Shown here: positions 1 through 64,000 of the stretch, piece after piece
Numbering within the stretch: the stretch's first letter is position 1
Layout of the letters: the number at the start of each line of letters is the position of its first letter
Origin: a virus
Virus record (IMG/VR): IMGVR_UViG_3300029199_000001
Length of the DNA: 64,000 bases
Direction: 5' to 3' (one strand)
Position numbers and translations under genes: made by a program
Notes under the pieces: model-generated
The model's database searches: none
Told to the model about the DNA's origin: nothing
The model's input: the letters and a program-made list of their open reading frames with translations, nothing else

Positions 1-203
1 ACACGACGGTACATCTCGACCCGTTTCAACAGTTGCTGGTCTTGGGTGCTCAGGTTGTCCAAGGCCTTAATGTCCCGGACCATGCGCAACGCCGTCTCAA
101 GGTCATTCGTGTTTATGTCCAACGGGTGCTGATCCACCGCGTCACTAAGGAGTTCCTCAATTCGATTCAGCTTTGCGTCAATGTATTCTTTGTGTTCAGA
201 CAT
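1..203 (-). CDS. hypothetical protein, truncated by window edge (MSEHKEYIDAKLNRIEELL...)
   Basis: Read manually: ATG at 203 with GGA upstream; frame stays open to position 1. Confidence 0.7.
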   Translation of the reverse strand, partial: MSEHKEYIDAKLNRIEELLSDAVDQHPLDINTNDLETALRMVRDIKALDNLSTQDQQLLKRVEMYRR

Positions 204-226
204 CACAACGATTCCTAAGTTAGGAC

Positions 227-254
227 AAAAAAGAAGGGACCGGGAGTCCCTTCT
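227..254 (-). terminator. intrinsic terminator
   Basis: AGAAGGGAC/GTCCCTTCT stem with adjacent A-run (U-tract on the minus strand). Confidence 0.75.
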
Positions 255-262
255 ATATTTGG

Positions 263-469
263 CTATGGCTGGTTGGGTTGTTTCAGTCGAGCAATAATGT
301 CACTAAGGCTCTCGGTGGGTTCCTGCTCTGAGAGTTCAACACCGTCCAACCGACTACTGGCCCTAAAGGTGCGGTACTTACCTTTTTCGTACGCTTCAAT
401 TACTTCACGGTCAGTGCCGGTTGGTTTTGATCGGTTGTACGTAGATCCTTCACTGTCCGACATCGTCAC
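263..469 (-). CDS. hypothetical protein (68 aa)
   Basis: GTGA start/stop overlap with the upstream gene; ends just before the terminator. Confidence 0.65.
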   Translation of the reverse strand: MTMSDSEGSTYNRSKPTGTDREVIEAYEKGKYRTFRASSRLDGVELSEQEPTESLSDIIARLKQPNQP

Positions 470-840
470 ACCCGAACCTCGGAGGGCTCATCCACGTGAA
501 TGATGGTAACGACCATGGCCGAGGTTGGATCGGTCGCAGTGGTCTCATTGGTTACTATCCATGTCCGAACCGTGACGTAGTAGTCCTCGGTCCCAAACCC
601 AAACTCACTGGCTGGGATTTGGGTGGTCACGCAATCGACCAACATGTCATTGTCCAGATGCTCTTTCAGTAAGGCCCGGTATTTCTCAGACGTCGGGAAG
701 TAGACGTCGGCGTTGAATACGGCCAAGTACAAGAACTCCGGACACAGTGACTCGGGGACCATAGCGTCAACCGGTTGGATGGTCTCACGGAGGGTCTTGT
801 TCTTAAAGTCGCAGGGATTGGAAACCAGTTCGTAATTCAT
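466..840 (-). CDS. hypothetical protein (124 aa, MNYELVSNP...)
   Basis: ORF 466..990 trimmed to the ATG at 840, preceded by AAAAGGA. Confidence 0.7.
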   Translation of the reverse strand: MNYELVSNPCDFKNKTLRETIQPVDAMVPESLCPEFLYLAVFNADVYFPTSEKYRALLKEHLDNDMLVDCVTTQIPASEFGFGTEDYYVTVRTWIVTNETTATDPTSAMVVTIIHVDEPSEVRV

Positions 841-869
841 TATCAGATTCCTTTTTGGTTTGCGGTTAC

Positions 870-1250
870 TTACGCGGTGCCGATGCGATGGTATTGATCT
901 TCCCACCGTTCCAGGAATTCGAACTTCTCTGGGTACAGGAAGGTCAGTTCCACCGTCAGCTTCAACATCTGTTTCCGGTTCAGTTCCCAAAACGCCCGGT
1001 CGCAGAGCTTGTTCATGAAGTCAGCATCAATGGCGTAGTTCGATGAGCGAAGGTTGTACGCAGACCGCACCAGACTGCGTACCTGAAAGCGACTGAACAG
1101 CGTGTGCATGTAAAAGTCACCGTCACCGCACAGGGCAATCAGCAGCGGCAAGCATCGCGTGCTGTACTGCTCTTTCATCTTATCGACCAGTTCCATGCCG
1201 AACACACCGTTGTCCACCAACTCCAGAAACGTTTCTTCGTATTTAGTCAT
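870..1250 (-). CDS. hypothetical protein (126 aa, MTKYEETF...), probably early
   Basis: ATG at 1250 preceded by GAGG; CTATATCAC motif ~50 nt upstream. Confidence 0.7.
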   Translation of the reverse strand: MTKYEETFLELVDNGVFGMELVDKMKEQYSTRCLPLLIALCGDGDFYMHTLFSRFQVRSLVRSAYNLRSSNYAIDADFMNKLCDRAFWELNRKQMLKLTVELTFLYPEKFEFLERWEDQYHRIGTA

Positions 1251-1301
1251 TATATCCTCGTTATGCAGCCTATCTGCATTGGTTATGGTATTCTCACGAG
1301 G

Positions 1302-1310
1302 GTGATATAG
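1302..1310 (-). promoter_or_regulatory. CTATATCAC putative early (virion RNAP) promoter core
   Basis: Recurrent motif upstream of minus-strand genes; resembles the phiKZ early promoter core TATTAC. Confidence 0.6.
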
Positions 1311-1335
1311 GTCTGACATTTTTTGCATCCGTGGT

Positions 1336-1719
1336 TTATCGGTGGGCAAGAATGGGTGGCGCTTGGAGGATTGCAAACGCAGTACCATCCCCTATTTCTT
1401 GGGTGGGGTTTTCAATGTAGATCATCGGGGCTGGAAGGTACCCCAATCGACTTTCTCCCAGTAGATCAATCAACGCATTGGCTACGTGAAACACGTCCGA
1501 ATCCAAATCGTCTTGGTCGTACAGTGTACAAACCGACAAAGGACCGGTGGTTCCTTTATACTCGTTGAGGGTCTCAATTACGGACGTGATGGTGCGCAGT
1601 GTTTTCCGGGGGCTGAACCCGTCGCGTATGATGGGAACTTCCCGCGAGTATGGCTTGGCTTGTTGATGGGTTTCTCTTAGATTGAGCCTAATGTGAATAA
1701 CGTGGTTGTCATTGGACAT
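1336..1719 (-). CDS. hypothetical protein (127 aa)
   Basis: Fills the gap between terminator and promoter motif; ATG start. Confidence 0.7.
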   Translation of the reverse strand: MSNDNHVIHIRLNLRETHQQAKPYSREVPIIRDGFSPRKTLRTITSVIETLNEYKGTTGPLSVCTLYDQDDLDSDVFHVANALIDLLGESRLGYLPAPMIYIENPTQEIGDGTAFAILQAPPILAHR

Positions 1720-1750
1720 CGTACACTAGCCTACTTACCTGAAATGAAAT

Positions 1751-1784
1751 AAAAAAAAAAAGAGGAGGTTTTGCCTCCTCTTTT
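1751..1784. terminator. intrinsic terminator after thyA (possibly bidirectional)
   Basis: AAAAGAGGAGG/CCTCCTCTTTT stem with a long A-run. Confidence 0.8.
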
Positions 1785-1798
1785 ATACCGCCGTGGTG

Positions 1799-4204
1799 TT
1801 ACACGGCAGCGGGTGGGAATTTGACCACCGGGTGACTTTCATATCCAACGATCTTAATGTCGTCGTACGTAAAGTCGAACAGGTTGTCAATCTCAGGGTT
1901 CAATTCCACCGTCGGGGCCGGAACGTTCAAAGGCTCCCGATCCAACTGTTCGTGGATGCCTTCAAACTGGTTCTTGTAGATGTGACAATCACCACCGGTC
2001 CAAATGAACTCGTCCGTGGCCATCCCAACTGTACGAGCCACCAGGTGAGTCAGAAGCGAGTATTGAACGATATTGAAGGGCACTCCAATCGGGTAGTCCG
2101 CACTGCGCTGATAGAGTTGACACGACAACGCCCGCCGTGGAACCTTGTAATGGTCCAACAGAGCGTGTAACGTCACGGTATCGCACACCGCGTCACCGTC
2201 GTTGGCTTGACTGACCTCGCCCAGCTCACGACGGTACTGGTCCATGGTCTCACGACCCAGATGGGTTACCAACCAACTCTCACGCTCACTGGAGTCCATC
2301 TCACGGGTGTAAAACTGGAACAGGGTATGACAATTGTGATTAACTATGTTACTTACAGTGTACGTGTGTTCCTCCTCAACATCAAGATTATAAACTGTTG
2401 TGTTTGAATCACCGTAGAATATTTTTCTTATTGGTACCCACATGTACTCGTCATCATATTCCACATTGGTGTTATTCTTAGATTTCGATCCACTTCTTGA
2501 TTTTAGGTGGTATGTATTCTTTTGGTTCACCACCCTGCCTTCTATTTCCGTTTTATCTGGACGAACTTGAAACCCAGTACCGACAGCGTGATCTTGTTCA
2601 GCAAACAGACGTTGGAGCCCCAAAATAATATTGGGTGACGTACAACAAATATCGAAACGACCCTCGTCAATCCGATACCCATCTGCCGCTAAGAACCCAT
2701 CGATAAAAGCTTTCTTGGCACCCATTGTCGAAGTCATAACCCAGTCTGGGATAATTTTATTATGAGCACCACTCCCAAAACTTCTAAATACTGAGATCCA
2801 TTTTTCAGAATGAGTCATGTATGTAGATACATTGTCGCCACTACCGGGTTTTCTTGATACTTTTATTGTTTTCCTTAAACGTGGAAGTATTTCATCAACT
2901 TTACTGTGAGGAATGGCAAACGATATTCTATTTTCGTTCACACTTGCCCACCCATTACCGAGAAAGTAACCAAATGTGTAGTAATCTTCGTTTGTACATT
3001 TTACAGTACGATGTATTTGCTTACCACTCGACCCATGATTGATACTGTAGTTAAACTCCAAATCTTTAATTGACTTGGTTTTCGGGATTGCTAAGTAATC
3101 CCCTTCCTTTAGATCTTTAGCGTCCACCCATCCCTTATTTCTAACTAGAAATGGGTGATTTGGAGTACAGGCGATTGGAACACCCACTAGGGCAGGTCTA
3201 ATATAAAGTATTTTGCCTTTATATGGAGTTCTCCATACTTTGTTTATTCTGCGTTCCTGACCGGTCCCGGAGTGAACAACATCACCCTCAGTTAGAGTCT
3301 CTATTTTCTTATAACCGTCGGGTGTGCTAACCAGACTTCCAGGTATAAAACACGGTGGGAGTGCCATCTCTTCGATCTCCGCCGCGTTCCAGGCACTGAC
3401 AATGATCCGTCGAGAATCGGGGTTGGTTTTCAGTTGGTCAATGACCTTCTGAATTTGATCGATCTTCCGGTGGACGATCGCAATTTCCTCACCCAACTCG
3501 GCATCGAAGTACTCATTCAACAGCACAAAGCCGTTGTTTTGGTACCAGTCGTCGGTAACCCAGATATCCATCGGAACCAGTCGAGTGTCTTCCCATTGAC
3601 GCCACTGGTGTTGATAGATCTTGGGGAGTTCCCCAGCCACCAAGAACCGTTCCGGCATGTCGTGGTCTTTCATCCACTTCAAGATTGCATTGACCGCTGG
3701 ATGGTCATCACCGACGTCCTGACCGGCCCACGGGAATTCGCCCTTGATATGGAAGTGGAGAATCTCGGCTTCGCTCAGATGCTCACGCAACATGAAAACG
3801 AACGAGGGTTCCAGTTTTCTACGTCGGATGATGGCGAACCAGTCATCCCAGGTGGCTCGACGGTATTGTGCTGTTTCTGGTTTTACCCAACTGTTCCAAA
3901 TGCTCACGCCGTGGGCGTTGAGGTACTGCACGTTGGTATCGCCTGACAACATCCAGAGCAGTTCGTGAACGATGCCCTTGGTGAACACCTTCTTACTGGT
4001 GAGCAGTGGAAGTTTCTTGTTGCTGATGTCAAAGCGCATTTGACGGCCGAACACCCCTTGCGTACCTACACCGGTGCGGTCCACTTTGGACGTGCTTTGC
4101 TGCTCATCCAAAATGTCTTTAATAACACCGAAATACTGAACGTCGGCGTCGCTTGGCGTAATAGGTAGTATGTACGGAGCGTGCATGTCATCAATCTTTG
4201 GCAT
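1799..4204 (-). CDS. thyA: thymidylate synthase precursor containing an intein
   Basis: DRTGVGT, KKVFTKGIVHELLWMLSG, PDSRRIIVSAWN, MALPP|CH, YQRSAD, GVPFN and GDCHIY motifs. Confidence 0.97.
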   Translation of the reverse strand: MPKIDDMHAPYILPITPSDADVQYFGVIKDILDEQQSTSKVDRTGVGTQGVFGRQMRFDISNKKLPLLTSKKVFTKGIVHELLWMLSGDTNVQYLNAHGVSIWNSWVKPETAQYRRATWDDWFAIIRRRKLEPSFVFMLREHLSEAEILHFHIKGEFPWAGQDVGDDHPAVNAILKWMKDHDMPERFLVAGELPKIYQHQWRQWEDTRLVPMDIWVTDDWYQNNGFVLLNEYFDAELGEEIAIVHRKIDQIQKVIDQLKTNPDSRRIIVSAWNAAEIEEMALPPCFIPGSLVSTPDGYKKIETLTEGDVVHSGTGQERRINKVWRTPYKGKILYIRPALVGVPIACTPNHPFLVRNKGWVDAKDLKEGDYLAIPKTKSIKDLEFNYSINHGSSGKQIHRTVKCTNEDYYTFGYFLGNGWASVNENRISFAIPHSKVDEILPRLRKTIKVSRKPGSGDNVSTYMTHSEKWISVFRSFGSGAHNKIIPDWVMTSTMGAKKAFIDGFLAADGYRIDEGRFDICCTSPNIILGLQRLFAEQDHAVGTGFQVRPDKTEIEGRVVNQKNTYHLKSRSGSKSKNNTNVEYDDEYMWVPIRKIFYGDSNTTVYNLDVEEEHTYTVSNIVNHNCHTLFQFYTREMDSSERESWLVTHLGRETMDQYRRELGEVSQANDGDAVCDTVTLHALLDHYKVPRRALSCQLYQRSADYPIGVPFNIVQYSLLTHLVARTVGMATDEFIWTGGDCHIYKNQFEGIHEQLDREPLNVPAPTVELNPEIDNLFDFTYDDIKIVGYESHPVVKFPPAAV
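2333..3352 (-). mobile_element. 340-aa intein with LAGLIDADG homing endonuclease
   Basis: Begins CFIPGSLV; block B ACTPNHPFL; LAGLIDADG-like GYFLGNGW and DGFLAADG; ends VYNLDVEEEHTYTVSNIVNHN followed by C; visibly AT-rich. Confidence 0.95.
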
Positions 4205-4224
4205 GTCTCGATTCCTATGGTGTG

Positions 4225-4917
4225 TCAGTTGGTTTGTTGTGCGTCGGCGGGAGCCGCCATGGCCAAGACGTCATCGACCGATTGCGTCAGGTCTTGCCCA
4301 ACCGCTTCGTTGTAGCCTTCTTCCTCAGGCAGGAGGTGGTTGGCATCGCAGATGAAAATCTGACGGAACGACTCCGGGGGCGTATCCACGAACTTGGGGT
4401 TGGTGGCCATCAACGCGTAATTGGTCAGAATGAAGTTGGTGTCCAGACACTGAACCATCTTCAACCGCAGTGGCCGTTCATCCACGGTGAACTCGTTGAG
4501 GTCGAAGTGTCCGTTGTTGACCGTCACTACGGCATCGGCCAGAAGTTTCCGCGCCACGGTATTGAGGATAATCCCCAGTGTCTGCGCGGAGGTACGTGCC
4601 CGCAAGATCAATTCGTAGCCGAGTTGCTCGGCCAGTCCAACCGAGTAGGAGAACGACACCGGACCGTCCACACTCTGAATGGAAAACCCGCCATCCTTAA
4701 CCCGCTGACGGTGTTCTTTGGCCAGCTTTTCGGTGTTGAACTGAACGATCATTTTCAGCAAGGCGTTGTACACTTCTTCTTTTGTGTACGAATCGTCCTT
4801 GGCCTGATCCAACAAACCTTCAATTTTAAGTTCGTTGACTTGGTTGTTGGATAATTCTTCCAGTACCGCAATCTGCGGGGCGTTAAAGCCGAGGTCTTCC
4901 AGTTGTTGAATATCCAC
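4225..4917 (-). CDS. hypothetical protein with probable DUF4262-like domain
   Basis: FSYSVGL...YELIL segment resembles DUF4262 (recalled, not searched). Confidence 0.55.
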   Translation of the reverse strand: MDIQQLEDLGFNAPQIAVLEELSNNQVNELKIEGLLDQAKDDSYTKEEVYNALLKMIVQFNTEKLAKEHRQRVKDGGFSIQSVDGPVSFSYSVGLAEQLGYELILRARTSAQTLGIILNTVARKLLADAVVTVNNGHFDLNEFTVDERPLRLKMVQCLDTNFILTNYALMATNPKFVDTPPESFRQIFICDANHLLPEEEGYNEAVGQDLTQSVDDVLAMAAPADAQQTN

Positions 4918-4945
4918 AGTTCGATTCCTTAATGGTCGTTATGAT

Positions 4946-5275
4946 TTAAAGTCCGGCTTGACGCTTGCGGTTTTCCGCCTTGCGTTTCCGTTTTTCTTCA
5001 GCGGCTTGCAGTCGCTGTTGCTGAATGTGTTTCGGGTCTTCCCGTTTCTTTTTCTTCTTCCGGCCTTTCCCGAACGGGGTCATGATGCCGTTGGCTTCCA
5101 AGGCACCCAATACTGCGTTGATTGGTTTCACGTTGTCCTCCTTTACGTTTATGATGTCGGGGCCATCGCCGTAGCGCTCAATCCCCATGGTTCTTAATTT
5201 ATCCACAATGGTGGCGGTCACACCGGGTTTCCAGTGATCAATGACGCCGATCACTCTGGGTTTTTCGTCGTTCAT
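4946..5275 (-). CDS. hypothetical protein with basic C-terminus (109 aa)
   Basis: AAGGGA RBS; promoter motif upstream. Confidence 0.7.
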   Translation of the reverse strand: MNDEKPRVIGVIDHWKPGVTATIVDKLRTMGIERYGDGPDIINVKEDNVKPINAVLGALEANGIMTPFGKGRKKKKKREDPKHIQQQRLQAAEEKRKRKAENRKRQAGL

Positions 5276-5360
5276 GTCGGTCCCTTAACGCAAACCAGAT
5301 AACATCTATACCAATTAAACCCCCATACGTGTTGCCTTTTATTGTTTCAATGTCATCTGG

Positions 5361-5369
5361 GTGATATAG
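5361..5369 (-). promoter_or_regulatory. CTATATCAC putative early promoter core
   Basis: Exact motif copy, intergenic. Confidence 0.6.
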
Positions 5370-5381
5370 ATGTGGGGAAAC

Positions 5382-6104
5382 TTAGAGTCGTGCCAGGGTC
5401 AGTCCTTTCTGGTTCTGGTACTTCCCACCTTTATCAGCGTAAGAAACGTCGCACGGGCGGTCGCCTTCAAAGAACATGAACTGCGCAATGCCCATCCCCG
5501 CATAGACTTTCATCGGCAGGGGCGAGCAGTTGGCGATCTCAATCACCACGTTGCCTTTGAACTCCGGCTCGATCGGGGTGACGTTGACAATGGAGGCCAG
5601 TCGTGCGTACGTGGATTTCCCCACACACACCACCATGACATCGCGGGGAATATCGAACCATTCCATGGTGGTGCCCAGAATGTAGCTGTTGGGTGGGATG
5701 ATGCAGTAATCGCCCACGTGTTCAATGAAACAATCCGGATCGGGGTTCAATGGATCGATCATGGCGTTACGTGCGTTGGTAAAGATCTTGAATTCCCGGC
5801 CCAGACGCACATCGTATCCGTAAGACGACAGCCCGTAGGATACAATTCGTTCCCCATCGACTTCTCGCACTTGCTCCGGGGAGAACGGGGCAATCATCGG
5901 TTTGAACTCTTTGACTTCCGGACAGTCATCGTCCAATTCAACGGCGCAGTATCGACGGGCCAAGTCGTCCAGCTTCTCGGCGGTGTACGTGTGGTCTTTC
6001 CAGGCCAACTCCCGAGTACCGGTACGGTTGGTGATGAAATCCCCCACCATGTGAGTGGGTGGTACGCAAAGCTTGTAGATACTGTGGTCGGAGAGGATGC
6101 TCAT
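5382..6104 (-). CDS. dcd: dCTP deaminase
   Basis: [29 protein letters not shown] and [11 protein letters not shown] motifs. Confidence 0.95.
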
Positions 6105-6176
6105 AGGGCGGTTTCCTTGGTGGTTGACTTATGTTATGACTTTGTTCGTCTACCCATTCATTGAAGAGATAAACGT

Positions 6177-8222
6177 ATGTTTTCTGGCATTCGACGACTG
6201 CTCGGGAATGTCCGAGTCGTCCAAACCGAAAAAGAAATTGTAATCACCGGCCTACCAGCCGATGTTATTCAGCGGGACATCTCCAAAATCTGGAAAACGT
6301 CCCGAATCAACAAACACATGTTCTCAACGGCGTCACGTAACACGTTGTCGTTTCCGTTGTTCTTTGCTCCCGACGTGTACTACATGTTGGATACCATGAC
6401 CACCCACCGGTCGCGATGGACCAACGTGCGTACCATCGCTAAGATCAAAGATCTGTTGATGACTGAAACCTGGCTGCGGGATACCCAACTGGAACCGCAA
6501 CCTCGGGTGGATTTGAAACGACTCAATAACCTGATTTACAAACCGCTGGATTACCAGCAAAAGTTCTTTGAGTCGTACGACCTGTTGAAACAACAATACC
6601 ACCTGATGGGTTATCTGTTGTCAGCGGTAGCCGGGAGTGGTAAGACGTACATCTCGTTGGCTTTGGCCGAATGCTTGAAAGCCGAACGGATTGTGATCGT
6701 CTGTCCCAAGAACGCCATCGACCGTGTCTGGCACGGCGAGATTCAGAAGCTGTTCAAGAAACCACAATCGCACTGGATCTATGCCCACGGCAAACCGTAC
6801 AAGAATGAACGCATAGCTGTGTTCCATTACGAGTCTCTGAACGTGGCCATGGATATGGTGGAGTCTCTTAAATCATCAAACACGGTGGTAATTCTTGATG
6901 AATCGCACAACCTGAATGAGATTCAGTCGTTGCGGACACAGCTGTTCTTGGACATGGTGGAAAAGCTGGATGTCGAGGATACCCTGTGGATGTCGGGTAC
7001 CCCGATTAAGGCTCTGGGCGGTGAGAGTATTCCGTTGCTGAAATCCATTGATCCCTATTTCACCAAGGACGTGCAGGAACGGTTCAAGAAGATCTTTGGT
7101 CGTGACGGTAACCGTGGGGTGGACATCCTCCGCCAGCGCATGGGCGTGATCTCGTACAAGGTGGAGAAACATCAGTTGGGGCTGGACAAACCGGTGATGA
7201 AGAAACACAAGGTGGTCATCCCCAACGGCAAAGACTACACCCTCAAGGCCATCCGTAAAGACATGCAGGCGTTCATCACCGAACGTGTACGGTACTACCA
7301 GGCCCGAAAGAAAGGCGATCTGGAGTTTTACTACCGGTGTATGACACTCCATGAAAAGACGCTGAGAAAAGGGTCCTCCGACAAAGACCTGTTGCAATAC
7401 TTTGCGGACGTGGACGTGGTGATCAAGAACAAGGGTGACGCTCGGTTCTGTAAAGACGAGATCCAACGGACCAACTGGTACGAGAAACACCGGGTGATTC
7501 CGTCACTACCCAAAGAACTGCGCAACGAATTCAAGAACGTCAAGTCCATTGTGAAGTACGTGAACCTGAAGATCCAGGGTGAAGCCTTGGGTCGCGTGTT
7601 GGGTCGCAAACGCATTCAGTGTCATGTGGACATGGTACCCTACATCGACTTCAAAGGGATCTGTAACTCGACCGAGAAGAAGACGGTGGTGTTTACCTCG
7701 TTTGTTGAGGCGTTGGAAGCCTCGAAGAATTTCTTGGACACGGTACAGATGAACCCGGTGGCGGTGTACGGTAAAACCAACAGCGAACTGAACAAAACGA
7801 TTCAGATGTTTGAGAAACAAGAAGACCTCAACCCGCTGATTGCCACCTACCAGTCACTGTCCACAGCGGTACCTCTGGTCATGGCCGACAACATGATCAT
7901 GATCAACGCCCCATTCCGTGCCTACATCCACGAACAGGCGATTTCCCGGATTCACCGTCTGGGTGCCGATACGCAGACTACAGTTTGGGAAGCCAGTCTG
8001 GACACCGGTCAGGAGCCTAACATCTCCACCCGTTCGGGGGACATCCTGGCCTGGTCCCAACAACAGGTGGAGCAGATCATGGGCATCAAGTCCCCGTTCG
8101 AAGTGGAAGAGGGCGATGGTAGGGTAACGGTCGCCAACGAGGACTACGGTCTTGCCAACACGGTCACCGTGACGGACGTTCTGGCAGGATCAAAGGAATC
8201 GCCATCGTACATGGACTGGTAA
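6177..8222 (+). CDS. superfamily 2 (DEAD/SNF2-like) helicase typical of phiKZ-like phages
   Basis: AGSGKT Walker A, LDESH Walker B, MSGTP, QAISRIHRLG motif VI. Confidence 0.9.
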   Translation: MFSGIRRLLGNVRVVQTEKEIVITGLPADVIQRDISKIWKTSRINKHMFSTASRNTLSFPLFFAPDVYYMLDTMTTHRSRWTNVRTIAKIKDLLMTETWLRDTQLEPQPRVDLKRLNNLIYKPLDYQQKFFESYDLLKQQYHLMGYLLSAVAGSGKTYISLALAECLKAERIVIVCPKNAIDRVWHGEIQKLFKKPQSHWIYAHGKPYKNERIAVFHYESLNVAMDMVESLKSSNTVVILDESHNLNEIQSLRTQLFLDMVEKLDVEDTLWMSGTPIKALGGESIPLLKSIDPYFTKDVQERFKKIFGRDGNRGVDILRQRMGVISYKVEKHQLGLDKPVMKKHKVVIPNGKDYTLKAIRKDMQAFITERVRYYQARKKGDLEFYYRCMTLHEKTLRKGSSDKDLLQYFADVDVVIKNKGDARFCKDEIQRTNWYEKHRVIPSLPKELRNEFKNVKSIVKYVNLKIQGEALGRVLGRKRIQCHVDMVPYIDFKGICNSTEKKTVVFTSFVEALEASKNFLDTVQMNPVAVYGKTNSELNKTIQMFEKQEDLNPLIATYQSLSTAVPLVMADNMIMINAPFRAYIHEQAISRIHRLGADTQTTVWEASLDTGQEPNISTRSGDILAWSQQQVEQIMGIKSPFEVEEGDGRVTVANEDYGLANTVTVTDVLAGSKESPSYMDW

Positions 8223-8239
8223 CCACCAACGACATAGCG

Positions 8240-8260
8240 GCCCTGGGTGATCCAGGGCCT
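8240..8260 (+). terminator. hairpin after helicase
   Basis: GGCCCTGG/CCAGGGCC stem followed by TTT. Confidence 0.55.
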
Positions 8261-8276
8261 TTAATAGGAAACAGTC

Positions 8277-8645
8277 ATGGGTACAGAAGCATTAAGAACC
8301 TCGATCCAGCGGTTCACCGCCGCCATCATTGATCGAACCTCACTTGGGTACGGTACCATTGCGGTGCAAGAGACCGCGTCAATCGCGGCCGGTGCTCAGC
8401 GTCAGTATGACCTGGCCGCTTTGTTGGTCAATAACCCCAACGCCTTCGACTACCGTGGGTCGGCCATCATTGTTAAGGTTCTGGATACCGACGCTAATTC
8501 CCCCACGCACAACACGTACGTCGATGCCAGCGCGATTGTCAGTGCGGGTGTCAATGACAGCGGGACCGTCGTTATACACAACCACAGCACGATGAATTTG
8601 TCGTTCTATATCCGGATTGACGTACCGCATAGTCCGAATCAGTAA
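8277..8645 (+). CDS. small putative virion/tail protein (122 aa)
   Basis: AGGA RBS; beta-rich composition; adjacent to the fibre-like gene. Confidence 0.55.
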   Translation: MGTEALRTSIQRFTAAIIDRTSLGYGTIAVQETASIAAGAQRQYDLAALLVNNPNAFDYRGSAIIVKVLDTDANSPTHNTYVDASAIVSAGVNDSGTVVIHNHSTMNLSFYIRIDVPHSPNQ

Positions 8646-8660
8646 CCAGGAGTGTTGAGT

Positions 8661-10451
8661 ATGCCACAGGTCACCCCTGATAAACGCCCGGCGTATTACA
8701 CCGGGTCTGTAACCATCAACTGGACATTCACCTCGGATGTGACGGAAGTGGCGTTTAACACCAACGGTATCCCACCGGCCATTTCCAAGTACATCGCCTA
8801 CGACACGTTGAACCCACCGAACCCGTTCATCGCCGTCACCCAAGACGGTCGGGGCAATGTGGTGTATGACGGCGGTTTCCCTAAGTTCTATAACAACAAG
8901 GCACCAGCGTCGACCGTTAACAGTTTCTCAGGCCTGAACGCCAGTTTTAAATACTTGTACAACGCATTGAACTTTGTGGCCAATCCGGAGAAGGTTGCGG
9001 CAGGAAACCGTAAGGTACTGCTGTTAGGTGACGCCCATGGGACGAGTAGTTATCAAGTGAAGGGAACACGATCTTCGGATTTCCGGACCAGTTTTGAGCG
9101 TTTGGCAGCAGTCGCTGGGTACGACATTACCATCAAAGACGGGTCGGATTACGGTGGGTCACTGGATGCCCGCCTGGCTGAATTGGATCAATACTGCTGC
9201 GTCATCTACATGTCCTCCCGTTACGCGTCAGATTGGCAGGGCTCGATCACCGAAGCTTGTGTGTCGGATCTGGTCAGTTACCGGTACCAGGGCAACGGAC
9301 TGATCATCATCACCGACCACGGGAACTACCCCTCCAGTTTGGAAACGGCGGCTTACTCAAGCACGGGGTTTTTCGTAGGGGCGAACCGACTGATTGTGAA
9401 CTTTGGCGCGTACTTCAAAGGCAACTACGACCGTACGTCGGTGAACGTGGGGTTCTTACGTAACAACTACGGTGATCACCCACTGTACAATGGCATGGCG
9501 GGCTCGGAATACATCTCTGCAGGCGGTTCTGAGAGTCAGGTGGTGGTCACTGAGACACCCACCATGGCCCCAGGCAATTTCCCACCCACCGTACTTGACC
9601 AACCCGGTCAGTACGACTTGAACTTCCTGATGCTCACCGCGTCCGGCGAAGTTGCCACGGTTCGGTATGCCTATACGGTCGGCGAAGGGAACTTCCTGTT
9701 TGTGGAGATGATGGACGGACCCAATGACACTCAGTCCATGAAAACCCCGCACCGTCGGTTTGTCTACCCCCTACACAACAGCAAACCTAGTTTTGGGACA
9801 CTGCAAGGTGAAGTGTTGGTGAATGACATCCCGGTGGGCGAGTTCAACGTGGATGATAACGGCACCACTTATAAATGGTACGCTGGTCCTGGAGCTGGGT
9901 TTCCCATCGACAATGGGCCGCAGGCATTCACACTCCACGTCACCACCCCAGTGCTGTATTACTTGGATCTGACCATTGAGGGCTTACCGCCTCAGTCGTT
10001 GGTGGCTCTTCCAGAAGTCGTCACCCCAGCCAGACTCGCTAAATGGTTGGATGTCTACGATTTCACAGCAGTGCCCGACCGACAGCGTTTGCGGGCGTTC
10101 GCGGAACAGGCGACCCAAACATTGACGCAGGGTCCACAGGTCATCGACGCAGCCCGTCAGAAACTGGCGATTGACCGATACCTACAACCCGTGCCCGAGT
10201 TTGGACTCTACGTTTTCCAATCCACGACGGAGTTCAGCAATGGTCGCGGAGTCATCCCAAGCGACCACGTGTCCGCCATTGTGGTGGAAGGCACCAACAT
10301 ATACCTCTACAAGCGCACAGGAAGCTCTTGGGAGCGGGTTACGGACGTAACCAACTTCTCGTACCTGTTTGGTAACTCGGCCCGTGTGCGGGCTCTGAAC
10401 ACCGGTGTCGTCTATCAGTACACAACCGCCGGTGGTTTGGTGGTCGCCTAA
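8661..10451 (+). CDS. putative tail fibre/virion structural protein (~596 aa)
   Basis: AGGAG RBS; G/N/S/T/Y-rich; C-terminal motif similar to the 52-55 kb fibre-like proteins. Confidence 0.55.
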   Translation: MPQVTPDKRPAYYTGSVTINWTFTSDVTEVAFNTNGIPPAISKYIAYDTLNPPNPFIAVTQDGRGNVVYDGGFPKFYNNKAPASTVNSFSGLNASFKYLYNALNFVANPEKVAAGNRKVLLLGDAHGTSSYQVKGTRSSDFRTSFERLAAVAGYDITIKDGSDYGGSLDARLAELDQYCCVIYMSSRYASDWQGSITEACVSDLVSYRYQGNGLIIITDHGNYPSSLETAAYSSTGFFVGANRLIVNFGAYFKGNYDRTSVNVGFLRNNYGDHPLYNGMAGSEYISAGGSESQVVVTETPTMAPGNFPPTVLDQPGQYDLNFLMLTASGEVATVRYAYTVGEGNFLFVEMMDGPNDTQSMKTPHRRFVYPLHNSKPSFGTLQGEVLVNDIPVGEFNVDDNGTTYKWYAGPGAGFPIDNGPQAFTLHVTTPVLYYLDLTIEGLPPQSLVALPEVVTPARLAKWLDVYDFTAVPDRQRLRAFAEQATQTLTQGPQVIDAARQKLAIDRYLQPVPEFGLYVFQSTTEFSNGRGVIPSDHVSAIVVEGTNIYLYKRTGSSWERVTDVTNFSYLFGNSARVRALNTGVVYQYTTAGGLVVA

Positions 10452-10452
10452 C

Positions 10453-10488
10453 GACATAAGCCCTCCCCGAATGGGGAGGGTATTATGC
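10453..10488. terminator. hairpin between convergent genes, GACATAA/TTATG-flanked
   Basis: CCCTCCCC-GAAT-GGGGAGGG. Confidence 0.7.
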
Positions 10489-10490
10489 GG

Positions 10491-10925
10491 TTACTCAGCA
10501 ATGCCGTTGGCGGCCAACCAGCTTTTACGGATGGCGCGGGCATCATGTAGGGCGTTGTGTGGTACGGCCGAAGCTTTGGCACTGCATTCCTCATCGACTT
10601 CCATGGTTAAGGGTTGGACCTCAAACCATTCTCCTGCACCGGTAATCACCGCGTTACAGAAGTGCTTGATGTCGTCCGGGTAGTCGGCGGTCACGTGAAC
10701 CGCTGGGAACTGACCCAGGAACTTTTTCAACCGGTCCTGAAACTCCACCAGTGGAATGGGGTCTTTCTCTAGGATCGGCATGACGTTTTCTTTGACCCAC
10801 GGGTCGATGGCTTCGGAGCATTCGACCACTTCATAGAACTCACGTTCCCCGTCTTCACTGACCAGTGCCATGGAAATCAATCCACCGCCCATACTGTTAA
10901 ATTCACAATCGATAAACAACTGCAT
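10491..10925 (-). CDS. 3'-5' exoribonuclease (DEDDh, Rv2179c-like)
   Basis: FIDCEFN, ISMALVSEDG and HNALHDA motifs. Confidence 0.85.
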   Translation of the reverse strand: MQLFIDCEFNSMGGGLISMALVSEDGEREFYEVVECSEAIDPWVKENVMPILEKDPIPLVEFQDRLKKFLGQFPAVHVTADYPDDIKHFCNAVITGAGEWFEVQPLTMEVDEECSAKASAVPHNALHDARAIRKSWLAANGIAE

Positions 10926-10988
10926 TAGGACATCCTTACTTGATAGGTTTGGTAATCATACTCATAACCGGGATAAATAAAAAAAAAG

Positions 10989-11339
10989 TTACAGACGATC
11001 TTTAAAGACGATCAACAACAAGCCGGCAATCACCAGTGTCATACCCAGTACTTCCACACCGGTGACGGTTTTGGCCTTTAGTACCACCACTTGAATCAAC
11101 ACACTGACTAACAACCCGGTTCCATAGGCGGTGACCGCCAAGGTGGGGTAACTCAGTGTTTCATAACCCCGACCATAATAGTAGGCATAACAAACTGTGG
11201 CGACGTAACTGGCTGGAAGACACATCAGTGCGATGAACAATATTGACCGAAGTTGACCGTTCGTTTGTAGTACTTTAACGGCCCAGATGTTCGGTATCTG
11301 CACAAACAACGTGGCCAGTATAATAGAAACGTAAATCAC
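10989..11339 (-). CDS. four-TM membrane protein, SMR/DMT-like
   Basis: Four hydrophobic segments in 116 aa; C-terminal LGMTLVIAGLLLI. Confidence 0.6.
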   Translation of the reverse strand: MIYVSIILATLFVQIPNIWAVKVLQTNGQLRSILFIALMCLPASYVATVCYAYYYGRGYETLSYPTLAVTAYGTGLLVSVLIQVVVLKAKTVTGVEVLGMTLVIAGLLLIVFKDRL

Positions 11340-11387
11340 AACGCCCCCTTAATGTACGATCACATCATTGGGCCGTGGGGACGCGAC

Positions 11388-11417
11388 AAAAAAAAAAGAG
11401 GACCCGAAGGTCCTCTT
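11388..11417 (-). terminator. intrinsic terminator with UUCG loop
   Basis: AAGAGGACC-UUCG-GGUCCUCUU followed by a long U-run on the minus strand. Confidence 0.85.
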
Positions 11418-11427
11418 GTTCGACGGC

Positions 11428-12060
11428 TTACATAAAGCCCATGTCTCGGACTTCATGGTTCGATTCGATCAGCAAGAAACGGACTAGGAACATGAACTGG
11501 TGTTCCGGCTGGATGGGGTATGGGTTTGGGTACATGCCGTAATTGCGTGGGTCAGGCTGTGCCCCAAACTGCTGGTATCCACCGGTCGGATCACCCATGC
11601 CCATGGTGGGCCGTGGGCCCGGCTGGTATGTGCCAAAACCGCCATTTCCAAAGCCTGGCAGCAGGTTGGCCATGATCGCAAAGAACATGTCACTGGGGAA
11701 CTCAACGTACACCACATGCGATTCACCGTTAGGGACGATCGCAAACGTGTGCTTGGGGGGTTGCCACGCGGGCTGGTCTTCATTGACATCCTCATTGACC
11801 GGTTCTTCCAAGAGACGCACATCGGAGAATACCGTGTAGCCGTCTTGAGCGATGACCTTCTCCAGTTTCTGGAGCATTGGGGCGAGTGCGTTGGTAACGT
11901 CCGCCGCCGTGAATGGACTGAGTCGGCGCTTGTCCATGATACCCCCGGCGACCATATTGCTCTGAGGCACGACCTTGGACTTCATGTGCAGAATCTCCAT
12001 GACCCGCTCGCGCAGTTCTTTAGGGGACATGCTCATGTAGTAGTTTGTGTTCATTTGCAT
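11428..12060 (-). CDS. hypothetical protein (210 aa) with P/G/Q-rich C-terminal region
   Basis: AAGGA RBS; promoter motif upstream. Confidence 0.75.
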   Translation of the reverse strand: MQMNTNYYMSMSPKELRERVMEILHMKSKVVPQSNMVAGGIMDKRRLSPFTAADVTNALAPMLQKLEKVIAQDGYTVFSDVRLLEEPVNEDVNEDQPAWQPPKHTFAIVPNGESHVVYVEFPSDMFFAIMANLLPGFGNGGFGTYQPGPRPTMGMGDPTGGYQQFGAQPDPRNYGMYPNPYPIQPEHQFMFLVRFLLIESNHEVRDMGFM

Positions 12061-12121
12061 GGTTGATTCCTTTTGTGGTTGCAGTTGTGTGTCTTTTTTT
12101 TTGAGTACTTAACTCACCTGA

Positions 12122-12130
12122 GTGATATAG
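12122..12130 (-). promoter_or_regulatory. CTATATCAC putative early promoter core
   Basis: Exact copy; 17-nt context identical to 42241-42257. Confidence 0.65.
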
Positions 12131-12144
12131 GTGTCAATTATGGA

Positions 12145-12387
12145 TCAGTCGTCCATTCCTTCGAACGCGTCCCCTTCTTCGTAAGTGTCGTTGGTGATGG
12201 CGTCATCGACATCTTCGCCAGCGGCGTAGACCTCGTCAAACACCCAATCCACCAACCAGTTTCGATCGTCATCGGTTTGATCTACCGATGTAACCCGGGC
12301 GGATTCAAACAGCTGTTCCAAGTTCTCACGCGCCTCAGCGGCGGTGGGCTCGTCTACCAAGATTTGTACCGTTGCAATAAAAGCCAT
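12145..12387 (-). CDS. acidic hypothetical protein (80 aa, MAFIATVQ...)
   Basis: ORF 12145..12498 trimmed to the ATG at 12387, with GAGGG RBS. Confidence 0.7.
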   Translation of the reverse strand: MAFIATVQILVDEPTAAEARENLEQLFESARVTSVDQTDDDRNWLVDWVFDEVYAAGEDVDDAITNDTYEEGDAFEGMDD

Positions 12388-12417
12388 GATGTGACCCTCG
12401 TTCAGATGCGGTATAGA

Positions 12418-12957
12418 GGCCTGCCCCGAAGGACAGGCCAAGATGCCATTTAAGCACCCCATAGGCGTCTTGAGTTTCGAGGCGGATCTCCGGATCACCC
12501 GCGCTGTAGAAAACGCCTACAGGCTGCCTGCTCAGGGATAGTTCCTTGTTTAGCACGAATAAGCCCAAGCGACAACTTGGCGACGACTGGTAAGGTACGT
12601 CGCCCGTACGGTTACGAGCGGTGTGACTACCAATCACACCACCCAGCAGGTGCCTAACATCTCCAACCGTAAACTCGATGAAGGGAGGCGCATGTGCCTC
12701 TTATGACTCCGTGGGAGTTTCGTTCCTTTTAACGTCGGGAACTCATCAGATAACACGACGTGTACATACCATCACACCCGGGGTAGTTTTTATGGGGTGA
12801 CGGAATAGCGGGCACCGCCGAAGCGGTGCCCGGGCTACCGTGGTTTTGGCCTTCGTAAAGACCGCATCTGTATTTGCAGATGCTTGGGACGGTAAAACCG
12901 CCTGAGTGTGTCCGCGAATCAAATTGTAAAAGATCGTGTCAGGACAGGTCTGACATA
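12418..12957 (-). ncRNA. putative large structured ncRNA/leader containing a hammerhead ribozyme
   Basis: More than 10 predicted helices, two UUCG tetraloops, G-U pairs mostly consistent with the minus strand, no credible ORF; boundaries approximate. Confidence 0.6.
12701..12761 (-). ncRNA. type I hammerhead ribozyme (predicted cleavage after GUC, between 12705 and 12704)
   Basis: UUAU-CUGAUGA-GUUCC(loop)GGAAC-GAAA-CUCC(CAC)GGAG-UC-AUAA; 5' ACGUCG pairs with loop II CGACGU. Confidence 0.9.
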
Positions 12958-12980
12958 ATATTGGGGATACCCTGGAAAAG

Positions 12981-13598
12981 TTAACCATGTAGCCATTCCC
13001 GGAACTCGCCCAATTTCAGTTGCTTGTAACACTCCCACAACGGGTCGGGGTGATTGGCTTTGATCAGATCAAACAGCAGTCGGGCCACATGATCATACCA
13101 GAGGTTGAGTTCGGGAATTCCCAAACACCGTGCCAATTCGACCGCTGTCCGTGTCCCGCCTTTCACGCTCCCTTTCCCATCGGGTTCGGCGTAGTAGACG
13201 ATGAAGTCCGAAGGCAAATCTAGGTTCTCCCCCAATACCTGGTAGCCGTTTCGGCCATGCAAGTTCAGGTGTGATTCTTTGAGGTTACCACCAGCAGGGT
13301 GAATCTTCTTGGCAATTTGACGCGCGACTTCCTGGTTGGACTTCTTCCCCAAGATGCGATTCTCGGGAACATCGATGCGCCCGTTAAACCCGGGCCAAGG
13401 AAGGTAGATCTCAATCTGTTCCGATTGGCTGGTCCCGGTGGCCCGCACGGCCCCGCGTTCGAATTCCGAGTCGGAGCCGTCGGCACCGCCTGACCGAAAC
13501 CCCCAACCCAACCGGACGAGGTAGCACGCAATGAAACTGAGCAGCCGTCCCCGTGGACCGGGAATGTCACGACTGCCCACACCGGTGAAGATTTTCAT
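12981..13598 (-). CDS. SLOG-superfamily (DprA/YspA-like) protein
   Basis: FTGVGSR, FRSGGADGSD and KGGTRTAVELA motifs. Confidence 0.8.
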   Translation of the reverse strand: MKIFTGVGSRDIPGPRGRLLSFIACYLVRLGWGFRSGGADGSDSEFERGAVRATGTSQSEQIEIYLPWPGFNGRIDVPENRILGKKSNQEVARQIAKKIHPAGGNLKESHLNLHGRNGYQVLGENLDLPSDFIVYYAEPDGKGSVKGGTRTAVELARCLGIPELNLWYDHVARLLFDLIKANHPDPLWECYKQLKLGEFREWLHG

Positions 13599-13894
13599 CG
13601 ATGTCTCCAGAGAAAGTAATTCGGGTTCAGCCCAATGACATCCATGTCGGCGTTCACACAGAACTCAATGTGACACCGTTCTACTTCGTAACTGATGGGG
13701 ATGAATTCGGGCAACTGGTCTCGGGTTAACTTGATGGCGGTGTCGCCTTTGACCAACACACACCAATCGCTGAATGCCGGACACACCACCTCGTACGTCT
13801 TTTCTTTGGCGTACAGGTCGGGGCTGGTCACCAGCATGATCAGGAAGAAAACAATCAGTGCCAGAATGGCGTCGCAAATACGTTTTTTGTACAT
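13595..13894 (-). CDS. hypothetical protein with N-terminal signal/TM segment (99 aa)
   Basis: ATG at 13894 with GAGGG RBS; hydrophobic ILALIVFFLIMLV. Confidence 0.65.
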   Translation of the reverse strand: MYKKRICDAILALIVFFLIMLVTSPDLYAKEKTYEVVCPAFSDWCVLVKGDTAIKLTRDQLPEFIPISYEVERCHIEFCVNADMDVIGLNPNYFLWRHR

Positions 13895-13934
13895 GGGTCC
13901 CTCACTCGTTCTTAGTTGTTTGATGAACATAACG

Positions 13935-13960
13935 CCCTCCCTCTTCGGAGGGAGGGTTAT
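13935..13960. terminator. UUCG hairpin, CATAA/TTATG-flanked
   Basis: CCCTCCCTC-TTCG-GAGGGAGGG. Confidence 0.7.
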
Positions 13961-13965
13961 GCAGG

Positions 13966-14169
13966 TTACGCCGCCGGTTTTCGTTTTTCCACCCGCTGGT
14001 AGAACTTACGAAATTCCTTCGCGCTGATCGTAAACCGATCTTCCCGTTCCGGGCATTGCAAAACGACTTTGTCCCGGCGTAGCTCTTTCAGTATAGCATG
14101 GGTTTTCAGTCCGTGGCGCTGTTTGACGAAGAGTCGCCCGATGTTGTCTTCCAAAACTATATCCTGCAT
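13966..14169 (-). CDS. hypothetical protein (67 aa)
   Basis: ORF between tmk and the terminator. Confidence 0.6.
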   Translation of the reverse strand: MQDIVLEDNIGRLFVKQRHGLKTHAILKELRRDKVVLQCPEREDRFTISAKEFRKFYQRVEKRKPAA

Positions 14170-14202
14170 GGTTAACCTATTTACCTTGTCACAGTGTTGT
14201 TG

Positions 14203-14889
14203 TTAGGGAGACGCGGTTTGCGTATCCGCCATACTATCGAGATCAGAGTCGGTTTTGTTGGCGAGGTCTTCCACGAAGGCAAAGACGTCGTTCGCTACCG
14301 CTTCTTCGGTCTGGTTACCATCCACCGTTGCATGGTGCGGGAGATTCAAAGCAAACCCGCGCAGGGTGTCGTTGATCTTAGTGAAGAACTCTTGGGTCTC
14401 ATCGTCGATCCGATCACTACCGTCTTTACGGGCCGCTCGGCGCTGCACGCTGACCTCGTCATCGACGTCGAGGTAAACGGTCAGATGCGGGGAATGATCG
14501 CCCACCACGTTCACCATCATGTCGAAAAAGAAGCCTTCGTTGACACCGCGACCAACACATTGGTACGCGTAGGTCGTTTCAATGAACCGATCACACAGTA
14601 CCCAACGACCTTCAGCCAAGGCGGGCAGGATGCGGTTGTCCAGGTGTTGTTGGCGAGCGGCGAAAATCAACAACAGCTCAGTGTTTCCAGCCACCGGTTC
14701 GTCCCGTTTTTTCAACATGACGTCGCGGATCTCTTCGGCCATGGGGGTACCACCCGGCTCACGTGTGGTGATGTGGTCAATGCCCAGCTCGGTGAGTTTC
14801 TCGGACAGTAGTTTGAGTTGCGTGCTTTTGCCGGCACCGTCACCGCCTTCAAAAACAATGAACTGCGGTGGGAGTGATGTTAAGCTCAT
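14203..14889 (-). CDS. tmk: thymidylate kinase
   Basis: FEGGDGAGKST P-loop, TREPGGT, CDRF and AYQ motifs. Confidence 0.96.
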   Translation of the reverse strand: MSLTSLPPQFIVFEGGDGAGKSTQLKLLSEKLTELGIDHITTREPGGTPMAEEIRDVMLKKRDEPVAGNTELLLIFAARQQHLDNRILPALAEGRWVLCDRFIETTYAYQCVGRGVNEGFFFDMMVNVVGDHSPHLTVYLDVDDEVSVQRRAARKDGSDRIDDETQEFFTKINDTLRGFALNLPHHATVDGNQTEEAVANDVFAFVEDLANKTDSDLDSMADTQTASP

Positions 14890-14926
14890 GGGTAATCCTT
14901 AAACAAATGAAAAAGAAGAATGTGGA

Positions 14927-14953
14927 TAAAGGCGACCCAATGAAGGGCCGCCT
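14927..14953 (-). terminator. intrinsic terminator
   Basis: GGCGGCCC/GGGUCGCC followed by UUUAU on the minus strand. Confidence 0.7.
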
Positions 14954-14973
14954 CTTTGTCCGCGAACAGTTGA

Positions 14974-15390
14974 TTAACTGTTGATGTCGTCGAACAGTCC
15001 TTTCAGATGACGATGGACTTTACCCATCTCACCACCGTCGAGGCCTTTGACTTCAACAACGTTACGCACCGGCGTGGTGCTCTCGCGCTCGAAGTGTGCC
15101 CAGGAGGTGTTCTGGCCGTGGTTGTAGTTCACCGAGATTTCTTTCAGTTCGGGATGGGACTCGAACTTCTCAGCGGCTACCTGACCGGCCGCCAACGTGG
15201 TGGCTGCCAGCACTTCACTGTCATGCTTCTGGAGCTTCTTCACTTCGTCCAGAGTCAGACCCACCTCACCGTCTTCGAGCGTCTTCTCGTAGAAGTTCTT
15301 CGGCAGGCTGATCACACCTGATTTTTCGTCGAACTTCATCTTGTCGGAGATGCCAAACTTCTCGACGGATTTTTCGGTCTTAAGTGCCAT
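14974..15390 (-). CDS. hypothetical early protein (138 aa, MALKTEK...)
   Basis: ATG at 15390 after AAGAGAG; promoter motif upstream. Confidence 0.75.
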   Translation of the reverse strand: MALKTEKSVEKFGISDKMKFDEKSGVISLPKNFYEKTLEDGEVGLTLDEVKKLQKHDSEVLAATTLAAGQVAAEKFESHPELKEISVNYNHGQNTSWAHFERESTTPVRNVVEVKGLDGGEMGKVHRHLKGLFDDINS

Positions 15391-15498
15391 GTTACGGTTC
15401 TCTCTTTTTTGCAGTTGGTTTAGACTCATGAGTCGAGGCGTGTACCGCCTCATAGTTGCTGCCGTATAAGTAGTTTATTACAGCGGCAATGCACAGTG

Positions 15499-15507
15499 GT
15501 GATATAG
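15499..15507 (-). promoter_or_regulatory. CTATATCAC putative early promoter core
   Basis: Exact copy just downstream of a terminator. Confidence 0.65.
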
Positions 15508-15527
15508 ATCTCAAGACCGGTAGAATC

Positions 15528-15556
15528 GACATAAAGGTGGGGCCCGAAGGCCCCAC
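15528..15556 (-). terminator. UUCG terminator followed by UUUAUGUC
   Basis: GUGGGGCC-UUCG-GGCCCCAC. Confidence 0.8.
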
Positions 15557-15570
15557 AGTCTGCGTCGGCG

Positions 15571-15810
15571 TTATTTCATCAACCGATACAAACCCACGCC
15601 CAGCTCGACGGCGAGGTTGAGTTCGTTCTTCGGTTTACTCTCGCCTTCCGTTTCTTTGAGACGACGGTAGACGTGACCCCGACGGGCAAACGGGTTGTTC
15701 AGTTCTTCTTCGGCTTCCTTTACAAAGGCGAGAACGTCACGCACGCGACTGTTCTGCAACAGAAAGTAAAGAGCGGCCTTGAGAACCATTTTGATAACGA
15801 CTGTTTTCAT
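15571..15810 (-). CDS. hypothetical protein (79 aa, MKTVVIK...)
   Basis: ATG at 15810 with AAGGA RBS. Confidence 0.65.
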   Translation of the reverse strand: MKTVVIKMVLKAALYFLLQNSRVRDVLAFVKEAEEELNNPFARRGHVYRRLKETEGESKPKNELNLAVELGVGLYRLMK

Positions 15811-15847
15811 AGAAGGTTCCTTTAAGGAGTGATGGGTGAATGGGTTG

Positions 15848-17854
15848 CTAGAACCGGTTACTGGTCTGGGCAAACGCGGAGATCGCCCGGACCGGAGCCG
15901 TGTCCATGGTCATTGACAAGAAGTTACTCGGCGAGCGCCAGTTCTTAAACCCTTGCAGTGCTCGGGTCATGTTCAGGTTCAGCCGGTTCTTGACATAGTA
16001 GGTGTCTGAGACCGGCAACGACGTGAGCACTGCCATATAATCGGAGAACAAGCTCTGCTCGTCCCAAACCTGGCTGTTGGTTGCCGCTTGAGCCAGCCCG
16101 GCGGCGGTGTCCCCACCGAGACCCTCAGCGACCAAAGTGGTACCGGCCGAGGCCAGGTCCTTGGTCCAGTTCCCTGTGGTAAACCCGCTTTTAATTGGGA
16201 TGTGCATAATGCTGGACAGGTCCACCACCGAGAAGGTCAGTTCTGCCCCCAACATGTCGTGATCAGCATTCCAGCCCACGTTACCCGTACCCCGGGTCAG
16301 GGTGATGGATTCGATCATCCCGAGCTGACATTGTACCCGACCTTGGTGAAAGATCTGGCAGATGAACGGACTGGTGTACGAACTCCGCCCTGCCGACCGT
16401 GGGAGACCGCCTGCTAACAACATGGCGATTGGTACGTACATGTTGATAAACCGCGACAACTTGTTCCCATACGGTGACGGGAGTGGGACGGTGTATTCTG
16501 CCCGTGGGAGTTGTGCCGTGGAACTATCCCACATTTTTGGGATATCAAAGAACGCTGTGCCTGTGAGCGTGGCCAAGCCGCCCAAATTGACACTGTCCAA
16601 CGCCCCAGCCACAAAACTCTGGACGTAGTTCATGGCCTCCCCGAACATGTCAGTGATGTTACCACCCATGAATGACATGCTCGCCTGCCGACCTTGGGCG
16701 ACTTTGCTGTTCAGTGTCTGGGCCACCTCGGAATCCCGCGTCGAGTTGTTGAACGACTCGGACATGGACCCGTTGTGGTTCACCCGGAAACTGGCAAACT
16801 GACTTCCGTCCCGTTGGTGTGCCCGCATGAATTCATACAGTCCTTTGAAGGACGTGTCGCCCCACGTGCTGATGGACTCGGTGGTGGCGCCCTCAGCGGC
16901 TACCTTACCAGCCTCTGATTTAAGGTACTCTTCAAAGTACTTCTGGGTAGAGATGTCTGGGTTGGGGTCGGTTTCTTTCTCCGCTACGTACTTACTAAAG
17001 TTGTCCCGGAGTTCCTGGTTGCTCCGAGCTTGTTCCTGCATACGTTCCAATGCTAGTTGGGAGTTGTCCGACATCCGCTGGGTACGAGTGGCCAAGGACA
17101 TCACATCGATACCACCCTCTTCACGAAAAATGTCCGGAAACATCGTGTGGATCTTTTTCAGCAAATCCTCATCCACGGTTTGACCCGGGTCTTTCTTCGG
17201 TGCTTTACCATCGTTACTGTAATCGAGCTGGGTGGGTGCCAAGACACGGGGTGTCAGTCCCAACCCAATGGCCATTTCGTTGGCGATGGTATTTACCGCT
17301 GACCAGTACGCGTGCATGGTCGGTTTGAAGTAGTACCACTTACTGGGCTGGTTCTTTGCCAAGAAGTCGTACACTCGTTTTACGGCGGAAACACCCATGA
17401 TGAACGGTTGCAGTGGGAGCGTTACCACGAATCCCCCGACAAAACCGGCGTTGTACCAAAGCCCAGACACCCGACCGGTGTTGGCCAGCAAGGCCGCGTT
17501 ACGGTCGTAGAAGTTGGTGAAGAAACTGGTCCAACTGGAGAACTGCGGGACCCCAAAACTCATATGGATGATCTGTTTCGGATCATCAATGGCTTCGCTG
17601 TAATACCGACCCATGCCCTGAGAGCGTTCGGCTTCCGTACGTCCCTTTCCAGGTTGCCGGATATCAGCGTACCTGGTGAACTGGGGTGGGTTGTTGATAG
17701 CCCAGTTACCACCCAGCGTAGTGTTGGTAAACTTAAAAGCCGCCGACGTGGCATACCGTCGTTTGGTTCTGCTCCCGTAGGACAACATGTCTTCACTGGT
17801 CGGCAGCAGGAAGGCATGGCGGAGCCATAAGCTGTTACGGTTCAAATTCGCCAT
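15848..17854 (-). CDS. tail tip/baseplate structural protein (phiKZ gp182-like)
   Basis: ATG at 17854 with GGAGG; directly follows the gp181-like gene; size consistent. Confidence 0.7.
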   Translation of the reverse strand: MANLNRNSLWLRHAFLLPTSEDMLSYGSRTKRRYATSAAFKFTNTTLGGNWAINNPPQFTRYADIRQPGKGRTEAERSQGMGRYYSEAIDDPKQIIHMSFGVPQFSSWTSFFTNFYDRNAALLANTGRVSGLWYNAGFVGGFVVTLPLQPFIMGVSAVKRVYDFLAKNQPSKWYYFKPTMHAYWSAVNTIANEMAIGLGLTPRVLAPTQLDYSNDGKAPKKDPGQTVDEDLLKKIHTMFPDIFREEGGIDVMSLATRTQRMSDNSQLALERMQEQARSNQELRDNFSKYVAEKETDPNPDISTQKYFEEYLKSEAGKVAAEGATTESISTWGDTSFKGLYEFMRAHQRDGSQFASFRVNHNGSMSESFNNSTRDSEVAQTLNSKVAQGRQASMSFMGGNITDMFGEAMNYVQSFVAGALDSVNLGGLATLTGTAFFDIPKMWDSSTAQLPRAEYTVPLPSPYGNKLSRFINMYVPIAMLLAGGLPRSAGRSSYTSPFICQIFHQGRVQCQLGMIESITLTRGTGNVGWNADHDMLGAELTFSVVDLSSIMHIPIKSGFTTGNWTKDLASAGTTLVAEGLGGDTAAGLAQAATNSQVWDEQSLFSDYMAVLTSLPVSDTYYVKNRLNLNMTRALQGFKNWRSPSNFLSMTMDTAPVRAISAFAQTSNRF

Positions 17855-17908
17855 TCTTACCTCCGGATAAAAGGTCCCCGGCGCATTGCCGGGGACCAAC
17901 AGGGTTGA

Positions 17909-20900
17909 TTACTCTTTCAGGTTCACCGGTAGTGGCGTGCTACGAGATCCTGGCCCTTGAGGCGGGCGTGTTGGTTTACTCGTATCATTGGACGGTCTTT
18001 CCTGTCCAGTCCCACCACTGCTTGAGGTGCTCGCCTCATCCACTTTGGCGCCGGCTATATTACCCGCAATTTCTTTCAGGTAATCCCGCATGGATTCTTG
18101 GATCTTCAACTGTTTCTCCATCACCATGCCCATCTCTTTCGAGTAGTTCGCCGTTTGGGCGTTTTGGACTTGCTGACGTCGATCGGCCGCCAGCGCCTGA
18201 CGACGCTGTTCAGCCTGATGTTGAATCACCGGATCTTCCTGCGGGGTATTCGGCACACCGGACGCGCCGGGTGCACCAGTCGGTGGTCGTCCTTGACCCA
18301 TGGACATACCGGGCGAGGCGCTGGTTTGGTTCACAGGATTCACGGTCGAACTGGCACGTTGGGCCATGCTGATTGGCGCTTGTCCCGGCGGGCGACCCAC
18401 CTGAGACTTGTGTTTATACGCCGTTGGCATGTCCGCACCGTTCACCTGAATCATGTCCCCATTGGCGACCTGAGGTTGAGCGGGGGAGTACTGTTCATCG
18501 TTGGCGGTGTGTTGTCCACTGTCACGCCCACCGAAACCATGGCGATGCTTGGCCACCTTCTCGTCCATGACCTGATAGACTTCCCCGATGGTCCGGGCTC
18601 GTCCACTGGGTAGGATGAAGATCGACTTGTTCGCTTTGGCAGCGGCAGGGAACACCTGCGATGCAATCGCGTTGGTGTCCTGTTTGAGGAACTTAACCGC
18701 ACCGGCCGCACCCAGGAAATGAGCCAGGTACAGATCGGTGTCACTGGGTCGACGACCCAGTTCCTCAACGATGAAGTTGTAGTTTCCTTTCAAGAACTCC
18801 GCCCCCATCAGGGCGTTGGCACGCGGGTCCTTACGAAGCGACCGCTGGCCGTCGTCGGCTGGCAATTGGTACTTACTTCCGTGCTCGTTCAGCATCTGAT
18901 CCCAAGTCGCGTTGATGAACTGGAACCACCCTGTCGCACTGGACGTTGGGGCCGTGACCAGATAATCGAACGCCGACTCGATGGACACGAACGTGACCAA
19001 AATACCAAGATCGACACCCGTCATTTGGGCAACCGCACTCAGTGTCGGAATCGCCGCTTCCATGGACTTATTACTGCGAGGCATTGGGATGGTCTCCCAC
19101 ACCCCGCCGTTGCCTTTGGTGAACCCGTCAAACACATTTCCTTTCATCTGTACCTGACCCTTGGGCATGTACTGCTGCCACATGGGTCCGCCGTCTGAGG
19201 TCCATGACGGACGACCGCCCCCACCACGCTGGGTTGGGTTTGGACGCGTACCAATACCGGTCGGTTGCCCATGGATGTCCCGGGGCTTTTGTTGACGACT
19301 GGTATCGTTGGCTTGACTTTGAGTAGCTTCAGCGGCTTTTGCTTGTGGCTTCTCTTTCACCTCCTTAGCGACACGTTTCATGAACTCGTAATCGACCTCG
19401 GCCAGTTTAGCGACCTCTTGCCAATCCGGTTCTTCTGCCTGAATGTAATCGTGGGTTTGCCAGATGTTTTGCGTGTAGCGGTCGGTACCGCTACCCCGAA
19501 TGACCCGCATGTTCACGATTCGAGTGGCGACCTGAAGCTTCTGGTCCATGGTCATGTCCAACTCCGCCGTGGCGTAGTTTTCGGTGGTGCCTGTTTGTAG
19601 GACCCCTTGGACATACTCTTTCACCACTTGTCCCATCTTCTTCTGTAACCAGACACCGAATCGGAACGGCCCTTCGTGACCGGAGACCACCGGCACATTC
19701 GGGTAATGCTCTTGCCACCAATCAAACAGTTCGCGTGGTTTCAAACTGAACGACATGCGTGAACCATTACCACTGCGCTGCACCGTCACACCGTCAAATA
19801 CTCGGTCTTCCAGTGCCAGCAACGCTTCGGCGGTGGGTTGGTCCAGATCCGAGCCAAACCCGTACGCCCGTAGACGTAGGGCCTGAAGTGGAGTGATGGC
19901 AATGTCGGTGGTTTGACTTTGCATCCCACTGGGCTTACCGAACCCGGCGGGCCCACTGCCGGTAGTAGAAGCAATGGTAACCACACCGCCGCCAGCAGCC
20001 GCAACGGCCCGATTGGCACCACCGCGACCACGATTGAACTGGTACGGCTTGATGTCCTCGGGGTTGATTCCACTGAGGCCGTTTTGGCGGTTCGCCGTCT
20101 GTGTTGCTCGGTCTCTGACGCGCCGTCTGGCATTGGCCGACGCGCCACTGGTTGCCGCTGCAACGGCTGTCTTCCCAGCGGTGGACGACCCGTCCTCGTC
20201 GTGTTCCTTGTACACCTCCTTCACTTCTTCGATGCGATCCTTGATGTCGTCCATGTCTATCCCTACGGTATCGCCGGGATCGAACGGATCGTGCATGTAC
20301 AGGTATGGGCTGTTCTCATTATCCTTGAACGTAACCATATCCAAGAACTTCATACCCTTTTCTTTGGGCAGTTTGTCATCCAGTTCCTGAATGGTGACTT
20401 CCGGTGCCAGCTCCGCCAGCGCGTGATTGTACGCTAAGAAGATCGGTTTGAAACGATGTTCCAACCAACCAGCGAATACCGCCACCTCCTCTTCGTCGTC
20501 CTTATCAACCCCTGAGACTTCGAAGAGTTTTTCCATGTCGATTTTGTTCAGTTCCAGTTTGGGCATACCGGATGACTGGTGAACCACACCCGGAGACAGA
20601 ACGTCCTCAATGTCCAGGACCTTGCCAGGGTTGCTCCAGCCGTTGGGTGAGAAACCGTACTGCGTGAGGCGCAGTTCCCGGAATACACCGGAAGCACGCT
20701 TGCGCTTCTTGTAGTACATGTAACCGCCCACGGCCACACCACCAACCACCGCAGCGGTGATCGCCACAGGTGCCGTGATCGCGCCAGCGATGGCACTGCC
20801 AGCGGCCATGGCACCCCGTGCCAGCCAGCCTTTGGGTCCGAGGAACGACTTCCCGACGTTCAGTGCGCGAGCACCCCATTTCGACCCAGCCACGCTGCGT

Positions 20901-23900
20901 CCCAGGCCTTTAACTTTGTCCCAACCGCCTTTGGCGAGGTTCTTAGCACCCTGCCACAAACGACCGATCTTGCCTCGGGGTTTGCGCGAACGATTCCGAC
21001 GATTCCGGCGTTTCTTACGGTCCTTGTCTTCCTTGTCACCCCCGTTGTACTCGCCGTACGCGTTGATGTCGCCATCGTCTTCTTCCTCCTCCTCTTCTTC
21101 GTCCCAGCGACCGCCAGCGCCCAGTAGGCCACCGACACCACCGAAGAGGCGCTTGAGTAGACTGCCTTCGCGCTTTTCGGATTCCTCCTCTGCCGCTTCT
21201 TCCTTGTCCTCCTTCTTCCGGCGGGCCAGGATACTCTGCCACGACCCTTTCTCCGGATCTTCGTCCGGCAGGCGTTTGTCCAACGTTTTCAGAATGCGTT
21301 TGAGCAGACCATCCGTTGGTGTCTTCGCCGCATCTTCTGGAACCTCCTCCTCATCGTCGTTCAGCCACTCCCCAACTTTATCTCGAAGGGGCTTGGCCGT
21401 AAGGAACGACCCGATCTTTCCAGGCACTTTGGGTAGTTTGGCCAAGCGACCCGGAAGCTTCCGGTAATAGTTCTTGGTCCAGTTCCAGTAAGCACCCGCA
21501 GCCTTCTTAGCCAGTCCAGTGGTACCCGCCCGAATCATTCGACGTACGATGCCTTGAGCGGCCCGGTGTTTCTTACCGCCAGCTGTAACCAGTTCTTGGC
21601 GCTCTTCAGCGCTGAGAATCATGTTACCGTCGGCATCGACCACACCACCTTTAATGGCATCGAACGACGTAATGGCGTCGCCACTCTCCGCATCGAAGTA
21701 CTGTCCGCGCTTCAGACCTTGAACCGTAATGCGCGGTTCGTCTTCACCAGGCAAATACGCGTCGCGGTCCTTACCTTTCAACAGACGACCCACACCACGG
21801 GCAGCCGCACGGCCGGCCGTCATACCCACACGACCCAGAAGTTTACCAGGGGCGGTGGTGATCGACAGGTACCGACTCATGAACGCTTTGGCGCGACCAC
21901 TCTTTACAGAGCGACCTTCGTTGTCCACCAAACCGGTTTCATACTCCTCGGGGGTCACAACCGTGTTGCCGTCTTCATCCTTGACTTCCCCGGTGATGTC
22001 ATCGGCGGTTTCAATGCGTTCCCCGCTGTTGACATCGTAGTACTTACCGGCCTTGATGTCGCGAGCCAACATCAACGGCTCTTCGCGATTGGGTAGGTAA
22101 ATGTCCTTAAGCTCGTTGACTTTGGCGGCCCAGTCTTGAACCTGGCTGCGTACGCCGCGTCCGAAGCTTCCGGCAATTCCTTGACCACGCTCCATCGCAT
22201 CGGCGATCATGCTGCTCTTCAGTGACCGGCCGGTACTGTCCTGCAGGTCCCCGGCCAAGTCGGCGGCGGTGGCCACCACCCAGCCTGAACGGTTGCGAAT
22301 CTCCCCAGTAACGTCTTTCAGGGAACGAATCACATTACCGGTGTTTACGTCAATGTAATTGCCGGCCTGTAGGTCACGTCCCAACAGCAACGGTTGCTCC
22401 CGCAGTCCGTTGTAGACATCCCCAACGGGTGTGAAAGCGTCCTTTGCTTTATTGACCTGGCTGGTCACAAACGACATGGAGGTGTCGGTGACCGGTTGGA
22501 ACTTACTGAACACATCGGGGTTAAAACCCATGCCCTTTGATTTTTCCCGGACGGTATCTACCCGACGATTCAACGCGTCCCGACCGGCCTGAGCCGTCCC
22601 TTTCCAGTCGTGTTCCCGAGCCTCATTGATCCGTGTACTGAGGACATCCCCCGCGTTCCTTACGCGGTCGTTAAGCTTTTGACGGAAACTCGGCGAGTCG
22701 TTTGGTGGGGTGGTGGGTCCACCACCGGTACCCATCTCAGGCGGTTCCGGGTCAACAACCGGGTCACCGCTGCGGTACAGTTCCCAAATGCGGTCGTAGT
22801 TAATCCGATCGACCCCGTGCTTGCTGTCAATCAGACCCAGTTCCCGCAGCATTTCTTGCGAGCCGGCCCCGTGGAGACGGCGCAGTTCGCCCCGTGGGTC
22901 GGGTACGACGTTTCTCAACTCCAAGAACGCATTGGAGTACGCATCCAACCGCTCGAAGTTGTCCTTACTGCGAACCAGACGGCCGTTGCTGTCAAACTCA
23001 AACCGATTCTTGAAGAACGAGGTCAGTTCTTCTACGGTCTCTTCGTCCGTATCGGCACTGTACCCACCTTCGGCGTACTGACGGGCATCGAACCGCCCGC
23101 CTCGGGCCGCGTCTCGGAGCAGACGTTCACGCAACGCTTCTTGTGCTTGGGGTGATAGCTCCCCGTCCCCATCGTAACTGCCAATCACCTCATCGAGGGT
23201 GTTGTTGATGTTCTGACGCTGGACTTCGGTGACCACCCGTTTGCGGGCGTTGGCTTTGGCTTCTTTAAAGCCGCTGAACTTACCGGAGGTAACGTCGTAG
23301 ACTTCCCGGTCCAAATCGTCCCGACCGGTTCGCATCATTCGGGTTTCGTGTAACAGTCGAGACAGATACCCAGGAATGATGTCCACAATCGACCGCTGGG
23401 TCAGCTGGTTAAACGCCGCCTCCCGGTCAATGGTTTGATAGGAACCGTCCTTGATCTGGTCATCCAAGAAATAACTGGGTGCAACCGAACGTACCGCGTT
23501 CTTGAGCATACCCCGCCAGCCGGCGGTGTTGTTCAGATCCTGCGTGTAGTCCTGGATCATGGACCCAGCGTTATTCATGGCGTAGTTCGCCAGGTGGTCA
23601 TAACCACCCATGCGATCACTGGCCTTCCGCATAAACGGTCGGGCCAGGCGCGACAGGAATGGAATGGCGTAACGCTGTGCCTGTTCGGACGCTTCACTGC
23701 CGGCCATCCGACCAATGGTCTCAGAGGTAATCGGCGGACCACCCATTGAGAGCATAGACCCAACACCACGGACACCCGAGATAGCCTTGTCTTTGATGTT
23801 CTCTTTCAACTGCGGTAGGTAGTTGGCCATGTACTCGGCCAACGTCTGAGACATCATACCGCTGATCGCACTGGACGTCCGGTCCTGCATCCCGAACCGA

Positions 23901-24757
23901 ACCCGTTCGGCTTGGGTGGTTTTGGCATGATCCGGCAAGCCGGTGTTGTGAACAATGGCGGAGTAGGCGTTTTCGTGCAGCTTCTTGGTGGCGTCGGCAT
24001 AGCTCCGCAGATCACGCAGCACGAAATAGCTGCGGTACTGCATCTCCAGAGACTTGCGCTGATACCGGTACGTGATCTGGTCTTGGTAGGTAACCTGATG
24101 CTCAACCGATCCACGAATGGCACCCAACTGACGGTTGATGCCGTCGATTTGACCACGCTTGATTTGTTCGTGGATGGACCGTTCAATCCGTTCAGACTCA
24201 AACCGACGTTGAGCGGATTGCTCACTGGTCTGAGCTTCCTCACGGTAGGACTCGTCCAGTCCCTCCAACGCTTGCCTTAGAATTTCGGCTTCTTCGTTGG
24301 CCTTGCTTTCTTCTTGAAGCTGGGACAGGGTCCGACGGTCACGGCTGGCAAAACCCTTCCGGGCATCGCTGACCCGGGACTCGATCTTGTCGTACGCCCG
24401 CTTCGGCGCAAACCGCTTCAGTTTAGGCAGTAGTTGCTCAGTCTTCGAAGCAATGGTCTCTAGGTCATCGTCGGCGTGTTCAGCGACACTGCGGGCGATG
24501 TCCGCCCCTTCTTCCCATGCGGTTTCCGCCCCCGCCATTGCCCGGGAATACCCGTCGGGCAGTGCACCCCGTAGGAAGTTACGCATCATGGTGCGGGTTT
24601 TGGTTTGCTCCAAAAACCCACGTTTGAAGTTCACCGTGAATTTACGAACCGGACCTTCGGGTTGGTCCGGTATATCAAAACCGTCGTCGAGATCGTCCAG
24701 ATCCAAAGAAGGAAGGGCGAACTCGTCATCGGCGAGATCTTTACGTTTGTCTGCCAT
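17909..24757 (-). CDS. large tail (tape measure-like) protein with lytic transglycosylase domain (phiKZ gp181-like, 2282 aa)
   Basis: SLT motifs VSIESAF, SSATGWFQFINATW and LYLAHFLG near the C-terminus; size and position next to the vRNAP genes. Confidence 0.88.
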   Translation of the reverse strand: MADKRKDLADDEFALPSLDLDDLDDGFDIPDQPEGPVRKFTVNFKRGFLEQTKTRTMMRNFLRGALPDGYSRAMAGAETAWEEGADIARSVAEHADDDLETIASKTEQLLPKLKRFAPKRAYDKIESRVSDARKGFASRDRRTLSQLQEESKANEEAEILRQALEGLDESYREEAQTSEQSAQRRFESERIERSIHEQIKRGQIDGINRQLGAIRGSVEHQVTYQDQITYRYQRKSLEMQYRSYFVLRDLRSYADATKKLHENAYSAIVHNTGLPDHAKTTQAERVRFGMQDRTSSAISGMMSQTLAEYMANYLPQLKENIKDKAISGVRGVGSMLSMGGPPITSETIGRMAGSEASEQAQRYAIPFLSRLARPFMRKASDRMGGYDHLANYAMNNAGSMIQDYTQDLNNTAGWRGMLKNAVRSVAPSYFLDDQIKDGSYQTIDREAAFNQLTQRSIVDIIPGYLSRLLHETRMMRTGRDDLDREVYDVTSGKFSGFKEAKANARKRVVTEVQRQNINNTLDEVIGSYDGDGELSPQAQEALRERLLRDAARGGRFDARQYAEGGYSADTDEETVEELTSFFKNRFEFDSNGRLVRSKDNFERLDAYSNAFLELRNVVPDPRGELRRLHGAGSQEMLRELGLIDSKHGVDRINYDRIWELYRSGDPVVDPEPPEMGTGGGPTTPPNDSPSFRQKLNDRVRNAGDVLSTRINEAREHDWKGTAQAGRDALNRRVDTVREKSKGMGFNPDVFSKFQPVTDTSMSFVTSQVNKAKDAFTPVGDVYNGLREQPLLLGRDLQAGNYIDVNTGNVIRSLKDVTGEIRNRSGWVVATAADLAGDLQDSTGRSLKSSMIADAMERGQGIAGSFGRGVRSQVQDWAAKVNELKDIYLPNREEPLMLARDIKAGKYYDVNSGERIETADDITGEVKDEDGNTVVTPEEYETGLVDNEGRSVKSGRAKAFMSRYLSITTAPGKLLGRVGMTAGRAAARGVGRLLKGKDRDAYLPGEDEPRITVQGLKRGQYFDAESGDAITSFDAIKGGVVDADGNMILSAEERQELVTAGGKKHRAAQGIVRRMIRAGTTGLAKKAAGAYWNWTKNYYRKLPGRLAKLPKVPGKIGSFLTAKPLRDKVGEWLNDDEEEVPEDAAKTPTDGLLKRILKTLDKRLPDEDPEKGSWQSILARRKKEDKEEAAEEESEKREGSLLKRLFGGVGGLLGAGGRWDEEEEEEEDDGDINAYGEYNGGDKEDKDRKKRRNRRNRSRKPRGKIGRLWQGAKNLAKGGWDKVKGLGRSVAGSKWGARALNVGKSFLGPKGWLARGAMAAGSAIAGAITAPVAITAAVVGGVAVGGYMYYKKRKRASGVFRELRLTQYGFSPNGWSNPGKVLDIEDVLSPGVVHQSSGMPKLELNKIDMEKLFEVSGVDKDDEEEVAVFAGWLEHRFKPIFLAYNHALAELAPEVTIQELDDKLPKEKGMKFLDMVTFKDNENSPYLYMHDPFDPGDTVGIDMDDIKDRIEEVKEVYKEHDEDGSSTAGKTAVAAATSGASANARRRVRDRATQTANRQNGLSGINPEDIKPYQFNRGRGGANRAVAAAGGGVVTIASTTGSGPAGFGKPSGMQSQTTDIAITPLQALRLRAYGFGSDLDQPTAEALLALEDRVFDGVTVQRSGNGSRMSFSLKPRELFDWWQEHYPNVPVVSGHEGPFRFGVWLQKKMGQVVKEYVQGVLQTGTTENYATAELDMTMDQKLQVATRIVNMRVIRGSGTDRYTQNIWQTHDYIQAEEPDWQEVAKLAEVDYEFMKRVAKEVKEKPQAKAAEATQSQANDTSRQQKPRDIHGQPTGIGTRPNPTQRGGGGRPSWTSDGGPMWQQYMPKGQVQMKGNVFDGFTKGNGGVWETIPMPRSNKSMEAAIPTLSAVAQMTGVDLGILVTFVSIESAFDYLVTAPTSSATGWFQFINATWDQMLNEHGSKYQLPADDGQRSLRKDPRANALMGAEFLKGNYNFIVEELGRRPSDTDLYLAHFLGAAGAVKFLKQDTNAIASQVFPAAAKANKSIFILPSGRARTIGEVYQVMDEKVAKHRHGFGGRDSGQHTANDEQYSPAQPQVANGDMIQVNGADMPTAYKHKSQVGRPPGQAPISMAQRASSTVNPVNQTSASPGMSMGQGRPPTGAPGASGVPNTPQEDPVIQHQAEQRRQALAADRRQQVQNAQTANYSKEMGMVMEKQLKIQESMRDYLKEIAGNIAGAKVDEASTSSSGGTGQERPSNDTSKPTRPPQGPGSRSTPLPVNLKE

Positions 24758-24848
24758 GATATAACCTCATGGTTTGGGTAAATGAGTCATATCGTTCTGC
24801 GGCTTGGGAACCTTGCCTTAGAAACGGTAAACACAAAAAGGCATTGAC

Positions 24849-26489
24849 ATGAAAAAAGCATTGCTACCATTGAATCTGGACCTACTGGTCCCGACACCGG
24901 AACAGTTGCGAATGCTTCGTCCGGTGACGACGTTGGACATCATTGACGGTCCTGGAGGGAACTTCCACGAAGATGGTTTGTTTTCCACGCAAACCTTTGG
25001 CCGTGTTGGCGATCCAGATCGAGATCGGCGGTTTGGTTACATCGACGTCAAGATTCCCATCATGCACCCGGTGGTGTACACCCGTCTGGTAAAATTGAAA
25101 TCGCTGTACGGCGACATTCTGTCCGGTCGCGCCTACGCCAAGTTCAACCCCGAAATCGGCGACTTTGAAAAGGCCACTGAATTGGACGGTCAAACCGGGT
25201 ACGCCTTCTTCACCTCACACTGGGAAGTCCTGAAGCCCAAGAAAACCGGATCGGCGATCCGTGACCTTCGGGTGACGTTGGTGGACAAATACCGGGACAA
25301 AGCGTTCCTTGACAAATTGTTGGTTCTGCCAGCGGGCCTGCGAGATGCCGAAATCGACGCCACCGGTCGGTTGTCCATGGACGAGGTGAACGAAATCTAT
25401 CAAAAGGTGTTGATGTTGACCCGGACCCTACCCGATCGAGTGACGGCCCGCGACGACCTGAGTCTGTACGACCGGACCCGTTACAGTCTGACCCTTCGGT
25501 TGGTGGAGCTGTACGAGCACTTTGAGAAACTGCTCTCCGGTAAAGGCGGTTTCATTCAACGACGTTGGGCTTCGCGTCGGGTCTTCAATACCACTCGAAA
25601 TGTTCTGTCCTCCTTGGATACGTCAGCGGTGGATCTGGATGCACGCAACCGACCTCAGTTTAACGACGTGGTGGTTGGGCTGTATCAAGCCTCCAAGTGC
25701 GTGTTACCCAAAGTCATTTATGCCTTGAAGACGGGTGTGGTCGGTGAGATCTTCCAGACTGAGGCGAACAACGTCGAACTGGTAGAACCCAAGACCCTGA
25801 AACGGACATGGGTGGAAGTGGCAAACGAAGACATCGATCGGTGGGGCACTGACGAGGGACTGGAAAAAGTGGTCCACGAACTGTCGGTGGTGGAGAAACG
25901 TCATCAGCCGGTGAAAGTGGCCGACCATTACTTGGCGTTAATTTACACTGACGATCAAGAAAACTACAAGATCATGCGCAGCATCGATGATCTTCCCGAA
26001 GGCCTCGACCCCAAACGGGTTCGTCCCACCACGTACCTGGAGTTGATCTACCTCAGTGGCGTGAGCATGTGGAACAAGAACCACGCGTTCGTAACTCGCT
26101 ACCCGGTCGAAAACTTCATGTCCTCCATTCCCTGTCGCATGTACGTGAAGACCACGGTGACGGGGGAAATGCGCTACGAGTTGGACGAGAACTTCGAACG
26201 CAAGGGCGATGACTACGTGGCGTTGGAGTTTCCAGTCTTCCCACCCAACGAAACACCACAGTACCACGACTCCACGTCGGTCAACCCCAGTCGTTTGGGT
26301 CCTTTGGGCGCCGACTTTGATGGCGACACCGTCTCGGTACTGTCGGCGTACTCCAAAGAAGCCGCTGAAGAGGCGGAACGGTATTTCAAAACCCGAGCCG
26401 CGTATTTGCGGGCCGGTGGTGGTCTGGCGTTCAGTGTGAACGTCCACACCGTCGCGCTGGCCATGCGTTTTATGACAGGCCCACAATAA
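24849..26489 (+). CDS. rpoC: virion RNA polymerase beta' subunit, N-terminal part (phiKZ gp180-like)
   Basis: EDGLFSTQTFG, RFGYIDVKIPIMHP and catalytic GADFDGD. Confidence 0.93.
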   Translation: MKKALLPLNLDLLVPTPEQLRMLRPVTTLDIIDGPGGNFHEDGLFSTQTFGRVGDPDRDRRFGYIDVKIPIMHPVVYTRLVKLKSLYGDILSGRAYAKFNPEIGDFEKATELDGQTGYAFFTSHWEVLKPKKTGSAIRDLRVTLVDKYRDKAFLDKLLVLPAGLRDAEIDATGRLSMDEVNEIYQKVLMLTRTLPDRVTARDDLSLYDRTRYSLTLRLVELYEHFEKLLSGKGGFIQRRWASRRVFNTTRNVLSSLDTSAVDLDARNRPQFNDVVVGLYQASKCVLPKVIYALKTGVVGEIFQTEANNVELVEPKTLKRTWVEVANEDIDRWGTDEGLEKVVHELSVVEKRHQPVKVADHYLALIYTDDQENYKIMRSIDDLPEGLDPKRVRPTTYLELIYLSGVSMWNKNHAFVTRYPVENFMSSIPCRMYVKTTVTGEMRYELDENFERKGDDYVALEFPVFPPNETPQYHDSTSVNPSRLGPLGADFDGDTVSVLSAYSKEAAEEAERYFKTRAAYLRAGGGLAFSVNVHTVALAMRFMTGPQ

Positions 26490-26499
26490 GGTAGTTGAC

Positions 26500-29400
26500 A
26501 TGCGTTTAAAACAATCGGTCTTTTACCGTCAAACCGGCGTGAGGCAACGCAACCATCTCATGCGCCCTCGCCTGATTCCCATGGAAAAGCTCATTCTACC
26601 GTACGAGGTGGTGTACCACTTCTGGCCGGTGGACACCGCCACCATGGGCCCGAATCCTCAAGACCCCCTGCTCAGCAATGTGAACGGACGACTGTTCATT
26701 GAACACGTCACCGAACTGGACGGACGCGAAGGTAACCCGCGCCGGACTGTACTGAACCCCACCATGTTGCAGAACGAGTTCCGTCGTAAGACCCGGGGTT
26801 TCAAACCCCTGCGTAAGGAACAGGCGCTGACCATCAACACCCGCAACGTGTTGATTGTGAATTACGGCATGCTGTCATCGCTGTATCGGTACATCCCGTC
26901 GTACAAGGTGCCTTACTTCCGCTGGAACAACGTGGCCCAGACGTTCTGGAACCGCGTGGCCGAGGCTGACCGTCGGTTTGGGTGGAACCAGTATTTGGAC
27001 CTGCACCTGCCGGAACGTCTCCCCACCCTGGAAGAGTTCAAACGGGCCAGTCGGACCCTGAACCAGAAGACGTTGGAGTTGTTCAACACCCAGGCGCAGT
27101 TCAACCTGTTGGATCTGTGGCAGTGGATGGGGGAAGAGCGCGAGAAGTCCAACCTGTCTGTACTGTCCGACGACGCTTTGAAGAAGGTCAACTTGCTGGT
27201 CAAACTCAAAGGGTATTTCTTCGTGATCAACCTGGGAGTGTTGGATGACTGGCGGAAAAACCCTGAGGACGATTCCGATACCGGCCTCGACGGTACTCAG
27301 ATGCAGCGGTACTTCCTGCGGTTACTACATGGCCTTCGGGACTTCATGAGTGGTGTAACCACACCCGAAGACAGCGCCGAGGAAGACGACGCTCAGGTTG
27401 GTGAGAACCCTGCCGACCCCAAAGAAACCCAGACGGTTGAGGTGGCTGAAACCGAACCCACTGAGGATGACAGTAAGTCCAAGGCGGACAAGGCCTCGTC
27501 TGTCAGCGAAGACAACGACGACGATTTATTGTTGCCGGAGTTTGAGGACGACGACATCGTGTTGCCTGAACCAGTCAGTGACATTGAAACGCCGGTCTTT
27601 GATTCCAACGAACTTCCCGAACAGCGGGAGCGCGAGTCTGAGAAAACGGTGACCTTGCCGGCTGAGGAAACCGGGCCGGTGGAAAGCATCACTGAGCCGC
27701 CCAGCTTTGAGGAAGGACTGGTTGATGGCATTGCCAAGCGGGCGTTTGAATTGCATGAAGCGGGACTGATGTCCGCCCGTGCGTACGAGCGTACCCTTGA
27801 AGACGCGAAAACGTACCAGTCTCTGAAAGACCCGTACGGCTCCGGCCGGTCGATGTCCGAGATGTTGACGGTCAGTGCTGAGGATTTGGAGCTGCCGGAA
27901 CCCACACCGGTACCGGACACCGACACAATTCCCGACAAGTCCATGCGGGAATCCAAGCTGAAAGGTATCCAACGCAAGTACGTTAAGGACGTACTGAAGA
28001 AAGATGTCATCAGTTCGGTCATGGCCGTCCAAAATCAGGGCGTGGCCATTAAGGACTACACGGTGGAAACGGTTCGCGATACCATGAACCACTATGAGAT
28101 CCATGCCGTGACCTTGAAACCGGTTCGAGGTCGCCAGTCGACCATCCGCTTTCGACTGCCGGTGGTGGACAAAGACGGACGCTTTATTTCCAACGGTGTT
28201 ACTAACCGAATGCGTCTGCAACGGGCCGACGTTCCGATCCGAAAGGTGAACCCGTCTCGGGTGGCGTTGACGTCTTACTACAATAAGACTTTCATCGACC
28301 GTTCCGAACGGAGCGTGAACAACTACGAGAAATGGTTGATCAAACAGATCACGTCTCGTGGCATGGACCCGGAAAACGAAACCATCACCAACCTGAAGCT
28401 GTCGAACGTGTTTGTGAAGACCGAACACCTGCCACGGATCTACAGCTTGTTGGCCAAACGGTTTGTCCGGTTCGACGCCGGGAACTACGAACTCTACTTT
28501 GACTACCAACGACGGGCGGAGCATTTCAAAGACACCTACGGCATTGACGTGGCTGAGGTGGAAACCGATCAGCAGGTGCTGGTGGGTATGTACAACCGCT
28601 ATCCGTTGGTGGTGGACGCGTACAACACCTTTTATGTCATGACTAACGATGGCATGGAGGTCATTGGTACGGTGCACGACCTGCTGGGCATTGACAGTCA
28701 GAAGGCCCCGCTGGAAATCGTGGAAATGGGCATTGCCAACAAAACGTTCCCCATTGGGTTCGTGTTGGCATACCACCTAGGCCTGTCGGAACTGATCAAG
28801 TACCTGGGCTGTGAAGTAAACCGCCTGCGACGTGGTGAGCGACGGCAGACGCAATCCGACGAGTACACGTTGATCTTCGAAGACGAGGTGTTGGTATTCT
28901 CCCGACTGGATCAACGGGCCACCATGGTCTTGGCCGGTCTTAACCGGTACCACCAAACACTGAAGCAATACTCGGTGTGGGACTTTGATCGCAAGGACGT
29001 CTTTTACCGGGTGGTCGAGGATGCCGGTTTGGGCGTTCGTTACCTGCGGGAGATGGACACGTTGTTCCAAGCGTGGGTGGACCCGATCACTCGGGGTCTG
29101 TTGGAAGACATGGGCGAGCCCACCGAGTTCCTACCACTCCTACTGCGGGCCGTGGAATTGCTGCAGACCGATTTCTCACCGGAAGAGGTCAGTGGTGAAT
29201 ACATGCGGTACCGGGGTTACGAGCGTTTGGCGGGCATGGTCTACGGGGAATTGACCCGGGCGGCCAAAACCTTCAACGCCCGTGCCAGTGTGGGGGAGAA
29301 CGCGGTGGAACTGAACCCGCACGCGGTGTGGCAGAAGATCGTCCAAGACCCGTCGGTGGCCATTGTGGAAGACTCCAACCCGATTGCCAACCTGCGCGAG

Positions 29401-29678
29401 CAGGAAGCCATGACGTACCGTGGTGATGGTGGTCGTGGGGCACAGTCCATGGTGGAGAACACCCGGATCTATCACGACAGCGATGTGGGGGTGGTCAGTG
29501 AATCCACCGTGGACTCAGGTGATGTAGGGGTGATTGCTTACCTCTCACCGGACGCCAACATCGAAAACCTGCGCGGCACCACCCGTCGCTTTAATAAAGA
29601 CACGGACGGGGCGACCAAGCTGTTGTCCAGCTCGGCCCTGCTGGCACCCACGGTGGACCACGACGATCCGAAACGGAT
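26500..29678 (+). CDS. rpoB: virion RNA polymerase beta subunit (gp178-like), exon 1
   Basis: YRGDGGR, RIYHDSDVG and SEST-DSGDVG motifs; ends HDDPKRI at the predicted splice site. Confidence 0.88.
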
Positions 29679-31073
29679 TAACAAATAGTCCCTTTCAGGG
29701 GAAACCCTGATCGAAAACTTCCCTAAAACGGAGAACTCTTAATTCTGAACTTCGGTGAAGTTGTTTGACATATGCTATAGGTTTAAAACTTATGGTGTAG
29801 TTATGTTGGACATAAAACCAATTCCTGGTTTCAGTCGTTACGGAGTTACGTCTGACGCTAGGTTATTCAACCTGAAAACCGGAAAACCCTTACGGACGTC
29901 CAGTGATGTTCGTGGTTATCGTTACACTATCTTGGTGAACGATGAAGGCGAACGACAAGGGATAAAGCGTCACCGCGCTGTGGCCCTTGCACATCTTCCA
30001 TTACCCGAAGGTAACTTGGATGAGCATGTGGTTAATCACAAAGACCACATTCCGGGGAACGATTGGAAAGATAACCTTGAGTGGTGTACTCAAAAAGAAA
30101 ACGTCGAACACTGGAAGAACGGGGGTAAGAAAAAAGAATCAATTCCAGTTGACGTAATGGACCATGAAAGTGGTGTTGTTGTTACCTATCCCTCCATTGG
30201 CGTGTGTTCAAAAGCCACCGGTGTTAACCGCTACTCGATACACGGTAGATTGGAACGTGGCTCTGAATGCGTATGGCCGGAGGGTAAGCGTTATCGGGTA
30301 AGTAGTTCCGATCCCTGGCCGCCCGCTGAGAAAATACAGGTTGGTCGTGCTCGACTTGTGTTACTCAAAGATTTAAGAACCAACACCACCACGGTCTATG
30401 AAAAACTTTCCGATGTACTTCCTTACGTAGGTTATAAATTACCTACGGTTTGGACATGGGCCAATGATCATACCCAACCGGTTATACCGGGACTGTACCA
30501 GATTCAGTTTTCCAACAACGCTGTTCCTTGGCGTGAAGTTATTGATGTATTCGAAGAACTTCAAGATGGGATGAACTGTAAGGTAGTTTTCAGTTTCGAC
30601 GCAGATTGGGATTCCCCGATGTGGTATGAATCGGCGGCTGTTTGCTGTAAGGTTAATGGATTAAAACCAACAGCATTGAATTACAGGTTGAGATCAAAAG
30701 GTCAGAAGGTATACAGCGACAATAAACGTTACTGTTACTATTCTGATTTACCCGAAGAGATGAAAAAGACAATCCGTTACGAAATCCCTCCAGAGGGACG
30801 TGTTCAACGGCCATCGAAAGCTGCAGCACCGGAAGGTGCCGAGTGACACTCGTGTAAAGTCGAGTGGTGGTGTAATGACCATTCAAGCAAGTAGAGTAGA
30901 ACCAAGCGGTAGGCGCTCAGCGTGGAATGGTGCTGACGGTAAGACCTTTAAATCGAAACGGGAAGCTCCCTACCAGTTTAAATTGCGGGAGATGAGATGG
31001 TCTGACCTCGTCGGAAACGGCGAGCAGGTGTCTGAGCACACCGGGTACAGGTAGCGACTGTACTGGACAAGTG
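29679..31073 (+). mobile_element. group I intron (1395 nt) with HNH endonuclease ORF
   Basis: P1 GGAU/GUCC with U.G at the 5' splice site; P3 CUUCCC/GGGAAG; P4 AACGG/CCGUU; P7 GGCCAUC/GAUGGUC; terminal G; splicing restores the frame (RIN-FVAIQQQQG). Confidence 0.9.
29755..30846 (+). CDS. intron-encoded HNH homing endonuclease (start may be the ATG at 29803)
   Basis: VVNHKDHIPGNDWKDNLEWCTQKENVEH motif; repeated C-terminal DNA-binding-like modules; AT-rich. Confidence 0.9.
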   Translation: MKLFDICYRFKTYGVVMLDIKPIPGFSRYGVTSDARLFNLKTGKPLRTSSDVRGYRYTILVNDEGERQGIKRHRAVALAHLPLPEGNLDEHVVNHKDHIPGNDWKDNLEWCTQKENVEHWKNGGKKKESIPVDVMDHESGVVVTYPSIGVCSKATGVNRYSIHGRLERGSECVWPEGKRYRVSSSDPWPPAEKIQVGRARLVLLKDLRTNTTTVYEKLSDVLPYVGYKLPTVWTWANDHTQPVIPGLYQIQFSNNAVPWREVIDVFEELQDGMNCKVVFSFDADWDSPMWYESAAVCCKVNGLKPTALNYRLRSKGQKVYSDNKRYCYYSDLPEEMKKTIRYEIPPEGRVQRPSKAAAPEGAE

Positions 31074-32211
31074 TAACTTTGTTGCCATCCAGCAGCAACA
31101 AGGGGTGTTCGCTGACGGGTACGAGCCCACGCCACTGCGGACTGGGTACGAGCAAGTTGTGGCTCATCGCACCAGTGACATCTTCGCTGCGACCGCCGAG
31201 CAAGACGGGAAGGTGGTGAGCGTATCCAAGCAGTCGGTGGTGATTGAATACAAGGATGGTGAAAAGCTTCATGTGGAGTTGGGTAAACGACACGGCACGG
31301 CGGCGGGGGTAACCTACCCGCACGAAGTGGTAACCGACCTGAAAGAAGGCAGTAAGGTCAAAGCTGGGGATATCGTGGCGTACAACAAGAAGTTCTTTAC
31401 CCCCGATCACCTCAACCCAGGCCAGGTGGTATGGAAAGGTGGGGTGATGTGTCGGACCGCTTTGATCGACAACATCGACACCTTGGAAGACGGCTCGGCG
31501 ATTTCGCAAGAAGCGGCGAAGAAGTTGACCACCCAAACTACGGAAACCCGGACGGTGGAAGTTCGGTTCGATCAGTACGTGCACGATTTGGTCAAAGAAG
31601 GCGATCACGTCGACATTGACTCAATCCTATGCACTATTGAAGATCCGGAAACGGCTGAAAATCAGCTGTTCGATGATGCCGCCATGGACACGCTTCGTCG
31701 GTTGTCCGCCATGACGCCCCGGGCTAAGGTGACCGGTACCGTCAGTCGGGTGGAAGTTTTCTACCACGGCGAGTTCGAGGACCTGTCAGAAAACCTGCAA
31801 ACGCTGGCCGTCGCCAGCGATCGGAAACGCAAGCGTCGTGCCAAGGCGCTGGGTGAACCGGCCTTTACCGGTCAGGTGGACACCAGTTTCCGCATTAAGG
31901 GGAAAGCCCTCGACCCGGACACTGTGGCCCTGCGTATCTACATCGATCACGATGTGGGGGCTGCTGTTGGGGATAAGGGTGTATTCGGCAACCAGATGAA
32001 AACGGTGTTCTCGCGGGTCATGACCGGCACCAATACCACCGAGTCTGGAGAACCCATCGACGCCGTCTTCGGCAACACCAGTATTGAGGATCGGATTGTG
32101 CTGTCGCCCAAACTGATGGGCACAACCAATGCGTTGCTCTATGCTCTATCCAAACACATCGCAGCTGTCTATAGAGGAACTACCGATGTCCGAAACAAAG
32201 AGAAGTCTTGA
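31074..32211 (+). CDS. rpoB: virion RNA polymerase beta subunit (gp178-like), exon 2; spliced product 1438 aa
   Basis: TPLRTGYE, AEQDGKV, TLEDGSAIS and VGDKGVFGNQMK beta motifs. Confidence 0.9.
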
Positions 32212-32389
32212 TAGCGCGTACGGTGAGAACCTGGCGGTGATTTCCGCCGGGATCGAACTGGGCGCCAGTGCCCTGCAAAAGGTGATGGGCGGCGATGCCG
32301 CCTCCACCCAGATTGCGGGTGAGACCCAAAGCACCAAAGACATTCAAGAACTGTTGGCCGCGCGGATGGCCAAGCGGTTCGGCGGTTAA
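32186..32389 (+). CDS. hypothetical protein (67 aa, MSETKRS...)
   Basis: GAGGA RBS; overlaps the end of the beta gene. Confidence 0.6.
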   Translation: MSETKRSLDSAYGENLAVISAGIELGASALQKVMGGDAASTQIAGETQSTKDIQELLAARMAKRFGG

Positions 32390-32402
32390 GGAGACCAGTC
32401 AC

Positions 32403-33944
32403 ATGTTTAAACCAACGACTCTCAGCGTTGCTCGTCCGGTGGCTGAAACCCTGACGCAGAACAACATCATTCTGACCCCCAAAGGCAGTCACCTGCCGGT
32501 CGGGGTCATGGCGGATCACTTCCGCATCCCGGTGGACGCCGAATTCAAGCCGTTGAACCCGGGCGACTACGATCGCATCACGGAAATGTTCCGTGAGTAC
32601 CACGAAAGTCCGTCCGAGATGGTTGAAGCCGAGCACGACCGGCTGGTGGATCTGATGGCCCATGGCCTGGAATCCATGCTCAACACCGTGCGTTCCAAAG
32701 TGGTGCCCGTGTGTAAGATGCAGCGTCAACGGTTCGAGGAATCCAGTGACCAGAAGCGTCTGGCCCACATCGAAATCACCCCGTTCAATTACCACGCCAT
32801 TCACAACGAACCGGCCCTGACCGAACACGTGCATAGTTACCACAACATCCGTGGCCGGGACACGTATCGGACGTTCCTGGTCCCAACCCCCAGCGTTGAG
32901 ACCATGATCGAATGGATGTCCCACACCAACCACGTGGACGCGGAGCTGGTGAAGAAGTGGGCGTTGGAAAACGTGGGTGCGGACGACATGGAAGCGGTCT
33001 GGCTGCAGCTGTTCGGCGCGTCACGGGAAATCAACCCACACTCGCTGGACCTGGTGAGCCTGGGTCGGATGCCGTTCAACGTGGACAAACTGCTGGCGGC
33101 GTACTTCATCACCTCGTACCTCTGTGCGAACCCGCAGGAAGTGAACGGCGAAAGCGTGTCACTGGAAGAGTGGGAAGAAACGATGGCGACCCTGCATCGG
33201 TTCTTGGGTGCGTCCCTGTGCCGTGCGTACGAACGTCGGGCGCGGGACCGTCAACGCCAGCGCGTGGTGATCTCCTACGAAGCGGACGATGCGATCCGTC
33301 GTGGTCGGGTGATCGTTCACGTGAACGGCGACGTCTACCCGGACTGGCTGGAACAAGGTGGGGACGTGAAGGTCCTGCTGGGCGCAGCGGTCTCCGAACC
33401 CAACCGTCTGCATGCCAAAGACTTCGAAGGGCGTGAAAACGGGCTGACCCAGGTGTGGGAACGCAAGCATTACCTGATCCGTCAGGCCAAGTTGACCAAC
33501 TACCTGCGTCAGCGTCGGGAAGAGCTGCGGTTCATGTTCCTGCACCCGTCGTACGACGTGAAGGAACTGCTTCCGGAAACCAAGCTGTCGGTGTCCGAAC
33601 TGGAGCAGCGGGTAAACCAGCAGGTGGACGCCCTGCGGGAAGAAGACCTCGACGACATTCCCCGCACCGTGACCCGTCTGGTGTGTGGTATCTATTACCC
33701 AGGCTCCCCGTTCCTGGAATTCCTGGAAACCATGGATCAGGTGGCGCAGGACCACAGCGACCTGCCTCCACGTGAGGTGGCCACGGTTGCGGCCATTGAG
33801 ATGACTGCCTCGTGGTTGTCGTCCCAGGTCACCGCCAACCGGTTCGAAGCTCGCATTGAGCATCAGGAAACACGCCAGCCTGAACCCCAACCTGAGGAAG
33901 AAGGAGCGGTAACGGATGAAGCCCAGGTATCAGAGAGCGCCTGA
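32403..33944 (+). CDS. conserved jumbo-phage protein (gp177-like, 513 aa)
   Basis: ATG at 32403 with AAGGAG; synteny. Confidence 0.65.
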   Translation: MFKPTTLSVARPVAETLTQNNIILTPKGSHLPVGVMADHFRIPVDAEFKPLNPGDYDRITEMFREYHESPSEMVEAEHDRLVDLMAHGLESMLNTVRSKVVPVCKMQRQRFEESSDQKRLAHIEITPFNYHAIHNEPALTEHVHSYHNIRGRDTYRTFLVPTPSVETMIEWMSHTNHVDAELVKKWALENVGADDMEAVWLQLFGASREINPHSLDLVSLGRMPFNVDKLLAAYFITSYLCANPQEVNGESVSLEEWEETMATLHRFLGASLCRAYERRARDRQRQRVVISYEADDAIRRGRVIVHVNGDVYPDWLEQGGDVKVLLGAAVSEPNRLHAKDFEGRENGLTQVWERKHYLIRQAKLTNYLRQRREELRFMFLHPSYDVKELLPETKLSVSELEQRVNQQVDALREEDLDDIPRTVTRLVCGIYYPGSPFLEFLETMDQVAQDHSDLPPREVATVAAIEMTASWLSSQVTANRFEARIEHQETRQPEPQPEEEGAVTDEAQVSESA

Positions 33945-34635
33945 GCGGGTCTGGGAGCGCCTACAAGAGCGTGAAGACGGCGGTGTCTACACAGACACCG
34001 CCTGTAAGATTCACGTCCCTGAGCGCTATCTGACGCGCCATCTGGCGAGCATCGGTAACGAGGTACACATCCTGGGTTTCTTTGCGATCATCATGGAGGA
34101 CTCCTACTATGGAGTCTCCATCACCGACGCGATGATCCGCATTGTGCCCAGCTCGACCGACACGGTTGAGGTAAATGGTGACAATTACCTGGAGTTCAGC
34201 TTTGAACCTGGGGACCGGGTGTTCTACTCCACCGACCTGGTGAAGAACGACACCTTGACGTACTACATTTACGACGAGCACATCGCCAAGGGTCGCATCC
34301 CTTGGTATTTCAACTATTACGATCTGGCCCGCATCTTTGAGACCGCTGAAGAACACGCCGGGGTAAACCTGGGTAACCGCGCCATCCTGGACTTGATTGC
34401 CTCGACCATCGCCCGGGATCGAAACGATTACACCACGTTGTATCGACATGTCTTGAGCAAACCGAAGGACATCGAAACCAACCCACCGGCCATTGTCCCA
34501 TTCCGAAGCGTCATCTGGAACACTTCCGACACGACCAGTAAATTGATCGGGGCGTATTTCGGGGACAGCATCAGCTCAGCCTTGGTCAATCCGAGTGAGC
34601 GGGTCGAACGGATCGAAGAACTGTTAAGGACGTAA
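33916..34635 (+). CDS. conserved jumbo-phage protein (gp176-like, 239 aa)
   Basis: GGAG RBS; synteny upstream of the protease. Confidence 0.65.
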   Translation: MKPRYQRAPERVWERLQEREDGGVYTDTACKIHVPERYLTRHLASIGNEVHILGFFAIIMEDSYYGVSITDAMIRIVPSSTDTVEVNGDNYLEFSFEPGDRVFYSTDLVKNDTLTYYIYDEHIAKGRIPWYFNYYDLARIFETAEEHAGVNLGNRAILDLIASTIARDRNDYTTLYRHVLSKPKDIETNPPAIVPFRSVIWNTSDTTSKLIGAYFGDSISSALVNPSERVERIEELLRT

Positions 34636-34640
34636 TAAAC

Positions 34641-35516
34641 GTGGATATTCAATCATGGTTGACACGCCAGTCAACGAGTTTTAAAGACGGACAACTGGTT
34701 ACCGATATTGTCCAACCTTCCATGGAAGGGTTTTTTGATTTCTTAAAAACAAAGAGAAAGAAACCCGATGTGGACGAAAAGCCTCGAATGAAGGCAGACA
34801 ATGAACAGGCACTTCGATCTAACTACCTGAACGATGGGTGGCTGGATAAACAGTCATACGTCGAAGGTCCGGTGTCGTTTGGTAAAGAGGGTGTTCTGCT
34901 TTTCGATAAGGGTCGTAAACCTAGAAGTGTTTTAGACCTTCTTGAAAAGTCGGTACAGCAACATAAGACCCAGTTGGACGCGCATTACAAAAAAGTGGGC
35001 GATGTTGTCCGGAAAAGCAAAGCAATAATTGGCATCCTGAACAAGCCCAATTGGAAAGATAATCTCACGCCGGCAACTCACATGTGGGTGGGTGGTTATT
35101 TTGATTTGTTTGAAAAACCCATCAAACCAAAACTGAAAGTTGATGCTGGTGGTATCGACCTCAATAAAGGTGACGTTACGTCGATTGAAGCGGTTTACGA
35201 TCTGGCGGTTAAACCGTCTGTTTCCGAACTCCCAACACTCGACAAAAAAGGAGTCAAGCAAGCAGCGCAGTTGATACTCCAGTTGTTCGAGATGAACGAC
35301 CGCGAATTCGAAATGCAGGCAGAAAACTACATGGCGTTTTTCGGAAAGGTCGGTTCAAGTCCCTCTTTCCGAAATCCTGTACCGGTAGGCAACCCGTGGC
35401 ACGAAGAGTTGATCAAAATCGACAAATTCGTCAACCCGGGGTATACCGAACTGTACCTGTGTCGTGACGCATTGATCAAATCCATTGCCAAACTGATCGA
35501 CAAATCAGTAAAGTGA
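34641..35516 (+). CDS. putative internal head protein with SME|G processing site
   Basis: QPSMEGFFDF matches the S/A/G-X-E cleavage motif; AT-rich relative to flanks. Confidence 0.6.
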   Translation: MDIQSWLTRQSTSFKDGQLVTDIVQPSMEGFFDFLKTKRKKPDVDEKPRMKADNEQALRSNYLNDGWLDKQSYVEGPVSFGKEGVLLFDKGRKPRSVLDLLEKSVQQHKTQLDAHYKKVGDVVRKSKAIIGILNKPNWKDNLTPATHMWVGGYFDLFEKPIKPKLKVDAGGIDLNKGDVTSIEAVYDLAVKPSVSELPTLDKKGVKQAAQLILQLFEMNDREFEMQAENYMAFFGKVGSSPSFRNPVPVGNPWHEELIKIDKFVNPGYTELYLCRDALIKSIAKLIDKSVK

Positions 35517-35522
35517 GGATAC

Positions 35523-35750
35523 ATGGTTCAATTCATGAACATTGTCATCGGTTCATTACTAGTACTGCTGTGCGGGCTGGTGTTCATCAGTTACGTGCAC
35601 GATCGGTTCTGGTGGAACGACGGTCACAGCCCGTCGGGACGGCGCTGGATAAACGCGGGTAAAACCAACACCGGCGGGCGGCGGTATCGTGATTTTCGTG
35701 GGTACTCGGTGGTCATTCATTGGCCGATCGATCACCCGCGACGTTATTAA
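35523..35750 (+). CDS. small membrane-anchored protein (75 aa)
   Basis: GAGGA RBS; N-terminal TM segment. Confidence 0.6.
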   Translation: MVQFMNIVIGSLLVLLCGLVFISYVHDRFWWNDGHSPSGRRWINAGKTNTGGRRYRDFRGYSVVIHWPIDHPRRY

Positions 35751-35762
35751 GGAACAACGATT

Positions 35763-36530
35763 ATGACTCAATCACAACGCTCCGTACGCATGGGTTGTAC
35801 CATGCTTCTGGGTACGGAAAAGAAAGGGGTTTTAAAGCCCGACGCTGACGGCTACTACACGGTCGTACTGGGCGCCTACGGGGCCTTCAACAGTATGGGT
35901 ATGTTTTATGACCTGGCCTCGGCCCGACCGTTCTTCCAACCGGGCTCCCCATTGATGCGCATGCTGGAGAAAGGCGTGTTGCGAGGCGAGTACAAGCACC
36001 CGGAAAAACAACCGGGTCAGGACGACCGGGAATACATCGGCCGCATTCGTCAGATCGATTCCGATCGGGTATCTCACCACATTCGGTCCCTGAGGCTCGA
36101 AGAAGGTCACAAGGATGAGAAAGGTCGCCCCATCACGGTGGTGATCGGTGAGGTACGTCCCTCCGGTCCTTACGGCCAAGTCCTGAAAGATGCATTGGAC
36201 AACCCCCACGAGAATGTGTATTTCTCCGTCCGCAGTCTGACCATGGACGACATGATGCGGGGCATCAAATACACCAAGGAAATCGTGACCTGGGACATGG
36301 TCAACGAAGGGGGTATTTTCCGAGCCAACAAGTATTACTCTCCGGCTCTGGAAAGTTTCGACGAAGTGGAAATCACCCCCACCATGTTGTGGTCGCTGGC
36401 GGACGAACAGAAACGTCAACGCGCCATGGGCATGGAATCCAGCGGGACGGACTACGAAGCGCTGGCTAAAGACCTGGGTTGGGACAAGGGCCACAAGCCT
36501 AAGACCAAGCCGGTGTACGATCGTTGGTAA
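35763..36530 (+). CDS. prohead maturation protease (phiKZ gp175-like)
   Basis: LRGEYKHP (His) and FSVRS (Ser) motifs; C-terminal ALE|S and GME|S potential self-cleavage sites. Confidence 0.88.
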   Translation: MTQSQRSVRMGCTMLLGTEKKGVLKPDADGYYTVVLGAYGAFNSMGMFYDLASARPFFQPGSPLMRMLEKGVLRGEYKHPEKQPGQDDREYIGRIRQIDSDRVSHHIRSLRLEEGHKDEKGRPITVVIGEVRPSGPYGQVLKDALDNPHENVYFSVRSLTMDDMMRGIKYTKEIVTWDMVNEGGIFRANKYYSPALESFDEVEITPTMLWSLADEQKRQRAMGMESSGTDYEALAKDLGWDKGHKPKTKPVYDRW

Positions 36531-36551
36531 AAAAAAATACCATCGGTGTGT

Positions 36552-36613
36552 TCCCCTCCCCACAAGGGAGGGGAGTTATGCCGACACGACATAAAGGCAC
36601 CCCGCAGGGTGCC
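36552..36613. terminator. two opposed terminator hairpins between convergent genes
   Basis: TCCCCTCCC/GGGAGGGGA then GTTATGCC; GGCACCC/GGGTGCC preceded by GACATAAA. Confidence 0.75.
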
Positions 36614-36622
36614 GCTATGTGT

Positions 36623-37684
36623 TTACACCAATGCAATGCCTGGGTACATGGTTCGCAGTAGGTTGGTGGTGGTACGCTCCGGAAAGAACTGAGCGGTGAT
36701 CGCTGGGGACCGATACGTTTCATCGCTGCTCAACAACTCCCGTGCATCGTCACTGATGCGTACCAAAGTGGCCAAATTCCAAACGTCTTGGCCGGCTCGT
36801 TGTGTCCAGAACCAATTGGGTTGGAGACGGTCCATACACCACACCAGTTGGGTCAACAGCTCGGGGTAATCCGCCGGAGTGGTCTTGGCTTTGAACTGGT
36901 ACATCTGAAGCACCTGTTGGGGCAAGCGCGGGTTCTCAGCAACCAATGCCGACGCCCCAACGTTCTTGATGGCACTTTCCACCATGTCGATGTTTCCAGC
37001 CCGCACCAGTTTACTGGCGCTGCGCCGAGCCACTTCCCGTCGAAGATCGTCGTCTTTGATTTTCTTCAGGGTTTCGTCGATCAGTTCAGGCACACCCCAT
37101 TCAGCCATCTTCTCAATGGCACCGTGAAGGACCGCTGCATGGGCACCCAGATCAGATCCCTGAACCAAAGGGTGACCGGTGACGTCGCTGACCATGTCCA
37201 TCACACTCTGAGCGCTGTCCGGATCAACGTTGGTCAGCTTCTTAACCTCTTCCGCCCCATCGGTAATGTTTTTCTCGACGATCTTGTACGCTTTGTAGTA
37301 GTTCCCTTCGCTGCCAGGAACGTTCAGCATACTCCCTTCTTGGATGTCGCCGAGAATGACTTTACTGACGTCTTCCCCAACCTTATCCAAAGCTGGTTTC
37401 GAACCCTTTAGTGCTCCACGCACGTTCTGTTCGGCTTGCTTGGGATCGATCCCTTGGTCTCGGGCCCAGTCCTCAGCTTTTCCTTTGTATTCCTCGCCAA
37501 AGTCTTTCGCTTTCTCAACGTACCCTTTGGCAGCCCCGAACGCGTTGTTCAACGAATCGGTGAATGCACTGTTTTCACTTTGGTAGTTGTTGCGTCGTTC
37601 CGGGTCACGCACTCCGTAGACGTCAACCGCTTCAAGGTCGTCGCTGGGACCACCATTGAACGCCGTATTTGCTGGTTTACTCAT
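36623..37684 (-). CDS. virion structural protein (gp174-like, 353 aa)
   Basis: Size and synteny next to the protease. Confidence 0.55.
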   Translation of the reverse strand: MSKPANTAFNGGPSDDLEAVDVYGVRDPERRNNYQSENSAFTDSLNNAFGAAKGYVEKAKDFGEEYKGKAEDWARDQGIDPKQAEQNVRGALKGSKPALDKVGEDVSKVILGDIQEGSMLNVPGSEGNYYKAYKIVEKNITDGAEEVKKLTNVDPDSAQSVMDMVSDVTGHPLVQGSDLGAHAAVLHGAIEKMAEWGVPELIDETLKKIKDDDLRREVARRSASKLVRAGNIDMVESAIKNVGASALVAENPRLPQQVLQMYQFKAKTTPADYPELLTQLVWCMDRLQPNWFWTQRAGQDVWNLATLVRISDDARELLSSDETYRSPAITAQFFPERTTTNLLRTMYPGIALV

Positions 37685-37761
37685 GAGCGAACCCCATGTA
37701 GTGTCTGATTGATAAAGGTCATACGATGAGACCCACCAAAAAAGAAAAGGCGGTATAAAAG

Positions 37762-37782
37762 CCCTCCCCTGTATGGGGAGGG
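37762..37782 (-). terminator. hairpin terminator
   Basis: CCCTCCCC/GGGGAGGG with AAAA on the left flank. Confidence 0.65.
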
Positions 37783-37792
37783 TTGGCTTCTA

Positions 37793-38221
37793 TCAGTCCT
37801 TTTGTCGAATCCGATGAACCACATTTTGCACAACGCGTAACCAGCGTTTCTCCGAGTTCCGGAGTTCCCGGTTGGGTTCACGCCACACAATCTGACCAGG
37901 GTGTTGCTTCAGGATTTCGACCGTCATGGGTGATTGACGAAGGTTGTGTTGAAGGGTCATCTCCAACATCCGTTCCAGTCCAATCACGTTCTCCCAACTG
38001 TACTTATTTTTCACCGCCAGCTCGGACGTATCCTTGGCGCGTAAGAACCGCTGGTTGTTGCCGGAAGTGATCACGTAGTAGTAATACCCGGCGTACATGT
38101 GAAAGGTCCGTTCGTCAATGGTCTGCTTAGGGGCACTGTGATAGTACCCCAAGACCCGCCCAAGCGGGTTGTCAGTGCGTGGTGCGATGTTGATTACGCT
38201 ACTGCTAAGTGCTGCCGTCAT
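37793..38221 (-). CDS. hypothetical protein (142 aa)
   Basis: Abuts the upstream gene. Confidence 0.65.
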   Translation of the reverse strand: MTAALSSSVINIAPRTDNPLGRVLGYYHSAPKQTIDERTFHMYAGYYYYVITSGNNQRFLRAKDTSELAVKNKYSWENVIGLERMLEMTLQHNLRQSPMTVEILKQHPGQIVWREPNRELRNSEKRWLRVVQNVVHRIRQKD

Positions 38222-38223
38222 AA

Positions 38224-38979
38224 TTATCCCTTATCGCGTTTAGACGGGGGTGTTATAGATAGTGGATCACGGATGGTTACCGTGTGCAGACTGATGTCCG
38301 TGGGATCTTTGGACCAACGCATTTCGAGGATGTAGTCCTCCTGCTTCGGTCCCAAGGCCACCAAGCCTCGCCGGAACACGTTCCACGACATGCGTGGGGC
38401 GAGTAAGTCGCGATGCAATGCATTGATCGCACTGTTGATCTCCTGACGCGTCTGCGGAACACCCTGCAATGGGTTCTTGACATATTCCTCCAACAACGCG
38501 TTCCAACGGATCACGTCGATTTCTTCCTCCGTAACAATCCGACGGAAAAGGCGGGCCAGTGTGTTGGCTGGCTTTTTCATGTCGCTGAACACGTTGCTTT
38601 CCTCAGGCCCAAACGTATTCAGTTCGGGATCGGCTTCGTCTTCAGCGGGATCAATCTTAATCGGGTAACGCGAGACCCGACCGCTTTTCCACGTCAGTTG
38701 TATGGTCAGTGTTGCCGACACAGGGTTGAGAAAATCGACCCCTTTCTTGAACGTGGCCCACGTGAAATCGTCGTGGGTTAATGCCTTGTTCAAGTTGCCT
38801 TTGTCGGCCTTCTTTTTGTTGTGAGGTTTTTCAAAGAATAACTTTGCCCTCTTGTTCCACGTAAACTGGTTGACCTTGCGCCACAACAGGGTGTTGCGGA
38901 ACAGGTAACACAGTATGCCCTGCGCTCGGTTCGTTCCTTTTAAGGGATCGGCGAGCAGATCTTTTACATCTTGATTCAT
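38224..38979 (-). CDS. conserved jumbo-phage protein with two internally repeated domains (251 aa)
   Basis: Halves share an L--LFR...W...NL--AL......W--F--G---L-P pattern. Confidence 0.65.
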   Translation of the reverse strand: MNQDVKDLLADPLKGTNRAQGILCYLFRNTLLWRKVNQFTWNKRAKLFFEKPHNKKKADKGNLNKALTHDDFTWATFKKGVDFLNPVSATLTIQLTWKSGRVSRYPIKIDPAEDEADPELNTFGPEESNVFSDMKKPANTLARLFRRIVTEEEIDVIRWNALLEEYVKNPLQGVPQTRQEINSAINALHRDLLAPRMSWNVFRRGLVALGPKQEDYILEMRWSKDPTDISLHTVTIRDPLSITPPSKRDKG

Positions 38980-39098
38980 TTTATTATCACCCTACGGTGC
39001 TGGGCCAGACTGACCCGGTTTGTGAAAACACAAACGACGTGCGACTGACGCCTTTATACAGTCGCAATAGGAATCATTATGTCATCGTTTGACCTCTG

Positions 39099-39599
39099 TT
39101 ATGACTGGATTGAGTTGATCAACACATGGATGAGAGTGACCAGATCCTTGTAGATCATCTCGCTGTGTCTTTCATAGAAATGTCCGGTGTGCCGAGTCAC
39201 CAGACAGTGATGGGCTTGGATCAAACCGCGTAACCGGTTGAACAGCTGAACCTCGTCAATGGGGAGATGTTGATCGTCCGCCAAATAGAAGTCCAAGCTG
39301 ACCACCTTGGTGTCGCGTCCGTCCTGTCCCAATCTTCTTTCCAACTGCGCATCCGCTTCGTCCGCGATCAGTTGGTTTTGGTTTTTCAACGCCGCCACGA
39401 GGGCAGGTAGGTTGGGATAACACACAGCCACGTGTTGCTGCGTGCGGTATTCGGTGGTAATGGGAAAAAGATCTTCTGGTTTTAAGCACCTCCACAGTTT
39501 CTCAAGTTCGCTGGTGATGGTCTCACTGTCGGTGACCACCAAGGATGAGTTTTCCAATAGACGACGGTATCGGCGCAGTCGCCAAGCGCGTATGAACAT
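39099..39599 (-). CDS. hypothetical protein (166 aa)
   Basis: AGGGA RBS; variant motif CTATATCAT at 39669-39677. Confidence 0.7.
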   Translation of the reverse strand: MFIRAWRLRRYRRLLENSSLVVTDSETITSELEKLWRCLKPEDLFPITTEYRTQQHVAVCYPNLPALVAALKNQNQLIADEADAQLERRLGQDGRDTKVVSLDFYLADDQHLPIDEVQLFNRLRGLIQAHHCLVTRHTGHFYERHSEMIYKDLVTLIHVLINSIQS

Positions 39600-39738
39600 G
39601 TAGGTCCCCTATGGTTTTACAAAAGTCTCCGAGACCGCATCGTTATTAGGTTTGGTCATACCAAACTGATGATATAGGTCTAAAGTCGGCTTCAGTACTA
39701 TAGAGTCTGAGTAACCCGTAATTTCTCTGGAGAATCCC

Positions 39739-40248
39739 ATGACTGAACATAAAGACGGTGGCGATGCCACCATGGAATATCGCGAGACATTGAATTACAG
39801 CCAAGGCGTGCGAAAACGCATCGTCGACCACTTTGTAGGTGAGGGCAGTATCCCCAGTGACCCCAAGGAACTGAACGTTGTCCTTAAGGCACTGGGGGAT
39901 ATGGATAAGACCGTGTTGATGGATCGGAAGAACGACATCGACCAAGGCAACGCCGACACCTCGAAACAGGTGGCCGAGGCCATGAGCGAGTTCATTCAGA
40001 TGCAGCAGAACAAGAACCCATTCCAGCGTTCGACCGATGGGGGCGTTGTGCCCCAACAACCAGCACCCGAGTCACTTCAGCCGCCCAGTGTGGATGTGGA
40101 GAAGCTGGGCGATTATCAATTGGTGGAAGGTGAAACCGAAGTGGGTGTGGTCAATGAATCCTACAAGGAGTTCATGGCCCGCATGGAAAAGGAAAAGGAA
40201 AATGGTGTCCGTCCGGCTCCTACCGGGGATGAGGACGTGGGTGATTAA
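39739..40248 (+). CDS. hypothetical protein (169 aa)
   Basis: GGAG RBS; followed by a terminator. Confidence 0.7.
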   Translation: MTEHKDGGDATMEYRETLNYSQGVRKRIVDHFVGEGSIPSDPKELNVVLKALGDMDKTVLMDRKNDIDQGNADTSKQVAEAMSEFIQMQQNKNPFQRSTDGGVVPQQPAPESLQPPSVDVEKLGDYQLVEGETEVGVVNESYKEFMARMEKEKENGVRPAPTGDEDVGD

Positions 40249-40268
40249 AAAAGAAAAGGACCGAGTGA

Positions 40269-40298
40269 CAGAGGGGCACGCGCCCCTCTGTTTATGCC
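40269..40298. terminator. hairpin followed by TTTATGCC
   Basis: CAGAGGGGC/GCCCCTCTG. Confidence 0.7.
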
Positions 40299-40645
40299 GA
40301 CGTCACGTAGTACGTGGGTCGATAGAACTGGTGATTGCCTACTGTACTAACCGCCTGCATGTTGTCCCAATTGGGTACTACAGTGTGATTATGGTAGTTG
40401 ACAATCTGTTCGGCATAAGGCAACTCGGCGACCTTCTTGAGGTGTAGGTACTCGACCGCAATCAAGTACGCCTCCTTGTAGGCCTCTTCATCGGTGACTT
40501 GGTCTGACCGGCCATCGTGGGTCCAGCTGAACTGATACGCCTCTCTGACGACGCCACAGGCCGTCTCAGGCCACCATTTCTTCTTCATGCGGTTGACCAC
40601 GACCTGAGCAACGAGTTCTTGGCCCAGTTCGGGCTCACCACGGGC
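40292..40645 (-). pseudogene. orphan 3' half of a SleB-type cell wall hydrolase (ARGEPELGQELVAQVVVNRM...), lacking N-terminus and catalytic Glu
   Basis: Frame open from GCC at 40645 with TAG directly upstream; homologous to the 3' half of 41311-41958. Confidence 0.75.
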
Positions 40646-40651
40646 CTAACC

Positions 40652-41305
40652 TTACAGCGAAGTGTAGTGCGGATCGGGTTTGTTAGAGTATCGATTTGGT
40701 GTTTCCACTGCTTCCTCAGGGCTCATACCCATGACGCGAATCCGATATCTAAGCATAGACTCTTTAACCCCAGTACGTCTGGAGAGTTCCATAAACGTGT
40801 GTTCCACACCACGGTATTCAATCCTGGCACTATGGGTTTGATTTTGAGCCTGCTCTAAACGAGTTGCCCAATAACAATTCTGTTTTGTGTAATCCCCATC
40901 ATTGTTAATCCTTTCGATGGTGTGTTTTGGTGTCGGTTTCTCACCCATATCGCTTAAGAAAGCTTCGAAGTCCTCCCAACGGGGGTCGTATTTTATTCCA
41001 CGACCCCCGTAGTATGGGTAATCACTGGCTTTTGGATTTCCACAACGATTCTTCATTGCCTGCCAGCTTTTGTAAGTAGGGTTATTGCTTTTACCATGCT
41101 TACGAAACATTTTGGAAACACGTTCTTTGTGGTAGCACCCGCAACTTTTTGTTTTATTGCCCGTAAGTTGATAACTGATCACAGTTACCTCATTGCCACA
41201 AGAACATAGACAGCGCCAGCGCCGTCTACCTTTTTCTTTAGGTTCTAAACGAACAACGGTAAGTCTGCCAAAGGTCTTACCTGTTAAGTCAAGAGCACTA
41301 CCCAT
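40652..41305 (-). CDS. free-standing HNH homing endonuclease
   Basis: DLTGKTFGRLTV, WRCLCSCG, KSCGC, YYGGRGI and TIERINNDGDY..NCYWAT motifs; AT-rich. Confidence 0.9.
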   Translation of the reverse strand: MGSALDLTGKTFGRLTVVRLEPKEKGRRRWRCLCSCGNEVTVISYQLTGNKTKSCGCYHKERVSKMFRKHGKSNNPTYKSWQAMKNRCGNPKASDYPYYGGRGIKYDPRWEDFEAFLSDMGEKPTPKHTIERINNDGDYTKQNCYWATRLEQAQNQTHSARIEYRGVEHTFMELSRRTGVKESMLRYRIRVMGMSPEEAVETPNRYSNKPDPHYTSL

Positions 41306-41310
41306 TTTAC

Positions 41311-41958
41311 TTATCCCCTTGTATAGAAAATATGCGCCCCCTCAACTACCGCGACCGTGAGATTATACCAACCTGGATTCACGTAGTCGGCATGGTAATT
41401 TAATAGACGTTTTGCGTTTTCAACATCAGCTACTTTTTTCAATAGAAGATACTCTATTGCAGTTGTGTAAGCCTTCTCATACGCCACCCGATCACGAACT
41501 TGGTCACTCTTACCGTCATGGGTCCAGCTGAACTGATACGATTGACGGATGACCTCGCAGGCGGTGTTGGGGTAATGTCGGTTTTCCATCCGATTGACCA
41601 CGACCTGCGCTACCAACTCCTGCCCGAGTTGGGATTGGTTACGTGATTCATGGTAAATGTTTACCGCTAGGCATTCGACTTCGTTCCAATCGGCGGTCAT
41701 GACATCGTTACCTTTCGGTAGGTCGATGGCAATGTTGTCCCGCCAGGTTTCCGGGGGTACGTCGTGGACGGTGCGGACGATCTTACCGCTAACCCCGTTA
41801 GGAGTGGCGACCTCAACCACCTGAGTCTCAGGGGTCGGTTCAAAGAACGCATGGTTAATGACGATCGAGTTCGGCAATTGGGCAAAGACAAACAGGATCG
41901 CCCCCATCAGAATCACAAACAAAGCCTTGGCTTCGTGGTTTGTTTCATAGGTGGTCAT
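41311..41958 (-). CDS. SleB/Hydrolase_2-type cell wall hydrolase with N-terminal TM segment
   Basis: CLAVNIYHE (catalytic Glu), VAQVVVNR and YQFSW motifs; ATG at 41958 after AGGAG. Confidence 0.88.
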   Translation of the reverse strand: MTTYETNHEAKALFVILMGAILFVFAQLPNSIVINHAFFEPTPETQVVEVATPNGVSGKIVRTVHDVPPETWRDNIAIDLPKGNDVMTADWNEVECLAVNIYHESRNQSQLGQELVAQVVVNRMENRHYPNTACEVIRQSYQFSWTHDGKSDQVRDRVAYEKAYTTAIEYLLLKKVADVENAKRLLNYHADYVNPGWYNLTVAVVEGAHIFYTRG

Positions 41959-42014
41959 GGTCATCACTCCTCTTTTGAATTGAGTATAATGCACATCATT
42001 GACAAACCCTACGA

Positions 42015-42188
42015 TTAAAACTGACGGTTGACGAAGTTCACCGCAGCGGCCACACCGGCGGTTGCAGCGGCACCCACGGCAATGTAGGTGACGTGTTTGG
42101 CGGCGGATTGACCTTTGATGGTCCGACGATCCAAGTTGATTTTCTTGTTGCGGGTGTTGAAGCTTACGGGGCCAACTTTAATGATCAT
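42015..42188 (-). CDS. small protein with C-terminal hydrophobic helix (57 aa, MIIKVGP...)
   Basis: ATG at 42188 with GAGGA; promoter motif upstream. Confidence 0.65.
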   Translation of the reverse strand: MIIKVGPVSFNTRNKKINLDRRTIKGQSAAKHVTYIAVGAAATAGVAAAVNFVNRQF

Positions 42189-42247
42189 GATACTTTTCCT
42201 CAAAGTAATGTGATAAGGGTTAACTCGATTGGAGTTATACCACCTGA

Positions 42248-42256
42248 GTGATATAG
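42248..42256 (-). promoter_or_regulatory. CTATATCAC putative early promoter core
   Basis: Exact copy downstream of a terminator. Confidence 0.65.
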
Positions 42257-42282
42257 GCGTCAGTTTGCTTGGAATTGAAGAC

Positions 42283-42309
42283 GGCATAAACGCCGTCCCG
42301 AAGGACGGC
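42283..42309 (-). terminator. UUCG hairpin followed by GUUUAUGCC
   Basis: GCCGUCC-UUCG-GGACGGC. Confidence 0.75.
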
Positions 42310-42314
42310 ACTTA

Positions 42315-43025
42315 TTATTCGGGCGGTTTGTTCAATGGGCGGAACATCGAGAACCACGACGGGTCGATGAACTCCAGCTCCAAGTGGTCCAAGAACCCCA
42401 ACCGGAACGCCACGAACTCGTCGCGCTTTTGTTCGTCCGTCAGGCGTTCGGGTTTGCGCTCGAACAACCGGGGAATGATGAACGTCACGTCCCGACAATG
42501 ACACCTCACCAACGCCGTGTGGTGGTGGCGCACCCATTGATGAAAATCAAACAGGATCATGGCATCGTAGTTATCCCGGATGAATTCGGGGGTGAGCTCG
42601 TCCAAGGGACGGGAGATGAAGAACACCGGGAGATCCTTGTACGTGTTCATCTTAAGGATGTCCGCCAGCTCCTCCATTTCCTCGTCGTCGAACGGGTACG
42701 GGGCCACGTTGATTTCAACCGCCACCTCGTCGGCTGTCATGCCTTCTTTCATGTTCTGGTGGTACTCAGCCAGAACCCGCCCCAGCACCGCCAGGATCGA
42801 CGTCATGACGGATTCCCTCAGGGTTTCCTTGTCACGCTGTTCCCAGGCTTCGGTGAACTGCTCGTTGTTCAGGTACCCATTGGACAGTTCGTGCCAGTCC
42901 GTGTGTTCCCGATCCCAATAACGGTCGCCCTGAATGACCTGAATCGCCGCTTCGGGGTTGAGCTTCGCCACCGTCCCCAGTCGGGTGTCCAACAGACCGT
43001 CCAAATCAATGTAGATTTTACGCAC
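42315..43025 (-). CDS. conserved jumbo-phage protein with N-terminal DxD (HAD-like) motif
   Basis: IYIDLDGLLDTRLG; GGAG RBS. Confidence 0.6.
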   Translation of the reverse strand: MRKIYIDLDGLLDTRLGTVAKLNPEAAIQVIQGDRYWDREHTDWHELSNGYLNNEQFTEAWEQRDKETLRESVMTSILAVLGRVLAEYHQNMKEGMTADEVAVEINVAPYPFDDEEMEELADILKMNTYKDLPVFFISRPLDELTPEFIRDNYDAMILFDFHQWVRHHHTALVRCHCRDVTFIIPRLFERKPERLTDEQKRDEFVAFRLGFLDHLELEFIDPSWFSMFRPLNKPPE

Positions 43026-43028
43026 GGG

Positions 43029-43544
43029 TTATTCCTCCGTTATTTTACTCCCGGACGTTCGTGCCACCAGGGGTTCGAGTAGGTTTCCGGGAATCACACG
43101 GGTGAGGCAACGCTCCAGCGACAGGGTGAAACACAACCAGATTTCCGACTGCAACAAGTTGGCCACTGTTTCCTGCTTGGGCACTTTTTCTGTGAACGTG
43201 TCGTCCGCAACGCTCCCAGCTTTGTTGACTGCAGAGCTGATGCCTTTTGCCAACGTCGTGCATTGCGAACTAAACCGGTGGTCGCCACCGTTATCGTCCA
43301 TCAAACGGTTGTAAAAACCGATGCTGGCACGCAGTATCAGGTCAAGCAGTTTCTCGTCCCGGCGCAGCTCGGCCCACAGTTGTTCGCGTGCCATGTCCGC
43401 GTTGATGTAATAAATGCGGTGCTCGTGACGCAACCGTAATGCCCAAGCGTAAAACGTATTGTGCATCTCACGCGGTTGGAGCTTCAACTCTTCTTCGATG
43501 GCGCCGGTAACGGCCACAGTGACTTCTTCGTACAGTGATAGCAT
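43029..43544 (-). CDS. hypothetical protein (171 aa)
   Basis: AAGGA RBS; tightly packed operon. Confidence 0.7.
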   Translation of the reverse strand: MLSLYEEVTVAVTGAIEEELKLQPREMHNTFYAWALRLRHEHRIYYINADMAREQLWAELRRDEKLLDLILRASIGFYNRLMDDNGGDHRFSSQCTTLAKGISSAVNKAGSVADDTFTEKVPKQETVANLLQSEIWLCFTLSLERCLTRVIPGNLLEPLVARTSGSKITEE

Positions 43545-43553
43545 TGCGATTCC

Positions 43554-44228
43554 TTATTGTCGTAGATTGCTATTCAGGTGCATGGCTTTCAGCATAACGT
43601 CGAGGGTCTGAGTAGACTTTACGGTGGTATCGCCTTCGCTATCGATTTCATTCATTGACGCTTCGCCGGTTTCCATGATACTGCGGTTCATGGCGTTGAA
43701 CGACCGGGTGTCACCACCCCGGTACTTGATCAGCTCCAGTACCATGTTGTCCAAACCTTTGGCGGCGTTTACCTGCAGTTCCGGGTACGAGATACTGGCG
43801 CCTTTCGACGGCCCGGTGGGCTGGCCGGAACGATCGTCCACAGCGCGGTTGTTTTCCGGTATGGAAATCTTCTTGTACAGCATCTGCGCCTGACGACGCA
43901 ATGGCAACATCAACACCAAGTGTTTGACTGGGGTTTTCACCACCTGACCCGTTTGGGGGTCGGTCAAGTACAAGTGCTGGTAGAACTCGTGACCCAACTC
44001 TTCGGCGATCTCGAAGTTGCGGTTGATGTCGAGCTTGTGCTCGCTCAGATTCGGAATGAACAAGGACAGGGTTTCACTGCCTGATTCCAACCGCTCAATG
44101 AACGCTTCGAACTCGCGGTTCGACATGGCGTTCAGCCGCTTCTCATAAATGGCCCGGTTTTCGGAACCGGGCGCGAAACGGTCGATGAAGTACAACAATT
44201 CTTGCGTGGCCTTTTCTCTGGGTGTCAT
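43554..44228 (-). CDS. virion RNA polymerase beta subunit, C-terminal part (phiKZ gp149-like)
   Basis: RRQAQMLYKKIS, RSGQPTGPSKG and SYPELQV motifs of the beta C-terminus; ATG at 44228. Confidence 0.8.
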   Translation of the reverse strand: MTPREKATQELLYFIDRFAPGSENRAIYEKRLNAMSNREFEAFIERLESGSETLSLFIPNLSEHKLDINRNFEIAEELGHEFYQHLYLTDPQTGQVVKTPVKHLVLMLPLRRQAQMLYKKISIPENNRAVDDRSGQPTGPSKGASISYPELQVNAAKGLDNMVLELIKYRGGDTRSFNAMNRSIMETGEASMNEIDSEGDTTVKSTQTLDVMLKAMHLNSNLRQ

Positions 44229-44283
44229 GCGATGACCTCTCTTTGTGTTAGGGGGCTCTGTCATAAAATAGCCCGCGCTGGGC

Positions 44284-44580
44284 TCAGTAGATGTCTTCGC
44301 TGAATAACCGGTCTTGAGGGAACGTTTTGGGACGCCGGACGTTCAACTGCCCGGCCGCCTTGGCTACTTCCAACGCCTCGAACCGATCGAGGAACTCCCC
44401 GAACTGGTCAATGAACCCCTGTTCGGCCTTGGTCCGGAAGTCTTTCGTCATGCCCAGTTGTTTGATTTGCTGATGCATCAACAGATCGAAGTGGCGGGCA
44501 CTGACTACCATGACATCACCCACGCGACACGCCGCAGCCACCACGACCGGTTGAACACCTAACTCTTCTGCCATTGACAT
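44284..44580 (-). CDS. conserved phage hypothetical protein (98 aa)
   Basis: VVAAACR...SARHFD...QGFIDQFG...LFSEDIY pattern recalled from phage proteins. Confidence 0.7.
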   Translation of the reverse strand: MSMAEELGVQPVVVAAACRVGDVMVVSARHFDLLMHQQIKQLGMTKDFRTKAEQGFIDQFGEFLDRFEALEVAKAAGQLNVRRPKTFPQDRLFSEDIY

Positions 44581-44589
44581 GGAATGTCC

Positions 44590-44898
44590 TTATTCTGAAT
44601 ACAGCGACGGAACGTTTTTACCTGACAGTGGAGGGAATCGATGCTCACGCAGGAACGGCAGCACGTGCTGGTCAAACCGCTGCAGCCACTGCTCTTCGGT
44701 GATGTTGGTTTCCAGTACCGAACGGATGGCGGTGGTGTCCGGTGTCATCTGAGCCAGGGTACGGTGAAAGAAGGCGTTGATGTCTTCCAGGTCGTTGGCG
44801 TGTTGGCAGTGACGCAGGAACGATTCCGCCAGCTCCACGTCGTGGTAGCGGATCAGGTAAAACACTTTGGTGCGGATGGTGTGGTTGCGGTGCGGCAT
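44590..44898 (-). CDS. hypothetical protein (102 aa)
   Basis: GGAG RBS; operon context. Confidence 0.7.
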   Translation of the reverse strand: MPHRNHTIRTKVFYLIRYHDVELAESFLRHCQHANDLEDINAFFHRTLAQMTPDTTAIRSVLETNITEEQWLQRFDQHVLPFLREHRFPPLSGKNVPSLYSE

Positions 44899-44916
44899 GA
44901 TAAACTCCGAATGTGG

Positions 44917-45279
44917 TTAAGGGTCGTGTTCCCCGGTCAGCTCGCCACGATACTCTACGTGGGTGACGCGTTTTAAGAACTCGACTAATAAATGACGGTG
45001 GCAAAACGTCCCCGCTCGGCAGTAGCAGCCGAACGCCAAAACGGGATGAGTCAGCAACTCATCCCAGAATAAAGGATCTTGAAACCACCAGTGGTCCAAA
45101 CGAGCCTGGTAAAGGCGGGTGTACTCCGCCTCAGTGATCGTCCCGCGCTTGATTCCCATGACCATGTCCCAGGAAGGCGCGAGACGCAGCTCGCCGGTTT
45201 TCACGGTTGTGTCAACCAGTGGCACACCGGTTTTGGCTAATCGCCGCCAGTGTGCCAACTGGTAAGTGTAGACAATCAT
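44917..45279 (-). CDS. DUF488-like protein
   Basis: LAPSWDM and CYC....CHR motifs. Confidence 0.7.
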   Translation of the reverse strand: MIVYTYQLAHWRRLAKTGVPLVDTTVKTGELRLAPSWDMVMGIKRGTITEAEYTRLYQARLDHWWFQDPLFWDELLTHPVLAFGCYCRAGTFCHRHLLVEFLKRVTHVEYRGELTGEHDP

Positions 45280-46736
45280 GCGGCTGATTTATCCTCCGCC
45301 TTACTGGCGCCGGCCGCTTTCTCCATCTTCAGGTTGGCTTTCTCTTCCTTGCTCAGCCACCACGGGACGTATTTACCAATCCGCATCTCCAGCAGGTCTT
45401 TTGTGGAAAGGTATTTCCGTGGATGTTCCTTGAGCTCTTCATCAAACACCCAATACCCCCGAGTTTCCAGCAGCGTGTCCCAGTTGTACCCCATGGCAGT
45501 CAGATCGTCGTAGAGGGTCTTGGGGTCACAGAGCAGACCCGGGTCCATGTCGCGATGGAACTGGATCAACTGCAACAGTTCCGCCGTGATCTGAACCGCA
45601 CGACGCAGGCGGTAGTCTTTGTTCAGCTTCTGACGCACGGTGGTGCGACTGAGTTTCACATCCGGAAGCAGTTCCATGTAATAGTTCTGCAGGTTACCGC
45701 CCAGCCCAAACCGGTCGGTGTCCTTGCAATAATGGAACTCGGACAGTGAGGCCAATACCCCTTCGGATTGAGACACGATGATGTCGATGGGGAAGCCAGA
45801 CAGCCCGTTCTTCCCACGAATGTTCATCATGGTGAGGATGGAGAGGTCGGTGTCACCTTTCATGGCTTCGGAGTTGTCCCACGGGTACTCCGGCATCTTG
45901 TCTTTGTTCTGCAGCGGCTTGTTGGCGGTGATCATCCACACGTTGTTGGGCAGCGAGTAGAACCCCCCGGACACACCTTCGAGCACCGTGTCCTTTTTCA
46001 TGTAAGACAGGTTCCGTTTGTCGGTCGGGTACATCTCCATGTTGATCACGTCTTTTACGTGCGCGGTCAGGAACAGGTAGGTGCCGGTACGGGCACAAAT
46101 CTGCGGTAGTTGGTTGAACATCTGCTTCTTGGCCCGACCGTTGTTCATGGCTTCGGTGTTCATGCCCGACTCACCAATGACGTTCTTGTCGTAGATGTCT
46201 TCCACCGCTTTCACGGTCATCCGCGACAGGGAGTCGATCATGCCACCGGACGGGTAGAGTGCAGTGCGCGGTTTGCCGTGCATATCCACAAACGGGGTGG
46301 TACCCAAATGGGATTTCTCATCCTTGGTCTTCTCGTTCACGGTCTTGCGGAACAAGTCAAAGAACTCGTCCCCGGTGTACTGGGAGATGTCCGTGAAGGC
46401 GAACTGTTCGTCTTCGGTGTAATCGATTTCAGAGAGGTACTCGTCGTTCTTGGAAACGGCGGTGAAACGACCTACGGGATACAGTGTCCCCTCAGAGTCG
46501 TAGGTGATCGCGTGCGAGTGATGACACGAGCGTCGGAGCATAGCCATGCAGTACACCGCCAGCGCCGTCTTGAAGTTGTTGGGTCGAGCACAGATCCCCG
46601 TGATCCCGGAGATGCCCCCGTTAAGGATGTTCTCACCGTGAATCCCGCGCTCGTACTTACCGGTACTAACGTCCATTAAACAACCAACGTTGATGGCTGG
46701 TCGAAACCGTGGTTTTGCAAATGCTTTGTTAAACAT
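45276..46736 (-). CDS. uvsX: UvsX/RecA-like recombinase (phiKZ gp152-like)
   Basis: ARPNNFKT Walker A variant, YDSEGT, MIDSLS and FLTAH motifs. Confidence 0.82.
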   Translation of the reverse strand: MFNKAFAKPRFRPAINVGCLMDVSTGKYERGIHGENILNGGISGITGICARPNNFKTALAVYCMAMLRRSCHHSHAITYDSEGTLYPVGRFTAVSKNDEYLSEIDYTEDEQFAFTDISQYTGDEFFDLFRKTVNEKTKDEKSHLGTTPFVDMHGKPRTALYPSGGMIDSLSRMTVKAVEDIYDKNVIGESGMNTEAMNNGRAKKQMFNQLPQICARTGTYLFLTAHVKDVINMEMYPTDKRNLSYMKKDTVLEGVSGGFYSLPNNVWMITANKPLQNKDKMPEYPWDNSEAMKGDTDLSILTMMNIRGKNGLSGFPIDIIVSQSEGVLASLSEFHYCKDTDRFGLGGNLQNYYMELLPDVKLSRTTVRQKLNKDYRLRRAVQITAELLQLIQFHRDMDPGLLCDPKTLYDDLTAMGYNWDTLLETRGYWVFDEELKEHPRKYLSTKDLLEMRIGKYVPWWLSKEEKANLKMEKAAGASKAEDKSAA

Positions 46737-46917
46737 AGACAGTGCTTCTTATCCGGTTGAGTGTTAATAGGAAAAGGCGCTTCTGTGAGCATACAGTCAC
46801 TTCATTGGGCCTTCAGGTGGTTTTTTCTGCCATGGGTTAACTTCTTATTATGGGAACATTCTATGACACAATACTCGTGACCCCGCGTCACCACCCACCT
46901 GCTGAATAGGTTTTACT

Positions 46918-47775
46918 ATGTCCGAGATCAACAACCCACAAATCCCAGCCATCGAGACTCTGGAAATTCAGCGTCTGGTGGAATCTTGTCAAACCGTTTC
47001 CAACGAGGCATTCGCCGTATCCGACATCGGAAAGGTGGTGTCTGAGCGTTTGCCCAAACTCAGTGCGGCCCTGAAGGACGCGTTCCGTTTCATGACCACG
47101 TGGGACTTCAGTCGCCCGGAAGGTCTGAACGCCATGTCAATCAGCGGCATCCTGCGCAAGAACCATTATACCGATTTTGCCGACGTGCGTGTGGCCAAAC
47201 CGGTGGCGTTTACGGGGAATCTTCACCAGTACTGCAAAGAATTGGACACCGAACGTCTCGAAGCGCTCATCGCCATCCGTGAGAACGTCCTCAAAGCCTG
47301 TCGGAAGCGTTTTGCGTACTACCTGAACGACCTGGACAACCTCGACGAAAAACGCGTTGAGGAAGGCATCATGGCCTTGAATCGCGACCTGCTGAATAAA
47401 CACATCGAAGCCGAGGCTCGGTGGCACATCGAAGGCAACCGCAGTAACGAGGCTAACTTCGGTGAGTTGTTTGAAAACAACAAACAGTGCGTTGAAGCCA
47501 TGACGCACATCAATCAAGTGAACAAGGTCCGGTGGGCCAAAGCCAACCCCAAGGACGTCCAGAAAGACACCCAAGCGTTGGTGAAGATTGCCGAGTCGTT
47601 GTTCGGTGCCATCAAGAAACGCGGCAACGTCAGTAAGCAAGTACTGAAAGCCCTCGCCGACGAGCTGGAATTGGCCGGTCGTTGGGTGGAGTGGTATTCG
47701 GTGCAGGTGACCCGAATCATCGACACCACCACCGCACTGAAACACATGGAACGGACACTGATTCGCATTGGCTGA
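46918..47775 (+). CDS. virion (head) protein (gp153-like) with possible propeptide
   Basis: VSNE|AF processing-type motif; synteny. Confidence 0.6.
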   Translation: MSEINNPQIPAIETLEIQRLVESCQTVSNEAFAVSDIGKVVSERLPKLSAALKDAFRFMTTWDFSRPEGLNAMSISGILRKNHYTDFADVRVAKPVAFTGNLHQYCKELDTERLEALIAIRENVLKACRKRFAYYLNDLDNLDEKRVEEGIMALNRDLLNKHIEAEARWHIEGNRSNEANFGELFENNKQCVEAMTHINQVNKVRWAKANPKDVQKDTQALVKIAESLFGAIKKRGNVSKQVLKALADELELAGRWVEWYSVQVTRIIDTTTALKHMERTLIRIG

Positions 47776-47780
47776 TTTGC

Positions 47781-47819
47781 GACATAAGAGGACTCCCCAC
47801 ACGAGGGGAGTCCTTTATG
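47781..47819. terminator. bidirectional hairpin, GACATAA/TTATG-flanked
   Basis: AGGACTCCCC/GGGGAGTCCT. Confidence 0.75.
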
Positions 47820-47836
47820 ACGTCTTCATCGAACGT

Positions 47837-48253
47837 TCATCCCACAGCCATGGTCTTTCGCTCCACGCAGTATAAGATCAGATCTTGAATGTCTTTACGG
47901 CGAGTTTCTTGGTCTGCATACCAAAGCCAACACGGGGTTTTCTTCACCAATCGCATCACGTAAGAATCCACGCGGTCAAGATTCACACGTTCCAGCGGTA
48001 AAGTGTTCCCCCACACCCACGTCGAGAACAACGTAGGCGTTCGTAAAGCTCTGGTGTCTCTACTGAGATCCAGGTTTTCGTTCAGCTCCTTGAGTTCTTC
48101 CAGGTCATCTTCGTCGCAGCGCATGAGTCGTGCGTACAGGGATGACAGTACAAACATGCGCTTGCATCGATCGTTTGCATTGGACCAGAGGTAAAACCAC
48201 AAATGTAGAAGGACGTTGTAGAATCCTCTTATTACAGAAGGTTTCGATGACAT
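47837..48253 (-). CDS. hypothetical protein (138 aa)
   Basis: Follows the RNase H gene. Confidence 0.65.
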   Translation of the reverse strand: MSSKPSVIRGFYNVLLHLWFYLWSNANDRCKRMFVLSSLYARLMRCDEDDLEELKELNENLDLSRDTRALRTPTLFSTWVWGNTLPLERVNLDRVDSYVMRLVKKTPCWLWYADQETRRKDIQDLILYCVERKTMAVG

Positions 48254-48270
48254 GACAAGTGCCTATGGGT

Positions 48271-49758
48271 TTATTTGGTTAACGGGAGAACGAACTGGGT
48301 ATACGGCGACTGGTAGATGGCATTACCGTCGTCCGTTTCGAACACGACCGCAAACGAGTACGCCGCTGGTCCTGTTGCGACGACCAACGCACTGACCTTG
48401 GGATTGAGTTCAGCAATCCGTGACAGTGGGTTGCGTTGCGGGATGTCCACACCCAATACCAACCGAATGTTCAGTTTCTGGTCTTTGAACTCGACCGGAA
48501 CTTCAATGTACGGTAGGTTGTTCGTAATGTGTTTATGAAGTTTTACCTTAGTCTTTTTGTTACCATTTTTCTCCTCCGCATAAAATGCATCGGTGATGTC
48601 TTTGGTGGTAACGCTCCGACCGGACTTCCCGGCCAGATGTTTCTCCAGACGCTCTTGAAGAATGGCAAACTGACTCACAGCTTCCCGAGCCAAACGGGGC
48701 GGGTCTAAGGTTTTGGTGACCAAATCCTCATGCGGGGTCACCAAGCTGTGATTAACCTTGCGTCCAATCAAACTCATCCCACCCAGTTGTCGCAGGCGTT
48801 GTTGAACCGATGCTTTGTAGGCATTGTCCAAACGTGCTACGGCCAGCTCGATGGTTTCCTTTTTATGTGTGTCGCTGTGCATTTCCATCAACGACTCCAG
48901 AAACTCGTCCTGTTCTGGGGTTTGAAGGACACAAAACGTGGCATCTGCAATTCGACGGCCCAACAAAAGATCGCTCTTATTGTGTCGCTCTATCACAGTG
49001 TCATGTTGTTTCACACCATAGGTTTGCATGCGACCGAGCTGGTAGAGGTAATACGTATTACTCTCAGGCCGTTCGGTAGTACCGTCCCCACCCATGTTGA
49101 ACAACATCCGTGTCTTCATGATCAAGGGGTTGGCGTCCGGCAATTTGGCCGCGTACTCCTCGGCCGGGGTTTCCTTAAACCGATAGCGCCGTTGAGACTT
49201 GCTGGCGGTTTTAGCGTTCGCATCCGCTGCGTCGTTGCCGGGTTCCCCAGAGTGACCTTTGACCCACACGAGGTCCAAGGTCCGGTCAGCGGCCTTCCAT
49301 TCCCGCTCCACATCCAACAGTTCTTTCCAGTAGTCTTGGTTGGCCACTGGTTGCCCGTCGGATTTGGTCCAGTTGTTCTTCTGCCATGTATTCACGTACT
49401 TGGTCAGACCTTTGCGCACGTATTCACTGTCGGACATAATGTGCAGGTGCGTGACCGGATACCGCATGGCCAGTCGGATCGCCTCGATGACGGCTTGTAG
49501 CTCGGCGGTGTTGTTGGTGGGGTTGGTTTCAACCCGACCGTAACAGTCAATGTAGACAACCGGCGTGACCGTCTGATCCAACTCTTTGGTTTCCAAATAT
49601 CCTTTTTCACTTGGTAGAAATTTACCTTTGGGTTTCTTCACGAGCGGTTCGGGGGTGAAGGTATACCCATGCAGACCCCAACCCGCGCGACGCGGTAGGA
49701 AACTGCCATCGGCATACAGAACCAATCCCAAACCTTTGTTTTCATTGGTATCAGTCAA
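48271..49758 (-). CDS. rnhA: ribonuclease HI with C-terminal extension (gp155-like)
   Basis: LYADGS, TNNTAELQA, SDSEYV and WVKGHSGEPGNDAAD motifs. Confidence 0.93.
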   Translation of the reverse strand: MTDTNENKGLGLVLYADGSFLPRRAGWGLHGYTFTPEPLVKKPKGKFLPSEKGYLETKELDQTVTPVVYIDCYGRVETNPTNNTAELQAVIEAIRLAMRYPVTHLHIMSDSEYVRKGLTKYVNTWQKNNWTKSDGQPVANQDYWKELLDVEREWKAADRTLDLVWVKGHSGEPGNDAADANAKTASKSQRRYRFKETPAEEYAAKLPDANPLIMKTRMLFNMGGDGTTERPESNTYYLYQLGRMQTYGVKQHDTVIERHNKSDLLLGRRIADATFCVLQTPEQDEFLESLMEMHSDTHKKETIELAVARLDNAYKASVQQRLRQLGGMSLIGRKVNHSLVTPHEDLVTKTLDPPRLAREAVSQFAILQERLEKHLAGKSGRSVTTKDITDAFYAEEKNGNKKTKVKLHKHITNNLPYIEVPVEFKDQKLNIRLVLGVDIPQRNPLSRIAELNPKVSALVVATGPAAYSFAVVFETDDGNAIYQSPYTQFVLPLTK

Positions 49759-49817
49759 AACAACGTTATCCTTTTCTTATGGTGAACCTGCTACACCATA
49801 ACGCCCGATGGTAATAT

Positions 49818-50225
49818 TTACGGATTACACGCTTCACGCAGGGCGGTGTGGTACTCTTGTTCCCGTTTCCGTTCGGCTTCAATGAACTCACGCAGCAGTA
49901 CGACGTGGTTGGCCAGCACCTCGGTGACTTTCTTATCACTGTCGACCGTGGGGTTAACCAGTTGAAGCGGTTCGGGAATGGGAACTTTTGGTGGTTTGGG
50001 TGGTATTACACAACCACCGTTAGTTGTGGGTGGATTGGGAATCACTGCAGGTCGTGATTCGCTCTGTAAGGTAAACGTGGGTGATGTGTCGAGATCCGTT
50101 TGGAGACGGTCGGATTGGGCGAGGTAAAGTTTGGGGGTGTACCCCACGTGCACGGTACACCCACCCAATGCCAACAACACAACACCGCTGAGTAATCCAA
50201 TACGGTGCAGCATGGTAAACTCCAT
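49818..50225 (-). CDS. lipoprotein, putative o-spanin
   Basis: Lipobox LALGG|C; Pro-rich region; C-terminal helix. Confidence 0.55.
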   Translation of the reverse strand: MEFTMLHRIGLLSGVVLLALGGCTVHVGYTPKLYLAQSDRLQTDLDTSPTFTLQSESRPAVIPNPPTTNGGCVIPPKPPKVPIPEPLQLVNPTVDSDKKVTEVLANHVVLLREFIEAERKREQEYHTALREACNP

Positions 50226-50228
50226 GTT

Positions 50229-50567
50229 TTATCCTTCGATGTCCAGCAGTTCTAGGACCGGACTCTTATCGAACGGCGGTTCTTCGTCTTTTTCTATTAC
50301 AGGCGAATTGACACCTGGAACCACCGGTGTTCGACAGCGCTTTTGGAGTTGACTCAATTCTTGCTCCCGTGCTTGAAGAACCACTTTCGTTTCAGAAAGT
50401 TCGTTCAACGTCACGTAAAACATCAAAGCCACCACCACCAACACTACGAACATGCCAGTGAACTGCTTATTATCGCTCAACACTTCCATGGCTGAACGGT
50501 CTTTAAAGATCAGGGCTTTGAAGAAAGGCCAGACCACCACAAGGGCTTTTAGTATGGTTGATAACAT
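50229..50567 (-). CDS. membrane protein, putative i-spanin
   Basis: TM segment followed by a coiled coil ending in Cys; directly upstream of the lipoprotein. Confidence 0.5.
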   Translation of the reverse strand: MLSTILKALVVVWPFFKALIFKDRSAMEVLSDNKQFTGMFVVLVVVALMFYVTLNELSETKVVLQAREQELSQLQKRCRTPVVPGVNSPVIEKDEEPPFDKSPVLELLDIEG

Positions 50568-50776
50568 GCACTACCTCGTGACAGTTGTCATGTTGTGATA
50601 CTACTCCTACCTTAGGCCGTCACGAAGGTCTTTTCACATTTACGGTAGGTAACAGCGCTAAACTCCCGATATTGCTATTAGGAACGAACCGACGACCGGG
50701 GGTTAACTCCCGCATCGCCCGTTGATTTTATAGGAACTCGCAATCGATTTCAACCTTTATTAAAGGAAAAATAGGC

Positions 50777-52096
50777 ATGTTTGTACTGAAAGGGTTTTTC
50801 AGCTATTCGACGTTGGTCGATAACACACGTGATGCAGTCGCCCGTTTTGGCGAACTTTCCACGCATTCATCCACCTATGCCAAAGACAAAACGTACCACA
50901 CCGATGAACAAGCTCCAGTAACGACTCTTGTTTCGTTTCATAGCGTAAAGGACAACCAACCAGTTAACCCGAACATGACGTTGGTGACCCGTATACTGAC
51001 GCTGGGTCAGTACATTTACGACCGGGCCAACGAGCAGTCAATCAGCAGTGACCGAACCGCTTTTCTGCAGATGGTCAAGGCTGAATTTGCTGATCAAATA
51101 GCCGATTTCACATTTGGCCCGTTGGAGCGTTCGGACGGTCTTTGGATGCCCACTTGGGTCAGCTTTACCGATTCGCAGCTCGGTGAAGAAAACTACATTT
51201 CGGTCTGGCTGTCCGACGCGGCCTTCCGGTACCAATACGACGAATCTCAGATTGAAGTCATCCCACCGTTTACCCCAATTGATGATTTCTTCTTGGACCC
51301 GGTGCGGGTACAGCAACGGTTGAATCAGTTCGACTTGGTGGAGAAACTGGGTGAGGTGGAAATCACTCGGGGTGAGTACCCATACACGGACCTGAAAGCG
51401 CTGCGCTTTAATTACGTGGACCCCAACGACACCGGTTGGGAAATCCCGACCGAGTGGTTGCTCATCATTTATGGTCCAGCGGGTAATAACCCCGACAAGA
51501 TGAAACAGGCGATTGTCGATTACATCTTGGCTAACAGCGAGTACGGTGAAGATGACTGGTCCAAGATCCTACCTGAGATCTTCATCACCACTGAGTTTGT
51601 GATCACACCGTTCTGGACTCATTACGGCGTACCCAACCGTGAACTGAAAGCGGGTATCTACAGTCCTACGGTGAAGCCAAAAGACATCACCAGCCTGTTA
51701 CGGAAGACCACACTGGGACCGCAGTATAACGATGCGTGGATCAACAACGAGTACGAGCTTTCAAACCTATTGTACAAGTCGCTGGCATTTGGGGTTGTGG
51801 GTAACCCACAAAACCAGGACGGCATTACCAGCTTTTACAGTAAGTTTGAGGACTACCTCATTGTCTCTAACGAATCTTCCGATTACAACCGGATGCAACC
51901 GCGCACTCAAGAGTTCTTTACCCTGTTGAGTGAAGCGGTCAAAATCGCAGAGACTCTGAGTCCGACCAGCGAGCTCCCAGTGACCATGAATCGGATCACC
52001 CGGGGCGGTGTTTCGTATGTTATTTTCCCATACGAAAATGCGAACTACCTGATTGTGGGTAAGCCAACGGTAGAAGAGTTGACAGGTAATGGTTAA
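50777..52096 (+). CDS. virion structural protein (gp157-like, 439 aa)
   Basis: AAAGGA RBS; FGELST..TYAKD segment recalled from phiKZ-like structural proteins. Confidence 0.65.
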   Translation: MFVLKGFFSYSTLVDNTRDAVARFGELSTHSSTYAKDKTYHTDEQAPVTTLVSFHSVKDNQPVNPNMTLVTRILTLGQYIYDRANEQSISSDRTAFLQMVKAEFADQIADFTFGPLERSDGLWMPTWVSFTDSQLGEENYISVWLSDAAFRYQYDESQIEVIPPFTPIDDFFLDPVRVQQRLNQFDLVEKLGEVEITRGEYPYTDLKALRFNYVDPNDTGWEIPTEWLLIIYGPAGNNPDKMKQAIVDYILANSEYGEDDWSKILPEIFITTEFVITPFWTHYGVPNRELKAGIYSPTVKPKDITSLLRKTTLGPQYNDAWINNEYELSNLLYKSLAFGVVGNPQNQDGITSFYSKFEDYLIVSNESSDYNRMQPRTQEFFTLLSEAVKIAETLSPTSELPVTMNRITRGGVSYVIFPYENANYLIVGKPTVEELTGNG

Positions 52097-52137
52097 AGAG
52101 TTTGGTAGTTGGTTTTGTTGGACAAAATAACATTATA

Positions 52138-52160
52138 AAGGGGGAGCGAAAGCCCCCTTT
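52138..52160. terminator. hairpin terminator
   Basis: AAAGGGGG...CCCCCTTT. Confidence 0.65.
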
Positions 52161-52226
52161 ATAATTCTCAAACAACATGCCGGCGATAGTTGTTATTTTT
52201 TTTTGAAAACCAAGTGAGGTATTAAC

Positions 52227-53288
52227 ATGACCGTGGTTGCCGCGTTAAAACGGTTTGCCACCGCGTTCAACCAACGAACCACCTTGCCAGTAAATACCAA
52301 GAACCAGGTATTGGCCATGAAGGACGGTGTGTTCAAACCGAGACCGGTGGTTAATCAACTGGGCATCATTGAAACCGATGAGGAATTGGCCCTACAGCAG
52401 GAGCAAAAAGAATCATTTGACGTGGTGTTTAATCAATGGCAACGGTTCGCCCGAAAAGGGGATGAGAACCCTAATAACCCATACGACGATGAGGCGTACC
52501 CCAGCGAATTGACTTCATGGTCGTATGACGCCGACAATGACCGAATTCGGAGTACGGTAAACTCAGTAAGTTTCATTGGGTTTATCTCCAATCAACGGTA
52601 CAACAACTACACGTTGGAAACCATCCTGCGTTCATCGAACAACGATGACGATTACATCGGGTTGGTCATAGCGCACGCAACGGACGTGAATGGCCGAACC
52701 CATACCTTGGATGTCATGCGTTCGTTGATGGGTGCAGCCCCTATGGGGATTTTAAAAGACCGGGGGATTGATAACCTAGTAATCCGTAATGTATTCAGTG
52801 GATTGAAGTGGCCCGATGGTAGTACTGCGACCGGGTCGTTTGCAGGCAACCAAAACTCAGGCGCTTACGGGTGGGGTAATTGGCCTAACGGTATCCGATT
52901 GAAAGTCACTCGCGAAGACGACATCATTACCATCGAAACCAGCCAGATCAACTCGACGGTTTATTATGAGCCAGCAAAAACAGTCATTGATCTTACCTCC
53001 GACCCTGAATTGGCGGTTTTCCGTGGGCCCCAGCGGTACGGGTACGCATGCCAATCGCAGGCCGGTAGTACGTGGGATGTATTGCAACGCGCCGGGGACC
53101 GCATGTCGATCTTGGATCTCAGGACCATGACTCAGTACGATTACGTAGACGGGTCATGGCAGCCTAAGTCCACAACGGTTGCCGATCTGGTCACCACCGG
53201 TAAGTTGATTCCTAACTGGATGCATCATAACCCCACCACTGGGAAATACTTTTACGTTGACCCAGCTAACAACATCCTAAGACTGTGA
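52227..53288 (+). CDS. putative tail fibre protein with lectin-like beta-sandwich
   Basis: NDDDYIG motif; paralogue of 53704-54834; GAGG RBS. Confidence 0.6.
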   Translation: MTVVAALKRFATAFNQRTTLPVNTKNQVLAMKDGVFKPRPVVNQLGIIETDEELALQQEQKESFDVVFNQWQRFARKGDENPNNPYDDEAYPSELTSWSYDADNDRIRSTVNSVSFIGFISNQRYNNYTLETILRSSNNDDDYIGLVIAHATDVNGRTHTLDVMRSLMGAAPMGILKDRGIDNLVIRNVFSGLKWPDGSTATGSFAGNQNSGAYGWGNWPNGIRLKVTREDDIITIETSQINSTVYYEPAKTVIDLTSDPELAVFRGPQRYGYACQSQAGSTWDVLQRAGDRMSILDLRTMTQYDYVDGSWQPKSTTVADLVTTGKLIPNWMHHNPTTGKYFYVDPANNILRL

Positions 53289-53295
53289 GGCGAAC

Positions 53296-53688
53296 ATGTC
53301 ATTAAAACAATCGGTTCGACGATGGCTGGATCTGGTGGTGGGTCGTTTCCTATCGCTTCCGGCCAATGGTAGTTTGGTTCACGCGGTAGGTGGTAGCAGT
53401 GGTTTGATTATGACCGAAGCCTATCCGGTCAGTTCGTTGGCGGTCGCTGAGACTGACTCCGATATCAACACCCTCCGCCAAACACAGACGCAGTTCATCG
53501 ACATGCGAACAACTGAGCTGTGGGTACTCACGGCAGGGACATGGTCGGTATCGACCTATGGCGGTGATCAGACTTTCCTTCGGGCCAACACGTTGTGCTA
53601 TTCTACCCCCACCGGTAAGATGTATTACTGCGACAGTTATTTACGACTGAGTCGGGTGAACCTCACAACCGGGTCCAACCCAATGTAA
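53296..53688 (+). CDS. small tail-fibre-associated protein (130 aa)
   Basis: C-terminal STPTGKMYYCD resembles both neighbours. Confidence 0.55.
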   Translation: MSLKQSVRRWLDLVVGRFLSLPANGSLVHAVGGSSGLIMTEAYPVSSLAVAETDSDINTLRQTQTQFIDMRTTELWVLTAGTWSVSTYGGDQTFLRANTLCYSTPTGKMYYCDSYLRLSRVNLTTGSNPM

Positions 53689-53703
53689 CTCAAAGGTAAC
53701 AAC

Positions 53704-54834
53704 ATGGACATGACCACTCTACGGAACTCAGTGCTTGGTTATACCAGTAAAATACGAACGGTATTAGCCCGAGCATCGGGTCCGGTGAACAATGCCCTGT
53801 TTATTGATAACCATGATGGTCAGTTCTCTTTTTTGAACGACCCGTTGGTGAAGCAAACCACGGTGGTGAATAATAGTACAGATCTAGGGTATAGTAAAAC
53901 CACCCTTCAATCCAACGAATACGTTTTCAATAGTTGGCAGAAAATCTCCCGGGGTAACTGGCAGAACAATTCACCGACAAAAGCTGAGGTGGGTTTCAGT
54001 GATAACGCCATCCCTGGCGATCTGGCGGGCTTCACTTACGACGCGACCAACGATGTCATTAAGAACAGTGTCGATACCAAATCCATGGTTGGGTTTGTAT
54101 CGCCCGACGCGTATGAAGATTATGTATTGGACGTCACCTTGAAGTCAACCTCTACGTGGCAGAACGACCCGTTGGGGTTATTACTCGGCTACGTCCGTGA
54201 CCCAGATGGGACCACCCACACGTTGACTGTTTTCCGTTCGGTTTGGGACAACTATTCCGGCTTGGACTCGGCCATGCAGGTTGCCGTGGACTACAACACC
54301 ATTGGTGGTATTGTCATTGCCGAACAGAACGAAGGGTTGTTGTGGGTAGACGGAACTCCCGCCACGGGACCGGCCCCAACGAAAGAGAGTTTGGGTGGTA
54401 CGGCCCCATATGCAGTAAAACCCTGGGCGGAAGCACCGAACGGGATTCAACTGCGCGTCACCCGCAATGGTGACCAGTTCACCATCGAGACCAGTAATTA
54501 CGACGTACCTGGATTGGTCCCGGAAGCCACATTGACCTTCAGTTTGAACGACCATCCATCCTTGGCTCGCTTTAAAGGTCCGTCTCCTTATGGGTACGTG
54601 GCGATCTCGCAGGACAACGCAATCTGGGAAGCGCATCAACGCCCAGGCAATGCCTTGAGTGTTTACGACTTGCGTGATGGCAGTCGTCACGATTGGGATG
54701 GTCAGAGTTGGTCCGTGGTGGCCGGTAATCTGGACGACATTCTAAAACCGGGCCGGATGTGTTTCAGTACAACGACCCGAAAAGTCTTTTATCGCGACCA
54801 CAACGGCACTGTCCGTCAGGTCCTAAGAACATGA
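53704..54834 (+). CDS. putative tail fibre protein, paralogue of 52227-53288
   Basis: Shared YDA.ND, THTL.V.RS, PNGI.L.VTR, TIETS and F.GP..YGY blocks. Confidence 0.6.
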   Translation: MDMTTLRNSVLGYTSKIRTVLARASGPVNNALFIDNHDGQFSFLNDPLVKQTTVVNNSTDLGYSKTTLQSNEYVFNSWQKISRGNWQNNSPTKAEVGFSDNAIPGDLAGFTYDATNDVIKNSVDTKSMVGFVSPDAYEDYVLDVTLKSTSTWQNDPLGLLLGYVRDPDGTTHTLTVFRSVWDNYSGLDSAMQVAVDYNTIGGIVIAEQNEGLLWVDGTPATGPAPTKESLGGTAPYAVKPWAEAPNGIQLRVTRNGDQFTIETSNYDVPGLVPEATLTFSLNDHPSLARFKGPSPYGYVAISQDNAIWEAHQRPGNALSVYDLRDGSRHDWDGQSWSVVAGNLDDILKPGRMCFSTTTRKVFYRDHNGTVRQVLRT

Positions 54835-54841
54835 GGTTAAC

Positions 54842-55459
54842 ATGGCATCGATTATCCCAACGTTGGGGATGAAAGGGCGTTACAGTCTGAAGTCCCCATG
54901 GAACGCTTCGCCCGACACGCTGTACACGTGTGCGGCGATCCGCTACTTCGTGGACATTGAGAACCTTGGGTTCGATGTCTATGAAGACTACTACCAGCCC
55001 ATGGGGGTGGACCGGAACGTCTTTGAGAAAGACCGACGGGAAAAGGTGGCAATCGTCACACTGACGTCGGAGACCAGCGCCCCCATCTACGTGCCCAGTA
55101 GTTATATTGAAGCGATCCCCGATCTCTCGCATCGTAATTACCACCATGTGGTGCTCAGTGCGTCTTTGGGTCCCCTACCCGATTATATAGACTTAACCTT
55201 CTTGCAGGATCAAGTCGGTGCGGTGGTGTCAGACACCATCGGCATGCAACCAAAAGTGGAGTTGGGTGTTGCTCCCATGAAAGGGACCATCTCACCCGAA
55301 CAGCACGAGGTGTTGGAGACCGCGCGCGCGGCGGCCATCAGCAACCGCACCACGTCCCATGCCCGTGTGTTGGAGTTGTCGGAGAAAAACGCCCAACTCG
55401 AACAGCGTTTGGCCATCATGGAGCAGATCCTAAAAGACAATAATTTGATCCCAGAGTAA
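54842..55459 (+). CDS. conserved jumbo-phage virion protein (205 aa)
   Basis: GAGG RBS; C-terminal coiled coil. Confidence 0.6.
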   Translation: MASIIPTLGMKGRYSLKSPWNASPDTLYTCAAIRYFVDIENLGFDVYEDYYQPMGVDRNVFEKDRREKVAIVTLTSETSAPIYVPSSYIEAIPDLSHRNYHHVVLSASLGPLPDYIDLTFLQDQVGAVVSDTIGMQPKVELGVAPMKGTISPEQHEVLETARAAAISNRTTSHARVLELSEKNAQLEQRLAIMEQILKDNNLIPE

Positions 55460-55550
55460 CCAATGCTTTGGAATCATACATGCCCCCGGCCGGGCATTTC
55501 CTTTGGAGCATACAGCTCTATTTGTTACGTAGCAACGAGGAGTAATCCTA

Positions 55551-57851
55551 ATGTCTCGATTTATCAAGCAATGGCTGACGTCCAGTAACGAAGACAACAA
55601 CGAAGACCAGAAGGTTGTTGTTCAGGACGGTGAAACCCCGAAAGACGATTTCTCTGACGCCAGCAATGAACAGAGCGGTGATGCGGATACAGCCAAGCCG
55701 GCGGTAGCGGAGCTCGACGCGGCGTCCGACGACGCTCCGAAACACACGACCAGAGACCAAGGTCACCAAAAAGTGACCGTTTCCTCCGAGGACAGCAAGG
55801 AAGAAGAGGAGGAAGAGGAAAAGGACGAAGAAGAGGAGCGTGAGGAAGAGGAAGAGTCCTCCGACGACGACTCCGAAGAGAAAGACGAAGAGTCTGAAGA
55901 AAAGGACGAGGAAGAAGCCGAAGAAGACGGCGAAGAATCCGAAGCCGGTGAGGAAGAAGAGGAAGCTGGCGAGGAAGAAGCTTCCGACGATGGCGAGCAG
56001 GAAGAAGAAACCTCTTCCGACGATGCCGAGGAAGAGTCTGCTGAAGCCGATGCCGACGATGCCGAAGCTGTAAAAGAAGAAGTGGACGAGCAGTCTGGTG
56101 AAGAGCCGGCCTCTGACGCCGAAGAAGGTGGGGAAGAGGAAGAAGCTGGGAAAACACCCGTGGTCGAAGAAGGACCCGCTGAAGAAGCTCCTGCGGAAGC
56201 TGAAGCCCAAGCCGAAGAAGAATCGGTCTCTGAAGCTGACGACGTGGAATCCGAAGCCGGTGATCCGGAAGAAGAAACCGCTGGCGACGCCGAAGTAAAC
56301 GGCGATGTTGAACACCAGCCGGTGACTGTGTCTGAAGAAACCGAATCCGGCGAAGCCGAAACTACTGGCGAAGTGAAAGAAGGTCCACAACAGGACGTTC
56401 CCAAGCCGGAAGAAGAGGTATCGGCCGACACCAAGGGCACCGAAGAAGCCAGCGGTGAAGGCGAAGGCGATGTTTCCGTCAGTGCTGAAGAAGACGAGTC
56501 CCTGGATGTGGGCATTACCTCACCGGAAGAGAAGATGGTCGAGGACATGAACCAGGTCGCTCAAGACGGTGCCCATTTTGATAAAGTGAGCGAGTCTCTG
56601 GAAGCCTACCATTCACTTCTCACCAAAGCTCTGGAACGTGGCGATGGTATTGATTCCATTACCGCCGAGTCCATCCGCATTGGTCTTGAGCATATGGACG
56701 AGTCGTTCAGTGGCGATCAGCTGATTCCCTCCAATGAAGCGTTCGGTCAGACCAGCTCGCGTCAGTACGCAACCCAGGTGTCTCTGGAAAGCGTCCAGTC
56801 GGGCTTCAAAGCCACCATCGCTGCCGGCAAGAAGGCGATGGAAAAACTGTTTGAACTACTCCGGCACATTTGGGGTAAATTCAACGATGACGTCGCCGGT
56901 ACCAAGAAGAAACTGGATCAGCTTAAGAAAGAAGTTGAGTCCATTGAGTCCGGAGCTGGCAGTAAGAAGGTAAATGTTAAAGGCGGTAAACGTTTGATGG
57001 TTTCCGGGGTATTCGGACCCACAAAACCAGAGACCATTAAGGCAATGATTGACGTGTCTAATTACATGTTCAATCAATACCCACGCCAATACGAGAGCAT
57101 GATAAAAGAAGGCATCGACATCATGTCGACCGACTTCTCAAAGTCAAAGGACCTGAAAGCCACTATGGACCTGACGGCTCGGGAACTGTTCATGCTCCCG
57201 CAGAAACACATTAAACCACTGCCTGGGTCTACGGATGTAAAGGCATCGGATCTGCCCGACCATGTTAAGGGCTATGAGGGCATCAAACGCTCCTCACTCC
57301 TTCCAGGGGATCGTGCGCTGGTCTTGTGGGTACAACCCCAGACGCGTATCGAATCGTTCGTGAAGGGGAATAATAACCCGTCGTTGAGTAAGTTCTCATA
57401 CTTCGATTTCGTGCCTGTAAATACAGGTACAAATCCGGAAATGGACGCGGTTGACCTGCCATCCATGGATGAAATCAAGGGTATGCTTAAATCCATGGAA
57501 ACTCTTGTCAAGGTTCTTGAGGACTCGAAAAACGCTCAAGACAAGTACGAGCAGATCCGTAGAAAGATGTCTTCGGATAAGGTCGACGTTACGTTCAAGA
57601 TCGTCAGGGATGAAAATAACGGCAAGAGTCCGTCTTCTATTGGCGAGCTGTTGGTCGGCGCCGGAACCAACCTTCCGGTTCGTACCCTCAACGAACTCGT
57701 CCGAAACTTCGTCAAACCGACAGGTGATTTCCATGCTTACGTTGCTTCCACAGCAAAAGCGTACGCTTCAACTTTGGAGTATTTCATCAAAACCCACAAA
57801 CAGCATGCAGTAAAAGAAGAAAAAGAAAAAGAAAAAGGTGAAACCGCCTAA
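55551..57851 (+). CDS. internal head protein with very long acidic N-terminal propeptide (gp93/gp162-family-like)
   Basis: ~330 aa E/D-rich region; multiple S/A/G-X-E sites including VSLE|S. Confidence 0.7.
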   Translation: MSRFIKQWLTSSNEDNNEDQKVVVQDGETPKDDFSDASNEQSGDADTAKPAVAELDAASDDAPKHTTRDQGHQKVTVSSEDSKEEEEEEEKDEEEEREEEEESSDDDSEEKDEESEEKDEEEAEEDGEESEAGEEEEEAGEEEASDDGEQEEETSSDDAEEESAEADADDAEAVKEEVDEQSGEEPASDAEEGGEEEEAGKTPVVEEGPAEEAPAEAEAQAEEESVSEADDVESEAGDPEEETAGDAEVNGDVEHQPVTVSEETESGEAETTGEVKEGPQQDVPKPEEEVSADTKGTEEASGEGEGDVSVSAEEDESLDVGITSPEEKMVEDMNQVAQDGAHFDKVSESLEAYHSLLTKALERGDGIDSITAESIRIGLEHMDESFSGDQLIPSNEAFGQTSSRQYATQVSLESVQSGFKATIAAGKKAMEKLFELLRHIWGKFNDDVAGTKKKLDQLKKEVESIESGAGSKKVNVKGGKRLMVSGVFGPTKPETIKAMIDVSNYMFNQYPRQYESMIKEGIDIMSTDFSKSKDLKATMDLTARELFMLPQKHIKPLPGSTDVKASDLPDHVKGYEGIKRSSLLPGDRALVLWVQPQTRIESFVKGNNNPSLSKFSYFDFVPVNTGTNPEMDAVDLPSMDEIKGMLKSMETLVKVLEDSKNAQDKYEQIRRKMSSDKVDVTFKIVRDENNGKSPSSIGELLVGAGTNLPVRTLNELVRNFVKPTGDFHAYVASTAKAYASTLEYFIKTHKQHAVKEEKEKEKGETA

Positions 57852-57871
57852 TCGGTTCTACCTTAAATGAC

Positions 57872-57905
57872 GACATATTGGCGCCCTTCGGGGCGCCTTT
57901 ATGTC
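57872..57905. terminator. UUCG hairpin, GACATA/TTTATGTC-flanked
   Basis: GGCGCCC-TTCG-GGGCGCC. Confidence 0.75.
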
Positions 57906-57906
57906 C

Positions 57907-58170
57907 TTAATCCACATTGAACCACGATTGCCCACTGGCGGCGTGTCCGCAGCTGGCCGAATCCCCTGCCCGACACACAGGAATTCCGTTGATGCGCATG
58001 ATGCTGGAACCCGCTGTCATTGATGGCGCCGCGTGTGGGGACTTACCGTGACCGGCCACCGCGTCACCCACGACTGCTACGGGTGCACCGTCTACTGTCA
58101 TGACACTTTGACCACCACCGTTAATAGTTCCGCCAGCGGCGTCGACACCCACTAAACTGATACCTGGCAT
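57907..58170 (-). CDS. PAAR-domain tail spike tip protein
   Basis: GAPVAVVGD, GH...H and INGIPVCRAGDSASCGH motifs. Confidence 0.92.
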   Translation of the reverse strand: MPGISLVGVDAAGGTINGGGQSVMTVDGAPVAVVGDAVAGHGKSPHAAPSMTAGSSIMRINGIPVCRAGDSASCGHAASGQSWFNVD

Positions 58171-58174
58171 TGCG

Positions 58175-59233
58175 TTACCCCTGTTTTACATCGAATGAAC
58201 CGACCTTCATGTTCATGGCCGGAGACTCAAACTGAACGCCCGCCGGTGTCATACCCATGGTTGATGTGCCACCTGTCATGGTGATCCCTGCGGGGGTTAC
58301 GTTTAGACCATTCCCACCACTGACTAAGGACGCACTGACATTGCCCGTGACCGTTGCGGTTTTCATGGCCAGGACGTTCACCATCTGTTGGGCGGTCACA
58401 CTGTAGTTCATACCAGCGTTGTGGGTGCTGTTCTTTCCAGCGTTCGTCGTGATGTCCACCCCAGCGGTGAGCGTGTAGTTTTTACCCGCCTTGATGCTAA
58501 TGTCTTTGACCACGTCAATGTTCATGTTGTTCCCGACCTTCAGATTGACGTTGTTGTCAACCAGGCCGTTCAGGTCGTTGGGGGCGTAAAAGTTGATGTC
58601 CTGTTTGTTCAACTCCACCATGGTGCCTTCGATGTTTTCTAGGTGGATGTTGGTGTTAGCACTATCCAACAGTACATGGTTACCAACGTCGTCGGTCAAT
58701 AGGACATTGCCTTCCCCGGTATTGAACTGGAAGGTGTAACGGAACGGTTCCCCATTGGCTTGGGATGTGCTCATGGTGATCAGTTTCTTATGGGTGGACA
58801 CCTCAAAGAAATAGGAGGTCTCGTAACTGATCCCTTTGTCGCCTTCGTTTGGTGTGCCATTGAAGGCCCAGATCACGGTTTCCAATCGCCTCAGATCGTC
58901 TCTGAGGCCCATACAACGCCAATAAAACTTATCCGTATCAGCGAGTCGAAAGATCTCGATCAGCTCGCCACGGCGAATGTCAGGCGGTGTGACACGATTG
59001 GACGCCCCGGGGTACCATTCAGCAGTGATGGAGTTGTCCATCGTTACCTTGATTTCGTATTCGTTCCCACGACTGTCCACACCCCGAACCACCTCGTCCT
59101 GAGGGTCAAACTTGATTTCCCCATCCAAGGCCGACAACATTTCAATGGGCGTCACATTCAAGTGACGTGTGTCGAGCGGTTTGTTTTCCGAAGCCACGCC
59201 GATACTGTACGGGCGTAATTGACTCATTTGCAT
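58175..59233 (-). CDS. baseplate central spike (gp5/VgrG-like, phiKZ gp164-like)
   Basis: RVTPPDIRRGE N-terminal OB-fold-like segment; C-terminal ~8-residue beta repeats; upstream of PAAR. Confidence 0.75.
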   Translation of the reverse strand: MQMSQLRPYSIGVASENKPLDTRHLNVTPIEMLSALDGEIKFDPQDEVVRGVDSRGNEYEIKVTMDNSITAEWYPGASNRVTPPDIRRGELIEIFRLADTDKFYWRCMGLRDDLRRLETVIWAFNGTPNEGDKGISYETSYFFEVSTHKKLITMSTSQANGEPFRYTFQFNTGEGNVLLTDDVGNHVLLDSANTNIHLENIEGTMVELNKQDINFYAPNDLNGLVDNNVNLKVGNNMNIDVVKDISIKAGKNYTLTAGVDITTNAGKNSTHNAGMNYSVTAQQMVNVLAMKTATVTGNVSASLVSGGNGLNVTPAGITMTGGTSTMGMTPAGVQFESPAMNMKVGSFDVKQG

Positions 59234-59307
59234 TAGAGGTCTCCTGAACTTCTACTGTGGGGTCTTTTCCTATAGAGATTAACCGCCAAAATAGAGAAAG
59301 TAACGAC

Positions 59308-61797
59308 ATGCGCATTACTTATTTGCTGTTGGAAAAGTACAAGCGTTTGATGTTGTCGAACATTCAACGTTTTGAGTTCCGACCGAAACAGGACCTGCAG
59401 TTGTTGATCGGCAGTAACGGTTCGGGCAAGTCGTCGGTCCTGGAAGAACTTACCCCGCTCCCTGCACACCACAGTGGGTTTGCGAAAGGTGGTCGTAAAG
59501 AAGTGCGACTGCGTAACTTGAACGACAATTACGAACTGGTGTCTGAGTACACTGGCGGGTCGGGCCATCACTCCTTCGTCAAGAACGGTGAGGAGTTGAA
59601 CAAGGGCAACACCTTTGCGGTTCAGAAGGAGCTGGTGTGGGACGAGTTCGGTCTTAACCGAGAGATCCATAACCTCTTGGTGGGCATCACCCCGTTTACC
59701 TCCCTGAGCACGGCCAAACGTCGGGAGTGGCTCACCCGTCTGGCGCCGGTGGATTTGGGGTTTGCCTTTAACGTGTTCCATAAAGCCAAGACGGCCCATC
59801 GAGACCAGCAGGGCGTGGTGAAGCATCTGACCAAGCGTATGGGTCAGGAGAATCACGATCTACCGGATGACAACGTTTTGAGTCATCACCGAACCCGCAT
59901 CAAAGAACTCACCGCCAAACTCGATCGGCTGTTTGAAGAGCGCAAGGCCGGAGTGCAATCGAATTACCGGGACGAACGGGAGGTGGGTGATCATCTGAAG
60001 ACACTGACAGATCGGGCAGAGAAACTACTGCGTTATCAGCTGCCGGACGCCATTCCGGGACTGGAAGACGAAACGGCGTTTGAGGCGTACTGTGCGGAAC
60101 AGAACGAGGAGTACCGTCGCCAGCAAACGTTGTTGGAACGCATGACCGAGGAGTTTCAGAAGCTCAACGAACAAGCTCCCAGTCGTGACACGGAACTCAG
60201 TGAGACCCAAATCAACGATCTGCGCCAACAGGTCAAGTCACTGAGCCAACAGATGCTCGAACCCAAACAAGCCGTGGATCACTATCAAGGCATCTTCCCG
60301 CTGGTGGACATTCCCCAAGACCGTCGTCCGCATGAGACGTTGGCACAAGTATTCGACGAATGGGTCAACTTGATTCAGACTATCCCGAACAACGCCGACG
60401 AGCGTTTCAGTAGTGCGAAAGGTAAAGAGGCCCACGAGCGGTACCGGCACTTGGAGAAAACCCATCTGGCCTTGGACAACGATCAGAACACTGATGCGCG
60501 GCGGTTGTCACGACTCAAAGGGTGTGAGACGGTTCATTGCCCGAACTGTGAACACGACTTCCAACCGGGGGTGAACCCAACCGAAGTCAAAGCCATCCAA
60601 CAAGCCATTGATGAACGTGGTCCCCGCATTGCGGCGATTGAAAAGGAGATGGAACACCTCAAGGAGTACCTAGAGAAGTTCGAGGAGTACATGACGTACG
60701 TTCGGGCGTTCCGGAAGTTGGTGAATGAAAACCAACGGTTTGCGCCGGTTTGGGACGTGTGTGTTGAGCACAAAATCATGTTCCGCCAGCCCAAGGATTA
60801 TCTCAACGACGCGTTGTCCTGGAACAACGCCATGCAGAACCTGAACAAACTCAACGAACTCAAACAAGAAGTGGAGGTGATCGAACACCGCTTGCGTTAC
60901 GTGGATGCCATTGATCGGGACGCTTTGACCCGCACCGACCGTCACCGTAAGCAACTGGAACAGGAGATCGAGAACACCACCCAACGGTTACGCACACTGG
61001 GTCGTGAAATTCAAGAACTGGACGCGCACAAACGCAACCGGGTTCGGTTCAAAGAAGCCATGGAAAGCACCATTGCGGATTTGGAAGCGTTCTTTAAAGA
61101 CATGGACACGCACCGGGAGTCGCTGTATCAGGACGCCATTTCCGAAGAGACCCGTCACTTGCAAATACAGCTGGCTCAGGAACAAGAGTCGCTATCGCGG
61201 ATGGAAGTCCGTGAAGGGGTGCTGCGTGAGATACAAACCCAACACGACCAGAGCGTCACGGCCCAAAAAGAGTATCAGGCCTTGGTGAAGGCCCTCGGCC
61301 CCACCGACGGGTTGATTGGTCGTTACTTAATGGGGTTCATGCAGGTGGTGGTGAAACTCATCAACAGCGTCAGTGATGAGATTTGGACGTACCCAATGAA
61401 AGTCATGCCGTCCCCGATGGAAAAAGACGAACTGACGTACAAGTTCCCACTGGACGTTAACAACGGGTCGGTCACGGCCCCAGACATCGCTTTGGGTTCC
61501 AGTTCCCAACGGGACATCGTGAACTTCGCGTTCAAACTGCTGGTGATGAAGTTCTTGAACATCTCCCACTACCCGTTGTACCTGGATGAGTTTGGCAGTA
61601 CCTTTGACGAGCAACACCGTCAGAACCTGATTCCGTTCTTGAACCGCATGATGGAGTTGGGTCAGGTCAACCAGATCTTCTACATCTCCCACTTCTCATC
61701 CGTACACGGGGCGTTCAACCAAGCCGAGATCTGTGTCTTGGACCCCAACAACATCACCGTCCCACAAACCTACAACCAACACGTAACCATAGCCTGA
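59308..61797 (+). CDS. sbcC: SbcC/Rad50-like SMC ATPase (gp165-like)
   Basis: GSNGSGKSS Walker A; long coiled coils; central CPNC zinc hook; GSSSQ signature; YLDEFG Walker B. Confidence 0.92.
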   Translation: MRITYLLLEKYKRLMLSNIQRFEFRPKQDLQLLIGSNGSGKSSVLEELTPLPAHHSGFAKGGRKEVRLRNLNDNYELVSEYTGGSGHHSFVKNGEELNKGNTFAVQKELVWDEFGLNREIHNLLVGITPFTSLSTAKRREWLTRLAPVDLGFAFNVFHKAKTAHRDQQGVVKHLTKRMGQENHDLPDDNVLSHHRTRIKELTAKLDRLFEERKAGVQSNYRDEREVGDHLKTLTDRAEKLLRYQLPDAIPGLEDETAFEAYCAEQNEEYRRQQTLLERMTEEFQKLNEQAPSRDTELSETQINDLRQQVKSLSQQMLEPKQAVDHYQGIFPLVDIPQDRRPHETLAQVFDEWVNLIQTIPNNADERFSSAKGKEAHERYRHLEKTHLALDNDQNTDARRLSRLKGCETVHCPNCEHDFQPGVNPTEVKAIQQAIDERGPRIAAIEKEMEHLKEYLEKFEEYMTYVRAFRKLVNENQRFAPVWDVCVEHKIMFRQPKDYLNDALSWNNAMQNLNKLNELKQEVEVIEHRLRYVDAIDRDALTRTDRHRKQLEQEIENTTQRLRTLGREIQELDAHKRNRVRFKEAMESTIADLEAFFKDMDTHRESLYQDAISEETRHLQIQLAQEQESLSRMEVREGVLREIQTQHDQSVTAQKEYQALVKALGPTDGLIGRYLMGFMQVVVKLINSVSDEIWTYPMKVMPSPMEKDELTYKFPLDVNNGSVTAPDIALGSSSQRDIVNFAFKLLVMKFLNISHYPLYLDEFGSTFDEQHRQNLIPFLNRMMELGQVNQIFYISHFSSVHGAFNQAEICVLDPNNITVPQTYNQHVTIA

Positions 61798-61808
61798 GGA
61801 ATCGAACC

Positions 61809-62492
61809 ATGTCCAAAGACAACGATGAATTCACTGAAAAAGACGCCGTGACAGTCACCACAGTCCACCAGGATGAAAACTCGGTGACCCTGAAACGCAA
61901 GCCCCGTCCCTCCGGTCTGACTTCCGTGTTGGACACCCCCGCCGAACACTTGGTGGAGGGAAACCCGTATTCCCAAATTATCAACGTGGAGTGTGTCACC
62001 CCAAAAGCCCGTTTCGTTGAAGAAGCCTTTGAAGGTATGGACGAGACACTCGCCGCTCAGATCAAGTGGCGGTACAAAGAGTCGGGTCACGCCACGTCGG
62101 GGAGCGCAGCGTACGACCTGCGTTACGTCGGTAAAGAACCACTGATCCTCCAACCCGGTGAAATGGCAACGGTTCACAGCGGGGTTGCCATGCATCTGGG
62201 TCATCCTAACTTTGTGGGTCTGATCCTACCGCGCAGTGGCTTGGGGTGTAAAGGCGTGGTGTTGGGTAACTTGGTTGGGGTTATTGACTCCGACTACCAA
62301 GGTGAGCTGAAACTGGCGTTGTGGAATCGTCATGAAACCGAAACTCACCGGGTCATGGAAATCCAACCGGGTGAGCGGGTGGCGCAGTATGTGGTCACCA
62401 AATGCTACCCGGTGAATCCACAATGGGTGGACGAGTTCGATACCGTCACCGAACGTGGCGATAAGGGCTTTGGAAGCTCCGGTAAGGACTGA
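61809..62492 (+). CDS. dut: trimeric dUTPase with N-terminal extension
   Basis: SAAYDL, PRSGLG, GVIDSDYQGE, ERVAQ and RGDKGFGSSG motifs. Confidence 0.96.
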   Translation: MSKDNDEFTEKDAVTVTTVHQDENSVTLKRKPRPSGLTSVLDTPAEHLVEGNPYSQIINVECVTPKARFVEEAFEGMDETLAAQIKWRYKESGHATSGSAAYDLRYVGKEPLILQPGEMATVHSGVAMHLGHPNFVGLILPRSGLGCKGVVLGNLVGVIDSDYQGELKLALWNRHETETHRVMEIQPGERVAQYVVTKCYPVNPQWVDEFDTVTERGDKGFGSSGKD

Positions 62493-62501
62493 TCCCAACG
62501 G

Positions 62502-62537
62502 CATAATAAAGCCCGCCTTCGAGGCGGGCTTTATGTC
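62502..62537. terminator. hairpin, CATAA/TTATGTC-flanked
   Basis: AAAGCCCGCC/GGCGGGCTTT. Confidence 0.75.
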
Positions 62538-62541
62538 GTCG

Positions 62542-63795
62542 CTACTTCTCAACCCCGATCAGACGGGTGTATGCCTCTCCTTCTTGATGCGGCCATTCGG
62601 GGTATCGGCCCGAATCCACCCGCTCGTTAGTCATCCACGGTTGACGATAGAAGTCGTAATTATGGCGTTGGTTACGAACCGTTGCCAATACCAATGTACC
62701 GTCTTCTTGAAGGGTGTGGTATTCCAAGGTGCGTCCGTACGCGCCGACCACGGGATACGGGTGATAGTCGGTGTGTGCGTAATACCGACCCGGCAACCCC
62801 GATCGCTCCAGCGGTTCCAGTTCTTGGAAGAAGCTGTCGGCGTCCACTACGATCAAGAAACTCTGAGGGAGCGTTAGGTAAGCGCGAAGCGTATCGTCTT
62901 GGAAAAACTCATCGATACTTACCATGGTCGGATTATCGTCATTAACATCCAGACCCAATGAACTGAAGTCCAAATACGGACGACTGTCGTAGTACCGTTC
63001 CAAAAGGTTCAATTGTTCCAGTTGAATACGATACGTTCGATCGCTCACTCGGGTGTAGGTCTTACCCAGCACTTGAAGATAACCACCCAGGACGAGCAGT
63101 GTGGTTTTGTTCTCAATGTCGATGTGGTCCGGAATGGTGACGTAAGCGCCCTTGCGCAGCGGTACGTCGCCTTGGTTTCCGGTGACCATGTCATCGGTGA
63201 TTGGAACGCATTTGATCTCACCAATGTCCTCAAACGACAATAGACCGATTTGGTTGTCGTTGGCGTGACGCAATGAATGGTTACCGCCCACAACGAACAC
63301 GCCGTCCGGTCCGTAATCGGTGATGTGGTGAAAACCGTTTACACTGAAAATGGCGTGTTTACCGACAAAGTCGTTATCCATCCCTTCCTTGTAAACTTTC
63401 AGATCGGTTTTGTCAAACCGACTACCACCTTGCTGGACGGTTCCCGGGTCGCCCACCGGTGTGAATGTGTACCCGAGTTGCCAAGCGTGTGCGTATTTCA
63501 CGTAACTGGGATCGAGTCGGGGAACTGTGGCCCGGAACGGAAGTGTTTGGTTTCCAACCTGCGACAACCACTCGGTGAGTGTGAGTTCGTTAGGGTCGTC
63601 GTACGTTTGTTGAATGACGTCCCCAAAGTACAACGCTCGGGGTGCGTCAAAACTGTAATGGTCGATGAATAACCAGATCTCATCGTAGTCATTACGCAAA
63701 GAAAGCAGAGTGGTGTTGGCAAGGTCTTTCTTCTCCCAACGGTCGTTGCGACGATCCACCCGCACATGAGCGCTGTGTAGACTGTACATAGGCAT
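62542..63795 (-). CDS. conserved virion structural (baseplate-region) protein
   Basis: ATG at 63795 with GAGGA; FSVNGFHH segment recalled from phiKZ-like structural proteins. Confidence 0.6.
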   Translation of the reverse strand: MPMYSLHSAHVRVDRRNDRWEKKDLANTTLLSLRNDYDEIWLFIDHYSFDAPRALYFGDVIQQTYDDPNELTLTEWLSQVGNQTLPFRATVPRLDPSYVKYAHAWQLGYTFTPVGDPGTVQQGGSRFDKTDLKVYKEGMDNDFVGKHAIFSVNGFHHITDYGPDGVFVVGGNHSLRHANDNQIGLLSFEDIGEIKCVPITDDMVTGNQGDVPLRKGAYVTIPDHIDIENKTTLLVLGGYLQVLGKTYTRVSDRTYRIQLEQLNLLERYYDSRPYLDFSSLGLDVNDDNPTMVSIDEFFQDDTLRAYLTLPQSFLIVVDADSFFQELEPLERSGLPGRYYAHTDYHPYPVVGAYGRTLEYHTLQEDGTLVLATVRNQRHNYDFYRQPWMTNERVDSGRYPEWPHQEGEAYTRLIGVEK

Positions 63796-63881
63796 GTCCT
63801 CGTTTAAGGCGTTAAGCGTCAATCTTATGATCTCAAACCATTGATCAGCCTACCAGCCCAAACACCATGTAAGGAGAGGTC

Positions 63882-64000
63882 ATGGCTACTGTAAACACCA
63901 CGGGACTGTACGAGTTCGACCCGTACGGTACCAACCCGGCAAACAAAATCGATGGGGAGTTGCAGACCCTGCAGGTCCCTGGCCGGGATGACTATTATTT
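63882..64000 (+). CDS. start of a virion/baseplate protein, truncated (MATVNTTGLYEFDPYGTNPANKI...)
   Basis: AGGAG RBS; frame open to the window end. Confidence 0.65.
   Translation, partial: MATVNTTGLYEFDPYGTNPANKIDGELQTLQVPGRDDYY

What the first reader, a model, noticed from the sequence alone, without database searches (positions are those of the whole stretch)
12701..12761. Canonical type I hammerhead ribozyme in a jumbo-phage intergenic gap
The minus strand reads ACGUCG-UG-UUAU-CUGAUGA-GUUCC-CGACGUUAAAA-GGAAC-GAAA-CUCC-CAC-GGAG-UC-AUAA. All core nucleotides are present (CUGAUGA, GAAA, GUC cleavage triplet) and stems I-III pair perfectly. The 5' flank ACGUCG (12756-12761) is exactly complementary to CGACGU in loop II (12732-12737), the kind of pseudoknot known to stabilise microbial hammerheads. 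Predicted cleavage is between 12705 and 12704. The pairings are read from the sequence; activity is inferred from established hammerhead rules.
Basis: partly seen in the sequence, partly recalled or inferred. Interest (0 to 1): 0.85.

Follow-up and report, generated by a model that had tools for sequence, protein, structure and literature searches.

The report
Hammerhead ribozyme in jumbo-phage gap
A complete, very probably genuine self-cutting hammerhead RNA sits between two genes of an uncultured phiKZ-like giant phage, where it most likely cuts a long folded non-coding transcript in two; this kind of element is already well known in phages, so it is a clean new example, not a new kind of thing.

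Summary
The motif is in the sequence exactly as described: window minus strand 12761-12701, with the predicted cut between 12705 and 12704. It has all 11 core nucleotides, the A15.1-U16.1 pair, C17, three perfect stems (4, 5 and 5 bp) and a 6-bp pairing between the 5' tail and loop II.

It is the only such motif in the 231.8-kb genome. None of 300 shuffled genomes gave a comparable hit.

Rfam's type I model aligns it full length (22.1 bits, E=8e-4 for the genome), below the gathering score of 34. Rfam at gathering score also lists none of the six other type I hammerhead motifs I fetched, five of them with a consensus core, so that shortfall says little.

One of four other related lineages keeps the element. 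It has compensatory changes in stem I and the pseudoknot, and a U4C core change, a natural variant reported to be tolerated. Three lineages lack it entirely.

It lies sense to all neighbouring genes, in a 593-nt strongly folded intergenic region, directly ahead of a ~310-nt structured RNA.

Activity and transcription are untested; no RNA run was listed.

Verdict: a real hammerhead and a new member of a known kind. This scan has already noted phage hammerheads on many other genomes (162 notes).

The parts
12756..12761 (-). 5' tail ACGUCG, the 5' strand of the pseudoknot with loop II
   Evidence: It is perfectly complementary to 12732-12737. In L007 the C-G pair is replaced by G-C.
12750..12753 (-). 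Stem I, 5' strand (UUAU, positions 2.4-2.1)
   Evidence: It pairs with 12701-12704. In L007 the outer pair changes from U-A to C-G.
12743..12749 (-). Catalytic core C3-U4-G5-A6-U7-G8-A9 (CUGAUGA)
   Evidence: L007 reads CCGAUGA, i.e. U4C.
12722..12742 (-). Stem II (GUUCC/GGAAC, 5 bp) closed by the 11-nt loop II. The loop's first six bases (12737-12732, CGACGU) form the 3' strand of the pseudoknot.
   Evidence: Stem II is identical in L007. The whole-region minimum-energy fold also forms stem II.
12719..12721 (-). Core G12-A13-A14
12706..12718 (-). Stem III hairpin: A15.1-CUCC, loop CAC, GGAG-U16.1
   Evidence: all fold it. In L007 it is weaker: an A.G mismatch at 15.2-16.2, and 15.3-16.3 flipped from U-A to A-U in the best register.
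12704..12705 (-). Predicted cleavage site: C17 (12705) | A1.1 (12704). The 5' product would end in a 2',3'-cyclic phosphate and the 3' product would start with a 5'-OH.
   Evidence: The position follows from the hammerhead numbering applied. The chemistry is established knowledge of the class and was not tested here.
12701..12704 (-). Stem I, 3' strand (AUAA, positions 1.1-1.4)
12685..12700 (-). GAGGC/GCCUC hairpin directly abutting stem I. Its stem is identical in L007 while its loop differs.
12395..12704 (-). 3' cleavage product: a ~310-nt strongly folded non-coding RNA. It ends in a conserved helix flanked by GCAGCCUGU and AUGGGGUGC, followed by a GC-rich terminator-like hairpin (12398-12531).
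   Evidence: Folding z-score -4.7, with 0 of 100 shuffles folding as well. The 3' helix and terminal hairpin are shared with L007 and L003.
12790..12960 (-). Conserved upstream structured module, which would stay attached to the ribozyme in the 5' product. It is present in all five related lineages.
   Evidence: RNAalifold on five lineages predicts 39 pairs, 13 of them with compensatory changes. There is no Rfam family at gathering score.
12981..13598 (-). Upstream gene: DprA-like protein, 205 aa
   Evidence: phrog_768, E=1.4e-54; tblastn annotations
12145..12387 (-). Downstream gene: 80-aa very acidic protein of unknown function, 75-85% identical in four related lineages
   Evidence: No Pfam or PHROG family.

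Best explanation
This is a genuine type I hammerhead self-cleaving ribozyme.

Transcription (inferred). It is transcribed on the window's minus strand, together with or just after the DprA-like gene. All genes from 10491 to 17899 lie on that strand.

Fold (read from the sequence). The RNA forms stem I (4 bp), stem II (5 bp) and stem III (5 bp including A15.1-U16.1) around the canonical core. A 6-bp pseudoknot between the 5' tail and loop II holds stems I and II side by side.

Cleavage (inferred from the known chemistry of the class). The RNA cuts itself after C17, between 12705 and 12704. The ribozyme stays on the upstream fragment with a 2',3'-cyclic phosphate end. The downstream RNA is released with a 5'-OH end. 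Because stem I is only four A-U pairs, the products should separate at once.

Role (inferred). The cut divides the transcript of a 593-nt structured intergenic region into two parts:
- a conserved ~190-nt hairpin-rich module plus the ribozyme;
- a ~310-nt folded RNA that ends at a terminator-like hairpin just ahead of the 80-aa gene.

So the ribozyme most likely defines the 5' end of that downstream structured RNA, or of the leader of the 80-aa gene. It is an accessory module, carried by only some lineages of this phage group.
For: - Complete motif at the stated coordinates.
- Unique in the genome: 0 of 300 shuffled genomes give a hit with stems of >=4 bp.
- Rfam RF00163 aligns it over the full model, with E=8.3e-4 for the genome.
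- It is sense to all flanking genes.
- The ortholog in L007 keeps it with compensatory double changes in the pseudoknot (C-G to G-C) and in stem I (U-A to C-G). 94% of pair cells are paired, against 29-53% when the partners are slid.
- It is 79% identical between the two phages, against 53% and 43% for the neighbouring intergenic DNA and 62% for the DprA-like gene.
- The intergenic region as a whole folds far better than shuffles (z=-5.4), and so does the 3' product (z=-4.7).
- In the whole-region minimum-energy fold, stems II and III and the 3' hairpin all form.
- Other type I hammerheads with the same stem II sequence occur in phage contigs, including a second phiKZ-like 220-kb phage where one also precedes a ~330-nt folded RNA (z=-5.7).
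- Hammerheads in phage intergenic regions, and pseudoknot contacts between stems I and II, have been established experimentally (PMC3088659).
Against: - There is no experimental or RNA-seq evidence. No RNA run was listed.
- The Rfam gathering score is not reached.
- The element is missing from three of the four other related lineages, and the carriers do not form a supported clade. It is therefore dispensable.
- The only other copy has U4C and a weaker stem III.
- With only two distinct sequences the covariation statistics are weak: 139 of 500 shuffles reach the observed value.
- Nested-structure thermodynamics place the three-way junction 5-6 kcal/mol above the minimum-energy fold in context, and the local 71-nt segment has an unremarkable z-score of 0.27. 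These programs cannot count the pseudoknot.
- Stem I is four A-U pairs only.
- The promoter, the terminator and hence the true transcript are not known.
Confidence: 0.75

Rival explanations
1. The hammerhead is the head of a portable 'ribozyme plus structured RNA' cassette that was inserted into, or lost from, a conserved non-coding locus. On this reading it serves the inserted RNA or its own spread, not the flanking phage genes. This overlaps with the best explanation on the chemistry and differs on origin and beneficiary.
For: - The ribozyme, its 3' hairpin and the variable RNA after it are present in the window and L007 and absent as a block from L003, L017 and L018.
- The carriers are not sister lineages in a weakly supported tree.
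- The ribozyme is more conserved than the flanking genes at the nucleotide level.
- In two unrelated phage contigs a type I hammerhead with the same stem II lies about 375 nt upstream of the Rfam GOLLD match, right after a TTGACA-type promoter.
- Earlier notes of this scan describe hammerhead-led portable RNAs in other phages. These are leads only.
Against: - No similar DNA in the phage collection.
- No significant similarity between the post-ribozyme RNA here and that of L012, L008 or L010.
- I saw no target-site duplication or repeat at the boundaries.
- With five roughly equidistant lineages, two or three losses explain the pattern equally well.
Confidence: 0.25
2. The motif is a decaying or neutral relic. 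Its sequence still looks perfect in this phage, but it has no selected role, and it may or may not still cut.
For: - Absent in three related lineages.
- The only other copy carries a core substitution (U4C) and a mismatch in stem III.
- The cultured relatives PA1C, Noxifer, PhiPA3 and phiKZ have no hammerhead by the Rfam model or by a core pattern.
Against: - The core is intact here, and identical copies occur in several metagenomes.
- Compensatory changes maintain stem I and the pseudoknot across about 35% protein divergence.
- The element is the best conserved stretch of the variable part of the gap.
- U4C is a natural variant reported to retain biological function (PMC3088659).
Confidence: 0.12
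3. The resemblance is chance. The hairpins are ordinary leader or terminator structures and the core-like bases mean nothing.
For: - Rfam gathering scores are not reached.
- Simple motifs are expected by chance somewhere in a scan of very many windows (stated as a general caution in PMC3088659).
- The local folding z-score is unremarkable.
Against: - 0 of 300 shuffled genomes give a comparable hit.
- All 11 core positions, A15.1-U16.1 and H17 are present, along with a 6-bp tertiary pairing.
- Ten of the eleven core nucleotides and all helices are kept in L007 while the surrounding DNA diverges to 43-53% identity.
Confidence: 0.04

Closest known systems
Type I hammerhead ribozymes of bacteria, prophages and phages (Perreault et al. 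2011, PMC3088659; Rfam RF00163, clan CL00010)
   Same: [quoted passage not shown]
   Different: It scores below the Rfam gathering threshold (22.1 against 34 bits). Stem I is unusually short, with four A-U pairs. The pseudoknot uses the 5' tail of stem I and loop II. It is a single copy, not one of the clusters flanking genes described for prophages.
Hammerheads in intergenic regions of phages PaP3 and Bcep176, and natural core variants (PMC3088659, Figure S6 and discussion)
   Same: Lone hammerheads in phage intergenic DNA. The related copy in L007 carries U4C, one of the natural core variants reported as still biologically functional.
   Different: The host phage is a phiKZ-like giant phage. 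I found no paper in the library that links hammerheads with jumbo phages, and four cultured relatives have none.
Type I hammerheads found here in other viral contigs (L008-L012), two of them upstream of GOLLD RNA (Rfam RF02032)
   Same: Same stem II sequence (GUUCC/GGAAC), same type I topology, and placement ahead of a long structured non-coding RNA.
   Different: The downstream RNAs show no detectable sequence or model-level similarity to the one here. The RNA here is about 310 nt and matches no Rfam family.

Membership tests
Hammerhead ribozyme (class), type I topology | Conserved core C3 U4 G5 A6 N7 G8 A9 and G12 A13 A14 | tested here: met
   CUGAUGA at 12749-12743 and GAA at 12721-12719
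Hammerhead ribozyme (class), type I topology | A15.1-U16.1 pair followed by H17 (not G) at the cleavage site | tested here: met
   A at 12718 pairs with U at 12706; C17 is at 12705
Hammerhead ribozyme (class), type I topology | Three helices with no mispair next to the core (10.1-11.1, 1.1-2.1, 15.1-16.1). These are the acceptance criteria of Perreault et al. 2011. | tested here: met
   G-C, A-U and A-U respectively. The stems are 4, 5 and 5 bp, all Watson-Crick.
Hammerhead ribozyme (class), type I topology | Stem I open; stems II and III closed by loops | tested here: met
   Order along the strand: stem I 5' strand, core, stem II hairpin, GAA, stem III hairpin, C17, stem I 3' strand
Hammerhead ribozyme (class), type I topology | [quoted passage not shown] | tested here: inconclusive
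   There is a 6-bp complementarity between 12761-12756 and 12737-12732, and one compensatory C-G to G-C change in L007. The three-dimensional geometry and its effect on rate could not be tested.
Hammerhead ribozyme (class), type I topology | Site-specific self-cleavage giving 2',3'-cyclic phosphate and 5'-OH ends | not testable with these tools
   No RNA run was listed. This needs a bench assay.
Rfam RF00163 Hammerhead_1 (curated family) | Score at or above the gathering threshold (34 bits) | tested here: not met
   22.1 bits, E=8.3e-4 for the genome, model positions 1-45; no gathering-level hit. This is a curated cut-off of one model, not a defining property of the ribozyme class. At gathering score Rfam also lists none of the six other type I hammerhead motifs in L007-L012, five with a consensus core and L007 with U4C. 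RF00163 found no match to the L012 copy at E<=1.
Hammerhead ribozyme (class), type I topology | Conservation of core and helices in orthologous loci | tested here: inconclusive
   It is kept in one of four other lineages (L007), with 10 of 11 core bases (U4C) and compensatory stem changes. It is absent from L003, L017 and L018.

The most novel reading that the evidence does not exclude
The type I hammerhead is the 5'-end maturation device of a previously undescribed ~310-nt structured RNA. That RNA would be an optional module of a conserved non-coding RNA locus in nucleus-forming (phiKZ-like) giant phages. It would parallel the hammerheads I found about 375 nt upstream of the GOLLD RNA matches in other phages. 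More generally, phages would use type I hammerheads to give large folded RNAs a defined 5'-OH end.
Probability: 0.3. Interest if true: 0.55.

Novelty: new member of a known kind. Interest (0 to 1): 0.3.

Why it matters
Hammerheads in phage intergenic DNA have been known since 2011, but what they do there is still mostly unknown. This copy is useful as a test case for four reasons.

- It is a single ribozyme with an intact core, so it is simple to work with.
- A natural U4C relative provides a built-in pseudoknot and stem I covariation pair to test.
- Sibling lineages without the element provide natural 'empty sites'.
- Its substrate is clear: a strongly folded non-coding region whose two halves it would separate.

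It also appears to be the first hammerhead I could find any trace of in the phiKZ-like, nucleus-forming phage group. In these phages RNA processing and export are of current interest.

None of this changes the classification. It is an additional member of a known ribozyme class.

Tried and rejected
1. Shared motifs between the post-ribozyme RNA here and that of the second jumbo phage (L012): GCAGCCUGU...AUGGRGUGC, GUUUUCUACA and CUAUCCCYGAG. Local alignment is no better than shuffles (67 of 300 reach the observed score). A covariance model built from the window, L007 and L003 does not find L012. Rejected.

2. Similarity of the post-ribozyme RNA to the RNA between the hammerhead and GOLLD in L008 and L010: none.

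3. More orthologs:
- DNA and protein scans of IMG/VR gave nothing related.
- The metagenome pattern scan gave only AT-rich chance hits.
- The genome-contig hit L026 is a 33%-identical protein in an unrelated context.

4. Variants in other sequencing runs: contigs from four runs (freshwater, seawater, marine) carry no difference within the ribozyme. The one difference seen, G>A at 12515 in one run, lies outside it. No new covariation was gained.

5. The RF00163 hit in G001 (14.5 bits) lies inside a coding region and is a chance match.

6. A recurring promoter motif matching the conserved AATAnTATGTC: it is not repeated elsewhere in the genome. The resemblance to the phiKZ late-promoter TATG (PMC7598289) and to a weak sigma-70 pattern stays a guess.

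7. ORFs overlapping the ribozyme (12746-12988 and 12634-12756): no family match for the first (the second was not searched) and not conserved, because the orthologous regions differ by indels.

8. tRNA or tmRNA in the gap: none.

9. Phage-encoded RtcB or RNA ligase that could rejoin the ends: none.

Full report
**1. The observation**

Reading the minus strand of the window gives, from 12761 to 12701:
- ACGUCG
- UG
- UUAU
- CUGAUGA
- GUUCC
- an 11-nt loop, CGACGUUAAAA
- GGAAC
- GAA
- ACUCC
- CAC
- GGAGU
- C
- AUAA

This is the canonical hammerhead layout in its type I permutation:
- The 5' strand of stem I comes first.
- Core positions C3 to A9 follow.
- Stem II is closed by a loop.
- G12-A13-A14 follows.
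- Stem III starts with the A15.1-U16.1 pair and is closed by a loop.
- C17 follows, then the 3' strand of stem I.

The 5' tail ACGUCG (12761-12756) is the exact complement of the first six bases of loop II (12737-12732).

**2. Is it more than chance?**

- A descriptor scan for type I hammerheads over the whole 231,818-bp genome, both strands, returns this site only, with stems of 4, 5 and 5 bp.
- In 300 dinucleotide-preserving shuffles of the genome there were 0.10 hits per genome at >=3 bp per stem and none at >=4 bp per stem.
- The Rfam type I model (RF00163), run on the genome, places its best hit exactly here. It matches over the whole model at 22.1 bits, E=8.3e-4. The next hit has E=3.9.
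- That score is under the gathering score of 34, and cmscan of the window at gathering level reports nothing.
- I do not weigh this shortfall heavily. At gathering score Rfam also lists none of the six other type I hammerhead motifs that I fetched from related and unrelated phage contigs, L007 to L012. Five of them have a consensus core and L007 has U4C.
- RF00163 also reported no match at E<=1 to the copy in a second jumbo phage.

**3. Context**

- The contig is a 231.8-kb virus record with direct terminal repeats.
- A conserved virion protein (15848-17899, minus strand) is 58% identical to the gp182-like proteins of Pseudomonas phages PA1C, Noxifer and PhiPA3. The phage therefore belongs to the phiKZ-like group, although no close relative is in the phage collection.
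- All ORFs from 10491 to 17899 lie on the minus strand, so the ribozyme is in the sense orientation.
- It lies in a 593-nt gap. Upstream is a DprA-like gene (12981-13598; phrog_768). Downstream is an 80-aa very acidic protein of unknown family (12145-12387).
- The gap as a whole folds much better than shuffles (z=-5.4). The minimum-energy fold of the whole region contains stems II and III and the hairpin that abuts stem I.
- The small ORFs that overlap the ribozyme are not conserved.

**4. Orthologous loci**

Through the two flanking proteins I recovered four other lineages of this phage group, plus identical copies of the window. The five lineages are roughly equidistant: 60-70% identity in the DprA-like protein and 70-85% in the 80-aa protein.

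All five share two features:
- A hairpin-rich module of about 190 nt right after the DprA-like stop codon. It has 39 predicted pairs, 13 with compensatory changes.
- A GC-rich terminator-like hairpin just before the 80-aa gene.

The hammerhead itself is present only in the window and in L007. L003, L017 and L018 have shorter gaps (352, about 265 and about 245 nt) with no trace of it.

In a weakly supported tree L007 groups with L018, not with the window. The distribution is therefore patchy. It needs either several losses or a lateral transfer.

**5. The L007 copy**

It reads UGGUCG-UU-CUAU-CCGAUGA-GUUCC-(loop CGACCUUAACA)-GGAAC-GAA-AAAUCC...GGUGU-C-AUAG. Compared with the window:
- The outer pair of stem I has changed from U-A to C-G.
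- One pseudoknot pair has changed from C-G to G-C.
- Stem II and the 3' hairpin stem are unchanged.
- 94% of pair cells are standard pairs, against 29-53% when partners are slid by 1 to 3 columns.
- Stem III is weaker. It has an A.G mismatch at 15.2-16.2, and in the best register the 15.3-16.3 pair is flipped from U-A to A-U.
- The core carries U4->C.

According to Perreault et al. 2011, U4C considerably decreases activity in vitro but keeps enough activity in vivo for viroid infectivity (PMC3088659). The same paper notes that weak stems III are common.

The ribozyme is 79% identical between the two phages. The spacer before it is 53% identical, the RNA after it 43%, and the DprA-like gene 62%. 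So it is an island of conservation in the variable part of the gap.

With only two distinct sequences the formal covariation statistics are weak.

**6. How it most likely works**

*Shown by the sequence.* The motif is complete, it lies on the sense strand, and it has a pseudoknot partner.

*Inferred from established knowledge of the class.*
- The RNA cuts itself after C17.
- The ribozyme is left on the upstream fragment with a 2',3'-cyclic phosphate end.
- The downstream RNA starts with a 5'-OH end.
- A four-pair A-U stem I should let the products separate immediately.

*Inferred from the anatomy.*
- The upstream product is the conserved ~190-nt module plus the ribozyme.
- The downstream product is a ~310-nt strongly folded RNA (z=-4.7).
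- That RNA ends with a conserved helix and a terminator-like hairpin shared with L007 and L003, just ahead of the ribosome-binding site of the 80-aa gene.

I therefore favour a role in defining the 5' end of that structured RNA, or of the leader of the 80-aa gene.

*Two observations fit this without proving it.*
- A second phiKZ-like phage of 220 kb (G001/L012, 42% identity in the gp182-like protein) has a textbook type I hammerhead in a ~470-nt gap. It is followed by a ~330-nt folded RNA (z=-5.7).
- In two unrelated viral contigs a type I hammerhead with the same stem II lies just after a TTGACA-type promoter and about 375 nt upstream of the Rfam GOLLD match.

*Transcript boundaries are unknown.*
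- The conserved AATAnTATGTC after the DprA-like stop resembles the phiKZ late-promoter TATG (PMC7598289) and a weak sigma-70 pattern.
- The hairpin that follows it also looks like a terminator.
- The motif is not repeated elsewhere in the genome.
- No RNA run was listed.

**7. Thermodynamic caveat**

- Nested folding of the 61-nt element prefers the pseudoknot helix plus stem III (-13.2 kcal/mol) over the three-way junction (-5.9 kcal/mol).
- In 131-161-nt contexts, enforcing the hammerhead stems costs 5-6 kcal/mol.
- The favoured alternative helix is the proposed tertiary pairing itself, and these programs cannot score it together with stem II. I read this as neutral.

**8. Comparison with what is known, and novelty**

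- Hammerheads of all three topologies in bacteria, prophages and phage intergenic regions were described in 2011. So were pseudoknot contacts between stems I and II, which occur in about 40% of representatives (PMC3088659).
- This scan has itself noted phage hammerheads many times: 162 notes in at least 142 genomes.
- What is particular here is the host group. I found no paper linking hammerheads with jumbo phages, and PA1C, Noxifer, PhiPA3 and phiKZ have none by model or by core pattern.
- The modular non-coding locus in which it sits is also particular.
- It is a new member of a known kind.

**9. Things that led nowhere**

- Apparent shared motifs between the post-ribozyme RNAs of the window and L012 are not significant.
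- There is no similarity to the RNA after the hammerheads of L008 and L010.
- Further database scans gave no additional orthologs.
- Contigs from four more runs carry no difference within the ribozyme.
- The phage encodes no RtcB or RNA ligase.

Noticed in passing
window 12790-12960 (minus strand); L007:5395-5562, L003:5644-5800, L017:280-440, L018:510-670: A conserved structured RNA module of about 190 nt lies directly after the DprA-like stop codon in all five related phage lineages. It has 39 predicted pairs, 13 with compensatory changes, and matches no Rfam family at gathering score. It begins with an invariant AATAnTATGTC and a hairpin followed by GAUCUUUUACAA. These could be a promoter (TATG, as in phiKZ late promoters) or a terminator.
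   Followed up: partly
window 12398-12531 (minus strand); L007:5734-5826; L003:5832-5954: A conserved helix flanked by GCAGCCUG and AUGGGGUGC, followed by a terminator-like hairpin just before the 80-aa gene. It is shared by the window, L007 and L003, which has no ribozyme. The inner helix covaries (AGGCGU/ACGCCU against AGGUGU/ACACCU).
   Followed up: partly
L008:6186-7077 and L010:5724-6564 (minus strands; IMG/VR contigs): In two phage contigs a textbook type I hammerhead lies a few tens of nt after a TTGACA-type promoter and about 375 nt upstream of the Rfam GOLLD RNA match, inside tRNA arrays. The ribozyme may mark the 5' end of the full GOLLD RNA. I found no paper linking GOLLD with hammerheads.
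   Followed up: partly
L009:7407-7472 (-) and L011:6403-6470 (+): Pistol ribozymes (Rfam RF02679, above gathering score) lie within about 1 kb of the type I hammerheads on these two viral contigs.
   Followed up: no
L012:545-605 (minus strand) = G001:C1:78271-78304: A second phiKZ-like jumbo phage (219,772 bp, direct terminal repeats) has a textbook type I hammerhead in a ~470-nt gap. It is followed by a ~330-nt strongly folded RNA (z=-5.7) and an HNH-endonuclease-like ORF. RFAM RF00163 reported no match to it at E<=1.
   Followed up: partly
window 12380-12990: DNA identical or nearly so to this stretch appears in runs labelled gas well, rock, subsurface, oil facility, freshwater, seawater and marine metagenomes from about ten studies. 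That is an unusually wide spread for one phage. It suggests either a cosmopolitan host or a laboratory or reagent-associated organism.
   Followed up: no
window 12145-12387 (minus strand): An 80-aa extremely acidic protein, 75-85% identical in four related lineages, with no Pfam or PHROG family. Its composition recalls DNA-mimic anti-restriction proteins. Perreault et al. noted ardA directly downstream of hammerheads. This is resemblance only.
   Followed up: no

Follow-up and report, generated by a model that had tools for sequence, protein, structure and literature searches.

The intergenic region at 12957-12418 (minus strand) of the window, as we call the whole stretch of 64,000 nucleotides analyzed here, is interpreted by us, with moderate confidence and from comparative sequence analysis, as a non-coding RNA gene in its own right, belonging to a phiKZ-like jumbo phage of the nucleus-forming type: a unit that would run from a TATG promoter to a terminator and that comprises a conserved 5' core and lineage-specific accretions, including a hammerhead ribozyme. 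Judged by these comparisons, the RNA family is uncatalogued and modular, and its ribozyme is credible but accessory. The earlier note on this DNA had described one ~540-nt RNA centered on the ribozyme; a structured non-coding region, the TATG start and a credible type I hammerhead all stand, but a single conserved unit built around the ribozyme does not, as the hammerhead is found in two of seven lineages (the window and L006) and the multibranch domain in the window lineage only.

The phage genome is a 231,818-bp IMG/VR record with direct terminal repeats, in which the locus lies on the minus strand. The beta subunit of its virion RNA polymerase is 47% identical to the counterparts in the Pseudomonas phages Noxifer and PhiPA3, which identifies the phage as a distant, uncultivated phiKZ-like jumbo phage. 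It is present in metagenomic DNA runs of gas-well, subsurface, oil-facility, freshwater and marine origin, and contigs from four of the DNA runs at the locus yielded identical fragments only; a search for RNA-seq runs that contain the locus gave none. On one side the RNA locus is bordered by a DprA-like/SLOG gene (12981-13598, minus; phrog_768), while its downstream neighbor, which lies outside the RNA, is an 80-aa acidic ORF (12145-12387, minus; RBS GAGGG at 12399-12395) that gave zero family matches and whose AF2 model (pLDDT 59.5) is too poor for structure searching. The ORFs that overlap the RNA region were found to match no family and are not conserved; two small ones, MSDLS starting from the TATG and a 19-aa frame after AAGAGG, were rejected as genes on the latter ground. 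In genome G000, a crude gene call leaves further large ORF-less gaps at 129953-130707 (755 nt) and 81560-82156 (597 nt), which could hold more non-coding RNAs.

The minimum free energy computed for a 591-nt stretch is -229.6 kcal/mol, compared with -189.9 +/- 7.4 kcal/mol for dinucleotide shuffles (z -5.37), none of 100 shuffles being as good. An excess of folding is also exhibited by four relatives (z -3.7 to -4.7) and spans 200-540 nt in the window and its relatives. Thus, the description of a ~540-nt highly structured non-coding region is borne out (z -5.4), and its named features were all located at the positions given for them. No gathering-level match to Rfam, including the group I introns, was found across the 64-kb window, in which only chance-level matches appear at E up to 10 and no covariance model of GOLLD, ROOL, HEARO or a riboswitch family finds a match; together with the absence of any tRNA or tmRNA prediction by ARAGORN, this agrees with the earlier note, which did not recognize the RNA as tmRNA, RNase P, SRP, 6S or an intron.

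Starting from the flanking proteins, we reached four other lineages in which the gene order is the same, namely L002-L005 and L006 (via the SLOG protein) and L012 and L013 (via the 80-aa ORF), while L014-L018 are nearly identical to the window. Distances among the five lineages are roughly equal, with amino acid identities of 61-71% for the SLOG protein, 75-85% for the 80-aa ORF (69-85% in the per-lineage comparison) and 85-91% for an RNase H-like protein, and their intergenic gap amounts to 593, 471, 351, 266 and 244 nt. Common to all five are ~160 nt comprising the TATG, the hairpin P1, an unpaired stretch, the hairpins P2-P5, and, just before the RBS of the ORF, a final hairpin with a U-rich tail. 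A blastn search of the locus against 50,697 phage records gave zero matches, and four DNA patterns run over IMG/VR (two of them also over JGI metagenomes) retrieved only chance matches (L009-L011, of which L010 is inside a coding region) that were discarded.

P1, the 5'-terminal hairpin UGUCAG/CUGACA (12937-12955, minus), has 94% of its cells paired in the five lineages. It is followed by the single-stranded linker J1/2 (12903-12936, minus), to which 13 of the 19 invariant alignment columns belong (GAUC.UU.ACAA..UG region). No sequence of the family is better conserved than the linker core, CGAUCUUUUACAAUUUGAUUCG (12936-12915), which is unpaired in every single-sequence fold of the window and its relatives. 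Its lineage-specific extension UUCGCGGA (12918-12911) is found only in the two lineages that carry a hammerhead. For the next element, the earlier note had proposed a three-way junction closed by GGUUUU/AAAACC; this closure is displaced by the local hairpin P2, GGCGG-UUUUA-CCGUC (12888-12902, minus), with 90.5% of cells paired versus 60.7% for the junction helix over the five lineages, and with two pairs changed on both sides. Compensatory changes are carried by five pairs of P3 (12883-12864, minus), one pair of P4 (12863-12848, minus) and four pairs of P5 (GGGCACCGC-UUCG-GCGGUGCCC, 12839-12804, minus; 98.7% paired), and P3 is fully re-coded in L012 (GUACCUU/AAGGUAC) and in L013. A conserved linker, AAAACCAC, joins the hairpins within P3-P5 (12804-12883). 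The P1-P5 model as a whole has standard pairs in 91.8% of its cells and two-sided changes in 13 of its 40 pairs, whereas a control in which the partners were slid by one to three columns gives 35-50% paired cells and at most five two-sided changes; coming from five related sequences, this covariation is supportive rather than a proof, and the common descent of all seven clear lineages causes shuffle-based covariation controls to overstate significance. A pseudoknot between J1/2 and J4/5 (UUUG/CAAA), spotted by eye, was abandoned, as it is inconsistent across the lineages and clashes with P4.

Further genomes of this clade in IMG/VR were opened by the many relatives of the candidate target gene described below, and the covariance model R1 identified reduced versions of the RNA in two of them, G001 and G004. 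The unit of G001 is located directly downstream of a SLOG gene and comprises TATG, P1 (GAGAC/GUCUU), AGUUCUUUCACAAUUUA, P2, unrelated hairpins and a terminator, after which come a true TTATG and another acidic ORF, of 129 aa. The unit of G004 is located between two other genes and comprises P1 (GUUAGAC/GUCUGAC), UGCUCUUUCACAACUU, P2, P3, P4, and a terminator with TTTATGCCG. Both retain the UCUUUNACAA motif of J1/2, and the hammerhead is absent from both; P3-P5, present in the five closest lineages, are partial in G004 and absent in G001. Hence all seven clear lineages exhibit a phiKZ-type TATG start, P1, the near-invariant single-stranded UCUUUNACAAYUU, and P2. The core model R2, built from these seven sequences, gives additional borderline matches, which carry CGUUCUUUAACAA and in which the UCUUUNACAA motif recurs, in G005 and G007. 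Both models detect one copy per genome and their matches are confined to this clade, with nothing convincing in phiKZ, PhiPA3, 201phi2-1, Noxifer or PS119XW; a full-length R1 match of 17.4 bits in the AT-rich gp53/gp54 gap of 201phi2-1 (29025-29168; L026 1501-1644) is probably due to chance and was not retained. As a separate observation, three acidic ORFs (L044 328-1347), paralogous and arranged in tandem, follow the RNA unit of G001, and all of them end in ...(Y/F)(S/N)(Q/K)INS; ORF 14974-15453 of the window has a similar end, ...DDINS.

From the computed matches to promoter and terminator motifs we infer transcription and termination of the unit. The promoter region (12954-12984, minus) contains the TATG at 12957-12954, reported previously and confirmed here as a motif match that is invariant in seven lineages, with G12954 as the putative +1 and with TTAACT and AATAT conserved upstream. 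The phiKZ late promoter is a TATG whose G is the +1 (PMC4666361), and transcription of the RNA would start at G12954 of this late-type promoter. A sigma70-like match, TTAACT-18-TATTAT, is also present upstream of the RNA, but is less likely to be the element used. At least 13 gene boundaries in the genome consist of a GC-rich hairpin followed by YTT-TATG-NCG ('hairpin + TTTATGNCG'), i.e. a terminator abutting a late promoter; the RNA starts at TATGTCA and ends in such a boundary module. Its terminator, GGCCUGUCC-UUCG-GGGCAGGCC with the tail UCUAUACCG, occupies 12409-12439 (minus), and transcription would end at the intrinsic-terminator hairpin 12439-12418, which is of the same kind as those closing protein genes in the genome. 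A hairpin and a U-rich tail are present at the RNA end in all lineages, with four different stem sequences. In 201phi2-1, small RNAs are likewise delimited by a start site and, a short distance on, a termination site (PMC11512511).

The boundary module that precedes the 80-aa ORF has TATA or TATT in place of TATG in all five close lineages, and the ORF, devoid of a canonical TATG, may therefore depend on read-through from the RNA promoter. The sequence after the terminator was also considered as a member of a second promoter-like class, of which the genome contains ~20 copies (aaTTGACa-N-TCTATATCAC-N5-RTG) and which resembles the phiKZ middle promoters, but this was rejected, as the upstream TTGACA is missing and the spacing is wrong. 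Copies of that class (also written aaTTGACa-N-(T)CTATATCAC-N5-RTG; compare the phiKZ AAanTTACc at -24) are found 40-95 nt upstream of many genes, and one is located at 12105-12135 (minus), after the stop codon of the 80-aa ORF.

In the model that we propose, the functional core of the RNA would be its first ~70 nt, i.e. P1, a ~20-nt invariant single-stranded stretch CGAUCUUUUACAAUUUG, and P2, to which three covarying hairpins, P3-P5, would have been added in the five closest lineages. The remainder would be lineage-specific accretion, which in the window lineage separates the core from the terminator by a type I hammerhead and another ~290 nt of hairpins. The exposed invariant stretch would most likely act through base pairing or factor binding.

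The principal argument for regarding the RNA as a cis-acting leader (5' UTR) of the 80-aa ORF comes from the promoter-like element after the terminator, which lacks the +1 G (TATA/TATT) in each of the five close lineages. In such a leader, the terminator just before the RBS would be an attenuator or a riboswitch-like device, a signal would be sensed, or a factor bound, by the 5' domain, and the hammerhead would provide the mRNA with a new 5'-OH. In such an arrangement one would readily understand why the distance from the end of the terminator to the RBS is 20-30 nt in each of these five lineages, and there are precedents both in 201phi2-1, where most small RNAs are 5'UTR-derived through premature termination (PMC11512511), and in prophages, where hammerheads are found directly upstream of the acidic anti-restriction gene ardA (PMC3088659). 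However, the genes that follow the RNA in G001 and G004 are unrelated ones with a TATG of their own, and the occurrence of the hallmark combination of TATG, P1, UCUUUNACAAYUU and P2 before different genes in these distant relatives argues for an RNA gene in its own right, which is not tied to the 80-aa ORF. Moreover, the distance from the conserved domain to the terminator ranges between ~30 and 380 nt. Neither a constant association with one downstream gene nor an expression platform coupled to the conserved domain is what we found; no conserved antiterminator pairing was seen by inspection, and no riboswitch family matched. An antiterminator formed by the P1 loop was dismissed, as in the window the loop is identical rather than complementary to the 5' arm of the terminator, and the similarity is not conserved. 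The ribozyme-gated leader entertained in the earlier note is thereby weakened, and we consider the leader reading unlikely. Another view would place the function at the level of DNA, the locus being a cluster of promoter, terminator or protein-binding sites: the conserved block does begin exactly at the promoter, and phiKZ late promoters require undefined downstream sequence (PMC4666361). This view has, in our opinion, very little chance of being correct, as G-U and compensatory changes on one strand keep the pairs intact, an excess of folding is seen across 200-540 nt, and the helices are capped by the tetraloops UUCG, GUGA and UACG.

The type I hammerhead occupies positions 12701-12761 (minus). 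Read 5' to 3' on the minus strand, its elements follow in the order UUAU (stem I), CUGAUGA (12749-12743), GUUCC and GGAAC around an 11-nt loop (stem II, 12742-12738/12726-12722), GAAA (12721-12718), (A)CUCC-CAC-GGAG(U) (stem III, 12718-12706), C17, and AUAA. The conserved core is complete in the window (CUGAUGA, GAAA, and GUC at 12707-12705); stem II has 5 bp, stem III has 5 bp and the loop CAC, stem I has at least 4 bp and is open, and the A15.1-U16.1 pair is present, which gives the type I topology with cleavage predicted between C12705 and A12704. The 5' flank ACGUCG (12761-12756) is complementary to CGACGU in loop II (12737-12732), allowing a 6-bp pseudoknot of the sort that is common in microbial hammerheads (PMC3088659), and a nested fold of the isolated hammerhead prefers the helix between the flank and loop II, as expected for a pseudoknot. 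The full type I descriptor matches once in the 232-kb genome and nowhere in 40 genomes simulated with a first-order Markov model, and the locus is also the sole CUGANGA / stem II / GAAA site in the genome. The Rfam Hammerhead_3 model scores 17.5 bits (E 1.3), below its gathering score of 48.5, and Hammerhead_1, Hammerhead_II, HH9 and HH10 are absent from the Rfam matches at E up to 10. The hammerhead of L006 has a CCGAUGA core (U4C) and an A.G mismatch at 15.2/16.2 in stem III, while stem I differs from that of the window by the compensatory change from UUAU/AUAA to CUAU/AUAG, and a C-G pair of the pseudoknot is replaced by G-C (GGUCG/CGACC in L006). The hammerhead remains below the Rfam threshold and is missing in five of seven lineages, and in L006 it carries both U4C and a mismatch, so that selection may not be acting on ribozyme activity. 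In the full-length minimum free energy fold, UGAUGA of the core (12743-12748) pairs with the downstream UCAUCG (12676-12681), a possible inactive conformer; this pairing is absent in L006.

The other modules, too, differ between lineages. Between the core and the ribozyme, the window lineage has the hairpin CCGUCAC/GUGAUGG (12769-12803, minus), recognized from sequence and fold, where L006 has a different hairpin. The hairpin GAGGC/GCCUC (12685-12700, minus), at the 5' end of the predicted 3' cleavage product, is shared by the window and L006. The multibranch domain closed by CCUGCU/AGCAGG (12523-12654, minus) is a ~100-130-nt insertion specific to the window lineage and identical in L014-L018; it aligns only to gaps in all other lineages, and its helices consequently have no comparative support. 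Covariation across the whole fold, to which the earlier note had pointed as a check, is thus present in part: it is seen in P1-P5, with the 13 two-sided pair changes, but not in the multibranch domain. Finally, a long-range helix between CCUGUAGGCGU (12523-12513) and ACGCCUAUGGG (12468-12458; both minus) is found in the window, L006 and L002, encloses an extra hairpin in the window, and exhibits one C-G to U-A change (CCUGUAGGYGU/ACRCCUAUGGG).

From the hammerhead motif we infer self-cleavage after C12705, which would release a ~250-nt 5' RNA that contains the core and ends in a 2',3'-cyclic phosphate, as well as a ~290-nt 3' RNA with a 5'-OH, and would in effect trim the enlarged transcript toward the size found in insert-free lineages. 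The patchy occurrence of the modules among roughly equidistant lineages, the damaged core of the L006 hammerhead and the restriction of the multibranch domain to one lineage would be expected if only the conserved core were functional, the hammerhead and the 3' modules being selfish or neutral insertions and ribozyme processing incidental. To this we assign a small probability: the same hammerhead sequence is found nowhere else in IMG/VR with a hammerhead-specific pattern (two bacterial-genome matches are chance sequences and not hammerheads), no sign of mobility is evident, stem I and the pseudoknot have changed in a compensatory manner between the window and L006, and UUCGCGGA is restricted to the hammerhead lineages, its L006 copy pairing with UCCGCGAG in the 3' module. 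The window has UCCCUGAG as the partner of UUCGCGGA, with one mismatch, and this predicted pairing is suggestive of an insert that is structurally integrated through docking onto the core. A circular or religated product, an option raised in the earlier note, draws its sole support from the general precedent of hammerheads in circular RNAs; we regard it as scarcely credible, given that there is only one ribozyme in the unit and in the genome, that the 3' end would be the 3'-OH of a terminator, and that a search of the phage for an RtcB or Rnl2-type RNA ligase returned none.

Our preferred reading of a separate RNA gene with an exposed invariant stretch leaves room for action in trans, which would be deduced from complementarity. 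The best candidate partner of that stretch, a lead and not a finding, is located at 38957-38978 (minus) and covers the start codon and codons 2-8 (AUG AAU CAA GAU GUA AAA GAU C) of a 251-aa gene (38979-38224; phrog_4910, homologous to PhiPA3 gp200), antisense to J1/2. A 22-nt stretch of J1/2 is complementary to it at 18 of 22 nt, and the next-best site in the genome reaches 15 of 22. In 5 of 300 trials a shuffled seed attains 18/22 at some site in the genome, and the position of the site on a start codon in sense orientation is estimated to be a further 2% coincidence. The duplex energy of -23.6 to -27.5 kcal/mol was reached by 0/100 and 0/500 shuffles. The analysis of cognate pairs covered L012 (with L031, same sample), L013 (with L062, same sample), G001 and G004; in these tests, which are not independent, the numbers of shuffles (out of 500) at least as good as the real pair are 0 for the window, 6 for L013, 8 for L012, 11 for G001 and 166 for G004, and the pairing weakens in the other lineages. 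At two synonymous positions in the core of the duplex several changes keep the pair (U-A, G-C, G.U; A-U to U-A in G005), and covariation at third codon positions is equivocal, with 8 of 14 cells paired versus ~5 expected. The window and L031 do not differ in the first 20 nt of the target, while the genes are 79% identical overall and 54% at third codon positions. The L002 seed, GAUCCUUAAC, predicts a target GUU AAG GAU C. The RBS of the target gene (~38985-39000, minus) is itself located in a small conserved hairpin, CACC-GUA-GGUG, with covarying stems UACC/GGUA and GACC/GGUC in L031-L043, which may be a translational operator.

Tentatively, and as a minority view of our own, the RNA may be a late trans-acting antisense RNA, whose seed would block translation of a conserved phiKZ-family gene, the PhiPA3 gp200 homolog, by pairing from the Shine-Dalgarno region to codon 8, whose scaffold would accrete modules, and whose hammerhead would trim the transcript to the active 5' RNA. 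If the pairing with this conserved gene is true, it would be a case of a jumbo phage regulating its own core gene by a small RNA.

Among known systems, the ribozyme most closely resembles the type I hammerheads of phages and prophages with a pseudoknot between loop II and the stem I flank (Perreault et al. 2011, PMC3088659; Rfam clan CL00010), with which it shares the core, the three stems, the open stem I, the 6-bp pseudoknot, and an intergenic place in a phage upstream of a small acidic gene. However, the window copy falls far below the Rfam thresholds, is embedded in a larger conserved non-coding RNA instead of flanking mRNAs, and occurs in only two of seven homologous units, one of them with a U4C core. 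The phiKZ-like small RNAs delimited by promoter and terminator that were detected by ONT-cappable-seq (the 201phi2-1 sRNAs and sRNAgp182 of phiKZ; PMC11512511) are similar in phage group, in being short promoter-terminator units upstream of a gene, and in their conservation among relatives. In contrast to them, the present RNA belongs to another sequence family and another genomic place, was not found in phiKZ, PhiPA3, 201phi2-1, Noxifer or PS119XW, and varies in length from roughly 170 to 540 nt across lineages by added modules that include a ribozyme. The large ornate phage-associated RNAs (GOLLD, ROOL, HEARO, raiA and OLE) are resembled by the window lineage's version, a phage-encoded non-coding RNA of multiple helices and several hundred nucleotides, but no model of them matches, only ~70-160 nt are conserved here, and the large size is specific to a lineage. 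With trans-acting antisense RNAs that block translation initiation it shares a single-stranded seed between hairpins, an end at a terminator and near-perfect complementarity to a start codon region, with the difference that the target here is a candidate and its covariation equivocal.

To our knowledge, the mapping of non-coding RNAs in phiKZ-like phages has only just begun, and we know of none with an established function. The RNA family described here appears tractable, with a compact and delimited core, size variants (~170-540 nt) that constitute a natural deletion series, and an optional ribozyme, and it offers a case for two questions: what role such RNAs play, and why hammerheads sit in the intergenic regions of phages.

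Follow-up and report, generated by a model that had tools for sequence, protein, structure and literature searches.

A free-standing HNH-like nuclease gene that probably homed into the catalytic-glutamate codon of a phage hydrolase gene, carrying a spare gene end

Introduction

Homing endonuclease genes are commonly described as surviving within essential genes only when housed in a self-splicing intron or an intein, and otherwise as occupying intergenic positions. Genes in pieces are also known, namely nrdA of Aeromonas phage Aeh1, which is split by mobE, and T4 gene 39/60 with mobA.

Intron-less homing is known for the free-standing endonucleases SegF, SegG, SegB and MobE of T4-like phages, and break repair that is one-sided and illegitimate has been documented for T4 intron homing (PMC2988022). 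A different arrangement occurs in fungal mitochondria, where PMC3630166 describes mORF gene hybrids in atp6 of Allomyces macrogynus, in atp6, atp9, cox2 and nad3 of Glomus, in atp9 of Rhizopus and in cox2 of Mortierella. The order of parts in these hybrids is: the core of the gene, an inserted foreign C-terminal part, the endonuclease ORF, and the displaced native C-terminal part (PMC3630166).

Here, we analyze a locus in a window of 64,000 nucleotides of viral DNA (IMG/VR record IMGVR_UViG_3300029199_000001), at which a predicted cell wall hydrolase gene, a nuclease gene and a second, displaced hydrolase gene end lie one after the other, and compare it with these systems.

Results

All features of the locus lie on the minus strand. 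The working hydrolase ORF (41958..41311) encodes a predicted SleB-type protein of 215 aa (Pfam Hydrolase_2), its ATG start being chosen for AAGAGGAG at 8-nt spacing. It is a hybrid gene that reads ...NIYHE and then SRNQSQLGQELVAQVVVNRM...IFYTRG up to the stop. Its native first half (41647..41958; 104 codons) encodes an N-terminal membrane helix and a linker, and has the family-invariant Glu codon (GAA, 41649-41647) as its last, while its imported second half (41311..41646; 111 codons plus TAA) consists of a GC-rich first part (SRNQSQ...THDGKSDQV; 41479..41646), which is foreign sequence with genome-like codon composition, and an AT-rich last part (41311..41478), whose composition is continuous with that of the nuclease gene. 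The Glu is presumably catalytic: it stands before an [AS]-R motif, is residue E104 of the hybrid product, is invariant in all 60 of 60 homologues, and aligns with the YGE of SleB in structures 4F55 and 4FET, both of which the hydrolase matches at E about 1e-6. A further match is to phrog_938 (endolysin).

The AGGGGA ribosome-binding site of the nuclease gene (41319-41314) lies within the last hydrolase codons, next to the hydrolase stop TAA (41313-41311). The free-standing HNH-like nuclease gene itself (40652..41305; 217 aa, stop TAA) has its own ATG, is preceded by a stop codon and is present as a single copy in the genome. It is followed by the right junction hexamer GGTTAG (40651-40646), whose TAG is in frame with both neighbours, such that two stops separate the nuclease gene from the displaced native second half of the hydrolase gene, here called the orphan (40292..40645; 117 codons plus TAA). 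The orphan's open frame reads ARGEPELGQELVAQVVVNRM...QFYRPTYYVTSA up to its stop and scores 72.7 bits against Pfam Hydrolase_2, compared to 67.1 bits for the hybrid gene (cut-off 27). It has no start codon, and it lacks the catalytic Glu because it begins one codon past the Glu codon. Both GAA and GAG are found at the Glu codon in relatives, and the AG that precedes the orphan may, judging from the letters, be the relic of a GAG codon. Downstream lies a terminator-like hairpin with a T-rich run (40247..40290; stem 40290-40282 / 40277-40269, T run 40258-40247), with a folding energy of -21.6 kcal/mol (z -3.95). This hairpin is native, lies between convergent genes, is conserved in the closest nuclease-free relative described below, and now terminates the hydrolase-nuclease-orphan unit. 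It was missed by a simple terminator scan because the T run begins 10 nt past the stem.

The original prediction, made from the letters and an ORF list, had given this same layout, with the nuclease gene's ribosome-binding site inside the last hydrolase codons and the orphan 6 nt beyond its stop, and every detail of it is confirmed. Stop codons separate all three reading frames, and there is no in-frame intein arrangement. A group I intron was sought in 39800-42400 with no Rfam match, even at E 1. When the whole genome was searched for further duplicates on either side of a gene, just ordinary paralogue families turned up, with 23-35% identity.

The closest nuclease-free relative, L014, is a 226-kb phage contig whose flanks are 85-90% identical to the window, and its hydrolase is a single 221-aa gene (product P0002) equal to the first half plus the orphan type. 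The first half differs from P0002 in 2 of 104 residues; as DNA, its identity to L014 is 98-99% in 42008-41759 and 87-90% in the final 150 nt. The second half of P0002 is of the ARGE/orphan type, ends in YYVTSA and is 89% identical to the orphan in protein sequence. At the nucleotide level, the orphan and L014 are about 86% identical, and the homology continues from 40645 (L014 6313) into the downstream flank. Over its first ~160 nt, the orphan is mismatch-free from the Gly codon on, with the Ala and Arg codons differing at third positions.

In the alignment with L014, window positions 44500-41647 match as far as the Glu codon and 40645-38000 match from the next codon onward. Homology thus halts at the Glu codon and restarts at the following one, i.e. 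the window carries a clean insertion of 1001 nt, made up of the foreign second half, a 5-nt spacer, the nuclease gene and 6 nt. An allele without the nuclease gene that joins the first half to the ARGE-type end had been predicted beforehand as a test, and L014 has it; likewise, the proposed joining of 41958-41647 to 40645-40292 yields a protein of 221 aa that matches P0002 in length and sequence type. Two full paralogues in nuclease-free relatives had been named as a finding that would count against the prediction, and L014 has one gene, with no trace of a second copy.

An SRNQ-type C-terminus in such relatives was the other finding named. L014 is of the ARGE type, which agrees with the prediction, but a more distant nuclease-free lineage (L015 and L016) does have SRNQSQ at the junction, though only as a patch of 42-60 nt that is followed by orphan-type sequence. 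L015 is a mosaic at this point, being 83% like the working half over nt 0-42 and 95% like L014 over nt 60-100. From its sequence, the patch would fit a recombinant that has lost the nuclease gene rather than a refutation. It could also be an old polymorphism, SRNQ-like motifs being common in the wider family, with Gln at that position in 24 of the 60 homologues. Since the nuclease gene is absent from L014, L015 and L016, collinear relatives differ by its presence or absence at a defined site.

We considered whether the orphan is retained for a role, either as a separate protein of 98-102 aa that lacks the catalytic Glu or because it gives the cassette a homology arm downstream. Its open frame of 117 codons has no frameshift, dN/dS against L014 is 0.13, and gene callers predict a 98-aa product; for the homology-arm role, an identical nuclease-orphan junction is seen in a diverged background. 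The low dN/dS, however, stems mostly from the time that the orphan spent as part of an intact gene. More changes fall on the orphan branch (24 vs. 13 nt), a non-significant excess (relative-rate p 0.10 for nt and 0.39 for aa), and no Shine-Dalgarno-like sequence is seen ahead of an internal ATG or GTG. We therefore hold such retention to be doubtful.

The nuclease has an N-terminal zinc ribbon (CxCxC...CGC), a central nuclease-like core and a C-terminal helix-turn-helix. It matches phrog_374, ‘HNH endonuclease’, at E 4.4e-70, and further phrog_3377, phrog_2081 and phrog_953, all with the same label, while its relatives in the AFDB cluster are named HNH endonuclease or AP2 domain protein; all of these names are automatic or uncurated. 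Among curated profiles, Pfam (HNH, HNH_3 and similar) gave no match at E values up to 1, either for the nuclease or for 35 of its relatives, and neither NCBIfam nor a sequence search of the PDB gave a match for the nuclease. Foldseek searches of the PDB, one with the complete model and one with just the core, returned nothing significant, and its weak list is rich in HNH domains. The core is modelled as two strands followed by a helix (E66-69, E81-84, H86-94) at pLDDT 87, and the best structural match among 48,161 chains is a weak one to the HNH enzyme PacI (Z 5.4 over 73 residues, Z 5.6 over 80 residues). Furthermore, a conserved block, ER-I-[DN]-N-x-x-x-Y-x-x-x-N-C-x-W-A-x-x-x-E-Q-x-x-N, resembles HNH_3, with an invariant Arg at the position where HNH_3 enzymes carry the first His. 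The invariant residues H70, Y139, N143 and N155 could serve as alternative catalytic residues; PacI is reported to use a Tyr. Altogether, the HNH identity of the nuclease is weakly supported.

Related nuclease genes occur in two other phage lineages. In L018, which comes from a TARA sample, a hydrolase gene of the P0008 type is directly followed by a nuclease gene that is 66% identical to that of the window, with the same ...GGGGA-stop arrangement between them. GC3 of L018 drops from 0.81 to 0.45-0.50 at the Glu codon, its neighbouring genes having 0.77-0.79. The L018 contig stops inside the nuclease gene, and an orphan is predicted beyond it. The AT-rich lineage of L038, L039 and L040 has nuclease genes that are 52-54% identical, located in a Hydrolase_2 gene of 28% identity and arranged as a mirror image of the window: a native 5′ stub of 16 codons, the nuclease gene, and then an intact hydrolase gene. 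The stub ends just before the Glu codon, and the break is one codon away from that of the window. L049 and L050 are naive alleles of this lineage, and L045-L048 have lost the nuclease gene and retain both 5′ ends. Scans of IMG/VR and of JGI metagenomes with the nuclease found 19 loci of 33-57% identity over the best matched segment, none of which adjoins a hydrolase gene; Hydrolase_2 neighbours are confined to the closest clade of the nuclease family. Searching IMG/VR with either the orphan or the first half found no relatives, the locus had no megablast match among GenBank phages, and the best phage proteins are at most 34% identical.

These results bear on whether the locus is a product of ordinary phage mosaicism, in which illegitimate recombination would have imported the hydrolase end with the nuclease gene as a passenger that neither took part nor targets the gene. 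Phage genomes are mosaic, and along the region the identity of the window to L014 ranges from 62% to 99%; it rises locally around the insertion site, from which nothing can be inferred because similar patches occur elsewhere. The imported half is itself a patchwork. It has at most 68% nucleotide identity to the orphan or to L014. In its GC-rich part, identity to L015 is 82% over the first 60 nt and the remainder is at most 66% identical to any relative, while the AT-rich part has 70% identity to L017. A marine-metagenome contig that matches 41476-41929 at 95% stops at the boundary between the two parts. Against mosaicism, the left junction keeps both register and frame at a homologous codon, only the closest nuclease clade adjoins Hydrolase_2 genes, and in three lineages with related nuclease genes the breaks lie no more than one codon from the same catalytic Glu, the hydrolase genes having identities as low as 28%. 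A passenger nuclease is therefore, in our judgement, improbable.

The two second halves are homologous over their whole length (56% protein identity, E 4e-45) and have short perfect DNA blocks in common. Such likeness might be expected if the second half had been duplicated in place, as a tandem copy that diverged before the nuclease gene settled between the two. As DNA, ~60% of the aligned columns match, with 68%, 62% and 51% in three successive segments. Every one of the seven LGQELVA codons differs between the copies, for which saturated synonymous divergence accounts as well as target escape would, since relatives differ to the same degree. The compositions of the halves differ: GC3 is 0.38 in the last 168 nt of the working half and 0.41 in the nuclease gene, compared to 0.61-0.70 in the first 168 nt of the working half, 0.65 in the first half of the gene and 0.65-0.72 in the orphan. 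By this measure, the shift claimed at the outset, from a genome-like orphan to an active copy whose end is as AT-rich as the nuclease gene, is real.

A phylogeny of the two 3′ halves, which the original prediction had proposed as a check, gives them separate origins. The orphan is placed inside a jumbo-phage clade (100/99), and the working half is the sister of P0007 (99/93) and then of P0008. A tree that makes the two halves sisters is rejected (likelihood difference 41.6, AU p 0.03). Together with the difference in composition, the 89% identity of the orphan to the relative's half vs. 56% to its neighbour, and the single copy in the nuclease-free relative, this makes duplication in place very improbable. 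The AU test does not reject a basal position of the working half within the jumbo-phage clade (p 0.45), and therefore the donor may be a fairly close relative. Since the imported half is itself mosaic, its first 168 nt having a genome-like composition, its history comprises more than one step.

Finally, a chimeric contig joining two strains' versions of the gene is scarcely credible, even though the window comes from a metagenome and variant strains exist (run X5). A stretch of 1901 nt of the locus recurs with 100% identity in four other data sets, in assemblies from ENA, Logan and JGI that were made from different samples, and two of these contigs reach 43 kb and 230 kb. Separate contigs from two independent studies bridge the hydrolase-nuclease and the nuclease-orphan junctions.

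Discussion

The explanation that we consider likely, on comparison of sequences, is intron-less homing of an HNH-like nuclease gene into the catalytic-Glu codon of the hydrolase gene of a ~232-kb phage, with a spare gene end carried along. The hydrolase gene stays whole because the insert supplies a foreign second half that completes its reading frame. The original prediction had likewise proposed an intron-less cassette that imports a new gene end. The empty site in L014 and the phylogeny of the halves support it, and cutting of the naive junction by the nuclease is what we infer.

The breakpoints in the three lineages suggest that the nuclease would cut naive alleles at, or a few bases from, the Glu codon, and that the break would be repaired by copying from a cassette-bearing genome. 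In a first jump between unlike phages, homology would exist on the gene side only and the other side would be joined illegitimately, i.e. one-sided homing. Once present, the orphan would supply the second homology side, and normal homing among related phages would become possible because the cassette then has homology on both sides. The resident hybrid junction, which codes for SRNQSQ and differs at most synonymous sites, would be immune to cutting. If the two halves recombined, the nuclease gene would be lost and immune, nuclease-free mosaic alleles would remain, of which L015 may be an example.

Read jointly, the lineages may represent an HNH-like clade that is specialised on the catalytic-Glu codon of SleB-type hydrolase genes across widely differing phages, and that lives there by a third strategy besides introns and inteins, namely a spare gene end (a 3′ half ahead of the nuclease gene in the window and L018, a 5′ end behind it in L038-L040). 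The stranded native piece would act as the homology arm for further homing, and recombination of the duplicated parts would give nuclease-free, cut-resistant alleles (L015 and L045). We regard the chances for and against this wider reading as evenly balanced. If it is true, the whole cycle of invasion, spread and loss is visible in metagenomes.

For phages, the locus points to an alternative to introns, inteins and intergenic positions: the nuclease gene would bring along a substitute for the gene part that its insertion severs, with the mirror image in a second lineage at the same catalytic codon. Selfish nucleases would then be a route by which pieces of lysis genes pass between unrelated phages and give rise to hybrid enzymes. 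Orphan gene fragments beside "HNH" genes in phage annotations would be explained, and phylogenies of genes invaded in this manner would mix histories. In addition, the coincident breakpoints provide a precise cleavage-site prediction for an uncharacterised nuclease family without a Pfam model. A search of full-text literature found no phage precedent for gene-end duplication by a homing endonuclease, which does not disprove that one exists.

The mORF hybrids of fungal mitochondria have the same order of parts as this locus, and in both the native part is the closer one to the relatives' gene: in Glomus, 91-98% for the native part vs. 64-81% for the inserted part at the nucleotide level (PMC3630166), and here 89% vs. 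56% at the protein level. Both are read as horizontal transfer by an endonuclease element. The mORFs are mitochondrial, encode LAGLIDADG or GIY-YIG enzymes and are often in phase with the gene, whereas the locus described here is in a phage, its HNH-like protein has a zinc ribbon and a helix-turn-helix, and its nuclease gene, unlike an in-phase mORF fusion, forms a cistron of its own with a dedicated ribosome-binding site. The locus thus works like an mORF hybrid yet falls outside those element families, given its phage genome, its HNH-like protein and its separate cistron. For the mirror-image form in a related phage lineage, with the spare 5′ end behind the nuclease gene, we found no mORF counterpart described.

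The Seg and Mob endonucleases of T4-like phages resemble the nuclease of the window in being encoded by free-standing genes with no intron or intein, which are present or absent among close relatives. They also target a conserved gene and co-convert the gene sequence beside them as they spread, as the nuclease of the window probably does. As in T4 homing, homology on one side would suffice, the other junction being illegitimate. The Seg and Mob genes are intergenic, however, and co-conversion leaves no duplicate, whereas here the nuclease gene lies inside the original span of its target and the replaced part is kept. The nrdA/mobE locus of Aeh1 and T4 gene 39/60 share with this locus a free-standing HNH-type gene inside an essential phage gene, again with no intron or intein. 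In those cases, two translated pieces assemble and nothing is duplicated, while here the spare end keeps the gene in one piece.

Organization of the hydrolase locus

The window is a portion of a 231.8-kb virus record bearing terminal repeats, from a phage that occurs in gas-well, subsurface, freshwater and marine metagenomes. The hydrolase gene (41958..41311, minus strand) encodes a 215-aa protein whose N terminus forms a membrane helix and which matches Pfam Hydrolase_2 (SleB/CwlJ) with 67.1 bits. Five bases past its TAA lies a nuclease gene of 217 aa (41305..40652, minus strand), whose ribosome-binding site, AGGGGA, sits within the final hydrolase codons. The nuclease TAA is followed by six bases, GGTTAG, and then by an orphan open frame of 117 codons (40645..40292, minus strand) that has no start codon but matches Hydrolase_2 with 72.7 bits. 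The orphan starts with ARGEPE, one residue past the site of the Glu in the ...NIYHE of the hydrolase gene. All 60 homologues compared have this Glu, which is aligned to the YGE of SleB. All elements of this layout, namely the three frames, the AGGGGA, the 6-nt gap and the ARGE start, are found where the original prediction had placed them.

The codons that follow the Glu in the hydrolase gene (41646..41311, the working half) share 56% protein identity with the orphan, and about 60% of the aligned DNA columns match (68%, 62% and 51% in successive segments). A strong hairpin is found 3′ of the orphan (−21.6 kcal/mol, z −3.95), and a search for an intron at the locus found none. An assembly artefact is ruled out, since four other assemblies (ENA, Logan, JGI) contain the same 1901 bases at 100% identity, in two cases on contigs of 43 kb and 230 kb, while in independent studies a 992-nt contig spans the hydrolase-nuclease junction and a 426-nt contig spans the nuclease-orphan junction.

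Residues 8-28 of the hydrolase (window 41875-41935) form a single N-terminal hydrophobic helix, AKALFVILMGAILFVFAQLP, in which no cleavage-site-like motif is seen; the protein may be a lysis enzyme of the membrane-anchored or signal-anchor-release type. Elsewhere in the phage's own genome, an all-against-all search for local duplicates identified several tandem paralogous gene families of 23-39% identity (G000:C1:121451-131409, 155179-158388 and 134046-143829), which are unrelated to the cassette.

A nuclease-free relative reveals a clean insertion at the Glu codon

A protein search identified P0002, a protein of 221 aa whose locus, L014, lies on a 226-kb contig from Logan. The window and L014 are collinear, L014 lacks the nuclease gene, and the cassette is polymorphic in presence and absence. 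In BLAST, window 44500-41467 aligns to L014 3440-6492, and a second block pairs window 40645-38000 with L014 6313-8951. In a three-way alignment, near-identity to L014 on the left stops at the Glu codon, and homology of the orphan starts at the next codon; the Ala and Arg codons differ at third positions, and about 160 nt from the Gly codon on are free of mismatches. Because the left homology ends at the Glu codon and the right resumes at the codon after it, the 1001 nt at 41646..40646 of the window are a clean insertion, with no native sequence lost or duplicated. The original prediction had joined the first half of the hydrolase gene (41958..41647) to the orphan to reconstruct a 221-aa gene, and L014 carries just such a gene, uninterrupted and of the same type: 2 of 104 residues separate the first half from P0002, whose second half shares 89% identity with the orphan.

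Near the hydrolase start (41760-42260) the window is 96-99% identical to L014, and over the initial ~160 nt of the orphan (40480-40645) about 98%, vs. 75-88% in many neighbouring stretches. Synonymous divergence is 0.26 in the first half vs. 0.75-1.0 in flanking genes. The raised identity near the target site may reflect recent exchange, and similar patches occur elsewhere (e.g. 38000-38600).

The two second halves differ in ancestry

In a maximum-likelihood tree of 62 second halves, the orphan and P0002 fall within a clade of membrane-anchored jumbo-phage genes (100/99), and the working half groups with P0007 (99/93) and next with P0008, both of which are shorter, signal-peptide-type hydrolases. 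The orphan is thus the native second half and the working half is foreign, as the original prediction had held in proposing that a new gene end was imported. In-place duplication is ruled out, since a tree constrained to unite the two window halves loses 41.6 log-likelihood units and is rejected (AU p 0.03). A tree in which the working half joins the whole jumbo-phage clade is not rejected (p 0.45), so that the donor may be comparatively close kin. The N termini of P0007 and P0008 are signal-peptide-like, unlike that of the window hydrolase.

The imported half is a patchwork. Its first 60 nt resemble L015, a more distant nuclease-free locus (82%), and the next 108 nt are close to nothing compared, GC3 in these first 168 nt being 0.61-0.70. 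The last 168 nt, which fall in the AT-rich, nuclease-like stretch of ~190 nt described in the original prediction, have a GC3 of 0.38 vs. 0.41 in the nuclease gene and are 70% identical to L017, the locus of P0007. This closest relative of the working half (L017:139-645) itself has a GC3 of 0.45-0.47 in its 3′ part vs. 0.67-0.70 in front, and is followed by a thymidylate-kinase-like gene, with no nuclease gene there; L017 may be a converted or nuclease-lost allele.

A scan of the orphan for stops and frameshifts found none. Its dN/dS relative to L014 is 0.13, while the first half has 0.04 and the neighbouring genes have 0.05-0.11, and the excess of changes on the orphan branch is not significant (24 vs. 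13, p 0.10). Since the split from L014 the orphan has mostly been part of a working gene, and the insertion is therefore recent on that scale.

Two further nuclease-free, collinear loci (L015 and L016) carry a gene in which ...YQE-SRNQSQLGQELVAQVVVNRM is followed by sequence of the orphan type. Over the first 42 nt past their Glu codon, similarity is 83% to the working half and 62% to L014; over nt 60-100 it is 53% and 95%, respectively. The switch point is within a conserved CAGGTCGTGGTCAA block common to both window halves. Such a gene is possibly a loss allele: in a genome with the cassette, crossing over between the two halves would yield a nuclease-free gene that has a foreign patch over the presumed target. 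As a caveat, Asn and Gln are common at the patch positions in the wider hydrolase family, and the patch may instead be old polymorphism.

Related nuclease genes recur at hydrolase genes

All of the closest nuclease relatives that could be placed adjoin a Hydrolase_2 gene; more distant homologues (33-57% identity over the best matched segment) have no neighbouring hydrolase gene. Since related nuclease genes recur at hydrolase genes, we regard the nuclease as the probable agent.

On a TARA scaffold (L018), no more than about a dozen bases separate the P0008 gene from a downstream nuclease gene that is 66% identical to that of the window, and the stop-codon context ...GGGGA-TAG is conserved. GC3 is 0.77-0.79 in the upstream genes and 0.81 in the hydrolase gene before its Glu codon, and 0.45-0.50 from the next codon to the hydrolase end, with 0.48 in the nuclease gene (L018:1462-2436). 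The locus is probably another hybrid, broken at the position seen in the window, on a contig that stops before a possible orphan.

Three loci of AT-rich phages, in which a Peptidase_S80 gene is also present, are a mirror of the window (L038:2900-4065, L039:650-1800 and L040:19-1161): a native 5′ stub, the nuclease gene, and a spare 5′ end joined to the remainder of the gene. Here a nuclease gene (52-54% identical to that of the window) lies 6 bases before an intact 140-aa Hydrolase_2 gene (28% identical to the window hydrolase), and directly before the nuclease gene, after the native ribosome-binding site, is a 16-codon stub of that same hydrolase gene. Homology of the stub (...LTIFF) to the intact gene (...LTIYFE SRSES) stops just before the Glu codon, one codon away from the break in the window. 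In L049 and L050 the native upstream region is continuous with the gene, making these naive (uninvaded) alleles. Relative to L039, L045-L048 lack 670 nt that include the nuclease gene and keep both 5′ ends, and the stub is now an 18-codon mini-ORF that overlaps the hydrolase start (ATGA; L045:2755-3410, also in L046-L048). These are alleles that lost the nuclease gene. Judged from these sequences, naive, invaded and lost states appear to be visible in two lineages, around a presumed target of one codon.

The nuclease is HNH-like

The original prediction called the nuclease HNH. In its favour, PHROGs assigns the protein to HNH endonuclease phrog_374 (E 4.4e-70), its AFDB predicted-structure relatives carry the names HNH or AP2 protein, and both AlphaFold models find their best structural match among 48,161 chains in PacI, a restriction enzyme of the HNH type, although with weak Z scores (5.4 and 5.6). 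Foldseek gave no significant match, HNH domains being abundant among its weak ones. Against it, the family has no model of its own in Pfam, whose HNH models match neither the nuclease nor 35 relatives, NCBIfam and PDB sequence searches gave no match, and a conserved HNH_3-like block has an invariant Arg in place of the first His. The label HNH-like is therefore used here, and catalytic competence is putative.

In the models, which are of high confidence (pLDDT 90.7 full-length, 87 core), a beta zinc ribbon at the N terminus is followed by a core made of two strands plus a helix and by a helix-turn-helix at the C terminus. The ribbon cysteines C32, C34, C36, C55 and C57 (CxCxC...CGC) are invariant, and the ribbon belongs to the CapR type, known from ICP1 endonucleases (PMC10448857). 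Other invariant residues in the family alignment (A2; window 40652-41305) are H70, R87, YGGRG (99-103), W110, R132, Y139, N143, W146 and N155.

A model for homing and its relation to known systems

The empty site, the foreign half and the recurrence at hydrolase genes all support the homing cassette that was originally proposed. We suggest that the nuclease would cut naive alleles at or beside the Glu codon and that the break would be repaired with a cassette-bearing genome as template. On first entry into an unlike phage, homology would be available in the hydrolase gene only, and the other end would be joined illegitimately; one-sided homology with an illegitimate join has been demonstrated for T4 intron homing (PMC2988022). 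From then on the orphan would be a second homology arm, with which the cassette could spread between related phages by ordinary two-sided homing, and the resident junction, in which most positions are unlike those of the naive one, would be immune.

In a marine metagenome run (X5), one contig is identical to window 40571-40996 (the nuclease 3′ part, the junction and the orphan start), while neighbouring contigs differ by 14% (40246-40598) and 5% (41476-41929), and 40997-41475 is covered by none. An identical contig amid diverged neighbours fits the orphan as a second homology arm, and suggests a cassette in a diverged background or a variant form.

A literature search for a phage example of such gene hybrids found none, and a review of T4 homing mentions no duplication (PMC2988022). 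In fungal mitochondria, mobile endonuclease ORFs make gene hybrids in Allomyces atp6 and in Glomus atp6, atp9, cox2 and nad3, in which the native C-terminal part matches relatives and the inserted part is foreign (PMC3630166). The window locus has the same layout as these hybrids, and in its behaviour, intron-less homing, it resembles Seg and Mob of T4. Four features set it apart from the known systems: its host is a phage rather than an organelle, its nuclease is of a different family and is encoded by a separate cistron, and a 5′-end mirror form exists.
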